Positions 1 through 53,931 of a stretch of DNA of 53,931 bases are shown one piece after another. The number at the start of each line of letters is the position of its first letter. The stretch's first letter is position 1. The stretch spans positions 1 through 53,931 of the forward strand of contig JBMORE010000182.1 in assembly GCA_049322255.1 (NCBI GenBank). Reading direction: 5' to 3'. Source of the DNA: Myxococcota bacterium. Its GTDB lineage: Bacteria > Myxococcota > Myxococcia > Myxococcales > Myxococcaceae. The translations under genes were made by a program, and so were the position numbers. Under the pieces are notes generated by a model. It was given only the letters and a program-made list of their open reading frames with translations, ran no database searches and had not been told where the DNA came from.

Positions 1-47
1 GCTTGGGGTGCAAGTGGTCGCAGGTTCAAATCCTGTCGCCCCGACCA
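1..47 (+). tRNA. tRNA-Pro(GGG), 5'-truncated by the window edge
   Basis: Anticodon loop TTGGGGT followed by GCAAG, T-arm GCAGG-TTCAAAT-CCTGT, acceptor 3' strand CGCCCCG-A and encoded CCA ending at 47. Confidence 0.92.
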
Positions 48-51
48 TCAA

Positions 52-101
52 GAAGGCCGGACTCGCTGAGGTTTTCTCCGTGGGTCCGGCCTTCGCTGTT
101 T
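52..101 (+). terminator. Stem-loop after tRNA-Pro, probable (bidirectional) intrinsic terminator
   Basis: GAAGGCCGGAC (52-62) pairs with GTCCGGCCTTC (84-94), extendable with G-U pairs; lies between the tRNA and the convergent kinase stop. Confidence 0.6.
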
Positions 102-105
102 CTGC

Positions 106-2202
106 TCAGCCAGCGTCCTCTGGCTTGGGCGGAAACCAAACGTGGAAGACGCTCCCTTTCCCCATTTCGCTCTCCACCCACAGTCGACCATTGTGGGCCT
201 CCACGAGCCCTTTGCTGATGTACAGGCCCAGGCCCAACCCCGTTTTTCTCTCCCGCGCGCGGCGCGCCTGGTAGAACCGGTCGAAGAGTCTCGTCATCTC
301 CTCCGGTGAAATCCCAATGCCGCGATCCCGAACCGACACCTCGACGCCCTCGTCGAGGGTGCTGATGTGCACGGAGATGGGTGAGCCCTCCGCGGAGAAC
401 TTTGCCGCGTTGTCGAGCAGGTTGGTCAGAATCTGATCGAAGCGCAGCGGGTCGACCCACGCTTGCTTGATCGCCGGGGAGCTCGACACCTCGACGGGAT
501 GGCCCGAAAGGGCAGGGCGGATTTGCTCGATGAGCTCCCGCACCGCGCCAGGGACATCGACCCACTTCCGGTCGAGCGCAATGCTGTGAAGCTCGACCCG
601 TGCCGCATCCAGCAGGTCGTTGGTCATCTGCCCCAACCGCCGCGCGTTCTTCTCGATGCCGCGGATGAGCGACACCGGAACGTGAACCGACTCGCCGTCG
701 CCGCGTCGGAGGATGAGATTGCTTTGGAAGATGATGCCCTGCACCGGATCGCGCAGGTCGTGGGCGACAATTCGGGCGAAATCTTCCCGAAGCCGCTCGA
801 GCTCCTTGAAGGCCGAGATGTCCTCGAAAGTCACCACGACGCCAAGAGGCTTCTGGTCGAGCCCGATCACTGGCGCGGCGCTCAAGAGAATGGAGCGCCC
901 TCGTCCATCAGAGCTCACGATCGAGAGCTCCTCATCTTTGACCGTCTGCCCCATGAGAGCTCGGGTCGAGGGGAGGTCGGCCTCCGGCAGCGGCCGTCCA
1001 TCTGGCCGGTGAATCGTTCGGAGGTACTCCCGTGTACCTACGCCCGAGGTCGCGGGCGCTCCCAACAATTGCATCGCCCGCGCGTTCGCCACGACTTCTC
1101 TTGAACGTCCGTCGACGAAGAGAAGCCCGTGGGGCGCGCTGTCGAGAATGATTTGCAGCTGCGCGCGCTGGGCGTCGATCGCCGCGTGGAAATAGGCCTG
1201 CTGAAGGGTGAGGGCGGCCTGAGATGCAAGCAGCCCCACCACCACCTCGTCGTCCTCGGTGAACTCGGCCGCACCCACTTTGTTGCCCAGATAGAGATTT
1301 CCGAGGCTGGTGCCCCGGTAGCGGATGGGAACACCCAGGAGGCTGGTCATCTCGGGGTGGCCGCTGGGGAAGCCCTGGAACGCTGGGTGCGCATGCACAT
1401 CGGGCACCCGTATCACGCGACCTTCTCGCGCCACGACCCCGAGGGTACCCACGGGCCTGGGAAATCTACCTACCGCGGCCACCTGTGCCTCCGTCACGCC
1501 GCTGAACACCCATGGTTCGAAGGGTTTTGTGGGCGACTCGCCCACGCCGAGGGCTCCGAACTGCGCGCCGGTAGCGGCGACCGCATGTTCGACGATGGTC
1601 TGCAGCACAGACTGCAAAAACGCGGGAAGGCTCTCGTCACGCATGCTCGGCCACAGGCGGAACTCGCGCATGACCGCCGCTCGCAGGTGGGTCTCAGGGA
1701 GAATCGCCAGCTTATCGGTGATGGCCACGCTCGCGCGGGTGATGACCTCGACTTTGGCCCTCAGCTGCCGCTCGGCGTCCTGGTCTTGCGCGCGCAAAAG
1801 CGCCAGCGCCAGCAGATTTCCGAGCGCACGAAGGTCGAGCTGTTCATCCGGGCTTGGCCTCCATGCTTCGGTGCATGCAAGCACCAGCACGCCTACCCGC
1901 TTGGCGGCCAGGCGGAGCGGAATCGCCAGCAGCTTTTGCTCCACGTCGGCCTCGATGGTTCCCTGCCGGGCAGACCTGGAAACAAGCCCGGAACGGGCAA
2001 GGTTCTCCGGGACATCACGATGCTGGGCGAGATGGACCGTCTGGGCGCCCTCGTCGACGAGAAAAACCGCAACTCCTCGAGCCCCCATAGACCTCAAGGG
2101 CTCGGCCTCGACGACGAGGTGGAGCACCTGGGCGCAACCCTCAACCTCTCCGAGGAGCTCTGCCATTCGAAGGACAGCGGCGATGAGACGTTCCCCGTGC
2201 AT
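106..2202 (-). CDS. Cytoplasmic sensor histidine kinase, GAF-GAF-PAS-HisKA-HATPase
   Basis: H-box AHDLRDP, N-box NLLDNAAKF, G1 DRGIGI, G2 GLGLGL; PAS-like LDSAPHGLLFVD...ANARA; start moved to ATG 2202 (MHGERL) to avoid overlapping the divergent gene. Confidence 0.9.
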   Translation of the reverse strand: MHGERLIAAVLRMAELLGEVEGCAQVLHLVVEAEPLRSMGARGVAVFLVDEGAQTVHLAQHRDVPENLARSGLVSRSARQGTIEADVEQKLLAIPLRLAAKRVGVLVLACTEAWRPSPDEQLDLRALGNLLALALLRAQDQDAERQLRAKVEVITRASVAITDKLAILPETHLRAAVMREFRLWPSMRDESLPAFLQSVLQTIVEHAVAATGAQFGALGVGESPTKPFEPWVFSGVTEAQVAAVGRFPRPVGTLGVVAREGRVIRVPDVHAHPAFQGFPSGHPEMTSLLGVPIRYRGTSLGNLYLGNKVGAAEFTEDDEVVVGLLASQAALTLQQAYFHAAIDAQRAQLQIILDSAPHGLLFVDGRSREVVANARAMQLLGAPATSGVGTREYLRTIHRPDGRPLPEADLPSTRALMGQTVKDEELSIVSSDGRGRSILLSAAPVIGLDQKPLGVVVTFEDISAFKELERLREDFARIVAHDLRDPVQGIIFQSNLILRRGDGESVHVPVSLIRGIEKNARRLGQMTNDLLDAARVELHSIALDRKWVDVPGAVRELIEQIRPALSGHPVEVSSSPAIKQAWVDPLRFDQILTNLLDNAAKFSAEGSPISVHISTLDEGVEVSVRDRGIGISPEEMTRLFDRFYQARRARERKTGLGLGLYISKGLVEAHNGRLWVESEMGKGSVFHVWFPPKPEDAG

Positions 2203-2248
2203 ATCTTTGACAAGATGGTGCTGAGCACCCCAGCCGCAAGGGAACGCG

Positions 2249-2692
2249 ATGGCGAACCTTCTCTTGGTCGATGACGATCTGGACATGGCAAATGCCTTCG
2301 CCGACGTCCTCCGGGCGGAAGGCCACTCGGTCTCTCTGGCCCGAAACGGGCAGGAGGGGTTGGTGCTTCTTGGCAAACAAAAGCCCGAGCTCATCATTTG
2401 CGATGTCGAGATGCCTGTCCTGAACGGGCCGGACATGGCCCTGGAGATTTTTCTCAAGGACGCCGGCGATGCGCTGATTCCGATTCTCTTGGCCAGTGGA
2501 GTCGCCGATCTTCACCGCATTGCCGACCAGGTCGGAACCCCGTACTACTTGGCCAAACCTTTCACGGTCGAACAGCTGCTGGACACGCTGAGCCGGGCAC
2601 TGCGCGAGCGGAGGCCGCCGCAGCCCAAAGCTCGTGCCGCCAAAGGCAGCCCGCTCACCGTCGCACCAGCAGGGCGGCGATCCGGCCACTAA
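2249..2692 (+). CDS. Single-domain response regulator (CheY-like)
   Basis: LLLVDDD, ICDVEMPVLNG, LAKPF receiver motifs. Confidence 0.9.
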   Translation: MANLLLVDDDLDMANAFADVLRAEGHSVSLARNGQEGLVLLGKQKPELIICDVEMPVLNGPDMALEIFLKDAGDALIPILLASGVADLHRIADQVGTPYYLAKPFTVEQLLDTLSRALRERRPPQPKARAAKGSPLTVAPAGRRSGH

Positions 2693-4130
2693 ACACTTCG
2701 GCTCCCAGCACGCGGGTGAGCTCCTCGACCGATCGCGCGCCAGGCTCGGTGATCCGCAAGGCGAGCAACGAGGCGACTGCTCGCAGGAGCGACGAGAGCG
2801 CAAAAAGGACGTGCAAGCTCACCGCTGGCTGGCCCAGCACAAAGAAGCGAGCGGGAAGCAGTTGGGCCAACGTGCCCCCGACGAAGGTCGACACGGCGTA
2901 AGCAACCCCTCCGGCCATGGCGAAGGAGGCGAGGTAGAAAGAGCGACTCTCTCGCGGAGCGACGGCCAACGGCAGCTGGAACACCGCCAGCGCGTGCCCG
3001 CTCCACAGCCCCGCCGAGACGACCACATCGAGAGCGATGGGCCACAGAAAGCCTTCGGTCGCCCAAAGCCAGTAGAGGGGAATGATCGAGATTCCGCAGG
3101 AACAAAAGATCAGCACCGGGCGCGCGCCCACCCGGTCCAACATTCGGCCCCATACCGGTCCCATGAGAATACGCACCACCGCCACCGAGGCGCCGTGGAG
3201 CGCGATGAGGGTGAAGCCCATCTTCAAGTTCTCGAGCATGTGCAGCGCAAAGTAAGCCCCGGAGATGCCAATCGCCCCGTTCCAGGCGAGCTGGTAGGCG
3301 AGGAGGGCGCGCGCGCCTGGGTCGCGCAAGGGTGCGAGCGCGGCGGCAATGGTCAGCCGAGGGCAGCTCTTCGACTCCGGCGCGTGCTGGCGCACCATCA
3401 AGAGGGTGGTCACCACCCCAGCCGCGCATGCGAAGAGGGCCAGGCCGGCCAACGCCCACGCTGTCTGGCCCGTCCGCCCGGCCCCATCGAGCACCAGCCC
3501 CGCAATCAGCGACGCCACCGTTCCGGCCAAGGTACACAGCGCGGTGCGGCGACCGAAGTAGCGGCCTCGAATGCGTCGGGGAACCAGGGCTCCCATCCAC
3601 GAGACCCATGCATGGTTGCCCACCACGCCCAGGAGCGCCGCTGCGCCCGCCACCGTCAGCAGCACGGCCTGCTTCCCTCCTTGGGACAGAGGAAGAAAAG
3701 GCAGGGCGACCAACGGCAACAGCGCTTGGCGCGATGCGGCGACCGCCACGATGCACACCTTGCGATTGCCCAGCGCCTCGGAGAGGTAGGCCGACGGTAT
3801 CTGCAAGGCCTGGCTGAGAAAGGGAAGGGCTGACAACAACCCCACCCCCAGCGGACTTAGGCCAAGGTACAGCGCCCAGCCGGTGAGCACGGCGCCGCCG
3901 GCGAAGGCGGTCACCACCTCGGCCGCCATCCCTTCGATGGCGGAAAGGCGAAGGGAGCGGCGCAGCGCCTTCGCAGGCAAGGCTCGTGCGCCGACAGTTC
4001 CAGTCGCCGGAGCCGAGGCGAACGGCGCATGCAACCCGGGCAGCGTGGTGCCGGGCCGAAAGGCCGCTGGCGCCGAAACGAGGGAGGCGGCGCGCCTCAA
4101 CAGCCCGGAAGCGAACGAATGTTTCGACAC
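2655..4130 (-). CDS. MFS transporter
   Basis: Many hydrophobic segments, loop motifs RGRYFGRR and WGRMLDRVGARP; exact start uncertain. Confidence 0.85.
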   Translation of the reverse strand: MSKHSFASGLLRRAASLVSAPAAFRPGTTLPGLHAPFASAPATGTVGARALPAKALRRSLRLSAIEGMAAEVVTAFAGGAVLTGWALYLGLSPLGVGLLSALPFLSQALQIPSAYLSEALGNRKVCIVAVAASRQALLPLVALPFLPLSQGGKQAVLLTVAGAAALLGVVGNHAWVSWMGALVPRRIRGRYFGRRTALCTLAGTVASLIAGLVLDGAGRTGQTAWALAGLALFACAAGVVTTLLMVRQHAPESKSCPRLTIAAALAPLRDPGARALLAYQLAWNGAIGISGAYFALHMLENLKMGFTLIALHGASVAVVRILMGPVWGRMLDRVGARPVLIFCSCGISIIPLYWLWATEGFLWPIALDVVVSAGLWSGHALAVFQLPLAVAPRESRSFYLASFAMAGGVAYAVSTFVGGTLAQLLPARFFVLGQPAVSLHVLFALSSLLRAVASLLALRITEPGARSVEELTRVLGAEVFSGRIAALLVRR

Positions 4131-4288
4131 GACGGCGCTCGAGTCTCAGCGAAACGCGCGGCGGAGCCTGGCACGCGAAAACCACCTGCGGCAATGTAGG
4201 TGCAAAGCGCTGCCCGCAAGTCGGCATTCCGGCGGGTCTTGCCAAGAAGGTCATGCAGTTCAAGACCGCTTGAACTATATGAACCGCC

Positions 4289-5269
4289 ATGGAACCAGCC
4301 ATTCAGTTCGCGGACTTTTTGGGCGACGTGGAGCGGGTGTTGTCGGGGGTGCTCGCCGATGCGCGCAGCGGGCGGCCCGACACGTTGATGGGCGCGGCAC
4401 GGCACTTGTGCATGGGTGGGGGCGGCAAGCGGGCGCGGCCCATTCTGGTGCGCATCTTCGGCGAGGCATGCGGGGTCGGCCCTGAGCGGCTGGTGGACGT
4501 GGCGGTGGCCGCCGAGCTCATTCACTCCGCGAGCCTTTTGCACGACGACGTGGTCGACGCCGGCATGTTCCGGCGCGGGCGCCCGACGGTGAACGCGCGC
4601 TGGGGAAACATCGTCGCGGTGATGACCGGCGACATGCTTCTCGCCGCGGCGTTGATGCGCCTGGCCCAGCTCGATCGGCGCGTCACCGATGGCGCGGTGG
4701 CCACGGTGGCGGAGATGACCCGGGCGGCGATGGCCGAGGTGGAGGCCCGCGGCCAGCTCGAGCTCCCGCTGTCGCGTTTGCGCGAGATCGCCGAGGGGAA
4801 AACGGGAGCGCTCTTCGGCTGGTGCGGGCGGGCCGCCGCCTACGTCGCGGGGGACGGCGAGGCCGCGCGGTGCTTCGACGCGTTCGGCCGCCGGCTGGGG
4901 GTGGCCTTCCAGATCGCCGACGACGTGCGCGACCTGGTGAGCGCCGAGGAGGGCAAGCCGCGCTATGCCGACGTGGCGTCGCGCACCCTCTCGGTGCCGA
5001 TTCTCATCGCCGCCGCCAAGGACAGCGCCTTGCGTCGTCGGCTGCACGACGCCTGGTCGTTTTCGGCGATGACCCCCGAGCGGGTGAGCGAGCTGGGCAC
5101 GGCGATTCTCTGCACCGGCGCGGCGGAGGAGGCGGTGGCCCGCATGGAGGTCGAGATCGAGGCGGCGGTCGACGCCTTGGGCCCTTACGTGTCTTCGCCG
5201 AGCGGGAGCGAGCTGGTCGGCTGGGCGTGGCAGCTGGCGCGCGGGCTCACCATGCGAGCAAGTGCATGA
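4289..5269 (+). CDS. Polyprenyl diphosphate synthase family protein
   Basis: GGKRARP, FARM LLHDDVVD..RRG, GKTG and SARM FQIADDVRD. Confidence 0.92.
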   Translation: MEPAIQFADFLGDVERVLSGVLADARSGRPDTLMGAARHLCMGGGGKRARPILVRIFGEACGVGPERLVDVAVAAELIHSASLLHDDVVDAGMFRRGRPTVNARWGNIVAVMTGDMLLAAALMRLAQLDRRVTDGAVATVAEMTRAAMAEVEARGQLELPLSRLREIAEGKTGALFGWCGRAAAYVAGDGEAARCFDAFGRRLGVAFQIADDVRDLVSAEEGKPRYADVASRTLSVPILIAAAKDSALRRRLHDAWSFSAMTPERVSELGTAILCTGAAEEAVARMEVEIEAAVDALGPYVSSPSGSELVGWAWQLARGLTMRASA

Positions 5270-5826
5270 AGGGTTACCTGTGGACCAACGACGCCGGCCC
5301 CAAGCAAACCGACGGCGGCAAGTTGGCCCGCTGGGAGTCCATCGCCATCGAGGCGGTGGGCAACGTCATCGAGTTTTGGGGGTTCAAGCGCAATATGGGC
5401 CGGGTGTGGGCGCTGCTCTACCTGCGCGGCGAGCCGTTCACCGCCCCGGAGATCGAGAAGGAGCTCTCCTTGTCCAAGGGCGGGGTGTCGATGCTCCTGC
5501 GCGACCTCGAGCGTTGGGGCGTGGTGCACCGGGTGCGCGCGGTGGGGGACGCGGCGTGGCGCTACCGCGCTGAGACCGACCTGGTGCGCATGGTGAGCCG
5601 GGTGGTGGAGGAACGCGAGGCGGGCTTCATCTCCCGTATTCGCGCCGACATCGCCGAAGCGCGCCGGCTTGCGGAGGAGTCGGGCAAGGTGCCCAAAGAG
5701 CGTCTGCAGCGCCTGGCGAAGATGAGCACGCTGGCCGACCAAACGGAGAAGGCGCTCAAGCTGTTCATCCGCACCTCCAAGCTGGACGTGGGCGGTATGT
5801 TCAGCGTGTTTCAGGAGAAGAGCTGA
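5266..5826 (+). CDS. GbsR/MarR-family transcriptional regulator
   Basis: WGFKRNMGRVWALLYL...EIEKELSLSKGGVSMLLRDLERWGVV winged HTH; ATGA overlap with upstream stop. Confidence 0.8.
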   Translation: MKGYLWTNDAGPKQTDGGKLARWESIAIEAVGNVIEFWGFKRNMGRVWALLYLRGEPFTAPEIEKELSLSKGGVSMLLRDLERWGVVHRVRAVGDAAWRYRAETDLVRMVSRVVEEREAGFISRIRADIAEARRLAEESGKVPKERLQRLAKMSTLADQTEKALKLFIRTSKLDVGGMFSVFQEKS

Positions 5827-6347
5827 TGGATGCACACTACGACCAGGTAATGAAGGCTCGAGCGGCGGCCGACGCTGGCGCCCAGCGCCTCTACTTTGCT
5901 TACTCCACCATCCTCGACCGTGCCGCCTTCGAGGAGTGGCGCCATCAGCACGGCTACGATTTCTTCGAGCTTCCCCCAGGGCGAATGGCGGAGGCGGTCG
6001 ATGTCGATTTGGTCTACGACTTTCCCTCGCGCTGGTGGGGCGGACGCGTGGCGGGGCTGGAAGACAAACCGGGCGCGAAGGTGTACGGGCGAGTCTTCGA
6101 AGTGTCCGGCGCCGACTGGCCGATCATTCAGCACAAGGAGGGGGCGGTCACCGGCATGTGCGTCGAGCGCGAGGTGAGCGTGCTCGTCGAGGGGGAACGG
6201 TTGACTGCCACAGCCTTTGTCACCGCCCCTGCGCGACGGACGACCGAAGGCCCCGTCAGTCAGCGTTTCGTCGAGGCGCTGGTGCGCGGCGCCCAGAGCG
6301 CGGGCCTGCCCCAGGCGTACGTGGCGCGGTTAGTATCGGGAACGTGA
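5826..6347 (+). CDS. Gamma-glutamylcyclotransferase-like protein
   Basis: LYFAYS, VYGRVFEV, KEG and ALVRGAQSAGLP..YV motifs; TGATG coupling. Confidence 0.75.
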   Translation: MDAHYDQVMKARAAADAGAQRLYFAYSTILDRAAFEEWRHQHGYDFFELPPGRMAEAVDVDLVYDFPSRWWGGRVAGLEDKPGAKVYGRVFEVSGADWPIIQHKEGAVTGMCVEREVSVLVEGERLTATAFVTAPARRTTEGPVSQRFVEALVRGAQSAGLPQAYVARLVSGT

Positions 6348-6377
6348 AGACAGCGCCCGGACACGAGGTGTCATTTC

Positions 6378-6824
6378 ATGAGGTTGTCGCTGATCGCAGC
6401 AGTGCTTGCCCTGGCCGGTTGCTTCCAGCCTGTTGATCCGAACGCGCGGGTGATCTCCTCCTGCAAGGGAGCCTGCCCCTACGGAGAGTGCGACGACCAG
6501 TGCACCCCTAAAGATGCCGGGTGCAGCACTCCGGAGGACTGTCTCCGTGTCTACAGCTGCTCGAAAGTTGAGGCCAGATCGTGCTCCGCGTACAAGCCGG
6601 AGAGCTTCCCCGTGGGAACCACGCTGCCAACCTGTGCCCAGGTGCCAGGGGAATACTGCGTGACCACAATCGGGGCTTATGGCGCCTCGAAGAGGCTCGC
6701 GATCGAGTGTACCGACGCCGGGGAGGTTGAGACGGACTGTTCCTCCGTGGATCCTTGCGCAGACGGCGGGGCGTCCCCGGGGGCTTGTCGGACCGCCTGC
6801 GGACCCCGGTTCTGCATCAGATAA
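6378..6824 (+). CDS. Cysteine-rich lipoprotein, unknown function
   Basis: Signal peptide with lipobox LAGC, GAGG upstream, 17 Cys in 148 aa. Confidence 0.75.
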   Translation: MRLSLIAAVLALAGCFQPVDPNARVISSCKGACPYGECDDQCTPKDAGCSTPEDCLRVYSCSKVEARSCSAYKPESFPVGTTLPTCAQVPGEYCVTTIGAYGASKRLAIECTDAGEVETDCSSVDPCADGGASPGACRTACGPRFCIR

Positions 6825-7050
6825 GCAGCACGCAGCTAGTCATGTTGCTGCGCGCTGGGAAGGCGGTGCACCGAACGCCGCCACGCTCGGTACGGCAAGT
6901 GGGCACTTGGTCCGAAACTCCAGGCTTGAGCTGCCGGTCGCGCAATGAATCGATCCGAGGCTCGGGGTCGGCCGGAGGCGACTGGCTACCCAACTTGGGG
7001 GCCGCCCTGGGGCCTCATTGGCGGGCGCTTTGTTTAGTAGTCGTGTACAG

Positions 7051-7072
7051 AAATATTACTTAAAATATTACT
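7051..7072. repeat. AT-rich direct repeat AAATATTACT x2
   Basis: Copies at 7051-7060 and 7063-7072, each containing palindrome AATATT, in an AT-rich patch unusual for this window. Confidence 0.7.
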
Positions 7073-7255
7073 AGCGATGACGCATTAAGAGAAACAGTCC
7101 CCGCTGGCCCACCCAGGGTCAACCGGTTTGGGGCGGCACTCAAGCGGGGTGGGGAGCACGGGCCCCGACTCTCCCGAACCACGTCGGTCGCACTCTCGGA
7201 GGTCGACGAATCCCCGGACGCGTGCTTTAGGTTCATCCCGGCACTTCCCGCCGCC

Positions 7256-7480
7256 GTGGCGCGGGCATTGGTCTCATTGAAGCAGTGGCTCATCGACCGT
7301 CTCGTCACCGATTTCGCCGAATGGCGGCTGTTTGGCTCGTTCGCTCGCGGCGAGCAGCAAGAGGAGAGCGACATAGACGTACTGGTTGCCAAGCGGGGCT
7401 CGCGCCGTAAGTACCAGCAAATGGTCGAGGACGAGATCGGTTTCGCGCCGGCTGTGGAGGAAGAAGGAATCGTCGTATGA
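7256..7480 (+). pseudogene. Minimal nucleotidyltransferase (MNT) antitoxin-like gene, short or degenerate
   Basis: LFGSFARGEQQEESDIDVLV (GS-x10-DxD) and C-terminal EEGIVV; ATGA overlap with next gene. Confidence 0.7.
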
Positions 7481-7665
7481 CGCCGCTCGAGCCAGAATTC
7501 CTCAGCGTCCTTGGCAGCGTGGAGCATGACCGCGAGATCGCGGACTACGCCATCGACAAGGAGGTCACGGCGGATGACGTACGGCAGGACGTCGAGCAGA
7601 CTCGTCGCTTCCTCGAACGGATCGAGGCGTTGTGGAGTATGCACGCCTGCTACTGCTCGCTCGTC
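7477..7665 (+). pseudogene. HEPN-domain protein remnant (C-terminal half only)
   Basis: DREIADY...ADDVRQDVEQTRRFLERIEAL resembles a HEPN C-terminus; N-terminal helices missing; frame runs on into glgB to 7782. Confidence 0.6.
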
Positions 7666-9864
7666 CTATTCGGGGGTCAACCACACCACGGCCAGCGGGG
7701 GGAGGGTGAGCACAAGAGAGGCGGGCTGTCCGTCCCACGGCTTCTCCTCGGCGGTGACGCGCCCGAGGTTGCCCACGCCTGAGCCGCCGTACACGGAAGC
7801 GTCGGTGTTGAGGACCTCGAGGTACGCCCCTGCCTTGGGCACGCCGATGCGGTAGTCGGCACGTACCACCGGAGACAAGTTCGCCACGCATACGAGGTAT
7901 CGGCCGGCTTGGGAGCGGCGGAGAAATGCGTAGCAGTTTAAGTCTGCCGCGTCGGCCTGAATCCACTGGAAGCCTTCCGGCGCGAAGTCGAGCTCGTACA
8001 GCGCCGGCTCGGAGTGGTAGCGGTAGTTCAGGTCGGCCACCAGCGTCTGAACGCCGCGTTGCGGCGCATGATCGAGCAGGTGCCAGTCGAGGCTCTTGTC
8101 GTGGCTCCACTCCGCCTCTTGCCCAAGCTCGCCGCCCATGAAGAGCAGCTTCTTGCCCGGGTGGGCCCACATCCACCCGTAGAGCGCGCGTAGGTTGGCC
8201 AGCTTCTGCCAAGAGTCACCGGGCATTTTCCCCAAGAGCGAGCCCTTCCCATGCACCACCTCGTCGTGGCTGAGCGGCAAGACGAAGTGCTCGGTGAAGG
8301 CGTAGAGCAGCCCGAAGGTGAGCTGGTGATGGTGATAGCGGCGAAAGACCGGGTCCTTGGAGCAGTACTGGAGGGTGTCGTGCATCCACCCCATGTTCCA
8401 CTTGAAGGTGAAGCCCAGGCCTCCCTCCGCGGTGGGGCGGCTCACCTTGGGCCAGGCGGTCGACTCCTCGGCGATCGTCACCACGCCCGGATGTTTGCGG
8501 TGCACCACGTCGTTGAGCTCGCGCAAAAAGCCAATCGCTTCCTCGTTCTCTCGACCGCCGAAGCGGTTGGGCACCCATTCACCGGGAGCGCGGCTGTAGT
8601 CGCGGTAGAGCATCGAGGCCACCGCGTCCACCCGAAGGCCGTCGACGTGGTACTCCTCGAGCCAGAAGAGCGCGTTGGCGATGAGGAAGTTGCGCACCTC
8701 GTGGCGGCCGAAGTTGAAGATGAGCGTGCCCCAGTCGGGGTGCGCCCCCTGGCGCGGATCTTGGTGCTCGTACAGCGCAGTGCCGTCGAAGCTTCCCAAC
8801 GCGAAGGCGTCGCGCGGGAAGTGGCCGGGCACCCAGTCGACAATCACCCCGATGCCTTGCTGGTGGAGGTGATCGACGAGATGACGCAAATCGTCAGGGT
8901 GGCCGTAGCGCGCGGTGGGCGCGTAAAAAGCGCCGACTTGGTAACCCCAAGAACCGCCATAGGGGTGTTCAGAAACCGGGAGCAGCTCGACGTGCGTGAA
9001 GCCCATGGCCTTCACGTACTCACCCAACGCCGGCGCCAGCTCGCGGTAGGTGAGCGCGCGGTGGTCCTCCTCGACCCGGCGCCGCCAGGAGCCCAAGTGA
9101 ATTTCGTAGATGGACATCGGGCGATCGAGGGGGTGGGTTTTCTCGCGCTCGGCCATCCACTCCGCGTCGCCCCAGACGTAGTGACCAAGATCGTGGACGA
9201 CGGACGCCGTCTGCGGCGGAACCTCGGTGCGGAAGGCGAACGGGTCGGCCTTGAGCAGCATCGGCCCACCGTGCGAGGGCCGCACCTCGAACTTATAGCG
9301 GGTGCCCTCGGCGATCTCCGGCACGAAGAGCTCCCAGATGCCCGAGGCGCCCATGCGTCTCATCGGGTGAAGCCGGCCGTCCCAGCCGTTGAAGTCGCCC
9401 ACCACCGACACACCCGCGGCGCTGGGAGCCCATACCGCGAACGCCACTCCCGCCACGCCGTGGTGATGCGTCGGGTGCGCGCCGAGCTTCTCCCACAGCC
9501 GCTCATGCTTGCCCTCGCCGGCGAAGTACAGGTCCATCTCTCCCAGCGTGGGCAAGAAGCTGTAGGGATCTCGGAGGACGAAGGTGTTGCCCGCTGGGTA
9601 GCTCACCTCGAGCAGGTAGTCGAACACGTCGTTGCGGCCGTCGATATGCACCTCGAAGATGCCGCCCTTGCGGTGACTCATCGGAAGCTTGCCCCCGAAG
9701 TCGGGCAAGAGCTCGATGCGGCGGGCATCGGGGCGGAAGGCGCGCACCACCACGCCGCGGCCATCGCGGTGCACGCCGAGAACCGCATGGGGGTCGGAGT
9801 GCCGTAGCCCCAGCAGGTTGTCGATTTCCCCTTCGAGGTCTTTGCGCTCCGCTGAGGCCTTCAC
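7666..9864 (-). CDS. glgB: 1,4-alpha-glucan branching enzyme
   Basis: FAVWAP, YEIHLGSW, GSWGYQ, DWVPGHF, GLRVDAVASM, AEEST, SHDEVVHGK; GTG start overlapping upstream stop (GTGA). Confidence 0.97.
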   Translation of the reverse strand: MKASAERKDLEGEIDNLLGLRHSDPHAVLGVHRDGRGVVVRAFRPDARRIELLPDFGGKLPMSHRKGGIFEVHIDGRNDVFDYLLEVSYPAGNTFVLRDPYSFLPTLGEMDLYFAGEGKHERLWEKLGAHPTHHHGVAGVAFAVWAPSAAGVSVVGDFNGWDGRLHPMRRMGASGIWELFVPEIAEGTRYKFEVRPSHGGPMLLKADPFAFRTEVPPQTASVVHDLGHYVWGDAEWMAEREKTHPLDRPMSIYEIHLGSWRRRVEEDHRALTYRELAPALGEYVKAMGFTHVELLPVSEHPYGGSWGYQVGAFYAPTARYGHPDDLRHLVDHLHQQGIGVIVDWVPGHFPRDAFALGSFDGTALYEHQDPRQGAHPDWGTLIFNFGRHEVRNFLIANALFWLEEYHVDGLRVDAVASMLYRDYSRAPGEWVPNRFGGRENEEAIGFLRELNDVVHRKHPGVVTIAEESTAWPKVSRPTAEGGLGFTFKWNMGWMHDTLQYCSKDPVFRRYHHHQLTFGLLYAFTEHFVLPLSHDEVVHGKGSLLGKMPGDSWQKLANLRALYGWMWAHPGKKLLFMGGELGQEAEWSHDKSLDWHLLDHAPQRGVQTLVADLNYRYHSEPALYELDFAPEGFQWIQADAADLNCYAFLRRSQAGRYLVCVANLSPVVRADYRIGVPKAGAYLEVLNTDASVYGGSGVGNLGRVTAEEKPWDGQPASLVLTLPPLAVVWLTPE

Positions 9865-11198
9865 GGTGACACCGCGAGGAGCGTCTGCGCAGGGATTTTC
9901 ACCCAAGAAGGCCGGTTGTGAAGCTCGTAGCGCAGCTCATAGAGCGCCTTGTCCAGCTCGAAAGCGTCGAGCAAGGCCGCGAAGTCGGCCTCCTCGGAAG
10001 GGAGGAAGGCGGCGCCCCTGGTGGCTTTCCGGTAGCCCTCGAGGAAGGCGCGGCGGCAAAGCAGGGCGCGCTGGCCTTTGGGTCGTCCCGCGAGCTCGAC
10101 GGCCGCCTCGGCGTAGGAGAACGAACGGAGCATGCTGGCCACGTCTTTGAGTGGGGAGGTCATCTCTCGGCGTACGGAAAAGCTGCGGCCGGGCTCACCT
10201 TCGAAATCGAAGATGGTCCAGCCTCCCGTGCGGCCGGAGGTGACCAGCACCTGACCGAGGTGGAGATCGCCGTGTACCCGAATCTTCTGCCCCGATGCTT
10301 TCAGGTGAGCCAGCCTTCGGGCGCGCTCGGTGATTGCCGCTCGTCGAGTCGCCAGCTCGGGCACCGCCTTCTCGGCTTCGGAGACCACCACGCCCAACTC
10401 GCCGATGATGGAGGCGCTCCAGCGCTGCAGGTCCTCGGTGCCAATCGGCGTCGGCGCGAAGGCCGGGTCTTTTTCTTCCGAAGAAAGAACGCGGTGCAAG
10501 CTGCCCACGAGCTCGCCCAGCGCCAAAACTCGGGTGAGCACTTCCACGGGCGGCGTGACGAAGGAGCGAAAGGCGCCTTCGATGAAGGCCCACCCATCAC
10601 CTCGGTTGGGGACGAACTCGTGGGCCACCGCGATGGTCGACTCGGCGACCCCGAAGAAGCCCAACGAGCCCAACAGCTTGGGCACCCCTTCGAAGCCCTG
10701 CTGCAAGAGGAAGCGGCCCATCTCGATCTCCGGGTTCAGCCCGCTCTCCAGCTTGCGAATCACCTTGAGAATCACCTTGTCGTCGAAGATGACCGAGGTG
10801 TTGCTCTGCTCCACCGACACCCGCTTCACCGACGGAGCGGGCGGCAGCTCGCTCCATACGGAAGCAGAGCTGGGCTCGCGCTCGCCGCGCAGGGTCCCGC
10901 CTCCCGAGGGCAGCTTTTCCGCGTCGCGAATGAGCCGCAAAAGTCCGCGCGAAAGCTCGTCGTCCTCCAGCGCGTCATGGAACCGGCCCGTAGAGTCGAC
11001 CATTACGGGCAAGAGGTAGCGCTCGGGGTTGCCCAGCTCGTAGGCGACGTCAATCACCCCCAAGGTGAACGAGCCACGGCGGGTCTCCACCTGGGCGTGG
11101 TCGGCGACCGACACCTTCTTGATCGGCCAGGCCTTGCCGGCGAACCATCGACACGACCGAAGGTAGTCGGGCAGCTGCGTCAAGTCGGTGTGCTTCAC
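9861..11198 (-). CDS. Maltokinase (Mak/Pep2-like)
   Basis: [51 protein letters not shown]; position between treS and glgB with GTGA overlap. Confidence 0.9.
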
Positions 11199-12850
11199 GG
11201 CGCACCTCCATTGCTCACGGCCGGCCGCTCGAGCCGGAACCACAAGAACATGTAGGGCCCCAGTGAAAGCTGGTAGGGGCGTTCGCCGATCGGCGGGAAG
11301 GGGGTCTCCCCCATCAGCTCGACGGGGACACGGCCCGTCCACTCCGACAAGTCGATCTCCGCCGGCTGGGCGTTCGCCGAGAGGTTACCCACCACCAGCA
11401 CGGTGGTGCCCTCGTAGGTGCGCGTGAAGACCAGCACCCGCCTGTTGTCGGCGCTGTGGAAGCGCAAGTCACCCAGGCCGAAGACCGGGTGTGCCTTGCG
11501 CACGGCGATGATCTGCTTCACCCACGCGAGCAGAGAAGTGCTGGTGCGCTCTTGCGCTTCGACGTTGATCGCCTGGAAGCCATAGACCGGGTCGACGATC
11601 ACCGGCGCGTAGAGCGCCGCCGCGTCGGCACGGGAAAACCCGGCGTTGCGGTCGCTCGTCCACTGCATGGGCGTGCGCACCCCGTTGCGATCGCCCAGGT
11701 ACACGTTGTCGCCCATGCCAAGCTCGTCGCCGTAGTACATCACCGGCGTGCCGGGCAGGCTGAAGAGCAAGGAGTGCATCAGCTCGATGCGCCGCCGGCC
11801 GTTGTCCATCAGCGGAGCGAGGCGCCGGCGAATGCCGAGGTTTAAGCGCATGCGCCGATCCTTGGCGTACTCCCGGTACATGTAGTCGCGATCTTCGTCG
11901 GTGACCATCTCCAGCGTCAGCTCATCGTGGTTGCGCAAGAAGATCGCCCACTGACAGTTGGGGGGAATCTCCGGTGTCTGCTGCATGATTTCGACGATCG
12001 GCCGGCGCTCCTCGCGGCGCAGACCCATGAACAGGCGAGGCATCACCGGGAAGTGGAACCCCATGTGAAACTCGTCGCCCTCGCCGAAGTACACGCGCAC
12101 GTCGGAGGGCCACTGGTTGGCCTCGGCGAGCAGCACCCGCCCGGGAAACTCGGCGTCCATCAGGGCGCGAATGCGCTTCAAGTACGCGTGGGTCTCGGGG
12201 AGGTTCTCGCAGTTGGTTCCCTCCCGCTCGAAGAGGTAGGGCACGGCATCGACCCGGAAGCCATCGACCCCCAGGGAGAGCCAGAACCGCAAGACGTTGA
12301 ACATCTCCTCTTGGACCGCGGGGTTGTCGTAGTTGAGGTCTGGCTGGTGGGAGAAGAAGCGATGCCAGAAGTACTGCTTGGCCACCGGGTCCCACGTCCA
12401 GTTCGACTTCTCGGTGTCGGTGAAGATGACGCGCGCGCCTCGGTAGCGATCGTCGGTGTCGCTCCAGACGTAGTAGGCGCGCTTGGGGCTGCTCGGGTCG
12501 CTGCGTGCCTCGATGAACCAGGGGTGCTGATCGGAGGTGTGGTTCACCACCAGCTCGGTGAGAATGCGCAAGCCCCTCCGGTGCGCCTCGTCCACCAGCC
12601 GCTTGAAGTCCTCGAGCGTCCCGTAGTCGGGGTGAATGCTGTAGTAGTCGGCGATGTCGTAGCCGTCGTCGCGTAAGGGCGAGGGGTACATGGGCAACAA
12701 CCACAGACAGTCGACTCCCAGCGATTCGAGGTAAGGAAGCTTCTCGATGAGCCCGCGGAGGTCGCCGATGCCGTCGCCGTTCGAGTCGTAGAAGGCGCGG
12801 ACGTGCAGCTCGTAGATGATGGCCTTCTTGAACCAGAGAGGGTCTGGCAC
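11195..12850 (-). CDS. treS: Trehalose synthase (maltose alpha-D-glucosyltransferase)
   Basis: [62 protein letters not shown]; start GTG 12850 or TTG 12856. Confidence 0.96.
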
Positions 12851-12873
12851 GCTCAACCGGTCAGAAGGGCTCG

Positions 12874-13065
12874 TCAGGCCGGCTGCTTGTGTTTGTAAAA
12901 GAAAATGAGCGAATAGCAGTGGAACTCGTTGTCGCTCGATTGGCAGACGACCTTGTCGACGATCTCCAGGTCGGCGTTGCTCTTCAGCCAACGGGTGACG
13001 TTGTCGCTGAGCTCCTCGCGCTCCTTGGCCTTGGTCGCCGAGAAGACTTTCACCCCCGTAAACAT
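12874..13065 (-). CDS. Small hypothetical protein (63 aa)
   Basis: Strong RBS GAGGAGG before ATG 13065; protein-like composition; directly upstream of treS. Confidence 0.8.
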
Positions 13066-13193
13066 CGTCGCCCTCCTCAAACGGTTGCCGTGCGGGCTTA
13101 TTGCACGTGTCCGTTCTGTCTGTAAAGACGTCCGCCTGTCCTCTCGCCGGTCGATGCATAGCTTGAAGCGGCTGCCATAGGGAGGGGACGAAG

Positions 13194-13463
13194 GTGGACA
13201 TCAAGTCGAAGAAGGATCTTGCGGTCGAGTTCATCAACCTGATCCGCACGATGGACTCGGCCCAGCTCAACACGCTGATCGTCAAGGAAGCGGGCGAGGA
13301 TCTGGCCCAGTTCTTTCTCACGTACAGCGCCAACCTCATTTCCAAAGACCCCGCGCGGGTGCTGGAAAACACCTCCTCGCTGATGCTGATGGGCTACCTC
13401 ATTCGTCAGAACGAGGAACGCGTTGCGGCCAAGCCGGGTCTTCAGGGGTACGCCTTCGCCTGA
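13194..13463 (+). CDS. Small helical hypothetical protein
   Basis: GGAGG RBS before GTG, genome-typical codon usage. Confidence 0.75.
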
Positions 13464-13514
13464 CGCGAACCTGCTTGGCGCCCAAGACGTGCCTTGGTAG
13501 GAACCGTAAAACCC

Positions 13515-14240
13515 ATGCTGATCGACCTGCACGCCCACAGCCACTTGTCGAAAGACTGCGACCTCGATCCGATGGCGGTCCTCGAGCGAGCGGCCAGCCA
13601 TGGGCTCGACGGAGTGGCGTTCACCGAGACCAACACTCAAGACGGCTGCGACGAGCTGTTCGAGCTGCAAGCAAAGACCAAGCTGAAAATCTTCGTCGGC
13701 CTCGAGCTGGTCACCGACAAGGGCCAGTACCTCTGTTTTTTTCCCCGGCCCGAGCTCGCCCCCGAGCCTGTGCAGCTGTGGGGCAGCAACCGGGAGAAGC
13801 CCTGGAGCGCGGCGGAGTGTCTGCCCAAGGTGAAGTCCTTGGGAGCGGCGATCGTGGCTGCCCGGCCCTACGACCGCGACTTCCCCAACCCGGCGGGTGA
13901 CTTCCTTCTGACGCTCAACCTGCTCTCGGCGGTCGAGGGCTACAACCCCAAGGTACGGCAGACGGCCAACGAGCTCGCCGTCGAGGCGGCCGAGACGCTG
14001 CGGCTGCCGTGCGTGGGTGGCAGCGATGCGCGCGGATCGCTCGACGAGGTGGGGCGCGGAGCGACGCTGTTTAGGCGCGACGTCTCCTCCCAGGCCGATC
14101 TGATTTCAGCGCTGTCCGACGGGCAGTGCTGGGCGGTGCAGATGGGAGAGCTTCCGCGGCTCACCCGGCCAGGCGAAGCACGCGAGGCGGAGAAGAAGGG
14201 CGGCCGAGGCAAGCGCCGTTTCAGAGATCGCAGGCGCTAG
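13515..14240 (+). CDS. PHP-domain metal-dependent phosphoesterase-like protein
   Basis: MLIDLHAHS, GLDGVAFTE, GLEL, VEGYN, GGSDAR; several usual His ligands appear substituted. Confidence 0.85.
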   Translation: MLIDLHAHSHLSKDCDLDPMAVLERAASHGLDGVAFTETNTQDGCDELFELQAKTKLKIFVGLELVTDKGQYLCFFPRPELAPEPVQLWGSNREKPWSAAECLPKVKSLGAAIVAARPYDRDFPNPAGDFLLTLNLLSAVEGYNPKVRQTANELAVEAAETLRLPCVGGSDARGSLDEVGRGATLFRRDVSSQADLISALSDGQCWAVQMGELPRLTRPGEAREAEKKGGRGKRRFRDRRR

Positions 14241-14950
14241 TTTTCTTCGCCCGCAAGCCTCACCACCCGGCCTTCGGTGAGGTACGCCGTGCGTTTGCCG
14301 CCGGGATAGGCCCACTCCTCGTTTTTCACCGACTCCTCGAAGCGAATCCGCTTTCGCTCCGGGTAACCCCAGGCCATCTCCAGCGCCTCGGCGGGCATGT
14401 CCAGCGTGGCGCTTTTGCCTCGAATGGCTTCGCGCACAGCCTCCGTCCAACCCGCCAGCAGCGGCGCGAGGTCTTCATGGGCGAGGTAGCGCTCGAGCTC
14501 GGCGAGAAACTCCTGCTCGTCCTTGATGTGCGGCCGCAAGACGAGCACGAGTGGTACTTCCTGAGGGTGCCCTTCGACCTCGAGGTAGACCCAAGGCTGG
14601 GTGCGCGGGGTGTAGACGACGCGCTCGGCGATCACCCATGCGGTGGGAAACTCGACTTTCGTGATGCGGGCCCGGGTGCCGGCAGGGAGAATCTTCTCCA
14701 CCTTGCCTGGGTTCACCGGATCGCCGTTGGGGTGGTTGAGCAGCCGCACCTCGCCCGGCGGCACCGGCGTGAGGAGCCGCTTCGACGCGTCGCCGAAGAA
14801 GGGGGTGACGTAGTAGGACAGGCGCAGGTACTTGTCCCGGTTCTTCCCGGTGAGGTCTCGCTCGAGGGCGCCTCGTTGTTCGGTGGGGATGAGGGCGTGC
14901 GAGGCGCAGCCGCAGAGGGCGAGGAAGGCGGCGGTGATGAGGCTTCGCAT
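14237..14950 (-). CDS. Lipoprotein, hypothetical
   Basis: MRSLITAAFLALCGC lipobox; C-terminal M...EMAWGYP...EEWAY segment resembling a SmpA/BamE-like module. Confidence 0.75.
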   Translation of the reverse strand: MRSLITAAFLALCGCASHALIPTEQRGALERDLTGKNRDKYLRLSYYVTPFFGDASKRLLTPVPPGEVRLLNHPNGDPVNPGKVEKILPAGTRARITKVEFPTAWVIAERVVYTPRTQPWVYLEVEGHPQEVPLVLVLRPHIKDEQEFLAELERYLAHEDLAPLLAGWTEAVREAIRGKSATLDMPAEALEMAWGYPERKRIRFEESVKNEEWAYPGGKRTAYLTEGRVVRLAGEEN

Positions 14951-15510
14951 CAGAACGACCAGGCAAAGACACGCGTGGTGGTCGCCGGCTCCTCTTTCCC
15001 CCAAGTGGAGGCGAAGCGCACCGCTCGCTCCCGGGTGCGCTCGATGAGGCGTGGCCCTCCCGCTTCGGCGTAGGCGTCGAGGCCTTGAATGATGTGCGAG
15101 GCCAAGAAAGCGAGCCAGAGGAAGGGGAAGCGCACCCAAAAGGTGAAGACACTGGCGGCGGCGAGAATGGCGATGTCGATGATGAGAAAAAGCACGAACC
15201 CGTCACGGTCCTGCGCCACCAGGTGTCCGATGCCAAAGCCGATGATCAGCCCCAAGAGAAGGGCGAGGATCTGCCGGTTTTCTCCCGAGACGCCACCCCC
15301 ACTGTCCAGCGGCGTCGGCAGGCCCTGGCGGTCGAAGCGCAGGCCGTCGGTGAGTCGCAGCGCCGAGGACTGGGAAGGCTGGTAGGTGGCCTCCAGCTGC
15401 TCGCCATCGAGGAGACTCGCCTTTCGCTCGGGGTTTGTCGTGAGTGAGACGCCGCCGCCGGCGAGGGCGGGAGCAGCACAGAGCAAGAGCGCGATGGGTA
15501 GGGGTGTCAT
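14950..15510 (-). CDS. Membrane protein with signal peptide and TM2-like hairpin
   Basis: GGAGG RBS, signal peptide, LALLLGLIIGFGIGHL plus further hydrophobic segments; TGATG coupling to next gene. Confidence 0.7.
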   Translation of the reverse strand: MTPLPIALLLCAAPALAGGGVSLTTNPERKASLLDGEQLEATYQPSQSSALRLTDGLRFDRQGLPTPLDSGGGVSGENRQILALLLGLIIGFGIGHLVAQDRDGFVLFLIIDIAILAAASVFTFWVRFPFLWLAFLASHIIQGLDAYAEAGGPRLIERTRERAVRFASTWGKEEPATTTRVFAWSF

Positions 15511-15537
15511 GAGAACCTCCGAAAGGGTGTTTCTAGC

Positions 15538-15732
15538 TCATCTGCGCTGGTCGTCGAGCAGCGACAGCTGCCGCTGACGATCGAGGCAGCCGCGCCCGGG
15601 AGGGCACACCGGCCCGCGTCCGTCAGGGTCGGCGACCAGGAGAAACCGCCCAAAGCTCACCGCCTCGGCCAGCTCGACCTGCCCGCACAGCGCGCAGCGG
15701 CGACGGCGACCCTTCGCGGGAGGAAATGGCAT
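15538..15732 (-). CDS. Small putative zinc-binding protein (64 aa)
   Basis: CALC...CPPGRGC, AGGA upstream of start, fills the gap between co-oriented genes. Confidence 0.5.
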   Translation of the reverse strand: MPFPPAKGRRRRCALCGQVELAEAVSFGRFLLVADPDGRGPVCPPGRGCLDRQRQLSLLDDQRR

Positions 15733-15779
15733 CACGCCAATCCTCGCCCGGGAAGAGGGCGTGCGCGAGTTTTCGACCG

Positions 15780-16097
15780 CTACTTCTCCGGCTTGCTCGG
15801 AGTGGAGGGAGCGCTCGCCGCCGACGTCGACGTGCTCGTATTCGCGGCGGCCGACTCTTTGGGCTTGTTCTCGGAGGGCTTGGCCGCCGCCTCCTTGGCT
15901 CCTTCCTTCTTGGTCGAGCTGTAGAGGTCCGAGTACCAGCCTCCTCCCTTGAGAACGAAGCTGGTGCGGCTGACCACACGGGTGAGGGTGCCTGGAGCGC
16001 TGCAGTTTTCGCACTGAGGAGGGGGCGGATCGTCGACCTTCTGGAGCACGTCCACCACGTTTCCGCACTGCTGACAGCTGTATTCGTAGATCGGCAT
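15780..16097 (-). CDS. FmdB-family zinc-ribbon protein
   Basis: MPIYEYSCQQCG...CENC...SFVLKGGGWYSDLY signature with low-complexity tail. Confidence 0.92.
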   Translation of the reverse strand: MPIYEYSCQQCGNVVDVLQKVDDPPPPQCENCSAPGTLTRVVSRTSFVLKGGGWYSDLYSSTKKEGAKEAAAKPSENKPKESAAANTSTSTSAASAPSTPSKPEK

Positions 16098-16173
16098 GCG
16101 TTTCTACCCACGAACCGCAAAACCCTCGTCTTGCGATGGGGTTGCCTCTATCTTCCCTTTCGAACGGGTGTCA

Positions 16174-16731
16174 ATGAGCGACGACCAGACTCCACACGTG
16201 GGCTCCGTGCGTGCCGGCCCGGCGGTGGCGGCCGTACTCTACGCGCTCTTGGTCGGCTCGGCGGTGCTCGCGTTGTGGGTACGAAACTTCCCCGGCAAGG
16301 TGCCTGCCCACCTCGAAGCCGCCGCGCCTTGGGTCTTTTTGGTCTTCATCATCTGCTTTGCTCTCTACCGCTGGTCGCTCATGCGGGCGAAGAAGTACCC
16401 GGCGGCCAAGGCGTTCTTCCAGGTGGGCGTGGCGGTGCTCTTCTTCATGTTGCTCCTTCCCCAAGGAAGGCCGAGCGGCGAGGCGGCCGGCGACGAGGTG
16501 GAGGCGCTCCTTTCCAGCACCACTCCCCAGGTGCGAGCGTTGGCAGCCGAGGTGGCGCGCTACCGGCCGGACGGGAGGAAGTACGGGAAAGCCTTGGTCA
16601 AGGCGCTGGAAGACCGGGAGCCCAGGGTTCGGCAGGAGGCGCACCGCTCGCTGGTCGCCCTGGCGGGAGAGGATGTCGGCGGCCCGGACGACGAGGGGGC
16701 GATCGAAAAATGGTCGGAGAAGTTTCGGTGA
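16174..16731 (+). CDS. Membrane protein with C-terminal HEAT repeats
   Basis: Three hydrophobic segments, then PQVRALAA and ALEDREPRVRQEA HEAT-like repeats. Confidence 0.75.
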   Translation: MSDDQTPHVGSVRAGPAVAAVLYALLVGSAVLALWVRNFPGKVPAHLEAAAPWVFLVFIICFALYRWSLMRAKKYPAAKAFFQVGVAVLFFMLLLPQGRPSGEAAGDEVEALLSSTTPQVRALAAEVARYRPDGRKYGKALVKALEDREPRVRQEAHRSLVALAGEDVGGPDDEGAIEKWSEKFR

Positions 16732-17189
16732 GCGACGAGAACCTGGCGAGCAAGGAAGAGGTGCTCAGCCGCTACATGGCCGAGCGCGGGCTGAAGAATA
16801 CCCGCCAGCGCAACCTGATCATCGACACCTTCTTCGAGGTTGGCGGCCACCTCTCCGTCGAAGAGCTGTGGTCGAAGGTCCGCTCGCAGGACCATAAAGT
16901 CTCGGTGGCCACGGTGTACCGCACGATGAAGCTGCTCTCGGACTGCGGGCTCGCCCACGCGCGCAACTTCGGCGACGGGCAGACCCGCTACGAGGCCGCC
17001 GTCGGTCGCCACCACCACGACCACCTCATCTGCACTCGCTGCGGAACGATCGTCGAGTTCGAGAACGACCGCATCGAGGCGTTGCAAGACGCGGTGGCGC
17101 GCAAGCACGGATTTCGGGTCGTCTCCCACAAGATGGAGATCTACGGGCTGTGCAGGCTCTGCCAGCGCGCGGTGGACGGGACAGGGTGA
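16728..17189 (+). CDS. fur: Fur-family transcriptional repressor
   Basis: GLKNTRQR, HLSVEEL, VSVATVYRTM, HHHDHLICTRCG, GLCRLC; GTGA overlap. Confidence 0.92.
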   Translation: MSDENLASKEEVLSRYMAERGLKNTRQRNLIIDTFFEVGGHLSVEELWSKVRSQDHKVSVATVYRTMKLLSDCGLAHARNFGDGQTRYEAAVGRHHHDHLICTRCGTIVEFENDRIEALQDAVARKHGFRVVSHKMEIYGLCRLCQRAVDGTG

Positions 17190-17683
17190 AGCCCCTTGTC
17201 GTCGGTGCGTTCTTGGCGCTCGGCTGCGCGCACGGGCCCGCCTCATTGCCCGCGGGGCCACACCCCTACACCGCGCTTCGACTTCCGGCCACGCGGGGCG
17301 GCGCCTTCTCTCCCACGCAGCTGCGGGGCAAGGTGGTGCTGGTCGCCTTCTTGGCCTCGTGGTGCTTCCCCTGTCTGGCCGACCTCACCGTGCTGGGCCA
17401 GCTGCAAGAAAGGCACGCGGCCCGAGGCTTCACCGTGGTGGCGGTGGGCATGGATCTCGAAGGTGAGCGGGTTCTCGCGCCGTTCACCGAGCAGTACGCG
17501 CCGGCCTTCCCGGTGCTGATCGCCGATCCGCGCCTGCGCGAGGGGAAAAGTCCCTTCGGCCCCATCCGCGCGCTGCCGACGTACTTCCTCTTCGATCGTC
17601 AGGGGCAAGGGGTGCTCGCCTACCAAGGCGTGGCTGCTCCCAAGGACTTGCTCCGGGTGGTGCAAGAGGTGGTCGAGCGCTGA
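17186..17683 (+). CDS. TlpA/ResA-family thioredoxin-like lipoprotein
   Basis: Lipobox ALGC, LRGKVVLVAFLASWCFPC, ALPTYFLFDRQG. Confidence 0.88.
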   Translation: MKPLVVGAFLALGCAHGPASLPAGPHPYTALRLPATRGGAFSPTQLRGKVVLVAFLASWCFPCLADLTVLGQLQERHAARGFTVVAVGMDLEGERVLAPFTEQYAPAFPVLIADPRLREGKSPFGPIRALPTYFLFDRQGQGVLAYQGVAAPKDLLRVVQEVVER

Positions 17684-17747
17684 TGCGCTACAGACCTGAA
17701 GCCTTTTCTTGAAAGCCCGCCCGGCGCTGATACCGTTGAAGCCGTCC

Positions 17748-18023
17748 ATGACGCGACGGCGAAAGCTCCTTTGGACGGCGGTGGGGGTCGCGGGGGCGCT
17801 CGCTGTTTTCTCCGCCGCCGACGCGCGGGGGTTTCGGCGCTACCTGCGCCTGCAAAGAGAAATCGTCGCCCTCGCCGAGAGCAACCGTCATACGGCGGCG
17901 AAGAACCGGGCGATGGTCCAAGAGATTGAGTCACTGCGCTCCGACCGACGCGCGCTCGAGCGGGCCGCCCGCGAAGAGCTGGGGTTCGTCCGTCCGGGAG
18001 AGCTGGTTCTCACCGTGGAGTGA
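17748..18023 (+). CDS. ftsB: Cell division protein FtsB/DivIC family
   Basis: Single TM, coiled coil, LERAAREELGFVRPGE signature. Confidence 0.88.
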   Translation: MTRRRKLLWTAVGVAGALAVFSAADARGFRRYLRLQREIVALAESNRHTAAKNRAMVQEIESLRSDRRALERAAREELGFVRPGELVLTVE

Positions 18024-18025
18024 GC

Positions 18026-20164
18026 ATGTCCGTCGCGAGGACTACCAAGCGTTTGCGAGGGACGGTCAGGCTGGTGCCGGGAGCAGGGGTGTTGTTCACC
18101 TTCGTCCACTTGGCGCGCGGCGGCTTTCGAGGGCTGGGCGCCCTGGGGTGGTGGGAAGCCGCCGCGGTGGGGCTCTTGCTCCTGGGCATTGGGCTGTCGG
18201 CCTTTCGCACCTTCCGGCGCTCAGCGCTCGGAGCGCCAGCGCGTCTTTTCGACGAGATCGAGCTGGGAGGAGGGCTCATCGCCGTCGCTTATGCGCTGGT
18301 GGCGGTGGGAGGGGCGCCGCTGATGCCCATCGTGTACCTCTTGATGGCGTTTCTGGTGAGCTTTCTCTCCCGCTCCGCGGGGCTGACCCTGCTCGGCGTG
18401 GCCTTGGTCTTCGACGCACTGGCCACGCTTCCGGGCAGCGTGAGCGCCTTCGCCCTCCACGCCACCTTCATGGTGCTCTTCGCCGCGCTCTACCACGTGG
18501 TGCTCTCTGCTCGGCTCGCCGCCGCCAAGCGTGCCGAGAGCCACGCGGTGGCCAACCGCATCAAGGAGGTCGAGGAGCGCGCCCGCACCTTTCGTCTGGT
18601 GAGCTCAGGCACGCAGGACAGTCTCCCGGGGGTGAAGGATCAGGAAAAATGGCTCTTGGCCTCGGTGAAGGAAATCGAAGGGGCCTTGGGCTCGGCACTG
18701 GAGATCGCCGAGACGGCGCTGGGCACCCATACCTGTGCGGTCCTTTTGCTCTCCACCGACGATCGCTCCCTCAAGCTGCACGACTGCCGCTCGGCCTCGG
18801 ACCGCGTGCAGCGCGATCGCTTCAGCGCCGGAGAGGGAATTTTGGGCGGGGTGCTCAAACGGGGCGTGCCCGTGCGCATGCACGCGAAAGGTGGGCTCAA
18901 AGGGGTGACCTATTACGAGCCGGGCGGGCCGTCGGTGGGAGCCATTCTCGCGGTGCCGATCGTCGAGGGCACGGGGCTGGTACGTGGGGTGCTGGTCGCC
19001 GACCGGCTTTTGCCCGAGCCGTTCAGCGAGCAGGACGAGCGGCTGCTTTCGATCATCGCGTCGGAGGTCTTACGGGCGATCGAGGGTGAGCGGGTGATGG
19101 GCTACATCCGCAAGACCCGCGACGAGAAAGACCGGTTCTTCAAGGCCATCGAGGAGATGAACCGCGCCAACTCTCCCGAGCAGGTGTTCCTCGCGGTGTT
19201 GGAGGGGGCCCGGCAGATCGCCGCCCTCGACTTTTGCGCCGTCACGCTGGTGAGCGAGGAGGGTGGAAGCCGGGTGCACCGCATCGTTCGGCTGAGCGGC
19301 GTCTCGGCGAACGGCCGGGCGCTGGAAGGCAGGCGCTTTGCCGACAACAACGGGCTGGTGGCCAACGTGGTGCGCTACGGAGCGCCGCTCCCGGGCCGCG
19401 ACGTGCGGGCGATGGACAGGCAAGTCATCTTCGACGCCGACACCCAGGTACGGGGGTTGGCGGCGTTGAAGATTTTCCCGCTGGTGGCGGGCGACCGCAT
19501 TCTGGGGACGTTGGTGGCCGGCTCGCGCAAGAAGGCGGCGATCGACGACGACGCCTTGCGCATGCTGGAGGTGATCGCCATTCAAGCCGCGCAGGCGGTC
19601 TTGCGCGCCCAGCTCTTCGAGCAGATGGAGCGTATGGCCACCACCGACGGGCTCACCGGGTTGTTCAACCACCGTACCTTCCAGGGGAAGGCCGACGAAG
19701 CGCTGGCGTCTGCCCGGCGCTACGGGCGCAAGTGCTCGCTCATCCTCACCGACATCGACCACTTCAAGAGCGTCAACGACACCTACGGGCACCCGGTGGG
19801 AGATCAGGTGCTCAAGGGGGTGGCGAAAATCCTCGAGGACACGGCGCGGGACACCGACCTGGTGGCCCGTTACGGAGGCGAGGAGTTCGCCATCGTCATG
19901 CCCGAGACCGATGTGCGCGGGGCGCAAATCATCGCCGAGCGCATTCGCGAGAGGGTGATGGCCGAGGTCTTCCAGACCGAGAACGGGCCGCTCAAGGTGA
20001 CCCTTTCCTTGGGCATCGCCACCTTTCCCGAGAACGCCCTGGAGAAGCAGGCGCTCATCGACCTCGCCGACCAGTGCTTGTACTTCGCCAAGCGGCACGG
20101 AAGGAATCAGACCGTCACCGTGGCGCACATGCAGGGAGGCAAACGCCGGCTGAAGTCCGCGTAG
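18026..20164 (+). CDS. dmxA: Membrane diguanylate cyclase, TM-GAF-GAF-GGDEF (DmxA-like)
   Basis: N-terminal TM helices, two GAF-like domains, TDGLTGLFN, DIDHFK, I-site RDTD, RYGGEEF; directly downstream of ftsB as known for Myxococcus xanthus dmxA (orthology inferred). Confidence 0.8.
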   Translation: MSVARTTKRLRGTVRLVPGAGVLFTFVHLARGGFRGLGALGWWEAAAVGLLLLGIGLSAFRTFRRSALGAPARLFDEIELGGGLIAVAYALVAVGGAPLMPIVYLLMAFLVSFLSRSAGLTLLGVALVFDALATLPGSVSAFALHATFMVLFAALYHVVLSARLAAAKRAESHAVANRIKEVEERARTFRLVSSGTQDSLPGVKDQEKWLLASVKEIEGALGSALEIAETALGTHTCAVLLLSTDDRSLKLHDCRSASDRVQRDRFSAGEGILGGVLKRGVPVRMHAKGGLKGVTYYEPGGPSVGAILAVPIVEGTGLVRGVLVADRLLPEPFSEQDERLLSIIASEVLRAIEGERVMGYIRKTRDEKDRFFKAIEEMNRANSPEQVFLAVLEGARQIAALDFCAVTLVSEEGGSRVHRIVRLSGVSANGRALEGRRFADNNGLVANVVRYGAPLPGRDVRAMDRQVIFDADTQVRGLAALKIFPLVAGDRILGTLVAGSRKKAAIDDDALRMLEVIAIQAAQAVLRAQLFEQMERMATTDGLTGLFNHRTFQGKADEALASARRYGRKCSLILTDIDHFKSVNDTYGHPVGDQVLKGVAKILEDTARDTDLVARYGGEEFAIVMPETDVRGAQIIAERIRERVMAEVFQTENGPLKVTLSLGIATFPENALEKQALIDLADQCLYFAKRHGRNQTVTVAHMQGGKRRLKSA

Positions 20165-20175
20165 AGTAGAGCGTG

Positions 20176-21450
20176 ATGGGCATTCGCGGACAGCTGGCGC
20201 TCCTGGTCCCAGGCGTCGTCGCCTTGAGCTTGATGGGGCTGGCCTTTGCCACGGCGCAGCAACGCCGGCGCGCCGAGATCGAGGAGATGCGTCTGCGCAG
20301 CGAGCGCGTGCTCGACGCGATTGGGGTCACCGCCGCGGTGCATGTGGCCCAGAACGACATGGCCGGGCTGGACACCTTGATTGCCCAGGTGAGCGAGAAC
20401 GGCCGCTACCCCGACTTGGAGGAGATCGCGGTGCTCGACGTCGAGGGTAGGGTGCTCGCACACTCCCGGCCGCAGCTTTTCAATACCCTCGCCGACGACT
20501 CCTTTTCTCACCGCGCGATCACCAGCGCGGCACCCTTGTGGGAGCGCCGGGGCGCCGTCTTGCGTGTGGCGGTGCCGGCTTCTTCCGGTTTGCGCTGGGC
20601 GACCGTGACTGCCACCTTCTCGCTCCTTCGGGTCGAGCAGTCGGTGGCCGCCTTTCGCGTGCGGCTCATGTGGACCGCAGTGGCGGTCGCCGCCTTGCTC
20701 GGCTTGGGGCTCTTCCTCGCCCTCGACCGGCTGGTGGTACGCCCGTTGCGGGTGCTGCAGCGAATGGCGCGGCGCATGGGAGAGGGGGCCCTCGATACGC
20801 GGGTACCGCCGCTGGCCGGCCGGGAGCTCTCCGAGCTTTCGGAGACGTTCAACAAGATGGCGAGCGCGCTGAACGAAGAGCACGACAACCTCGAGCGAAA
20901 AGTGGCTGCGCGCACCGCCGAGCTGGAAGAGGCCAATCGCCAGCTGGAGAAGCTCGCGGTCACCGACGGGCTCACCAGCGTCTACAACCACCGCCGCTTC
21001 CAGGAGGTGCTCGCCCAGGAGGTCTCGCGCTCCTCGCGTACGAAACACCCGCTCTCGGTGTTGATGATCGATGTCGATCACTTCAAGCGCTTCAACGATT
21101 CGATGGGGCACCCAGCGGGCGACGAGCTGTTGCGCCACTTGGCGTCGATCTTCACGACCGAGCTGCGCGCCAATGACCTGCTTGCCCGCTACGGAGGGGA
21201 GGAGTTCGCGGTCATTCTCCCGGAGACGGACAAGGTCGAGGCGGTGCAGGTGGCCGAACGGCTGCGGGCCGCGGTCGACGTCCAGCTCAACCGCGCCGAA
21301 GGCCCTCGGGTGAGCGTCAGCATCGGGGTCGCCTCCTACGCGCAGGATGGCGATGCGCCACGCTCGCTCCTCACCGCGGCGGACCGCGCGCTGTACGCCG
21401 CCAAGAACCGAGGCCGCAATCGGGTGGTGGCCGCCCAGGTGGCAGCGTGA
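20176..21450 (+). CDS. Membrane diguanylate cyclase, TM-periplasmic sensor-TM-HAMP-GGDEF
   Basis: Two TM segments, HAMP (RPLRVL...ELSELSETFNKM), TDGLT, DVDHFK, RAND I-site, RYGGEEF. Confidence 0.92.
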   Translation: MGIRGQLALLVPGVVALSLMGLAFATAQQRRRAEIEEMRLRSERVLDAIGVTAAVHVAQNDMAGLDTLIAQVSENGRYPDLEEIAVLDVEGRVLAHSRPQLFNTLADDSFSHRAITSAAPLWERRGAVLRVAVPASSGLRWATVTATFSLLRVEQSVAAFRVRLMWTAVAVAALLGLGLFLALDRLVVRPLRVLQRMARRMGEGALDTRVPPLAGRELSELSETFNKMASALNEEHDNLERKVAARTAELEEANRQLEKLAVTDGLTSVYNHRRFQEVLAQEVSRSSRTKHPLSVLMIDVDHFKRFNDSMGHPAGDELLRHLASIFTTELRANDLLARYGGEEFAVILPETDKVEAVQVAERLRAAVDVQLNRAEGPRVSVSIGVASYAQDGDAPRSLLTAADRALYAAKNRGRNRVVAAQVAA

Positions 21451-22358
21451 GAGCGATCGCCTGCTGCGCGCTGGCGATCGTCGCCGCTTGCGACGACGGC
21501 CCTGAGGGGAACCAGCCGGTGCGCTCGCCGTCCTCCAGCCCGCCCGCTGCTTTTCACGCGCCGGCCGCCTTCACCCGCCTTCGCCTCGGTGTCACCCCGT
21601 ATCTCGACGCCGCCACGATGCACAAAAACAGCGCGCCGTTGCTCGCCTACCTCTCGCGCGAGCTGAAGGTGCCCGTGGAAATCCAGGTGGCCTCGAGCTA
21701 CGACGATTTGGCCGAGCGCCTACGGCGCGCCGAGATCGAGCTCGCCCAGTTCAGCCCGTACGCCTTCGTGCGGGCCGAGGCGACGGTGCGCATGCAGCCG
21801 CTCGTCAGCGTCATCGCCGACGGTTCCGCCACCACCGCTGGCTACATCGTGGTGCGCGCCGACAGCCCGTACCGCCAGATTCAAGACCTCGCCGGCAAGC
21901 GCTTCGCCTTCGTCGATCCCGCCTCCACCTCGGGCTACCTCTACCCCTCCGCGGTGCTGCGCGAGCGCGGGTTGGACCCAGCGACGTTCTTTGCGCACAC
22001 CGAGTTCCTGGGGAACCACGAGGCGGTGCTCGACGCGGTCTTCGACGGGCGCTTCGACGGGGCTGCCACCTTCCAGGGCGCGTTGCTCTCGCTGCAACGC
22101 TCGAAGGGCATCGACCCTTTGAGCTTTCGAATCATCGGCAAGACACCGCGCACCCCACACGATATTTTCTGCGCTCGCGGAGATCTTTCTGCCGAAACGG
22201 TGGCCACGCTGCGCGCGTTGTTCCTCTCGCTGTCGGTGCGCACCCCGGAGGGTCGCCTCATCTTGCGCCCGCTCAACTTCAACGGCTTCGTCGAGCCCCT
22301 GGACGCGATCTTCGAGCCGGTGCGAAGGGCGCACACCGCATCGCAGAGCGCGCAATGA
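21447..22358 (+). CDS. PhnD-family (phosphate/phosphonate-type) substrate-binding lipoprotein
   Basis: Lipobox VAAC, LRLGVTP, DLAGKRFAFVDPASTSGYLYP, GNHEAV; GTGA overlap. Confidence 0.88.
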   Translation: MRAIACCALAIVAACDDGPEGNQPVRSPSSSPPAAFHAPAAFTRLRLGVTPYLDAATMHKNSAPLLAYLSRELKVPVEIQVASSYDDLAERLRRAEIELAQFSPYAFVRAEATVRMQPLVSVIADGSATTAGYIVVRADSPYRQIQDLAGKRFAFVDPASTSGYLYPSAVLRERGLDPATFFAHTEFLGNHEAVLDAVFDGRFDGAATFQGALLSLQRSKGIDPLSFRIIGKTPRTPHDIFCARGDLSAETVATLRALFLSLSVRTPEGRLILRPLNFNGFVEPLDAIFEPVRRAHTASQSAQ

Positions 22359-23155
22359 CCAAAGAAGAGCTGCTGCCTCTTGCGGTCACCGTGGGCGGAA
22401 AGGCGAAAGCGGCGGCGGTGGCCCGCGCGCGCGAGGCGGCGGCCCAGTGGAGGCTCCCGTTCGTCGAACGCCTGCCCAAGGTGCCCCTCGGGTCGATGGT
22501 GGGTGCCCAGGCCAGAGCCTTCTTGGTGTTTCGCGGCGACGGCGTTGCGTTGGTCGATCGCCACGGGGAGCTGCGCTTCACCCCCGGCATGGCGCGTCTG
22601 CGGGTCAAGCGCCTCGACGCCGGTGTGGATGAGGACTTGCTGGTGCGGCTGGGCGAGCTTTCCCAAGGCGACGCGGTGCTGGACTGCACCCTGGGGCTGG
22701 GCGCCGACGCTCTGGTGAGCGCGCGCGCGGTGGGGCCGGGGGGCAGGGTGGTAGGGGTGGAAAAGTCGCTCGCCCTCTACGCGCTGTCGGCGGCAGGGTT
22801 TTCGACGTACACCTTCGGGCCTCGCTCCTGCCGGGTGGAAACGCGGCACGCCGACGCCGGCGAGGTGTTGCGCCAAACCCCGCGCGGCGCCTTCGACGTG
22901 GTGCTCTTCGACCCGATGTTCGAGCGGCCACGGCGCTCGTCTCCCGCGTTCGAGCTTTTGCGCCGGCACGCCGACCACACGCCCCTCTCCTCGGAGATAA
23001 TCACCGAGGCCCAACGGGTGGCGCGGCGGTGGGTGCTGGTGAAGGGTTCGCGCTACTCGGCAGACTTGAAGAAGCTGGGGCTCACACCGCAGCCAGCCGC
23101 ACGCGGCGCGACCGTCGTGTGGGCCCGCCTGGGTCCCGCGCCCAATGCTTCCTAG
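22355..23155 (+). CDS. Class I SAM-dependent methyltransferase (RsmJ-like family)
   Basis: [12 protein letters not shown] motif [11 protein letters not shown] motif IV. Confidence 0.85.
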
Positions 23156-24813
23156 TCCTTGTCCGACCCTTTGGGCGGGCCTTCGCCGCCCAGCGGCGAG
23201 AGCTTGCCTGACAGCGCCCCGGCCTGCTCGTGCGGCATCAGGTCGCGCGGCGAGCGGAAGTACTGCACCGGCGAGTAGGGCAAGAAGTTCGACACCCGGC
23301 TGGTGTAGAGGCAGGCGTACTGCTCGACCTGCTCACCGAAGCGGCTGTTCTCGGTACCCTCTTTGAAGAGCAGGCCCCAGTAAGGGTTGAAGCCCTCCTC
23401 GACGTCGCGCTCCAGGGCGTCGGCAATCTGAGCCGTTTCTTTGAGCGCGCGGCGCACCTTGTCGAGCTCGGCCTTGGCGCGCTTGCGCTCCTCCTCGATG
23501 CCGGCCCGTTCCTCGGGGGCGACGCCGTTTTTCTCCAGCTTCCGCTCGAGCGTGTTGAGCGCCGCCTTGCGTTGGTTCACCTCGTCGTCCAGCCGGGCGC
23601 GGAGAAGCTCGATCTCCGAGAGGTGAGAGATTTCTTCCTTGCGCGCGTCGGTGAAGGAGATTTCGTCTTCGATTTCCTGCACCACCATGCACGTGCGCCA
23701 CAGCGAAGTCTTCTTCGATTTGAGGATGTCGCCATAGATGTGGTCGCCCACGTAGAGAATTGCCTCGCCGCAAAAGCCCGCCAGCTGCTCGAACGCGGGC
23801 AGGTTGCCGCCCTGGTACACCTTCCACCGTTCGAGCGCGCTCGCCTCTGCGATGACGCGACCCTCTTCGGAGGAGTGGTCGATCTCCTGAAAAGGGCGCT
23901 GCTCGGAAAAGAACGCAGGCTTGGACGCGCCGACGATCACGATGTCGAAGTAGTTGCGCCAGCTGGGGTACTCGGGCACCACGCCGTCGAGCAGGTAGCG
24001 CATCACCGCGTCGGTGTAGTCCCACAGCGAGTTGGTGAGCAAAAACAGCTTCTTGCCGCCCGAGCGCAGCTTGTGCAGCGTGGGACCCAGCTCGGGGTCT
24101 TTGAAGATGTAGTGGCCGATGTCCTTGCGAATCTCGCGCTTGAGCGAATTGTCGCGGTGAACGGTGTCGATCGCCTCACGAATGTCGTCGTAGAGCCGGC
24201 CGTAGTCGACGGGGAGCCGCCTGGCTTCCAGCACGTCGATGATGCCGGCGTACAGACAAGCCTCGGGAAGCGCGAACAGGGTGTCGATCCACGCGTAGCG
24301 CGGGTCTTTCACCCGCACCAGCTCGTTGCGGTACAGCTTGGTCCAGGCCTCCTCGTCCAGCGGGCGGCGGCCGTGGTAGGCGCGCCCCACGTGGCCAAAC
24401 CGGTCCATCTTGATCAAGTTGCCGTGGCGCTTGTCGACGAACACACCGCGCATTCCGAACAAATGGTCGTACTGGATGGTGCCGATGTCCGCTGGATAGC
24501 CGTAGTCCTGGCGCAGCTTGACCAGCGTCATGTCGAACGAGAGCTGCTCGATCCGGCGCATGTGGTAGATGGCCAGCGTGTAGTCCATATCGAAGCCGAC
24601 CAGGCCGATCTGCGACATGCGCAGGTTGCGATTGACGAAAATTTGCCGGGCGCGCTCGACGTTGCTCTTCTCGCGCGGGGAGAGCAGCCGAGCCAGGCCC
24701 TCGTCGGAAAGCAGGCTCTGGGCGCGTTGCTCGGCGTCCAGGGCGGCCGAGCGATCTCGCAGCGGGCCGAAGCTGCCGTGCAGGGCGGGCGAAGCCAAGA
24801 GAATTCCCTTCAT
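23152..24813 (-). CDS. HAD-IG family 5'-nucleotidase (cN-II-like)
   Basis: [36 protein letters not shown]; start uncertain. Confidence 0.92.
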
Positions 24814-24843
24814 AACAATTGCGTGGCACGCTTCCAAACGTCG

Positions 24844-25134
24844 ATGCGCCAGCGCCCACCCACTTTAGACCCCGATGAGCGCGCCGCCTTGCTCGCGCGC
24901 ATCGAGGATCTCGAGCTTCGCATGAAGCTTCTGGAGGCGCGGGTGAGGGGGCTCTCCGCTGAGCGGAGGCGCGAGGGGCCCCAAGCCGAGACAGCTTTGG
25001 CGAGCCGGAAAGCCCGTCGCAGTCGGCCGCGCGCGCGCTGTCCCGGCTGCATGCTCGAGCTGCCTACCGGCAGGCGGGGAGAGTCGTGCGTGTGGTGCGG
25101 GTTCCGATTCGAGGCGGTCAGGACCTACCGGTAA
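24844..25134 (+). CDS. Small coiled-coil plus zinc-ribbon protein
   Basis: Heptad-like N-terminus, CPGC...CVWCG; TAATG coupling to kinase gene. Confidence 0.7.
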   Translation: MRQRPPTLDPDERAALLARIEDLELRMKLLEARVRGLSAERRREGPQAETALASRKARRSRPRARCPGCMLELPTGRRGESCVWCGFRFEAVRTYR

Positions 25135-26957
25135 TGGCCGTTCGGTACCGTCTGACGGGGCGCTTGGAGACGGGCGAGCTGGCCGAGCTGTACCGCGCCA
25201 AGCGCCGAAACCAACCGGTGGTGGTGAAGCTGTTCCACGCCCGTACCTCTGATGCGAGCTACGCGCGCGAGCTGGCCGAGGTGAACCGGGTGCTGGCACC
25301 CCTGAAGAAGCCCGGGGTGTTGAAGGTGCTCGACATGGGCCTTGTGCACGAGCGCCTGGCCGTGGTGCGTGAAGACGTGGGGGGGTACACCCTGGGGCAG
25401 GTCCTGCAGAGACTCAACACCCGCGAGGTGGTGCTCCCGGCGGCGCTGGTCCTGCTCCTGGCGATGGATCTGCTCGAGCTTCTTTCGCAAGCGCACGAGG
25501 CAGGAGCGCTTCATGGTGCGCTCACGCCTGGCAACATCTTGCTCTCCGCCGAGGGCCGGCCCGCGATCTGCGACTTCGGCGCCCTGCGCGCGCTCAACGC
25601 GGCGCCGCGGCTGCGCAGGCGGTTCGGCGGCCGAGGACGCGGCAGCTACCGCGGCCCCGAGATCGCCAAGGGCGAGCAGCCCGAGGTGGAATCCGACATC
25701 TACTCGCTGGGGGCGATCACCTACGAGCTGCTCACGCTGCGAGAGGCAGGCTCGGGCAGGGCCCCCCTGAGTGTGCGGCGCGAGGTGCTGCCGCCTCCCT
25801 CGCGCTTCGATCGCCGGCTGAACGCGCGCATCGACCCGATCGTGATGCGGGCCATCGACCCGGTACCCTCACGCCGCTTCCGTTCCTGCCAGGAGATGGC
25901 GTCGGCGGTCGGCGAGTTCCTCCTCGCCAATGGAGGCATGCCGGTGCGCGACGAGCTGCGCCGCTTCGTCACCGGGCTTTTCCCCAACGAGGTGAGGGTC
26001 GACGAGGCACCGGAGCTGGTGCCTTTCGCCGATCCATTCGAGCTGGTGGAGGTCACGGGCGTCAGCCTGCCCGAGCCGGAGTTGGCCGAGACGAGCGTGG
26101 TGGAGCGCCCCTCGTTTTCCAGCGGCGAGCTTCACGTCGGCACCGAGACACTCGAAAACATTCCCGTCCTCGATCCAGTGCCGCCCCAGGCCAGCGGTCC
26201 GGCCCTCGACGATGGCACCGAGCCGGGCACGACGAAGCTCGAGGAGGCTTGGCACGCGCCGCCCTCCTCGGCGCCGGTGGCGAAAAAGCCGCTCGCCGTC
26301 ACGGCGCATCCCGCCTTGGGTTCAGCAGCGATGAGGCGAATGCGGGTGGTCGAAAGCATCGAAGCGCTCGAGGAGGGCAAGACCTCTCAGACCGCGCTGC
26401 CCAAGCTCGTTCCCAAGCCCCAAGACCCGTGGGCCTACGCCGCCGAGCCGGCCCCCGAGGTGAGCCGGTCACGTCGGGCGCGCACGGTCGAGCGCCACCT
26501 CTCCGAGGCAGCGAGGTTTCGGCAGCGCGTGCTTCAGGTGCTGATCGGAGTGACGTTGACAGGGCTGGTCACCTTGGGCTTGTTGCTGTGGTACAGCCTT
26601 GCTCGGCCCGCCTTCCCGCCCAAGGGTGGAACGCCCCCCGTCAAGCGGCCGCCGCCCACGTCGCTGGCACCCAAGCCGGCCGTCGAGCCGCTCCGAGAAT
26701 CGGAGTCAACCGACGACTGGCACCTTCCCCCGACGAAGAACGCTGGCTTTCTGAGCGTCACCTCCGACGTACCGGCGATGGTCTACGTCGACGGCCAGCG
26801 GGTGCGAAAGCCGACGCCGTTGGTGCGCTACCCCGTGCTTTCAGGCGAACGGAAGATTGCCATCGTCGAGGCGCGAACAGGCCGGCGCCGCGAATTTTCT
26901 CTTACCTTGAGCAAAGGCCAGCTCATCAAGCTCGAGGAACAGTTCGGCCCCCGCTGA
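25134..26957 (+). CDS. Hanks-type Ser/Thr kinase-like membrane protein (probable pseudokinase) with C-terminal PEGA-like domain
   Basis: VVVKL, HGALTPGNI, DFG, GPE, SDIYSLG; TM near the C-terminus; LSVTSDVPAMVYVDG...TP. Confidence 0.85.
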   Translation: MAVRYRLTGRLETGELAELYRAKRRNQPVVVKLFHARTSDASYARELAEVNRVLAPLKKPGVLKVLDMGLVHERLAVVREDVGGYTLGQVLQRLNTREVVLPAALVLLLAMDLLELLSQAHEAGALHGALTPGNILLSAEGRPAICDFGALRALNAAPRLRRRFGGRGRGSYRGPEIAKGEQPEVESDIYSLGAITYELLTLREAGSGRAPLSVRREVLPPPSRFDRRLNARIDPIVMRAIDPVPSRRFRSCQEMASAVGEFLLANGGMPVRDELRRFVTGLFPNEVRVDEAPELVPFADPFELVEVTGVSLPEPELAETSVVERPSFSSGELHVGTETLENIPVLDPVPPQASGPALDDGTEPGTTKLEEAWHAPPSSAPVAKKPLAVTAHPALGSAAMRRMRVVESIEALEEGKTSQTALPKLVPKPQDPWAYAAEPAPEVSRSRRARTVERHLSEAARFRQRVLQVLIGVTLTGLVTLGLLLWYSLARPAFPPKGGTPPVKRPPPTSLAPKPAVEPLRESESTDDWHLPPTKNAGFLSVTSDVPAMVYVDGQRVRKPTPLVRYPVLSGERKIAIVEARTGRRREFSLTLSKGQLIKLEEQFGPR

Positions 26958-26983
26958 CGCGTGGTATAGGAGCGGGTGTCGCG

Positions 26984-27640
26984 ATGGACCGAACCCGGAT
27001 CTTCATCGTCGAAGACCAGCCCAACCTGCTCAAGAACCTGGTGAAGGCGCTGGGCACTTTCGACGAGCTTCAGGTGGTGGGCACTGCGCAGGACGGTGAG
27101 CAGGCGGTGGCCGACATCGTCGCCTTGCGCCCACAGCTGGTGCTGCTCGACCTCGAGCTGCCCAACCTCGACGGCATTCAGGTGACCCGGCGGCTCAAGC
27201 AAAAGGCGCCGGAGGTGGAGATCCTCATCCTCACCTCTTTCGACGACGAGCAGAAGGTCTACGAGGCGGTTCAGGCTGGCGCTTCGGGCTACCTGGTCAA
27301 GCGGGTGGGGCCGGAGAAGATTCGCTCGGCGATCCAAGACGTGATGGCCGGCGGCACCGTGCTCGAAGCGCTCATCGCCAAGCGCTTCTGGAACTATTTC
27401 CAAGCGGTGCAGGCCAAGCACGTTCAAAAGGCACCCAACCCGTGGGGACTCTCCCCGGTCGAGCTGGACGTCCTGCGCTACGTGGCCAAGGGGCTTTCCA
27501 ACGCCGAGGTAGGCTCGGTGATGACCATCGAGCGGCGCACGGTGCGCACTCATCTGTCGCACATCTATCGGAAGATGGGCGTCAACTCCCACGTGGATGC
27601 GGTGGTGCTGGCGCTGCGTCACGGGCTGGTGGAGCTGTAG
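26984..27640 (+). CDS. NarL/LuxR-family response regulator
   Basis: IVEDQ, LLDLELPNLDG, ILTSF, GYLVK; HTH LSPVELDVL...GLSNAEV...TVRTHLSHIYRK; AGGAG RBS. Confidence 0.93.
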   Translation: MDRTRIFIVEDQPNLLKNLVKALGTFDELQVVGTAQDGEQAVADIVALRPQLVLLDLELPNLDGIQVTRRLKQKAPEVEILILTSFDDEQKVYEAVQAGASGYLVKRVGPEKIRSAIQDVMAGGTVLEALIAKRFWNYFQAVQAKHVQKAPNPWGLSPVELDVLRYVAKGLSNAEVGSVMTIERRTVRTHLSHIYRKMGVNSHVDAVVLALRHGLVEL

Positions 27641-27643
27641 GCG

Positions 27644-28609
27644 GTGCACGCGCTGGTATGGGTGAGCCTGCTCGCGCTCGCGGCCTCGGATGGGGAGGGC
27701 GTCTTTCGGCGCAAAGTGCTCACCTCCGACCGGGTGGCGCTGGCCTTGTACCGCTACGTTCCGCCGGGGGGAGGTCGCGCGCACCCACCGGTACTGCTGG
27801 TGCCGGAGCTCGGTTTCGGTCGCGAGGCGTTCGACCTGCGTGGCCGCGGGCTGGCGCCTTACCTGGTGTCCCAAGGCAGAGAGGTGTACGTGCTCGAGCC
27901 TCGCGGGCACGGAAAATCGTCGGCGCCTCCGGGGTGGCGCCTGGCCGAGATCGTCGAACGCGATCTGCCGGCGGCGCTCGAGGTGATTTCCCGGGCCTGC
28001 GTCGGGCGGGTCGACGTGGTGGCGCACGGGTTTGGTGGCACCCTGGTGCTGGCGGCGGCGGCCAAGGAGCTCGCTGGGAAGATGGGGCGCATCGTCGCGC
28101 TGTCGACGCCGGCCGAGCCGGAGCTTCCCAACCGGCACACGGCGGCGGTGCTGCGCGCCGGAGGAAAGCTTTCCGCGCTGGCCACCGACCCCGAGGGCGC
28201 CGCGGTGTTCCACATGCTCTATACCCGTGGCGGTCAGCTCGACGCCGCCGTGGTCACCGAGCTGCGCGCGACGGGGCTGAGCGATCTCTCGGGAGCGGCA
28301 GCGAGAGATTTACTCCGCTGGATGGAGAAGGGCGATCTGCCGCTGGCCGATGGCTCGACGATGAAACAGCGCCTGGCTGCGCTCGATCGGCCGACGCTGC
28401 TCTTCTTGCCCCTCCTCGACAACTTCGCCCATCCCGAATTCGCCTCGCCGCTGCGAGAGCTGGCCAAGGGCCCAGTGCAGGTGCGCGTTTTGAGCCGTCT
28501 GGAGCTTTTCCGCGAGGACTACACCCATCTGTCGATGCTCCATGGGCAAGACGCGCCCAAAGACGTCTTCGCGCCGGCGTTGAAATTCTTGAACGAGAAG
28601 ACGAAGTGA
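27644..28609 (+). CDS. Exported alpha/beta-hydrolase-fold protein lacking the nucleophile Ser
   Basis: Signal peptide, PPVLLVP, EPRGHG, elbow AHGFGG. Confidence 0.75.
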   Translation: MHALVWVSLLALAASDGEGVFRRKVLTSDRVALALYRYVPPGGGRAHPPVLLVPELGFGREAFDLRGRGLAPYLVSQGREVYVLEPRGHGKSSAPPGWRLAEIVERDLPAALEVISRACVGRVDVVAHGFGGTLVLAAAAKELAGKMGRIVALSTPAEPELPNRHTAAVLRAGGKLSALATDPEGAAVFHMLYTRGGQLDAAVVTELRATGLSDLSGAAARDLLRWMEKGDLPLADGSTMKQRLAALDRPTLLFLPLLDNFAHPEFASPLRELAKGPVQVRVLSRLELFREDYTHLSMLHGQDAPKDVFAPALKFLNEKTK

Positions 28610-29670
28610 CGCGCCGAATCCTCCTGCTCACCATTCTTTTGTCCGGCTGCCCCGCACGCCATGCCGCGCCCCTGCCCGAGCAAGCCGAGCGTCACCGTGC
28701 TCGCACGAACGACGGCTGGGAGATTTCTCTGGTGCGCTATCCGCCGGTGGGCGCGCCCAAGGGCCAACCGGTGCTGTTGTGCCACGGCATCTCCGCCAAC
28801 GGCCGCAACATGGACCTCGACGAAGAGCACAGCCTGGCGCGCTGGCTGGCCAAGCAAGGCCGCGACGCGTGGACGCTGTCGCTGCGCGGCACCGGCGACT
28901 CCGATGGCGCTGACGAGGCGAAGGGGCGCCTCCCCGGCTACACCTTCGACACCTTCTGGCAGGAGGACCTGGCGGCTTCCATACGCTACGTGCGCGAGCG
29001 AACTGGCGCGAAGGCGATCGACTTCGTCGGCCACAGCATGGGCGGCATGCTCGCGTATGCCTACCTCGCTCGAGGGGGCCAGGGCCTGCAGGCGGTGGTG
29101 ACTCTGGGGGCGCCCACGCGGCTGGATTGGGGCGGCATGCTCGAGCCGCTGCTCGATCGGGTCGACACCTTGGCGCTGACCGACCAGATGCTGCTTCCGG
29201 TGGCTTTTTCCTCCCAGCTCGTCCTGCCCCTGCTGGGCGAGGTGGAGGGCGACCCGATGCAGCTACTCCTCTACAACCCGCGCAACGTGAAGGCCGAAAC
29301 GTGGAAGCGGCTCTTGGCCGTCGGCACCGGCGATCTCTCCGGTGGGGTGGCGCGGCAGCTCATCGCCATGGTGCGAACCGGACGCTTCACCAGCGCCGAC
29401 GGGCGACACGACTTTCGCGCCAACCTGGCGAAGGTGCGTACGCCCGTCCTGGTGGTCGCGGGCAAGGCCGACCGGGTGGCGATCGTCCCCGCGGTGCGTG
29501 ACGGCTACCGCGCGCTGGGAGGCCCCAAGGAGTGGCTCTTGCTCGGCGAGGAGAACGGGGTGGAGGCGGACTACGGCCACATGGACCTCGTCATCGGCGA
29601 GCGCGCAGCAACCGAGGTGTGGACGAAGGTCTTGAGCTTCCTCGACCGCCACGTATGTTGCCGGCCATGA
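28606..29670 (+). CDS. Alpha/beta hydrolase lipoprotein (lipase/esterase-like)
   Basis: Lipobox LSGC, PVLLCHG, LRGTG, GHSMGG, GKAD, DYGH; GTGA overlap. Confidence 0.88.
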   Translation: MTRRILLLTILLSGCPARHAAPLPEQAERHRARTNDGWEISLVRYPPVGAPKGQPVLLCHGISANGRNMDLDEEHSLARWLAKQGRDAWTLSLRGTGDSDGADEAKGRLPGYTFDTFWQEDLAASIRYVRERTGAKAIDFVGHSMGGMLAYAYLARGGQGLQAVVTLGAPTRLDWGGMLEPLLDRVDTLALTDQMLLPVAFSSQLVLPLLGEVEGDPMQLLLYNPRNVKAETWKRLLAVGTGDLSGGVARQLIAMVRTGRFTSADGRHDFRANLAKVRTPVLVVAGKADRVAIVPAVRDGYRALGGPKEWLLLGEENGVEADYGHMDLVIGERAATEVWTKVLSFLDRHVCCRP

Positions 29671-30965
29671 GATTTGCCACCGCTCGCACGACGCCGGAAC
29701 AAGCGGCCCTGCGCCGCATCGCCCAAGTGTCCGAGGCAACGTTGCCTAACGGGTTGAAGGTGCGGCTGTTGCCCGACGCGGCCGTCCCCACGGTGAGCTA
29801 CTACACGTTCTTTCGCGTCGGCTCGCGCAACGAGCGGCCGGGCATCACCGGCATCAGCCACCTGTTCGAGCACATGATGTTCAATGGCGCCAAGCGGTAC
29901 GGGCCGGGCGAGTTCGATCGGGCCCTCGAGTCGAGCGGTGGGCACTCCAACGCGTACACCTCGTACGACGTCACCGTGTACACCGACGAGGCGGCGGCGG
30001 AGGCGCTGGAGCTGATCATCGACCTCGAATCCGACCGCATGCGCTCGCTGGCGATCAGCGACCAGATGCTACAGAGCGAGCGGCAGGTGGTGATCGAAGA
30101 ACGCCGCCTGCGTGTGGACAACGAAATTCTCGGACGGCTGGATGAAGAGCTGGGCACCTTGGTGTGGAAGGCTCACCCGTACCGCTGGCCGATCATCGGT
30201 TGGCACAAGGACATCGAGAGCATCTCCAAGCAAGACTGCATGGACTATTTCCGCACCTACTACGCGCCCAACAACGCCACGGTGTTCGTGGCGGGCGACT
30301 TCGATCCCAAAGAGGCTCTGGGGTGGGTGCGCAAGTACTACGGCGGCATTCCCAAAGGGCCGGTCCCGCCCACGGTGGTCGACGCCGAGCCTGAACAAAA
30401 AGGTGAGCGCCGCGCGCTGGTGCGTCACCCCGCGCAAGCCCCGTCGCTGATGATCGCCTTCCGCGGCCCGGCCGCCAGACACCCCGACACCTGGGTGCTC
30501 GACGTCTTGCAGTATGCGCTCGCGGTCGGCCAGTCGAGCCGGCTGGTCAAGGCGCTCGTCTACGAGCAGGAGCTCGCCGTCTCGGTCAGCGTGGACTGGG
30601 GCTGGCGCCTCGACCCCGGAGCGTTCGTGCTCTCCCTGGAGCTTCGGCCCGACTCGATCCCCGCGGAGGTGGAACGCGCTCTCTACGTGGAGCTCGACAA
30701 GGTCGCTCGCGAGGGCATCACCCAGATCGAGTTGACCAAGGCGCTAAACAACCTCAAAGCGCACTTCTTGCGCGAGCTTGCCACCCATTCGGGCCGCGCC
30801 AACGCCTTCGGCACCTATGAAGTGCTCCTCGGCTCGTGGCGCGAGGGGATGAAGCTCCCCGAACGCTACGCCCAGGTGACGACCGAGGCGGTGCGGGCCG
30901 CGGGGCAAAAGTACCTCCACCCCGATCGGCGGTCGGTCGTGACTCTCCTACCCGAGGAAGCGTGA
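29667..30965 (+). CDS. M16 metallopeptidase, catalytic subunit
   Basis: LPNGLKV, GISHLFEHMMF (HxxEH), NAYT, EERR, YYAPNNA. Confidence 0.93.
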   Translation: MRFATARTTPEQAALRRIAQVSEATLPNGLKVRLLPDAAVPTVSYYTFFRVGSRNERPGITGISHLFEHMMFNGAKRYGPGEFDRALESSGGHSNAYTSYDVTVYTDEAAAEALELIIDLESDRMRSLAISDQMLQSERQVVIEERRLRVDNEILGRLDEELGTLVWKAHPYRWPIIGWHKDIESISKQDCMDYFRTYYAPNNATVFVAGDFDPKEALGWVRKYYGGIPKGPVPPTVVDAEPEQKGERRALVRHPAQAPSLMIAFRGPAARHPDTWVLDVLQYALAVGQSSRLVKALVYEQELAVSVSVDWGWRLDPGAFVLSLELRPDSIPAEVERALYVELDKVAREGITQIELTKALNNLKAHFLRELATHSGRANAFGTYEVLLGSWREGMKLPERYAQVTTEAVRAAGQKYLHPDRRSVVTLLPEEA

Positions 30966-32323
30966 TGGCCAAGAAGGGAATGGTCGCCACCGCGCCGGGC
31001 CAGCTGCGCGCGCTCCAGTTTCCGACCCTGGAGGAACACCGCACCCCGGGCGGTTTACGGGTGGTGGCCGCCCGGCGCGGGCCGTTGCCGCTGGTCGCCA
31101 TGCGCCTGGTGGTGGAAGCGGGCAGCGCCGTCGATCCTTCGGACAAGCTCGGGTTGGCCGAGCTCACCGTTTCTTTGTGGCGCCGTGGTACCGCCACGCT
31201 GAGCGCCGACCAAATCGACGAGGCGATCGAATTCGTCGGGGGCAGCCTGGGCCTGGGCGCCAGCGAGGACTACCTCTCCATCGCGATGAGCGCTCCCGCC
31301 GAGCACATGGAGGCCTTGATGCAGGTGCTGGGTAAGCTGGCGAGCGAGCCCAGCTTCGTGCCGCTCGAAGTGGAGTCGGCCCGCCGCCGCCATCTGGCCA
31401 TGCTCGCCAACGAGCTCGACGACCCGGGAGCGATCGCGCAGCGCGCCTTGCTCCGCGCGGTGTGGGGAGACCACCCCTATGGGCACGAAGTCTCGGGCAT
31501 GCGGGCGCATGTTGGGCGCGTCACCCGCGACGACGTGGTGGCCTTTCAGCGGGAGCACGTGGGACCGCGCGTCTCGACCCTCATCGTGGTAGGCGACGTC
31601 GCCGCCGTCGACGTGTTCGCCGCCGCCGACCGGGCCTTCGCCGGCTTTTCGGGCGGACCGGCGTCGGCGAAGCCACCAGCTCCCAAGAGCAAAGCGCAGC
31701 TGGCGGGACAGGTCTTGTTGGTCGACAAGCCCGATCAGACGCAGACCCAGGTGCGAGTGGGTGGTCTGGGGGTGAAGAAGACCGACCCGGACAAGTTCGC
31801 CATCGTCGCCTTCAACACCGTGCTCGGCGGCGGCTTCACCTCGCGCCTGGTGACCGAGGTGCGGGTCAAGCGCGGGCTCTCTTACGGTGCGGGCAGCTCC
31901 TTCGACAGCCTCAAGGCCGGCGGCACCTTCTGTGCGTCGACGTTCACCAAGACCGAAACGACACGCAAGGCGATCGACGTGGTGCAAAGAGAGCTTTCCC
32001 GCATGCGCAAGCAGGGGCCCACTCCCGAGGAGCTGCGCGCCGCCCAGCGTTACGTGGTGGGGTTGTACCCCGCGCGCTTCGAGACCAACGAGTCGGTGTC
32101 GGCGGCCGTGGCCGACATGGTGGTGCACCAGATTCCCCTCGAGTGGATTGCGCGTTACCGCGAGCGCGTGGTGGCTGTCTCCACTCGAGAGGCGACGGCC
32201 GCGGCGAAAGCGCACCTCCCCGAGGACCCGACGCTCGTCTTGGTGGGCAATGCCGAGAAGATTCGCCCGCAGCTGAGCGGCTTGGGCCCGGTGACGGAAA
32301 TCCAGGCGGCGGAGTTGGAGTGA
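30965..32323 (+). CDS. M16 peptidase, non-catalytic partner subunit
   Basis: Same fold motifs (HPYG, LGGGFTSRL..EVR.KRGLSY) but no HxxEH. Confidence 0.9.
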   Translation: MAKKGMVATAPGQLRALQFPTLEEHRTPGGLRVVAARRGPLPLVAMRLVVEAGSAVDPSDKLGLAELTVSLWRRGTATLSADQIDEAIEFVGGSLGLGASEDYLSIAMSAPAEHMEALMQVLGKLASEPSFVPLEVESARRRHLAMLANELDDPGAIAQRALLRAVWGDHPYGHEVSGMRAHVGRVTRDDVVAFQREHVGPRVSTLIVVGDVAAVDVFAAADRAFAGFSGGPASAKPPAPKSKAQLAGQVLLVDKPDQTQTQVRVGGLGVKKTDPDKFAIVAFNTVLGGGFTSRLVTEVRVKRGLSYGAGSSFDSLKAGGTFCASTFTKTETTRKAIDVVQRELSRMRKQGPTPEELRAAQRYVVGLYPARFETNESVSAAVADMVVHQIPLEWIARYRERVVAVSTREATAAAKAHLPEDPTLVLVGNAEKIRPQLSGLGPVTEIQAAELE

Positions 32324-32326
32324 GCT

Positions 32327-33001
32327 TTGGCGGGCTTCCCGATTCTCTCCGAGGGAGCGGGGTGGATAGCGCTCGACAAGCCGCCGGGCCTTCCGGTCGT
32401 TCCCGGGCGGGGCGAGGGGCCCTCGGTGCGCGAGCAGCTGGAAGCGTGTGGACGCCGCGTCTTCATCGTCCACCGGCTCGACCGCGACACCTCGGGGGTG
32501 CTGCTGGTCGCGCTCGACGCCGCCACGCACCGCCAACTCTCCATGGCCTTCGAGGCTGGCCAGGTGGAGAAGCGCTACCTGGCGCTGGTCCTGGGCGAGC
32601 TGACGGCTCCTCTGGACGTCGAGCGGGCGCTCGTTCCCGCCCGGCGAGGCCGAATGCGGGTGGCGCGGGAGGGGGAAGCGGGCAAGCCCTCGCGTACCCG
32701 TGCCCGGCCGATCGAAACGTTCGCGAATGCGACGCTGGTCGAGGCCACGCCGCTCACCGGCCGCACGCACCAAATTCGAGTGCACCTGGCCAGCGCAGGC
32801 CACCCGCTTTTGGTCGATCGCCAATATGGCCGACCGGAGCCGGTGAAGACCGACGACCACGAGACGGTCGTTCTCGCGCGAACACCGTTGCACGCTTCGC
32901 GCTTGAGGGTGCCGGGCCTGTGCGAGGTGAGCTCTCCGCTTCCCGCCGACATGGAGCAAGCGCTTGCGCTTCTACGGCAGGGCGTTCTTCGGCTGCACTG
33001 A
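32327..33001 (+). CDS. RluA-family pseudouridine synthase
   Basis: DKPPGL, HRLDRDTSG, TGRTHQIRVHL, LHA. Confidence 0.93.
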   Translation: MAGFPILSEGAGWIALDKPPGLPVVPGRGEGPSVREQLEACGRRVFIVHRLDRDTSGVLLVALDAATHRQLSMAFEAGQVEKRYLALVLGELTAPLDVERALVPARRGRMRVAREGEAGKPSRTRARPIETFANATLVEATPLTGRTHQIRVHLASAGHPLLVDRQYGRPEPVKTDDHETVVLARTPLHASRLRVPGLCEVSSPLPADMEQALALLRQGVLRLH

Positions 33002-34321
33002 TCCGAAGAAGGCGTATCTTCCCCCCAGGCCGATGAAGAACCCGCCCCCGTCGGTGGCGAATCGCGGCGTCTGTAGAAGCCCGAAGGCGCCCCGCAGCTC
33101 CCCGAACAGCTCGAGCGGCCCTGCCCGTCGCCCAAGCTGCGCGGCGGCGAAGACGACGTACCCCAGCCCCCGCTCGGAGAAGGTCGGCTGAAAGTCGCTC
33201 TGGGTGACGTGCGTGAAGGGAACCACGCCCGCTCCGGTGCGAAGGTAAAAGGCCCACGACCCGCGGCGCAGAAGGCGCGCGCGCACCGAAGCCTCGAGGG
33301 GAAAGCTGGAGATGGAGGATCGCAAGCTTCCCACCAGCGTCGAGGTGGATACGCCGGCGCCCTCGAAGCCCACGCCGAGCTCGGCGGTGAGACGCTCTTG
33401 CAGGGTGGAGAAGCGATAGCCAACGGCCAGCCGCGCCGAGACGCCCAAGCCGCCGCCTCCGGCGAAGTGTCCGCCCGCCGAGAGCTCTCCCGACAGCCGC
33501 CCCTGGTACGCCAGGGGCACCGGCGCATCCAGGCTCAAGGAGGCCTGGGTCGTCACCCTCGAGTCTCCCCGCTCGATGTGGGCGCGCAGCACGTCTGTCG
33601 CTCCGGAGGAGTACACCCGAAAACGCGCCACCTCGCCCGTGGCCCCAATTGGCTCGGCACGGCCACCCTCGAGTGAGAGCCGAAGCTGCTCGGGATCGAG
33701 GGGCTCGGTGGCGGCAACCATCAACCAGCCGCCGTATCGCGGGTGCATCGTCTCGGGGCTGAGCGCCGCCACCATCGGGCTGGGAGGAGGCGCACCGATG
33801 GTCACCGTACGCTCGCTGCGCTGGCCGCGCGCCTCGCCGAGCACGCGGGCTTCGTTCACCCCGGGGGGGACCTCGACGGTCAGCGTGGCATGGCCGGCTG
33901 GGTCGGATGGAACGGGTCCGAAACGCGCCGGCCCCAGCTCGATGTGCACGATGGCACCGGGTTCGGTCTGCACCATCAGGTCCGTACGGCCCCACAGCGG
34001 CAGGCGAACGACCGTGGCTTCTGGGGCTTCTTCTTCCTCGCGCCAAAAAAGGAGCAGCGCCGTCTGCGGGTAACGGGTGTCCGGCGGGGTGTAGACGAAG
34101 CGTTGCTCCTGCGCGTACGGGTCATCGGAGCTCTTCAGTGAGCCCACGTTGGCGCTGGCGCGCAGCCGTCCTTCCCCCGATGAGCGGACAGTGACCGTGG
34201 CCGTCGTCCCCGTGCCGAGCGAAAGAGACGTCGGCGAAACGAACGCGCCTGGCGCTTCGGCTCGGACGGAGGCCACCGGGGCCAAGAGGGCGACGGTGGC
34301 GGCGAGCGCTCGGCACGACAT
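32972..34321 (-). CDS. Exported beta-rich protein, possible outer-membrane protein
   Basis: Signal peptide MSCRALAATVALLAPVASVRA, Ig-like beta N-terminus, alternating-pattern C-terminal strands ending GGRYAFF. Confidence 0.65.
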   Translation of the reverse strand: MSCRALAATVALLAPVASVRAEAPGAFVSPTSLSLGTGTTATVTVRSSGEGRLRASANVGSLKSSDDPYAQEQRFVYTPPDTRYPQTALLLFWREEEEAPEATVVRLPLWGRTDLMVQTEPGAIVHIELGPARFGPVPSDPAGHATLTVEVPPGVNEARVLGEARGQRSERTVTIGAPPPSPMVAALSPETMHPRYGGWLMVAATEPLDPEQLRLSLEGGRAEPIGATGEVARFRVYSSGATDVLRAHIERGDSRVTTQASLSLDAPVPLAYQGRLSGELSAGGHFAGGGGLGVSARLAVGYRFSTLQERLTAELGVGFEGAGVSTSTLVGSLRSSISSFPLEASVRARLLRRGSWAFYLRTGAGVVPFTHVTQSDFQPTFSERGLGYVVFAAAQLGRRAGPLELFGELRGAFGLLQTPRFATDGGGFFIGLGGRYAFFGSVQPKNALP

Positions 34322-34373
34322 GGGCGCGCATCCTAGGCCTAGTCGAGGCGCTTCTGGGACCTCTTCCCTTTGG

Positions 34374-34877
34374 CTACGGCTTTTCGGCTGCCGGCTCCCC
34401 GAGCGGCGCCGACGCGGGTGAGTCGCTGGGGGCGTCGACGGTGGGTTGGGGTGGGTGAAACTCTGGCCGCGCGGTGGCTTGCGCTCGCCCGTGCACCAGC
34501 GTCTTTTCCGCTGCCTTGAAGGCGATGTCGACCTTGTCGCCCCGCACCAGGTTGACGATGCCCAAGCCGAAGGTGGGGTGATTGACCACGTCGTCCACCG
34601 CGTAAGTGTCGCGGGCGGAGTAGGGGCGCGCGCGCGACAAGTCTTTCCCCTGTAGGCGCTGGTCGAAGGAGATGACGACCTTCGCCGCCCGGGGTGCGCG
34701 CGGGGCGCGGCTTGGGGAGGCACCTGGCTCGGCACGGAAAGCGTGGTCGCCGTTGCAAGTATTGCAGCGCACCCGAGCGATTTTCGTGCCCACCATCGCC
34801 AAGATGGTGTGGGCGAGTGTCAGCCGGCACCGCGTGCAGAACGCGTCGACCTCGCCTCCGACCTTGTGTGTCGCCAT
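34374..34877 (-). CDS. Zinc-ribbon protein with Tudor-like C-terminal domain
   Basis: CTRC...CNTC; YAVDDVVNHPTFGLGIV; GGAG RBS. Confidence 0.8.
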   Translation of the reverse strand: MATHKVGGEVDAFCTRCRLTLAHTILAMVGTKIARVRCNTCNGDHAFRAEPGASPSRAPRAPRAAKVVISFDQRLQGKDLSRARPYSARDTYAVDDVVNHPTFGLGIVNLVRGDKVDIAFKAAEKTLVHGRAQATARPEFHPPQPTVDAPSDSPASAPLGEPAAEKP

Positions 34878-35003
34878 GCCCGCTCCATGAAAAGACACGG
34901 GCGGAGTAGCACAACTTGACTCACTCACCGGAGAAAAGTACTCGAACGCCTTCCACGCGGCTTACGCCGCCGCCGCCCGCCCACCGTGTGGCTGGACGAC
35001 AGC

Positions 35004-36197
35004 ATGCCCCGAAGGCTCACCGCTTCGCGAAAGAAGAAGGAACCGGCCCGCGTGCCGCGGCGCCGCGCGCTCGACCAATGGGTGCGGCCCACCCGCGCGG
35101 AGATCGACCTTTCGGCGCTCAAGGCCAACCTGGCGCAGGTACGCGCGCTCGCTGGCAAGGCCGACGTGCTTGCAGTCATCAAGGCGAACGCTTACGGCCA
35201 CGGCGCGGTGCCCGTGGCCAAAGCGATCGAGCACGAAGTGCGGATGCTCGGGGTGGCTCTGGTGGAGGAGGGAGTAGAGCTTCGCCATGCCGGAGTGAAG
35301 GCGCCGACCTTAGTGTTGGGGGGCGCCTACGAGCGTGGTTACGAGCTTTTGGTGAAGCACGATCTGATTCCCACCGTGTTCCGTCTCGAGCACCTCACCG
35401 GCCTGCAAAAGGCCGCCGCCGCCGCGCGCCGGAAGGTGAAGGCACACCTCAAGGTGGACACCGGTATGAGTCGCCTGGGCGTTCGGCTCGAGGAGCTGCC
35501 CGCGTTCCTGGACCGCGCGCGCGCCTGCCGTCACGTGCAGCTCGACGGCCTGTTGTCTCACCTGGCCAACGCCGACGTCGAGGGAGCGCCGCTGGCCAAG
35601 GAGCAGCTCAAAGGCTTTCTGCGCGCCCACGAAGCGATGCGCGCGCACGGGTTTACGCCCACCTTCCGGCACCTGGCGAACTCGGCCGGTCTGCTCCAGC
35701 TGCCGCCGGCCCTCCACCCTCCGCTCAACTTGTTGCGCCCCGGAATGCTCCTCTACGGGTACGCGCCGGCCGGGTGGCTGAATGGCCGCGCCAAGCTGCG
35801 CCCGGTGCTCGCATGGAAGACCGGCATCACCCACCTCAAAGAGGTACCGGCGGGCACGAGCGTCTCGTACGGCAGCACGTGGACGGCGAACCGGCCCTCC
35901 CGCATCGCCACCCTGCCCGTGGGCTACGCCGACGGCTACGGCCGCGAGTATTCCAACCGCGCGCAGGTGCTGGTGCGGGGCCTGCGTGCGCCGGTGGTGG
36001 GGCGGGTGTCGATGGACCTGACGATGATCGACGTCACCGGCGTGCCGGGAGTGAGCTTGGGCGATGAGGTGGTTCTGCTCGGCGCACAAGGCTCCGACCG
36101 CATTACCGCGGAAGAGCTGGCCGCGCTCGGTGGCACCGTGCACTGGGAAGTGCTCTGCGCGGTGGGCGCCCGGGTGCCACGGGTCGTTGTGCGTTGA
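35004..36197 (+). CDS. alr: Alanine racemase
   Basis: AVIKANAYGHG PLP site, HLKVDTGMSRLG, HLANSA, RPG, VSYG, GYADG, GRVSMD; start uncertain. Confidence 0.96.
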   Translation: MPRRLTASRKKKEPARVPRRRALDQWVRPTRAEIDLSALKANLAQVRALAGKADVLAVIKANAYGHGAVPVAKAIEHEVRMLGVALVEEGVELRHAGVKAPTLVLGGAYERGYELLVKHDLIPTVFRLEHLTGLQKAAAAARRKVKAHLKVDTGMSRLGVRLEELPAFLDRARACRHVQLDGLLSHLANADVEGAPLAKEQLKGFLRAHEAMRAHGFTPTFRHLANSAGLLQLPPALHPPLNLLRPGMLLYGYAPAGWLNGRAKLRPVLAWKTGITHLKEVPAGTSVSYGSTWTANRPSRIATLPVGYADGYGREYSNRAQVLVRGLRAPVVGRVSMDLTMIDVTGVPGVSLGDEVVLLGAQGSDRITAEELAALGGTVHWEVLCAVGARVPRVVVR

Positions 36198-36220
36198 AGG
36201 GGCCTTGGAAGGCCTCCCGT

Positions 36221-37192
36221 CTACGCCGCCGCGAGCGCGGCAACTTCTTTTGCCGGCCCGTAGGCTTCGGCGTAGCGCCGTGCAAACTCCGCGCGGGTGA
36301 AGCGGTGCTCCTGGCACCCTTTCTGTTCGATGGCGAAGGCAGCAGCCACCGAAGCGATGCGACCGGAGATTTCGTGGGGGAGGTCGTGCGCCAACCCGTA
36401 GGCCAGCCCTGCCAGATACGCATCGCCCGCTCCGGTGGGGTCGATCACCGCCTTCACCGGCGCTGGCCGCACGTGGAGCGGCTTGCCGTTGCCCTCTCTC
36501 GAGTAGATGAGCGAGCCCTCCTCGCCCTTGGTCACCACGGAGAGCGGCGCGGCGGCGATCAGCGCCTCTTCGGAGCGCCCGGTGGTCTTGGCCATCATCC
36601 CGAGCTCGTAGTCGTTGCCGATGAGCACCTGGGCGCCCGAAAGCCCGGCGAGAATCTGCTCGGCCGACAGCCGTGGCGTCTGCTTACCCGGGTCGAACAC
36701 GTATGGCACCCCCAGCTCCCGGCACTCCTGCGCGTAGCGAACGATCGCCTCCGGGGCGGTGGGGGAGATGAGCACCAGGTCTCCCTTCGTCAACCCACGG
36801 CTTCGAAGCGAGAGCTCCTTCGCGTGGGCCATCGCGCCGGCGTAGAAGGCGACGATCTGGTTGTTGGACATGTCGGTGTTGATGAAGCACGAGGCAGTGA
36901 ACTCGTCGGGGATCTGCACCACCCCCGAGGCATCCACGCCGTTGTCGCTCATCCACTTCTGATAGTCGCCAAAGTCGGTGCCGGCGGTGGCCACCACCAG
37001 CGGCCGCTCCCCCAGGAGGGCGAGCGTATAGGCGATGTTCCCCGCCACCCCGCCCCGCAGGCGCTTCATCGAGTCCACCAAGAAGCTCACCGTCAGCATG
37101 TGGACCTTGTCGGGGAGGATGTGCTCCTTGAAGTGGCCCGGGAAGTTCATGATGTAGTCGTAGGCAAGAGAGCCGGTGACGACGATGCGCAC
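36221..37192 (-). CDS. PfkB-family carbohydrate/nucleoside kinase (adenosine kinase-like)
   Basis: TGSLAYD, GGVAGNIAY, NDYE, DPTGAGDAY; GAGGAGG RBS before GTG. Confidence 0.92.
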   Translation of the reverse strand: MRIVVTGSLAYDYIMNFPGHFKEHILPDKVHMLTVSFLVDSMKRLRGGVAGNIAYTLALLGERPLVVATAGTDFGDYQKWMSDNGVDASGVVQIPDEFTASCFINTDMSNNQIVAFYAGAMAHAKELSLRSRGLTKGDLVLISPTAPEAIVRYAQECRELGVPYVFDPGKQTPRLSAEQILAGLSGAQVLIGNDYELGMMAKTTGRSEEALIAAAPLSVVTKGEEGSLIYSREGNGKPLHVRPAPVKAVIDPTGAGDAYLAGLAYGLAHDLPHEISGRIASVAAAFAIEQKGCQEHRFTRAEFARRYAEAYGPAKEVAALAAA

Positions 37193-37273
37193 GTGACGAC
37201 CTCCTCGAGGCGCTCTTGAGCACGCCCTCCACCGCCATTTCAACCAAGAAACGCCCCTGATAAGCGCCAGGCC

Positions 37274-37304
37274 TTGACGACGCTTCGACGTTCTCGCGTA
37301 CAAT
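37274..37304 (+). promoter_or_regulatory. Possible sigma70-type promoter for the PilZ gene
   Basis: TTGACG (37274-37279), 19-nt spacer, TACAAT (37299-37304). Confidence 0.4.
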
Positions 37305-37358
37305 CGAGGTGCCACCGGGGGGAGCGCAGGAGCTTCTTGCGTTGCCGGAGGGCCACAA

Positions 37359-37688
37359 TTGATTGAGAACCGCCGCCACAAGCGGGTGCTTTCTCGCTTG
37401 CGGTGCTGGTGTGAAGGCCAGAACGTGACCTTGTTCGTGCGCATCGGCGATCTGAGTGAAGGAGGCCTCTTCCTCCGCACCAGCACGCCGCTCGAGCGCG
37501 GAACGAAGGCGCTCTTGCGCTTCCAAGTGGGAGAGGCGGCCGAGGTCGAGACACGCGCGACGGTGATGTGGGCGCGCGGTGACGGCGAAGAGCAGCCCCC
37601 GGGCATGGGGCTTCAGTTCGAGGAGTTGGCGCCGGGCACCCGAGAGCTCATTCGGCGGCTGGTCGAAGGGAGCGAGAAGCGGCCCTGA
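37359..37688 (+). CDS. Stand-alone PilZ-domain protein
   Basis: RRHKR and DLSEGG c-di-GMP motifs, V.W, GMGLQF; GGAGG RBS before TTG. Confidence 0.9.
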   Translation: MIENRRHKRVLSRLRCWCEGQNVTLFVRIGDLSEGGLFLRTSTPLERGTKALLRFQVGEAAEVETRATVMWARGDGEEQPPGMGLQFEELAPGTRELIRRLVEGSEKRP

Positions 37689-37722
37689 GGCCGGCGGTTA
37701 GGCAACCCCAAAGGGGGGCAGC

Positions 37723-38454
37723 ATGCGGATTGCGGTCATCTCCGACATTCACTCGAACATCGAGGCGCTCACCGAGGTCTTGCGGGTCGTCGACCAGCAG
37801 AAGGTGGACCGGGTGATTTCTTTGGGTGACGTGGTGGGCTACGGCGCTTCGCCGAACCCTTGCTGCGACCTGGTGCGGGAGGTCACCGAGGTGACGCTCT
37901 TGGGCAACCACGACGCCGCGGTCGCCGGCCGCATGGACTACTCGTTCTATTACGATGCTGCCCGCCATGCGCTCGATTGGTCGGCCAACGTCCTCTCCGA
38001 CGAGAACATGGAGTGGCTGCGCAGCCTGCCGTACACCTATCGCATCGGCGACCTGGGGTTCTGCCACGGCTCACCGGTCGACCCGCGCGGGTACGAGTAC
38101 ATCTTCGCGCTGGAGCAGGCCCGCGAGCTGACGCCCTTCGTGCGGGACTTGCCCGAGGTCACCTTCATCGGCCACAGCCACCTGTGCAAGGCGTTCGCGA
38201 TTGGTAACGGCGAGGTCAACGACGTGGTGGCGCAGAAGTTCGGCATTCGCCGCGGGTACAAGTACATCATCTCCGTCGGGTCGGTCGGTCAGCCGCGCGA
38301 CTACGACAACCGGGCGTGCTTCGTGCTCTGCGACACCGATGCGCGCACGGTCGAATACTTGCGGGTGGAGTACGACATCGAGACCAGCGCGCAGAAAATC
38401 TTCGATGCTGATTTGGCGCTGAACTTCGGCAAGCGGCTCTTCCTCGGCGTCTGA
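37723..38454 (+). CDS. Calcineurin-like metallophosphoesterase
   Basis: SDIHSN, LGDVVGYG, GNHD, HGS, GHSH, GSVGQPRD. Confidence 0.93.
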   Translation: MRIAVISDIHSNIEALTEVLRVVDQQKVDRVISLGDVVGYGASPNPCCDLVREVTEVTLLGNHDAAVAGRMDYSFYYDAARHALDWSANVLSDENMEWLRSLPYTYRIGDLGFCHGSPVDPRGYEYIFALEQARELTPFVRDLPEVTFIGHSHLCKAFAIGNGEVNDVVAQKFGIRRGYKYIISVGSVGQPRDYDNRACFVLCDTDARTVEYLRVEYDIETSAQKIFDADLALNFGKRLFLGV

Positions 38455-38521
38455 CGGCGGCAGCTAAAGCCGACGTCGAAGCGTCACCACACCGGCGCCG
38501 GCATGCACTAAGGTCTGCTTC

Positions 38522-39178
38522 GTGCGCTCAAAAACCGTGCTGTGGGTGGCGCTCGCGCTGAGCGCCTGCAAAAAGCCGCAGCCCTCGCCGGAGTACCAGC
38601 AGGCGTTGGTGCTGCACTCGAAGCTGTATGTCGAAAAGCTCGACGATGCCTACCTCATGCCCCAAATGGCGGAGGTCGAGGCGCTGCTCGAGAAGGTGCC
38701 TTCCCACAGCGCTGACAACCTCGCCGCCGCCGAGCTGTTGCAGAAGATTCGCAGCGAGCGGACGCGCGTCGAGGCGGCCAACGCCGCCCGAGAGAAGGAA
38801 GTCGCCGAGGCACTCGCGCCTACCCCCTTCGTCTTCCCCGAGCGCAACGCCGAGCCCACGCGCGCAGCCGAAGCGCCGGCCCCCGCGCCCGACGCGGGAG
38901 CCAACCAGCCGGTGGCTGGTATGACCCTTTCCGAGTTCACCCGGCGCTTCGGAGGCTGCTTTTCCGCCGGGCGGGAGATTGAGGTCATGGGAATGGGAAC
39001 GGTGGACAGTTACGAGCTCAAGAACATCGCCAACTGTCGCGACCGCCATCCGGGCTTCGACGCCCTGCTGGTGTTGGCGCAGGCCGGCAAGCTCCTCGGC
39101 ACCGCGCCCAAATCAAACGTTCGGATCGAGCTGCGCTACCCCGACGGCGGGCTGGTTTCGCCCGACGCGGGGCGTTAG
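38522..39178 (+). CDS. Lipoprotein, hypothetical
   Basis: Lipobox LSAC, helical N-domain, PDAG linker motifs. Confidence 0.8.
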   Translation: MRSKTVLWVALALSACKKPQPSPEYQQALVLHSKLYVEKLDDAYLMPQMAEVEALLEKVPSHSADNLAAAELLQKIRSERTRVEAANAAREKEVAEALAPTPFVFPERNAEPTRAAEAPAPAPDAGANQPVAGMTLSEFTRRFGGCFSAGREIEVMGMGTVDSYELKNIANCRDRHPGFDALLVLAQAGKLLGTAPKSNVRIELRYPDGGLVSPDAGR

Positions 39179-39189
39179 GTCCAAACCGT

Positions 39190-40032
39190 ATGCGCGATGC
39201 CACGTTCATGACTTTGATGAGGCTCTTGCCCAAGTCGGCGCTCTCCAGCGCCGTCGGCCTGGCCGCGCGCGCGCCGGTTCCCCGTGGGCTGCATCGGGCT
39301 GCCATGCGCGTCTTCGCTCTCCGCTACGGCGTCGACATGGGCGAGGCCGAGCACGGCTTTTCGCACTACCCGACCTTCGCGCAGTTCTTCACCCGGCGGC
39401 TCAAACCCGGCCTGCGGCCCATCGACGGCGGCGAACGGGCCATCGTCTCTCCCGTCGACGGCACCGTCTCGCAGGCTGGTGACGCCGAGGGCGGCCGCTG
39501 TTTGCAGGCCAAGGGCATCTGGTTTCCTTTGGACAAGCTGTTGGGAGACGAAGAGGAAGCCGAGCGGTTCGCCGGGGGCACCTTCGCCACCCTGTACCTT
39601 TCGCCCAGGGACTACCACCGCATTCACGCTCCGGTGGACGGAGAAATCGTCGGTTACACCTATCTGCCAGGGCAGTTTTGGCCGGTGAACCCCGTCTCGG
39701 TGCGTTCCAAGGACGCCTTGTTTTGCCTCAACGAGCGTCTGGTGACGTACATCGCCAGCGCCGCGGGGAAGGTGGCCCTGGTGGCGGTGGGAGCGACCTG
39801 CGTGGCGCGCATCCACGCCGCGTACGACGACCTTTTGACCCACGCCGGCTCGCCGCGCAAAAGCCACTTCTACCCGACGCCCAAAAAGCTCACCAAGGGC
39901 GAGGAGGTGGCCATGTTCGAGATGGGCTCGACGGTGATTCTCCTCTTCGAGAAGGGCAGGGTGCGCTGGGATACCTCGGTGGTCGAGGGCGCCGTGGTTC
40001 GTGTCGGAGGGCGAATGGGGGAGCGCGTGTGA
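39190..40032 (+). CDS. psd: Phosphatidylserine decarboxylase proenzyme
   Basis: FFTRRLK, SPVDG, YLSPRDYHRIH, NER, cleavage site FEMGST. Confidence 0.95.
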   Translation: MRDATFMTLMRLLPKSALSSAVGLAARAPVPRGLHRAAMRVFALRYGVDMGEAEHGFSHYPTFAQFFTRRLKPGLRPIDGGERAIVSPVDGTVSQAGDAEGGRCLQAKGIWFPLDKLLGDEEEAERFAGGTFATLYLSPRDYHRIHAPVDGEIVGYTYLPGQFWPVNPVSVRSKDALFCLNERLVTYIASAAGKVALVAVGATCVARIHAAYDDLLTHAGSPRKSHFYPTPKKLTKGEEVAMFEMGSTVILLFEKGRVRWDTSVVEGAVVRVGGRMGERV

Positions 40033-41288
40033 GCCAGAAGTTCTCCGGCCCCAAGGGGATGAACGACCTGCTCCCGGGCGAGGTCGAGCTGTGGCAACAC
40101 CTCGAGCGCACCGCCAGGGAGGTGTTCGGCCGCTACGGCTACGGCGAGGTGCGCACCCCGATGGTGGAGGACACGGGACTCTTCGTGCGCAGCGTGGGCG
40201 AGACGACCGACATCGTGGGCAAGGAGATGTACACCTTCGCGGACAAGGGCGGCCGCTCGCTCTCGCTGCGCCCCGAAGGCACCGCCCCCGCCGCCCGGGC
40301 GTACATCGAGCACGCCGTGTTTCAGAAAGAGCCGGTGACGCGCTGGTACTACCTGGGCCCGATGTTCCGCTACGAGCGGATGAAGACCGGCCGCTACCGG
40401 CAGTTCTCGCAGATCGGCGCCGAGGCGTACGGCGTCGAGGGGCCCGGTCAGGACGTCGAGCTGATGGAGATGGTGGTCCACTTCCTCGGCCGCCTGGGCC
40501 TTACTGGCGTGTCGTTGCAGCTCAACTCCTTGGGCGATGACGCCTGCCGCCCCTCGTTCGTGGCCACGCTGGTGGAGTACTTCTCGGCCCATCGTGAAAA
40601 GCTGTGCGCCGACTGTCAGGAGCGCCTTTTGCGCAACCCTTTGCGCGTGCTCGACTGCAAGAACGAGCGGTGCCAGGAGCAGGCCCGCGGCGCCCCCCGC
40701 ATGCTCGAGCTGTTGTGCCAGCCGTGCCAGGCGCACTTTTCCGAGGTACGTCGGCAGCTGGAGCTTTTGGGCGTGCGCTATGAGCTCAACCCCCGCATGG
40801 TGCGCGGCCTCGACTACTACACCCGCACCGCGTTCGAGCTCATCGCCGAGCACCCGGTCTTGGGCACCGCCAGCGCTGTCGGCGGCGGTGGGCGCTACGA
40901 CAAGCTGGTCAAACAGCTGGGAGGCCCCGAGGTGCCCGCGGTGGGTTTTGCCCTGGGCGTCGACCGCCTGGTGCTGCTCCTCCGGGAGTCGGGGCAGACG
41001 TTCGCCGCCAAGCCCGACCTCTTTCTGGTCGCCGTCGATTCCAAGGCGCAGGACGAAGCGCTCCGCTGCGTCACCCAACTTCGCCACGCGGGCCTGTGGG
41101 CCGAGCTCGACGTGCGCGGAGGGAGCGTGAAGAGCCAGATGAAGCGGGCAGACAAGAGTGGCGCCCACTACGCGCTCGTGTTGGGCGAGCGGGAGTTGGC
41201 CGAAGGAGCGGCAGAGCTCAAACCCATGGCCGGGGGCGAGGGGCGAAAGGTGAAGCTCGTCGAGCTGGAAGCGGCGCTCAAGAAGTGA
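40029..41288 (+). CDS. hisS: Histidine--tRNA ligase
   Basis: KEMYTF, LRPEGTA, FRYER, GRYRQF, RGLDYY, GGGRYD; GTGA overlap. Confidence 0.97.
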   Translation: MSQKFSGPKGMNDLLPGEVELWQHLERTAREVFGRYGYGEVRTPMVEDTGLFVRSVGETTDIVGKEMYTFADKGGRSLSLRPEGTAPAARAYIEHAVFQKEPVTRWYYLGPMFRYERMKTGRYRQFSQIGAEAYGVEGPGQDVELMEMVVHFLGRLGLTGVSLQLNSLGDDACRPSFVATLVEYFSAHREKLCADCQERLLRNPLRVLDCKNERCQEQARGAPRMLELLCQPCQAHFSEVRRQLELLGVRYELNPRMVRGLDYYTRTAFELIAEHPVLGTASAVGGGGRYDKLVKQLGGPEVPAVGFALGVDRLVLLLRESGQTFAAKPDLFLVAVDSKAQDEALRCVTQLRHAGLWAELDVRGGSVKSQMKRADKSGAHYALVLGERELAEGAAELKPMAGGEGRKVKLVELEAALKK

Positions 41289-41455
41289 GGCGCCGTGTCG
41301 CAGGGTAGGGGGAAACCAGCGTGGGTTGACTACACCGGTTTGGCCCCTCGTCAGAAGTTACGGTACCCTTCCAGAAATCAACCCGCTTCGAATCCAGTGA
41401 CACGAATGAAATCCGGCCGGAGTGGATTTCAAAGACGAAGAACGGAGAGCGCGCG

Positions 41456-41740
41456 GTGACATTTTCACCTGATTTCGTTCCCCGCCGCGTGGAAGGCACG
41501 GAGGCCAGCCGTCTGGGAGCCGACTTCGTGCTCCTCGACTCTGCGGGGAAGATGCTTCGCGGGCTCAACGCCACCGGCGCGAAAGTGTGGGAGCTCATCG
41601 ACGGCTGCCGTTCGGCGGAGGAGATCGCCGCCCACCTGGCATCAGACGCTGGGGCTCCCCTGGAGCGCGTGCGCCCCGACGTGTTGTCTTTCCTCGGGCA
41701 GCTGTTCGACAGGAGGCTGGTGACCGGGGGTGGGCGATGA
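41456..41740 (+). CDS. PqqD-family protein / stand-alone RiPP recognition element
   Basis: VLLD...LNATGAKVWELIDGCRSAEEIAAHL...DVLSFLGQL..RRLV; GGAG RBS before GTG. Confidence 0.9.
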   Translation: MTFSPDFVPRRVEGTEASRLGADFVLLDSAGKMLRGLNATGAKVWELIDGCRSAEEIAAHLASDAGAPLERVRPDVLSFLGQLFDRRLVTGGGR

Positions 41741-42231
41741 AGCGGCGTGTCGTTCTCTCCTTGTGTGTGCTCGCGGCGGCGTGCGTTGTACCTCCCGAGG
41801 CGTCCTGGGAGACTGCCCCCGCCGAGGGCCTCACCGAGGAGGCAGTGCCCACCTGGCAGGTTCCGCTGTACCGCACCGGGTGGGTTCCTCCGCTCGAGCC
41901 TCCGCCGCCTGGGTGTGAGGCCGAGCTCGTCTTCGATCCCCCCGCCCAATCGAGCGTGGGCGAGGTGCGCCAGCTGCTCATCGGCTTGAGCGTGACCGGG
42001 GCCGAGGCGCAAAGCGAGCTCGCTCTCGAATGGGTCGCTCCGGCGGGAATCGTCTTCCAGCGAGCGGCGCAGCGGCTGTCGGGCTCACCGTTCGATGAGC
42101 AACGCGCAAGCTTCGGGATGCCGGTCGCCGGCACGGCGATCGACTCCAACAGCTTGTGGGGAACGTGGACCGTGCGGTGCCAACTCAACGGCGTGGAATT
42201 GGCTACCCGTCACTTCGAGCTGACTCCATGA
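41737..42231 (+). CDS. Lipoprotein, hypothetical, Ig-like C-terminus
   Basis: MKRRVVLSLCVLAAAC lipobox; GTWTV...NG...FEL beta-sandwich ending; ATGA overlaps on both sides. Confidence 0.75.
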   Translation: MKRRVVLSLCVLAAACVVPPEASWETAPAEGLTEEAVPTWQVPLYRTGWVPPLEPPPPGCEAELVFDPPAQSSVGEVRQLLIGLSVTGAEAQSELALEWVAPAGIVFQRAAQRLSGSPFDEQRASFGMPVAGTAIDSNSLWGTWTVRCQLNGVELATRHFELTP

Positions 42232-44285
42232 AAGCGCACGCAATCATGGTCATGGCTGTGCTGTGCCCGGCGGCCACGCTCGCCGATACGAACATCACTG
42301 TCGATGGAAATGACCCTGACTGGGCGGCAGTCACTTCTTGCATCAATGAGCCCACCGGTGATGGCCGAACGGGCATCGACCTCATTCGGGTCTGCGTGGA
42401 GAACAACAACACCGCGGGGAGCAACGGCTACCTCTTCAGCCTTTATGAATTGAAGTCCGCCCGACCGACGAACACCGACACCTATTTCGGGGTCTTCATC
42501 GACAAGAACGACGACGGGCAGGTCAGCTCGGCCGACGAAGTGTGGGCGTTCCACTACCGTTCCAACAACCGCACTCCCTTGCTCGAGGTCTACGATCCGG
42601 TGAGTTTCGCCCTGCGGCGCACCTATACGAGCACCGCCGACTGTGGGGGGGCTGGAACGGACAACGGCTGGAGCACCGCCGCCACCACCAAAATCGTGGA
42701 GGGACGGGTCAGCTACGGTTGCCTCGGCCTCACGTACGGCGACGACACGCGCCTCATCCAGCTGGGGGTGTTTCCCAACTTCGACGTCACCTCCCAGGTC
42801 TATTACGACGGCACCAGCGGCACGGTGACGGCGGCGGCGCCCCCGGCCGACGTGTCCAACCTGGTGGCGATCTCCAAGGCCAACGCCAACGTGCTGGTGT
42901 GGAACAACCCGACCCAGCACGAGGGAGTGCTCGTGCTTCGTGCGGCAAGCGCTGCCCCCAATGCCGCGCCGGTCAAGGGGACGACCTACACCGTGGGCCA
43001 AACCCTGGGCAACGCGACCGTGGCGTATTCCGACGCGGACGGCAGTACGGCGAGCTCGTTCACCGACTCCGGGCTCACCAACGGCACCCGCTACTACTAC
43101 AAGGTCTACAACCACCATCAGCACCACACCTACGCGAGCGGCAACGTGCCTTCGAGCTCGGGCATCTTCTCCGAGCCCACCTCGCGTTCGGGCAGCTCAC
43201 CTCAGTGGTGCTACAGCTTCGGCTTCCCCAGCCTTCAGCGCCCGACCACCGAGTCGAACGCAGCGGTCTTCACTTCCAGCCAACTCGGCGCGGTGACCGC
43301 CAGCCGCACCGACACTGGTAACGCCACCAATGACGGTCTGGAGCGCTTCCGCCCCGTGCAACTGTCGGGCGCGGTGCAGGCGCGCTTCCCCTTGCTCGAT
43401 CTGGTCGGCCACACCGGGAAGCACATCGTCACCGGAGACCAGTCGGGCAGGGTGTATGCGATCAGCGCCCAGACCGGCGCCCTCACCTGGACGGCCAACG
43501 GCGGCGCGGCGCTCGGCAACGCGATTCAGCACTTCGTGATGCCCCACTCGACCAGCGGTACCGCCCCGTGGGATCGGCTCCTCGTCGGTACTCGCAACAG
43601 CAGCACCACCAACAACCAAGTCTTCGCGCTCTCGAGCAGCGACGGCGCAGTGTTGTGGACCTACTCGCCCGGCAACCTGGACATCATCAGCGGCGGCATG
43701 GTGCTCCACGCGGGGAGGGTCTACGTGCCCGCGCGCTCGGGGGGAGGTACCTCTCCCTCGTTGCGGGTGCTCGACGCCCTTTCCGGCACCGAGGTGACGA
43801 CGCTCTCTGGTCTGGGCGACCTCGACTACGATCTCAACAAAGACCTCGGCGGGCTCCTCTACGCCACGAGCACTGCGGGCATGGTGCACGGCGTCGACAT
43901 GGCCACCCACACCGTGCGTTGGAGCTTCAACGCCGGCGCCACCTCCGCTCCGGTGTTCGTCACCGGCAACGGCTTCGTCGCCAGTCTCAAGAGCGGCACC
44001 GTACGGCGCTACATGGTCAGCGGCACCACCGTCACCGAGCTGTGGTCGACGCCGATTGCGAACCCGACGGGAGTGGTGACCTATTTCCCACCCTCGGGGA
44101 GCGCCAAGTACTTCGTCGGTAGCTCCGATGGGAGGGTCTACAAGCTGAACACCGGAACCGGCGCCATCGAGGCGCAGCTTGCCGTGTCCAGCCTCGGAGT
44201 CGGCATGCCTACCATCGATTCGGCGGCGGCGAGGCTTCACGTGGGCACGTTCGACGGCCGGCTCTGCTCGTTCACCCTTCCCTGA
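42228..44285 (+). CDS. Large exported protein: N-terminal beta domain, fibronectin-III-like domain, PQQ-type beta-propeller repeats
   Basis: Signal peptide; ITVDGNDPDW; FTDSGLTNGTRYYYKVY; repeats GRVYAISAQTGALTW, VFALSSSDGAVLW, DGRVYKLNTGTG. Confidence 0.85.
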   Translation: MKAHAIMVMAVLCPAATLADTNITVDGNDPDWAAVTSCINEPTGDGRTGIDLIRVCVENNNTAGSNGYLFSLYELKSARPTNTDTYFGVFIDKNDDGQVSSADEVWAFHYRSNNRTPLLEVYDPVSFALRRTYTSTADCGGAGTDNGWSTAATTKIVEGRVSYGCLGLTYGDDTRLIQLGVFPNFDVTSQVYYDGTSGTVTAAAPPADVSNLVAISKANANVLVWNNPTQHEGVLVLRAASAAPNAAPVKGTTYTVGQTLGNATVAYSDADGSTASSFTDSGLTNGTRYYYKVYNHHQHHTYASGNVPSSSGIFSEPTSRSGSSPQWCYSFGFPSLQRPTTESNAAVFTSSQLGAVTASRTDTGNATNDGLERFRPVQLSGAVQARFPLLDLVGHTGKHIVTGDQSGRVYAISAQTGALTWTANGGAALGNAIQHFVMPHSTSGTAPWDRLLVGTRNSSTTNNQVFALSSSDGAVLWTYSPGNLDIISGGMVLHAGRVYVPARSGGGTSPSLRVLDALSGTEVTTLSGLGDLDYDLNKDLGGLLYATSTAGMVHGVDMATHTVRWSFNAGATSAPVFVTGNGFVASLKSGTVRRYMVSGTTVTELWSTPIANPTGVVTYFPPSGSAKYFVGSSDGRVYKLNTGTGAIEAQLAVSSLGVGMPTIDSAAARLHVGTFDGRLCSFTLP

Positions 44286-44386
44286 AGCTTACGTGGACCA
44301 TGCGCGGACCTTCGCCGTTTGGCGCGTGTGGGACACCTCAGTTACCCTTTCATTTCCTTGATAGGGCCTCGGACAGGGAACAATCT

Positions 44387-44521
44387 GTGAGCGTGCGCGG
44401 CGCCGAAGAGCCCTACGAGCCTCCCGCCATCCTGTGGGAGGAAGAGTTCGTGGCCCTGGCTCAGGTGTCCGACCCCGACATCTGCCAGCAGCCTGACCCA
44501 CCTCCGCAATGCCTCGAGTGA
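44387..44521 (+). CDS. 44-aa RiPP-precursor-like peptide
   Basis: AGGGA upstream of GTG; MSVRGAEEPYEPPAILWEEEFVALAQVSDPDICQQPDPPPQCLE; stop overlaps next start (GTGA). Confidence 0.7.
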   Translation: MSVRGAEEPYEPPAILWEEEFVALAQVSDPDICQQPDPPPQCLE

Positions 44522-45306
44522 GCCGATTCGCCATCGGCCGCCTCACCCTCGAGCTCTCGGTTCCCAGCACCTCGACGGCGGCGACACTTTTCGAACGGTG
44601 GGGCCGCTTCGCCGACGCTGGCGTGCCCCGAACCCGGGTGGAGGTGATTCTTTCGGGAAAAATCGCCCACGCGGGGCCTCGACACATGCCCCTCGTCGAA
44701 ACCGCTTCGGGTGGAGGGGTGTCGCTCCACGGGGAAGACTTCGTGGCCACGGTGTCCCCCGATCGAAAGCACGTCGAGCTGCGGCAGGCGGACACGCGGT
44801 ACCCGATCGAAGCGGTAGCCAAGTGGCTCTTGGCCGATGCGCTCGCGCCGACGCAGGGCTTGCTCGTGCACGGCGTCGGCATTGCTTTCAGCAATCAGGC
44901 ATTTGTTTTCGTCGGGCCCTCCGGCGCGGGGAAGAGCACCCTGGCGGCCTTGTGCCAAAACGAGGGCATGACGCTCTTGGCCGACGAGTTGGTGGCGCTC
45001 GAACGGGCGCCAAACGGTGGTTTTGTCGTGCAGGGCACTCCTTGGAATTCGGGTTCACCCATGCGTGCCTGGCTGTGTGAGCTCGGCACGTTGGCCTGGG
45101 GAGCGGCGCACCGCCTGGAATCGTTAGGAGCGGCGGAGCTTTTGCGCACGCTCTTGCCCAACACACTCCTCGCCGATCCTTCGCCACCAGGACGGGCGGC
45201 GGCTTTCCGCGCCGCCTCCGCGCTGCTCACCGAGGTTCCAGCGAAGACGCTCACGTTCGCTCGCAAAAACGGGCTTGGGGCGCTGCTTGCCGGGGAGCTT
45301 CCGTGA
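44518..45306 (+). CDS. HPr-kinase-like (HprK-related) P-loop kinase
   Basis: LLVHGVGI...FVGPSGAGKSTL...LLADELVAL...GTPW: His, Walker A and acidic-pair motifs of the HprK/PEPCK fold. Confidence 0.85.
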   Translation: MSRFAIGRLTLELSVPSTSTAATLFERWGRFADAGVPRTRVEVILSGKIAHAGPRHMPLVETASGGGVSLHGEDFVATVSPDRKHVELRQADTRYPIEAVAKWLLADALAPTQGLLVHGVGIAFSNQAFVFVGPSGAGKSTLAALCQNEGMTLLADELVALERAPNGGFVVQGTPWNSGSPMRAWLCELGTLAWGAAHRLESLGAAELLRTLLPNTLLADPSPPGRAAAFRAASALLTEVPAKTLTFARKNGLGALLAGELP

Positions 45307-46205
45307 AGCCGGAGCTCTTCGTGATCGCCGGCCCCACCGCGTCCGGCAAGACGTCGGCGGCGATCACGCTCGCCGAACGATGGGGAGCGGAGATCGTCAG
45401 CGCCGACTCGCAACAGGTTTACCGGCACTTCGACATCGGTACCGCCAAGCCGTCGCCGGAGCAGCTTCAGCGTGTCCCCCACCACTTGATCTCGATCGTC
45501 GAACCCAACGAGCCCTTCTCGGCGGCACGTTTCCAGGCGTTGGCCGACGAGGCGATCGCCGGCATCGTCAGCCGTGGCCGACGGGTGCTGGTGGTGGGTG
45601 GGACGGGGCTGTACGTGCGGGTGCTTCTGCACGGGGTCGCCGTAGCTCCCGGCTCAGACCCGGCGTTGCGCGCGCGCCTTGCGGAAGAGGCGCGAGCCAT
45701 CGGCCGGGAAGCGCTCCACCGGCGGCTGGCCGACATCGACCCGCAAACGGCGGCGCAGGTCAAGCCGAGAGACCTTTTGCGCGTCATCCGCGCCCTGGAA
45801 ATCCACGCGCGAACGGGCACCCCCGCATCAATCCATCGTGCCGCGCACCGCTTCGAAGAGGATCGCTACCCCCACCGGCTTTTCGTCCTGAGCCCTCCGC
45901 GCAAGACGCTCTACGCCGCGATCGACCACCGCACCGAGGCGATGTTCGAAGCGGGCCTGGTCTCCGAGGTGCGCGGGCTGTTGGCGCGGGGCTTTCGCGA
46001 CGCGCCGCCGATGCGCAGCGTGGGCTACGCGCAGGCCCTGGCGGTGGTCGAAGGGCGCATGTCCCTCCCAGAGGCGATCGGCGAGGCGGCGCAGAAGACT
46101 CGCCACTACGCCAAGCGCCAGCTCACCTGGTTCAAGAAGGAGAGGGGTGCCCGGCGGGTGGAAAGCCCCGAAGCGCTCCTCGCGTCGGTCCTCGGTTCAC
46201 CTTGA
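45303..46205 (+). CDS. miaA: tRNA dimethylallyltransferase
   Basis: GPTASGKT, SADSQQVY, DIGTAKP, VGGTGLY, RALEI, YAKRQLTWF. Confidence 0.97.
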   Translation: MKPELFVIAGPTASGKTSAAITLAERWGAEIVSADSQQVYRHFDIGTAKPSPEQLQRVPHHLISIVEPNEPFSAARFQALADEAIAGIVSRGRRVLVVGGTGLYVRVLLHGVAVAPGSDPALRARLAEEARAIGREALHRRLADIDPQTAAQVKPRDLLRVIRALEIHARTGTPASIHRAAHRFEEDRYPHRLFVLSPPRKTLYAAIDHRTEAMFEAGLVSEVRGLLARGFRDAPPMRSVGYAQALAVVEGRMSLPEAIGEAAQKTRHYAKRQLTWFKKERGARRVESPEALLASVLGSP

Positions 46206-47844
46206 GAGTGGCGTCGACGGCGCACGTGCCCGTCAAGACCGCCCACAGCACCGAAGCGTCGATGGGCTTGGGAAAAAACGCCTCGGCCCCTGCTGCGAGT
46301 GCCCGAGCGCGCACGTGCGGACGATCGAGACCGCTGGTGACGAGCACTCGCACCCCGCACGTGAGCGGGTGATGCTTGAGCCCCTCGCACAGACGCAACC
46401 CATCGACCCAGGAAAGGACCACGTCGATAACCACTGCCGCTGGAGGCCGGCGCGCGACCGCCGCGAAGAGCGCCAGCTCATCGGAGAAAGAGACGACCTC
46501 GGCCCCTCGCTCCTCGAGGTAGCGCGACAGCGCCTGGCATACCTCGGCATCGTCGTCGACCACGTAGACGAGGTTGGGCTCGGCTGGCACCGGGCTTACG
46601 TTCAGAGGAGCCGGGGTGAGAAGGGCCGAGCGCACCGACTCCCACAGACCCGCCGACCGGGCACAAGCCAACACGCGTCGCGGGGAGGGCGACAGAAGGC
46701 CCAATACCCCTGACCCACTCGGCGAGTGCGCTTCGCTCTTTTGTGCGCGCGCGAAGACCTTGGGAGCGCGTGCCCTCGCTCTGCGCAGCCACTTCAGCGC
46801 CCGCGCCCCGGTGGTCGCTGCATCGATCAACTCGGCCACTCCCTCGCGCGCGTAGCGGCGGGCCAGCTGCCTCGGGTCGACGCCCCCCTCGACGAGGGCC
46901 GCTGCGGCGCGGGTGCAAGTGGCAAGCGTCTGTGAGACACCGAGCGCGAGCGGGTGGCCCATCGCCGCCGGCCCCACCGCCAGCCGGCCCAAGGCAGTCA
47001 GCTGGCGGCTTGCGCCGAAGGCGAGCCGCGACATGCGAACGGCGGCGACGCTGAAGCTGGTAGGGAGGAATCCATCGCGGGCGGCCACCATCAGCGCGTA
47101 GCCCAGCGCGGCCTGGTCCACCCCCGGCCCGAAGGCCACCGCATGCACCGCTCCGCCACAGGGCAGAAGGTAGAGCCCGTCGACACCTGCGGCAGGGAAG
47201 AGCAAGAGGGTGGCGACCTCGCGCCGCGCCGTGCGTAGCCGAGGCGGCCCGTCGGAGACGATCCGCGCATGGGCAGCGCGAAGGGTGGGAGGACCAGCGA
47301 AAGAGGGGAAGAAGCGAGGGCCCAAGAGTGCGCCATGCCCCGTCGCCAGCACCACCGCGTGAAAGCGTCCCGGTCGCCGAGAGCTCACCACCAACGTGGG
47401 CTCCGCCGGCGCGGTGGACGGCACGTGATCGACACGGTCGATTCGCCCCGACACGAAGCGCGCGCCGTGCAGAGACGCCGTGGCGCAGAGCGCGCGACGA
47501 AGGAGCTCCCGTGGCGCTCTTTGTCCGTGGTGGTCGAGCACCCACAGCCCTCCGGGAGGCGCTTCGAGGCGAGCCCGCTCTCGGCCATAGGCGACTTCCA
47601 CCGCCTCGAGCGCGCCGCTGCACCATTGCGGCGGCACGCGGCAGCCGAGCGCCGACAGCCGTGAGCGGCACTCAGGGGTGAGCACCACAGGCGCCGCGGG
47701 CGCAGCGTCGCCCTCGAACAGGGTGAGGTCCAGCGAGCGCCCGCGGGCACGCGCGGCGTTGAAGAGCGCCACCGCCATCGCTGCTCCGGTGAGCCCACTC
47801 CCCCCTATGGCCACAGAAGCCCCGGCGCGCAGCCCACCCATCAC
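46132..47844 (-). CDS. Flavoprotein-like (FAD Rossmann) domain fused to a C-terminal receiver domain
   Basis: VAIGGSGLTG...LFE, VVLATG; C-terminal VVDDD, VIDVVLSWVDG, VTSG, FPKP. Confidence 0.75.
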   Translation of the reverse strand: MMGGLRAGASVAIGGSGLTGAAMAVALFNAARARGRSLDLTLFEGDAAPAAPVVLTPECRSRLSALGCRVPPQWCSGALEAVEVAYGRERARLEAPPGGLWVLDHHGQRAPRELLRRALCATASLHGARFVSGRIDRVDHVPSTAPAEPTLVVSSRRPGRFHAVVLATGHGALLGPRFFPSFAGPPTLRAAHARIVSDGPPRLRTARREVATLLLFPAAGVDGLYLLPCGGAVHAVAFGPGVDQAALGYALMVAARDGFLPTSFSVAAVRMSRLAFGASRQLTALGRLAVGPAAMGHPLALGVSQTLATCTRAAAALVEGGVDPRQLARRYAREGVAELIDAATTGARALKWLRRARARAPKVFARAQKSEAHSPSGSGVLGLLSPSPRRVLACARSAGLWESVRSALLTPAPLNVSPVPAEPNLVYVVDDDAEVCQALSRYLEERGAEVVSFSDELALFAAVARRPPAAVVIDVVLSWVDGLRLCEGLKHHPLTCGVRVLVTSGLDRPHVRARALAAGAEAFFPKPIDASVLWAVLTGTCAVDATLKVNRGPTRGALRGFPPAGHPSPS

Positions 47845-48914
47845 GCGTGGCGCGGCGGCTCTGCCGCTTCCTCTTCGAGCACCACCACCCGGCCACGTCC
47901 GCGGCGCTTGGCTTGATTGAGCGCCGTGTCCGAGGCCTCGAGCAGCTCGCTCGCGCTGGCCCGAGACGCTTCGCGGCTGTGCCCGGCGATGCCCACGCTG
48001 ACGCTGATGGGCAAAAGCTCGCCACCCGGCAGCTCGATCGGCTGCAGCGTGCGGCGCAGACGGTCGGCGAACACTCCTGCCTCGAGCGGTTGCTGGTGAG
48101 GGAGAATGACCACGAACTCGTCGCCTCCGAAGCGGGCGGCGAAGTCCGACTCACGCAGGTTGGCGCCCAGGTGCTTCGCCAGCGCCAAGATGGCACGGTT
48201 ACCCGCCTCATGGCCGAAGCGGTCGTTGATGTCTTTGAGGTGATCGAGATCGATCGTCACCACCGAGACAGGATGGCCGTAGCGCACCGCCCGATGAAAC
48301 TCCGCCTCTACCCGCTCGGCGAGCGCGCGGAAGTTCGCCAGCCCGGTGAGGGCGTCGGTCTGCGCCAGCGCCTGCAAGGCGCGCCGTTCGCGACCGTCGC
48401 GGACCGTGCGGTGAATGCGCGCCAGAAGCTCCCGTGCCCGAGCCGAGCGCGGAAGGTAGTCGGCCGCGCCCTGGTCAAGACAGGCAGCGGCGAGATCCTC
48501 ATTGGCCGTCGAGACGACGATCACCGGCACCTGCTCACGGCGGGCGTCGGAGAAGAGCCGCGACAGATCGGCCACGTCCTCGACCGAGGTCAGCGGTACG
48601 TCGAGGAGGAGCAACTCGGGGCCCTCCGCTCGCAGTCGCGCCCGGGCCTCCTCGGCGTCGCGCGCGTACCGCACCTCGAGGTCTGGCGCGAGCAGCTGGT
48701 CGAGCGGAACCTGCGTCGTTCCCACCTCCTCGAGCACCAGCACGTGGGCATGCTCCAGATTGCCCGCAAATGGCAGACCGGTGGTCTCGGAGGCCCCGCC
48801 CACGGAGATTTCCAAACCCTCGCGCCCCACGCGCTCCCCGTCGCCCGACCCCAAGGAAAATCTCCTCCGACGACTCACCGACCCAACCGCCGAGACCCCC
48901 GGCTGCCAACTCAT
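47841..48914 (-). CDS. Receiver-GGDEF diguanylate cyclase
   Basis: TDALTGLAN, DLDHLK, RESD I-site, RFGGDEF; atypical receiver; start uncertain. Confidence 0.88.
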   Translation of the reverse strand: MSWQPGVSAVGSVSRRRRFSLGSGDGERVGREGLEISVGGASETTGLPFAGNLEHAHVLVLEEVGTTQVPLDQLLAPDLEVRYARDAEEARARLRAEGPELLLLDVPLTSVEDVADLSRLFSDARREQVPVIVVSTANEDLAAACLDQGAADYLPRSARARELLARIHRTVRDGRERRALQALAQTDALTGLANFRALAERVEAEFHRAVRYGHPVSVVTIDLDHLKDINDRFGHEAGNRAILALAKHLGANLRESDFAARFGGDEFVVILPHQQPLEAGVFADRLRRTLQPIELPGGELLPISVSVGIAGHSREASRASASELLEASDTALNQAKRRGRGRVVVLEEEAAEPPRHA

Positions 48915-49054
48915 TTCCACGAGCGGTGTCCCGAGCAAGGGGTGTGCCTCTAGATGCCCGGCGGAAACGACGCGATGCTCGGCCTTTGAAGTGTTGTCTC
49001 GCCCTGCGGTGCAATACGCACAGGAGAAATTGCACAGCCGGCGGAAAAGCGACC

Positions 49055-49789
49055 CTAGCGACGCTGGAACCGCACCTGGCGTCCGCCTCCTTGGGTAGGC
49101 AGCGGGGGCGTCTCCAACCCGAAGCTCCACCACATCGGCTCGAACGGCTTCATCTTGAGCTTCTTGTCGTTCTGCAAGGCGGTGAGGCCGGCCTTGAGCC
49201 GATCGTCGCTGGGGTTGGCCTCCACGGCCCGGGCCATCACCTTCAGCGCCTTGTCCTTTTCCTTGAGCTGGGTCAGGCACCAGGCGTAGGCGGCCCACAC
49301 CAGGCCCTCCTTTTTGCCGCTCTTCACCGCCGCCTCGAACTTCTTTTCCATGTCGCCGTAGGACTTCCTCTGAAAGAAGAGCGCACCTTGGAGCGCCAGC
49401 GACATGTAGTCGCGCGCGTTGGCCTTGGCGAAATGTTCTTGGGCGCCGTCGAAGTCCTTGAGCATGTATTTGATTTGACCGATGGCGCCGTGCACCTGGG
49501 ACTCGACCAGGAACTGCCATTTGCCCAACGGCAGCGCCGACTCGAAGATCTTGATCGCCTTCTCTGCCTTCGCCTTCTGGTCCTTGGGGTTGGTCGCCTG
49601 GCCGAGCAGCGCATGGGCTTCTTCGGAGAGGGCCTGCATACGCTTGAACACGCGCCGGGCGAGCACGATGTAGGTCGCCAAGAAGGTGATGGTGCCGGGA
49701 ATGATACCGGCCAAAAGCGAGAAGCCGGCGAGACGCACTCCCAAGGCGAGGGCGAGACCGGCGGCGAAGGCGATGAGCAGGTTGTACAT
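49055..49789 (-). CDS. Membrane-anchored TPR-like protein
   Basis: AAGGAG RBS, two N-terminal TM segments, Ala/Lys-rich TPR-like helices. Confidence 0.8.
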   Translation of the reverse strand: MYNLLIAFAAGLALALGVRLAGFSLLAGIIPGTITFLATYIVLARRVFKRMQALSEEAHALLGQATNPKDQKAKAEKAIKIFESALPLGKWQFLVESQVHGAIGQIKYMLKDFDGAQEHFAKANARDYMSLALQGALFFQRKSYGDMEKKFEAAVKSGKKEGLVWAAYAWCLTQLKEKDKALKVMARAVEANPSDDRLKAGLTALQNDKKLKMKPFEPMWWSFGLETPPLPTQGGGRQVRFQRR

Positions 49790-49885
49790 AGGCGCGACTC
49801 CTTTAGTCCTCGCGCCGCCGCTCGGCAATCTGAAGGATGCTGCACCCGGGCTCGAAAAGCGGCTATAAGAGCCGGCCCACGAAGC

Positions 49886-49969
49886 GGCCCTCTGGCGGAA
49901 TTGGTAGACGCGACGGACTCAAAATCCGTTGCCTTCACGGGCGTCCCGGTTCGAGTCCGGGGAGGGCCA
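49886..49969 (+). tRNA. tRNA-Leu(CAA)
   Basis: Acceptor GGCCCTC/GAGGGCC, D-loop AATTGGTAGA, anticodon arm ACGGA-CTCAAAA-TCCGT, long variable arm, TTCGAGT; CCA not encoded. Confidence 0.96.
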
Positions 49970-50008
49970 TCAGGCATTCGAACCCGCGGCGAAATGCGCG
50001 GAGGCGCA

Positions 50009-50371
50009 TTGAACATCTTGATCGTCGAGGACGACGCGGGGGTGCGCGAGGGGATTGCGGAGATCCTCTCGGCGCATGCGAGCGTGCGCGTCGCGGGGAC
50101 GCTGGCGGAGGCCGACGCCGCGCTACGGCAAGAGCATTTCGACGTGGTGCTGACTGACTTGCGCATCGGCCACAGCGCGAGGGGAGGGCTCATCGTTTTG
50201 GGCGCCGCGCGAAAGCTGGGCGCCAAGGTGGTGGTGATCGGCGCTTCGACGCGTGAGGAGATCGACCTCGCCGTCGGGCAGACCCAACCCGACGCGGTGC
50301 TCACCAAGCCGTTCCTCATCGAGGAAGTGGAAGCGCTGATCGCCGGCTTGCGGGTGCGTAACGCGGGGTGA
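50009..50371 (+). CDS. Single-domain response regulator
   Basis: GGAGG then TTG; ILIVEDD, VLTDLRI, LTKPF. Confidence 0.85.
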   Translation: MNILIVEDDAGVREGIAEILSAHASVRVAGTLAEADAALRQEHFDVVLTDLRIGHSARGGLIVLGAARKLGAKVVVIGASTREEIDLAVGQTQPDAVLTKPFLIEEVEALIAGLRVRNAG

Positions 50372-51672
50372 TTGGCCGACCTTCACGAAAGGGCGCCGAG
50401 GCGGTCATTCGGGCGCACCTGGCGGTGCTCAAGGGCGAGCCGATGCGCGCGGCCATCTCCGGGGTGCTGGCGGGGGCGCCGAAGCTGGGGGGCGGCGAGC
50501 GGCGCTTCGTGGCCTACGCTACCCGCGAGCTGTCGCGGCACATGCGGCTGCTCGAGCTCGTGGCCCGAACAGTGGGCCATCCCTTGGGCGCGCTTTCACT
50601 CGTGGAGGATCAAGCCGTGGCGCGCTACGTCCTGTGGCGGCGGGTGATGACGCACGAGCGCTGGACGCGCATTGGCCCCGAGGTTCGTCTGCCGGGGCCG
50701 GTGCGCCCGCGCGCCATTCCCGATGCCGTGCTCGCGGAGTTGGCCGAAAAGCCGCTTCCTCCGCTGCCGCTGGGGGACACCGCCCTTCTGCGCTCGGCGA
50801 CGGTGCATTCTTTCCCCAGTTGGCTCGCCGAGGCGCTGGCACGACGGACGCCAGAAGAGGAGCTGGACGAGCTCTTGTCCGCGCTCAACCGCGAGCCGGA
50901 GCTGATCGTCCGCGTGCGTCCTCCAGGGACGAGGGACGAGGTGATCGCCGCCCTGGGGAAAGAAGGCGTCGAGGCGGCGGCGCTGACGCTCGCCCCTGAT
51001 GCGGTCAGGCTGGGGCCAGGTCGTGCGGTGTTCGAGACGAAGGTGATGAGGGAGGGCCGGCTGCAGGTCATGGACTTGGGAAGCCAGCTCATCGTAGAGC
51101 TGTGCGCCCCCGCCGAAGGGGCGTCGGTTGCCGACGTCTGCGCCGGCGCAGGAGGGAAGACCCTCGCGCTCGCTGATCGGGTAGGGCCCAAAGGCAGCGT
51201 CGCCGCCGTCGACGTGTCGCGACGCCGGTTGGACGAGGCGCGCCGCCGTGTGCGGGAGTGGGGCCTTCGCCAGGTGAGCTTTCCGCGCGCGCTCGACTAC
51301 CACCGCGCCGACGTGGTGCTCATCGACGCTCCCTGCAGCGGCACCGGCACCCTGGCGCGCGAGCCCGATCAGAAGTGGCGGCTCACCTCGGCCAAGGTGA
51401 AAGAGCTCGCCGCGTTGCAAGGCAAGCTCATCGACACCGCGGCGGCGGGAATGCGTGGAGGGGCGGCACTGATTTACGCGACGTGCTCCCTCCTCGAGGA
51501 GGAGGACGAGGCGGTGGTCGAAGCGGCCTTGGCGCGTCACCGCTTCCTCGAGCTGGAAGACGCCTGCCGTTTCCTCCCTGAGGAAGCATGCCAGGGGCCG
51601 TACCTACGCCTGCAGCCACACCGGGTGCCCGGCGGCGGCTTCTTCGCCGCGCGGCTGCGCAAGCGTCATTGA
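50368..51672 (+). CDS. RsmB/NOP2-family RNA m5C methyltransferase
   Basis: DLGSQL, DVCAGAGGKT, DAPCSGTG, YATCS, GFFAA. Confidence 0.92.
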   Translation: MIGRPSRKGAEAVIRAHLAVLKGEPMRAAISGVLAGAPKLGGGERRFVAYATRELSRHMRLLELVARTVGHPLGALSLVEDQAVARYVLWRRVMTHERWTRIGPEVRLPGPVRPRAIPDAVLAELAEKPLPPLPLGDTALLRSATVHSFPSWLAEALARRTPEEELDELLSALNREPELIVRVRPPGTRDEVIAALGKEGVEAAALTLAPDAVRLGPGRAVFETKVMREGRLQVMDLGSQLIVELCAPAEGASVADVCAGAGGKTLALADRVGPKGSVAAVDVSRRRLDEARRRVREWGLRQVSFPRALDYHRADVVLIDAPCSGTGTLAREPDQKWRLTSAKVKELAALQGKLIDTAAAGMRGGAALIYATCSLLEEEDEAVVEAALARHRFLELEDACRFLPEEACQGPYLRLQPHRVPGGGFFAARLRKRH

Positions 51673-51728
51673 CAACGGGAGCGCTGGGCGGATACGAGGC
51701 GGGCTCTTTTGCCTCGAAGGAGCTTTTC

Positions 51729-52088
51729 CTGCCAGAGCCGAAGCAGAGCGAGGTGATTCACCAAATCCACGCCGCGTGGGAACAGGCGCAGCGGCAGCTG
51801 GCAGACCTGCGCGCGCAGGTCGAGCACACCACCGAGCTCGCGCAGCTCAAGGTGCAGGCGAACTTCCTCGAGCGCGACCTCGACCGGGCCTTGCGCGACT
51901 TCGGTCAGGCGGTGTGGGCGCAGGTACAAAAAGGAAAGTTGGTGCTGCCAGGCACGTTGACGGCGGCGCAGCGCGCCATGCAGGAGGCGCAGAAGAAGGT
52001 CGACAAGCAGAACGCCGACATCGCCGACCTCCTCAATGAAGGTCAGGAGGCCGCATCGCGGTTGAAAGGGAAGGCCAAGAGACGATAG
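51729..52088 (+). CDS. Coiled-coil hypothetical protein
   Basis: Gln/Ala/Glu heptad-rich frame with typical codon bias; start uncertain (CTG 51729 after AAGGAG, or GTG 51753). Confidence 0.7.
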   Translation: MPEPKQSEVIHQIHAAWEQAQRQLADLRAQVEHTTELAQLKVQANFLERDLDRALRDFGQAVWAQVQKGKLVLPGTLTAAQRAMQEAQKKVDKQNADIADLLNEGQEAASRLKGKAKRR

Positions 52089-52108
52089 AAGTCCGCGTCG
52101 AAACACCC

Positions 52109-52181
<73 letters not shown>

Positions 52182-52185
52182 CTTC

Positions 52186-52213
52186 AAAAGCCCGCCGCAC
52201 GGCGGGCTTTTTT
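52186..52213. terminator. Bidirectional intrinsic terminator
   Basis: AAAA-GCCCGCC-GCAC-GGCGGGC-TTTTTT between tRNA-Ala and convergent fbaB. Confidence 0.88.
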
Positions 52214-53133
52214 CATCCCTTGTAGACGTTCATCACGTCACGCAGCAGCTTGAGCGCCTCGTCCTTCGGGCGCTGGAAGGCGTTGCGGCCCATGATCGAG
52301 CCGAAGCCGCCGCCGTCGCGAATGCCCTTGATCTCCTCCATGATCGCCGACGCATCCTTCGCCTCGCCGCCGGAGAAGATGACGATGCGCTTGCCGTTGA
52401 AGGCGCTCTGCACCACGTGGCGTACCCGGTCGGCCAGGGTCTTCACCGGAATGTTGTACTTCTCGAAGACCTTCTTCGCCTCGGCCTGCTCGATGTGCTC
52501 CTTGGGAGGCTTGACCTTGACGACGTGCGCCCCCAGCTGGGCGGCTATCTGCGCGGCGTAGGCGACCACGTCGATGGCGGTTTCTCCCTCCTTCGACAGC
52601 CCGCCTCCGCGCGGGTAGGCCCACACCACGGTGGGAAGCCCGCTCGCCCGCGCCTCGAGGATCAACTCGCGCAAGGCCTCGTACTGGGTATTGCGCTCCC
52701 CCGAGCCGGGGTAGATGGTGTACCCAATCGCCACGCAGCCCAACCGCACCGCGTCCTTCACCGAGCCAGTCACCGCCGAGCAAGGCTCGGGGATCTTCGC
52801 CAGGCTGTCCGAGTTGTTCAGCTTGAGAATGAGCGGCACCTCGCCGGCGAACTTCGCCGCGCCCGCCTCGAGAAAGCCCAAGGGCGCCGCGTAGGCGTTG
52901 CACCCAGCATCGATCGCCAGCTGGAAGTGGTAGTCGGGATCGTAACCGGCCGGGTTGGGAGCAAAAGAACGCGCCGGGCCGTGCTCGAAGCCCTGATCCA
53001 CCGGGAGAATGACCATCTTCCCCGTTCCAGCGAGCGTGCCGTGGTTGAGCATGCGCGCCAGGTGGGTGGTGACGCCGGGGTTCTCCGACTGGTACCAGGA
53101 AAGAATCTGCTTCACACGGTCGCTGTAAGCCAT
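52213..53133 (-). CDS. fbaB: Class I fructose-bisphosphate aldolase (DhnA type)
   Basis: ILPVDQGFEHGPARSF, YTIYPGS, WAYPRG, Schiff-base VVKVK, FSGG, GRNAFQR. Confidence 0.94.
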   Translation of the reverse strand: MAYSDRVKQILSWYQSENPGVTTHLARMLNHGTLAGTGKMVILPVDQGFEHGPARSFAPNPAGYDPDYHFQLAIDAGCNAYAAPLGFLEAGAAKFAGEVPLILKLNNSDSLAKIPEPCSAVTGSVKDAVRLGCVAIGYTIYPGSGERNTQYEALRELILEARASGLPTVVWAYPRGGGLSKEGETAIDVVAYAAQIAAQLGAHVVKVKPPKEHIEQAEAKKVFEKYNIPVKTLADRVRHVVQSAFNGKRIVIFSGGEAKDASAIMEEIKGIRDGGGFGSIMGRNAFQRPKDEALKLLRDVMNVYKG

Positions 53134-53231
53134 GGGTCCCTCGAAGACGAAAGAAGTGACAACCGCGCGCGGTATAGCCGCTTCGCACCGCGGACCGCAA
53201 AGGCGAACTCGTTGATGTTTCGCGGATACAG

Positions 53232-53807
53232 CTATTGGGCGGCGGCACCCGTTGCCTGGTCGACGACCTTGAGTGGGTAGGTCCCCATCACCTGACCACC
53301 CACGCGGACCAAGAGCTGGAAGTTGCCCGGCGCGCGGGTCGGGGTTGGCTCCCACTCGACCAGATAGTCGACCTCGTCCTGCTTGCTGCCGCGGAAAATC
53401 ACCTCGCCGCTGGCGGTCATCAAAGTGTCCCCGCGCGGGTCGAGCACCACCAGGTCGATGGGCGCGTTGAGTCGCTCTTTCGATGTCACCCGCACCACGG
53501 TGTGAAAGCGTTCGGTCGAGGGAGGATTGCCGGAGCGGGCGATGATTTCCAGCTGCCCACCCACCGGCGTCGACCCGCCAGCGCCACGCATGAACTGCCG
53601 TGCGTGCATCACCTTGACCACCTGATAGGTCGCGTTGGAGATGGTGGTAGTCGGCTCGGTGGTGAGCTTCTTTTCCTTCGGCTTTTCCAGCTGGGCGTCG
53701 GTCGGCAGCGCACCGAAGGAGGGCAGGTCGAGGTCGACCCTCAGCTTCTTCTTGCTGGGCTCGGCGGACAAAAACAGCCCGGCCGCCAGGGCGAGGGCGA
53801 TCTTCAT
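53232..53807 (-). CDS. Exported hypothetical protein, Ig-like C-terminus
   Basis: Signal peptide MKIALALAAGLFLSA; beta-rich C-terminus. Confidence 0.75.
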   Translation of the reverse strand: MKIALALAAGLFLSAEPSKKKLRVDLDLPSFGALPTDAQLEKPKEKKLTTEPTTTISNATYQVVKVMHARQFMRGAGGSTPVGGQLEIIARSGNPPSTERFHTVVRVTSKERLNAPIDLVVLDPRGDTLMTASGEVIFRGSKQDEVDYLVEWEPTPTRAPGNFQLLVRVGGQVMGTYPLKVVDQATGAAAQ

Positions 53808-53828
53808 GCCCAAGACTCTACGCCTTCT

Positions 53829-53931
53829 CTACAGGGCGCGCTCGTACAGCCGGTACGTCTTGTACCTACGTGCCCCCATCGATTCGATGGCTCGGTTGAT
53901 GAGCTCGGCGTCCTCGGCGGTCCAGCCCAAC
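53829..53931 (-). CDS. 3' end of a probable GNAT-family N-acetyltransferase (partial)
   Basis: Translates LGWTAEDAELINRAIESMGARRYKTYRLYERAL*, a W..E...N..I..MG...YK.YR.YE tail typical of this family. Confidence 0.65.
   Translation of the reverse strand, partial: LGWTAEDAELINRAIESMGARRYKTYRLYERAL

Follow-up and report, generated by a model that had tools for sequence, protein, structure and literature searches.

The locus examined here lies in a window of 53,931 nucleotides, the whole stretch of DNA that was analysed. As originally predicted, five co-oriented genes are found between hisS and miaA, all on the + strand:

40038..41288, + strand: hisS, left flank, housekeeping gene (TIGR00442, 486.7 bits)
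41456..41740, + strand: PqqD-family stand-alone RRE, 94 aa (PF05402, 55.8 bits, cut-off 23.4)
41737..42231, + strand: small lipoprotein, 164 aa, signal peptide with Cys, beginning MKRRVVLSLCVLAAAC
42228..44285, + strand: exported protein with predicted Fn3-like part and BamB-like propeller, 685 aa (PQQ_2, 42.8 bits, cut-off 27.6)
44387..44521, + strand: putative precursor peptide, 44 aa, GTG start, recognised by conservation in relatives
44509..45306, + strand: HprK/ScmC-like P-loop kinase, 265 aa (ATG at 44509) or 262 aa (GTG at 44518)
45303..46205, + strand: miaA, right flank (TIGR00174, 269.2 bits)

Direct reading of the sequence confirmed ATGA overlaps between the PqqD and lipoprotein genes (41737) and between the lipoprotein and propeller genes (42228), as well as the GTGA that couples the peptide stop to the kinase start (44518). 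A further GTGA, at 45303, overlaps the kinase stop with the miaA start. The larger loci of relatives have psd-hisS upstream of the cassette, and of 34 relatives' loci 28 have miaA on the downstream side within 1.5 kb. The peptide was found in 32 of the 34 (31 by motif, plus a WxxP variant in G008), and the order propeller-peptide-kinase was kept in 31. In G008 the kinase gene is inverted, with the peptide still behind the propeller gene.

The small ORF gave no match in family-profile searches and its start codon is uncertain, an in-frame ATG at 44300, upstream of the GTG at 44387, giving 73 aa. It might thus be a chance frame in GC-rich DNA, which we consider extremely improbable. Seventeen aligned sequences share seven invariant residues (Y10, P13, W17, F21, A25, S28 and C33). 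Nucleotide differences numbered 2679 at the third codon position versus 1088 and 656 at the other two, an excess that points to coding (purifying) selection, and an orthologue of identical sequence stands in public records as a 48-aa hypothetical protein. Judged from its sequence, the small ORF is a real gene, because it recurs, with these invariant residues, in nearly all relatives' loci. The leader, ...YEPPAILWEEEFVALA, carries an RRE-binding-type motif, YxxPx[IV], and is followed by a predicted core, QVSDPDICQQPDPPPQCLE, of 19 residues with two Cys. The cores of relatives are 15-20 residues long and mostly of the form C-x-IPGESE-C, and two Cys are present in every core seen.

The PF05402 score bears out the assignment of the first gene as an RRE. 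A profile built from seven orthologues matched the lasso RRE TbiB1 (5v1u, E 1.8e-9) and LppB (9x8z_B, E 4.8e-8), and true PqqD (3g2b, E 1.1e-5) ranked behind both. The PqqD equivalog of PQQ biosynthesis was rejected (TIGR03859, 26.6 bits, below the cut-off of 46), the adjoining genes not being pqq genes, and the ScmD model (TIGR04248) scored 17.1 bits, below its cut-off of 100. In the RRE, N38 and D75 do not vary, and in the alignment they fall opposite the Asn and Asp of LppB chain 9x8z_B. In the account of LppB by Popov et al. (Nat Commun 2026, PMC13381572), these residues, N33 and D70, hold Pro-13 and Tyr-16 of the leader. The RRE is likely to bind the YxxPxI motif in the leader of the small peptide.

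The last gene of the cassette was predicted to encode an HprK-like kinase, and its fold, conserved His, P-loop and acidic pair agree with this. The AF2 model (pLDDT 93.3) retrieved PEPCK (6com, E 8e-8) and HprK/P (2qmh_B, E 9.6e-6) in Foldseek, and the kinase profile matched the HprK sequence 1jb1 (E 2.9e-4) with H121, the P-loop and D159-E160 aligned. The Walker A motif is GPSGAGKST (P-loop G136-T144, G136 near-invariant). Invariant positions are H121, S138-L145 (A140 near-invariant), D159, E160, T177 and P178. HprK-like P-loop proteins are paired with PqqD-like proteins in SynChlorMet, HPr-rel-A and GAK cassettes. The kinase fell below the curated cut-offs of all three named families: the HPr-rel-A system was rejected at 31.7 bits (TIGR04352, HprK_rel_A, cut-off 200), the GAK system at 22.2 bits (TIGR04355, HprK_rel_B, cut-off 200), and ScmC (TIGR04249) gave no match. 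Precomputed PF27840, which the Atlas names ScmC, is assigned to the window kinase and to 21 of 27 sequence homologues. The cassette therefore shares with SynChlorMet the HprK-like and PqqD-like pair and PF27840, but failed its cut-offs, and no ScmE/F radical SAM partner was found, the best ScmE match being 103 bits against a cut-off of 400, on another contig.

The two remaining genes encode the exported pair. The lipoprotein consists of a Pro-rich linker and a C-terminal beta-sandwich-like domain; no family match was obtained in profile searches and no named family in the Atlas, and the alignment of relatives shows a conserved PVAGTxID...GxW motif. The lipoprotein and propeller genes are always neighbours, and in G016 they are fused. 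The 685-aa protein is predicted to comprise a signal peptide, an N-terminal region, an Fn3-like sandwich and an eight-bladed BamB-like beta-propeller. Its AF2 model has a pLDDT of about 90 over residues 210-685 (residues 1-203, with pLDDT below 50, were not modelled confidently), and the top PDB folds in Foldseek were BamB (3q7m, E 6.8e-19, TMt 0.74). The propeller part of the original Fn3/propeller reading was thus borne out by PQQ_2 and the BamB fold, while the Fn3-like part was less so, with a weak Pur_ac_phosph_N match at residues 219-298 and a confident beta-sandwich in the AF2 model. The protein is not BamB itself (TIGR03300, 39.8 bits, below the equivalog cut-off of 285.2). The likeness is confined to the fold, an eight-bladed PQQ_2-type propeller (TMt 0.70-0.76, identity 19-22%), whereas the 685-aa protein has an additional Fn3-like domain and N-terminal region, a signal peptide in place of a lipobox, and another genomic setting. 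Two of its Cys, C328 and C680, are fully conserved in the alignment.

The original prediction, in which RRE, precursor and HprK-like kinase form a RiPP-like set linked to exported proteins, has comparative support in the purifying selection on the peptide, its YxxPx[IV] motif, the Asn/Asp pair of the RRE and the kinase fold. The statement that no characterised system of such a make-up was known did not stand. The linear polyphosphorylated peptides (LPP) of Bacillota, as described for LppA/B/K/S/D/N of Paenibacillus alginolyticus (Popov et al., PMC13381572), are a characterised relative. According to that description the pathway uses an RRE, an HprK-like kinase and a signal-peptidase-like leader peptidase (LppS, archaeal-type signal peptidase I-like), with LppN as an uncharacterised NTP transferase and LppD as an MsbA-like exporter, and multiple phosphorylation occurs at core Ser3, not at a C-terminal Ser as in paeninodin (Popov 2026, PMC13381572). 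The LppA motif is given as YxxPxVLxHQxIxFETxxS, with Y-16, P-13, V-11, L-10 and T-1 followed by S3 (Popov 2026, PMC13381572). The window peptide reads Y1-E-P-P4-A-I6-L7-W-E-E-E-F-V-A-L-A16 / Q-V-S19, with the predicted cut after A16. Compared with the LppA motif as given, the Y, P, [IV] and L positions and the last S coincide, the Tyr-to-Ser spacing is 18 residues in both, and EE/EQ, F and ALA stand where LppA has HQ, I and FET.

As far as the LPP systems are described there, the likeness extends to the discrete RRE, which is of the lasso type and shares the Asn/Asp pair, to the HprK-like kinase, to a precursor that has Y-16/P-13/[VI]-11/L-10 and a Ser as third core residue, to the absence of a cyclase and, in relatives of the window genome, to a soluble Ser/His signal-peptidase-like S24/S26 leader peptidase. 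The kinase is likened to LppK by HprK-type features, not by LppK sequence. By contrast with the LPP systems so described, the cassette has no NTP-transferase (LppN) or MsbA-like exporter (LppD), no peptidase (LppS) at the window locus, a predicted cleavage site ALA / Q rather than FET / x, a short myxobacterial core with two Cys, and two exported-protein genes between RRE and precursor. It is also fixed between hisS and miaA in one family, whereas the LPP distribution is patchy; LPP is said to be restricted to Bacillota, and 4 of the 199 rows of the paper's SpI dataset are Myxococcota, none of them classed as LPP (PMC13381572).

Of the 13 relatives' loci with sufficient sequence, 9 have an S24 peptidase gene on the upstream side of the RRE gene. 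This peptidase is LppS-like, of the Ser/His type, with invariant GxSMxP and HRV. Its profile matched the peptidase of a kinase-RRE-S24 cluster on an uncultured Clostridia contig, and the kinase profile matched the kinase of that cluster (E 1.7e-15). At the window locus the gene is absent, the hisS-PqqD gap being 168 bases with no tblastn trace. The only LppS-like peptidase match in the genome is in a paralogous cassette on contig C32, whose S24 fusion was found in this genome and in all 5 relatives tested. The absence of NTP_transf_5, LppS-like S24, SPASM radical SAM and MsbA-type ABC_membrane from the window's contig was confirmed by genome-wide searches, the matches being on other contigs. 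NTP_transf_5 (PF14907), which we take to be the LppN family, matched only in a polysaccharide locus on C104 and, weakly, on C133, and ABC_membrane matches for an MsbA-type exporter were restricted to C103, C149 and C11; none of these is linked to the cassette. Given the shared LppA leader register, the S24 gene in most relatives and its absence here, and the lack of a linked NTP-transferase or exporter, the cassette is, by its predicted gene products, a reduced myxobacterial LPP-like system and not unprecedented.

Of the two forms of the original prediction, a stripped-down system or one half of a split pathway, the first needs amending, the minimal state being derived or incomplete, considering the S24 gene of relatives. 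In this genome the cassette could be a decaying, non-functional remnant of a full S24-RRE-...-kinase cluster. The missing S24 gene fits this reading, as do the window core (DPDICQQPDPPPQCLE), the most divergent among the aligned cores, and the length of the propeller protein, 685 aa where most relatives have about 1020 aa. Decay nevertheless appears quite unlikely to us: the five frames are intact, the overlaps are retained, all invariant residues of peptide, RRE and kinase are present, three other S24-less loci (G020, G016 and G132) keep the remaining cassette genes, and an S24 fusion exists elsewhere in the genome.

The second form, in which the cassette is half of a lasso-peptide or radical-SAM pathway and the maturases lie elsewhere in the genome, is suggested by the closeness of the RRE to lasso B1 (TbiB1), by the PF27840 assignment of the kinase, a family (ScmC) named from the SynChlorMet radical-SAM cassette, and by a single SPASM radical SAM gene, on contig C166. 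It finds little support, because lasso B2 has no match (PF13471, 0 matches genome-wide in a genome 99.6% complete), the lone LppS-like peptidase is in the C32 paralogue, and the NTP-transferases are in an unlinked polysaccharide locus. The sole SPASM enzyme is closest to nif11/GDL-type maturases, below all cut-offs, in an unrelated neighbourhood, and no such enzyme was found with custom profiles in the cassette neighbourhoods of relatives examined. A split pathway is thus very improbable. Paeninodin-type lasso clusters, as characterised in the LPP paper, resemble the cassette in their B1-type RRE, in the [Y/W]xxP motif of the leader and in an HprK-like kinase whose target is a Ser of the precursor (PMC13381572). 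In the cassette, by contrast, no macrolactam cyclase was seen, and the Ser predicted to be phosphorylated is the third residue of the core rather than a C-terminal one.

A new finding is that four relatives whose loci have no kinase still carry the RRE, lipoprotein, propeller and peptide genes as a group. G009, G013, G182 and G201 keep these genes, with a two-Cys YxxP peptide, and in G182 and G201 the locus is at the same hisS...miaA position. In 4 of the 8 kinase-less propeller loci examined no peptide was found nearby, and in three genera the peptide genes are apart from the lipoprotein-propeller pair. From the kinase-less loci and these three genera it follows that a kinase is not strictly required, and that the same is true of physical linkage to the propeller.

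The persistent unit might therefore be the four genes alone, with the RRE holding or escorting the peptide or regulating the exported pair, and with the kinase having another substrate or a tuning role, phosphorylation being an optional decoration or irrelevant. The wider spread of the propeller family (99 of 201 family genomes, versus 67 of 171 for the kinase) agrees with this. Set against it, at least 10 of the 28 loci measured have the kinase start directly next to the peptide stop or overlapping it, and the stand-alone RREs treated by Popov et al. (PMC13381572) recruit enzymes. Moreover, Ser+3 is invariant among the 17 aligned peptides from kinase-bearing loci, whereas the AQxS motif is lost in 2 of the 4 kinase-less peptides. 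Pointing the other way, the Ser is still there in kinase-less G013, and in G093, Thr stands at +3 and the kinase is present. On balance we regard the four-gene unit as unlikely, though less so than decay.

The preferred reading, which we hold to be somewhat probable, joins RRE binding, kinase phosphorylation of core Ser+3 and action of the core with the exported pair. The RRE would bind the YxxPxI leader and present the peptide to the HprK/ScmC-like kinase, which would phosphorylate Ser28 (core Ser+3), three residues past an Ala-Leu-Ala signal-peptidase-type site. The leader would be cut off after Ala25, in most relatives presumably by the LppS-like Ser/His S24 peptidase encoded upstream. More speculatively, the 19-residue two-Cys core may have an extracytoplasmic role as partner or ligand of the lipoprotein and the BamB-like propeller, as suggested by the cohesion of the RRE, lipoprotein, propeller and peptide genes even without a kinase. 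Several observations weigh against the preferred reading: the kinase's scores below the HprK-like family cut-offs, the missing peptidase and the absence of a linked transferase or exporter, the departure from the LPP consensus between YxxP and the cleavage site, the kinase-less and unlinked loci, the wider spread of the propeller family than of the kinase, and the 4 kinase-less propeller loci with no peptide nearby. In QhpC, the small subunit of quinohemoprotein amine dehydrogenase, a small leader-bearing, post-translationally modified Cys-rich peptide becomes the partner of an exported beta-propeller subunit; its maturation involves a radical SAM enzyme, a subtilisin-like protease and a dedicated ABC exporter. 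The comparison is an analogy only, none of these three being linked to the cassette.

The paralogous cassette on C32 has the same layout, built around another propeller protein: it comprises an RRE, a giant lipoprotein with an FG-GAP propeller, a YxxPxL peptide rich in Cys, a kinase and the S24 fusion.

The five co-oriented genes originally predicted between hisS and miaA were all found at the positions read from the DNA, on the + strand, and the HMM check confirmed the identity of the first as a PqqD-family RRE:

39190-40032, + strand: psd, left of hisS
40038-41288, + strand: hisS, directly before the five-gene cassette
41456-41740, + strand: PqqD-family protein (stand-alone RRE), 94 aa; PF05402, 55.8 bits against a cut-off of 23.4
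41737-42231, + strand: lipoprotein, 164 aa; matches no family
42228-44285, + strand: exported protein (propeller), 685 aa; PQQ_2, 42.8 bits
44387-44521, + strand: small ORF (peptide), between the propeller and kinase genes
44509-45306, + strand: P-loop protein (kinase), 265 aa; HprK/PEPCK fold in the predicted model
45303-46205, + strand: miaA, right flank, after the kinase

The expected coupling of the genes by ATGA and GTGA overlaps was borne out when the junctions were read (ATGA at 41737 and 42228, GTGA at 44518), and an additional GTGA was found at 45303, where the kinase stop meets the miaA start. The overlap chain thus extends into a housekeeping gene, miaA, which would be translationally chained to the cassette. 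The promoter and terminator scan gave no promoters, and four terminator-like sites versus 3.3 expected from shuffling. Two starts are available for the kinase, ATG 44509 and GTG 44518 (the public gene call), and two for the peptide, GTG 44387 (44 aa) and ATG 44300 (73 aa); in relatives, peptide starts lie 9 to 29 residues ahead of the leader Tyr. In G201, a genome whose set has no kinase, miaA starts 4 bases past the peptide gene. The - strand of the window carries two long ORFs at 46132-49520, the second of which (47841-49520) has a receiver-like region followed by a GGDEF motif.

The small ORF was followed in 34 relatives' loci centred on the kinase. A motif search placed the peptide immediately upstream of the kinase in 31/34 loci, and the order propeller-peptide-kinase was kept in 31 of the 34. 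In genome G008 a WxxP variant stands behind the propeller gene, and in G006 and G160 the peptide is missing from the locus and present on other contigs. Seven residues (Y10, P13, W17, F21, A25, S28 and C33, numbered in the 44-aa form) are invariant among 17 distinct aligned peptides, whose consensus is YEPPAILWEQPFVALAQISxCxIPGxxECxP. In the 19-codon leader block, 30 distinct DNA versions differed 1088, 656 and 2679 times at codon positions 1, 2 and 3, respectively. Where the spacing was measured (28 loci), at least 10 showed the closest kinase start codon, picked heuristically, abutting or overlapping the stop of the peptide gene. An orthologue of identical sequence is already on public record as a 48-aa hypothetical protein. 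The 73-aa form matched nothing above cut-off in Pfam at E up to 1; a reading frame open by chance is nevertheless scarcely credible, given the seven invariant residues in 17 peptides and the third-codon-position bias, and on these comparisons the small ORF is a genuine gene. Every core seen has two Cys, 5 to 8 residues apart, a pair that points to a disulfide loop and so to a core functioning outside the cytoplasm.

The statement in the original prediction that no characterised system of this make-up is known does not hold, since the linear polyphosphorylated peptides (LPP) are a known relative, with a common leader register, an RRE and an HprK-like kinase. The LPP family was described in 2026, with no biological role known; its clusters encode a precursor LppA, an RRE LppB and an HprK-like kinase LppK, together with an archaeal-type signal-peptidase-like LppS, an exporter LppD and an NTP-transferase LppN (Popov et al. 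2026, PMC13381572). The LPP leader motif is given there as YxxPxVLxHQxIxFETxxS, with a cut after T-1 and polyphosphorylation of core Ser3, and Tyr-16 and Pro-13 are held by D70 and N33 of LppB (PMC13381572). Around its predicted cut, marked by a slash, the window peptide reads Y-E-P-P-A-I-L-W-E-E-E-F-V-A-L-A/Q-V-S. The Tyr, the Pro, the [IV]-L pair and the Ser are in identical register, Tyr to Ser spanning 18 residues in both the window peptide and LppA, and the cut is predicted after the invariant Ala, in an Ala-x-Ala context.

The modification proteins can be compared in the same way. A profile of seven RRE orthologues matched the lasso RRE TbiB1 (E 1.8e-9) and LppB (9x8z_B, E 4.8e-8) better than genuine PqqD (1.1e-5); the invariant N38 and D75 correspond in the alignment to the Asn and Asp of LppB. 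Among known folds, the kinase model (pLDDT 93.3) resembles PEP carboxykinase and HprK/P, and in the kinase profile H121, the P-loop and D159-E160 align with MHG, GDSGVGKS and ADD of Lactobacillus casei HprK/P. The kinase did not reach the curated cut-offs for HprK_rel_A, HprK_rel_B and ScmC; precomputed Pfam assigns it to PF27840, which the Atlas names ScmC. In contrast to LPP clusters, the window locus is without three of the six LPP genes and has two exported proteins built in. LPPs are stated to be restricted to Bacillota (PMC13381572), and the sequence evidence is that the cassette is an LPP-like RiPP system outside that phylum, real and conserved. We lean slightly towards a mechanism in which the RRE would bind the leader through Y10 and P13, the kinase would phosphorylate Ser28 and a signal-peptidase-like enzyme would cut after Ala25.

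Our literature search found no paper on the myxobacterial cassette or on its orthologous kinase or peptide, and the searched passages of a 2025 RRE survey make no mention of kinases or signal peptidases (PMC12710340). Myxococcota fill 4 of 199 rows in the supplementary SpI table of the LPP paper, none of them Myxococcaceae and none classed as LPP (PMC13381572). Among its entries is Chondromyces apiculatus (Supplementary Data 1, rows 174-175), in which a signal-peptidase-like gene is close to one for a kinase-RRE fusion: the encoded protein, at least 419 aa long, is an HprK-like kinase with a PqqD-like C-terminus, and it is listed only as 'RRE other' (PMC13381572).

A candidate for the cutting enzyme lies directly upstream of the RRE in relatives. 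It is an S24 peptidase of 136-142 aa (PF00717, 31.8 bits), with invariant GxSMxP and HRV motifs and a near-invariant GDN, and it was found in 9 of 13 relatives' loci having an RRE and enough upstream sequence. The window lacks it, as do the loci of genomes G020, G016, G093 and G132; in the window, a tblastn search (E up to 1) of the spacer between hisS and the PqqD gene gave no S24 remnant. The S24 profile also matches a peptidase that is clustered with a kinase and an RRE on a contig from uncultured Clostridia.

One half of a split pathway had been offered as an alternative, and the window genome (4.85 Mb, 196 contigs, 99.6% complete) does hold genes of the kinds sought. Its only SPASM radical SAM gene is on contig C166 (L083: 4855-6159), nearest to nif11-class/GDL-motif peptide maturases and below their cut-offs. 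Two genes of NTP_transf_5 (PF14907), which we take to be the LppN family, are in a polysaccharide locus on contig C104 (L074: 6795-7712 and 8288-9469, - strand), and MsbA-type exporters are on three other contigs. All are unlinked to the cassette, and the lasso B2 family has no match anywhere in the genome. A split lasso or radical-SAM pathway is thus unsupported and very improbable, and the window cassette is a reduced version of the set present in most relatives. That the cassette, without its peptidase and with five genes all present and coupled, is a decaying remnant seems improbable to us. The neighbours of the C104 genes are a UDP-glucose dehydrogenase, an epimerase and a GT4 glycosyltransferase, with a UbiA-family prenyltransferase just beyond; the locus recalls the capsule-locus setting of Bacillota LPP clusters. 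Two genes downstream of the C166 SPASM gene, the model of the gliding lipoprotein CglB gives a weak match (45 bits, cut-off 200).

The only LppS-like peptidase of the genome is found in a paralogous cassette on contig C32 (L028: 2660-9986), which repeats the layout of the window cassette:

L028:2660-3025: PqqD gene
to L028:8367: lipoprotein of about 1770 aa, Ig-like and FG-GAP propeller repeats
L028:8355-8528: Cys-rich peptide of 57 aa with YxxPxL, overlapping the lipoprotein gene
L028: about 8681-9286: HprK-like kinase; tblastn identity to the window kinase 33.5% over 173 residues
L028:9231-9986: fusion of an S24 peptidase with an additional C-terminal domain

This type of S24 fusion was present in 5/5 relatives tested, and it might supply the peptidase absent at the window locus.

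The model of the 685-aa protein is confident from residue 210, where a beta-sandwich is followed by an eight-bladed propeller, and its nearest folds are BamB (TMt 0.70-0.76). Its N-terminal 211 residues, and the 540-residue N-terminus of a relative, gave nothing above cut-off in Pfam at E up to 1. In the lipoprotein, a linker rich in Pro is joined to a conserved C-terminal domain without a named family (nothing above cut-off in Pfam at E up to 1; unnamed clusters only in the Atlas search). Its gene adjoins every propeller copy examined, and in genome G016 (locus L029, 1194-3224, - strand) lipoprotein and Fn3-propeller are fused into one 676-aa lipoprotein, which argues that the two work together. 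A second lipoprotein paralogue lies upstream of the RRE in some relatives (loci L081, 625-1359, L096 and L099), and several genomes (G006, G093, G160) have two lipoprotein-propeller pairs.

The propeller family is wider than the kinase, occurring in 99/201 family genomes and 27/51 genera. Eight propeller loci were chosen by hand, hence non-randomly, from genomes without a kinase orthologue. Four (G009, G013, G182, G201) kept the RRE, lipoprotein, propeller and a two-Cys YxxP peptide, those of G182 and G201 at the same hisS...miaA site; the other four (G265, G291, G023, G212) kept the lipoprotein-propeller pair alone. Of the four kinase-less peptides, two have lost the AQxS motif, a third carries Thr at +3 and the fourth Ser. 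This hints that Ser at +3 goes with the kinase; the pattern is not clean, as Thr at +3 also occurs in G093, which has a kinase. In the main alternative, which we consider rather unlikely, the functional unit would be the RRE, the peptide and the exported pair, as kept in four of these loci, with the kinase as an accessory. Three genera have the lipoprotein-propeller pair on one contig and the peptide genes on another, the latter as S24-RRE-peptide in G160, RRE-peptide-kinase in G093 and S24-RRE-kinase in G006.

Beyond leader binding, phosphorylation and cutting, a more speculative step is that the two-Cys core would work in the envelope, together with the lipoprotein and the BamB-like propeller; the cassette encodes no export route. 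As a tentative possibility, the whole might be a vertically inherited Myxococcaceae RiPP module. Its peptide, bound by the RRE, looped by a disulfide and in most lineages phosphorylated, would be the dedicated partner of the co-encoded lipoprotein and propeller surface protein. If so, a ribosomal peptide would serve an envelope protein as subunit, ligand or assembly factor and would not be a secreted antibiotic, which would offer a first way into the function of the LPP family. The cassette extends the LPP leader logic (YxxP, signal-peptidase-type cut, Ser at +3) to Myxococcaceae, where it has a fixed housekeeping position, two exported proteins and two paralogous versions per genome.

The distribution of the kinase was examined in samples of related, and therefore non-independent, genomes. 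Orthologues (E <= 1e-20) were found in 65 of the 301 order genomes sampled, every one of them in the window's family (64/145 same-family relatives versus 0/155 genomes of other families; 13/72 genera). In a phylum sample (E <= 1e-15), 67/171 family genomes had the kinase, and two other families gave one weak match each. Homologues of the kinase are annotated 'hypothetical protein [Myxococcaceae bacterium]', and MYXO-CTERM matches above cut-off numbered 14 in the window genome and 0 in 14 control genomes. Among the matches listed in a P-loop pattern search, a PqqD gene was beside or near 7 of 13 distant HprK-like kinases, none of them from the window's family. Orthologues are present in genomes with proteins recorded under cultured Corallococcus species, so that the proposed partnership of a phosphopeptide RiPP with a surface propeller would be directly testable, with the kinase-less natural variants as ready controls.
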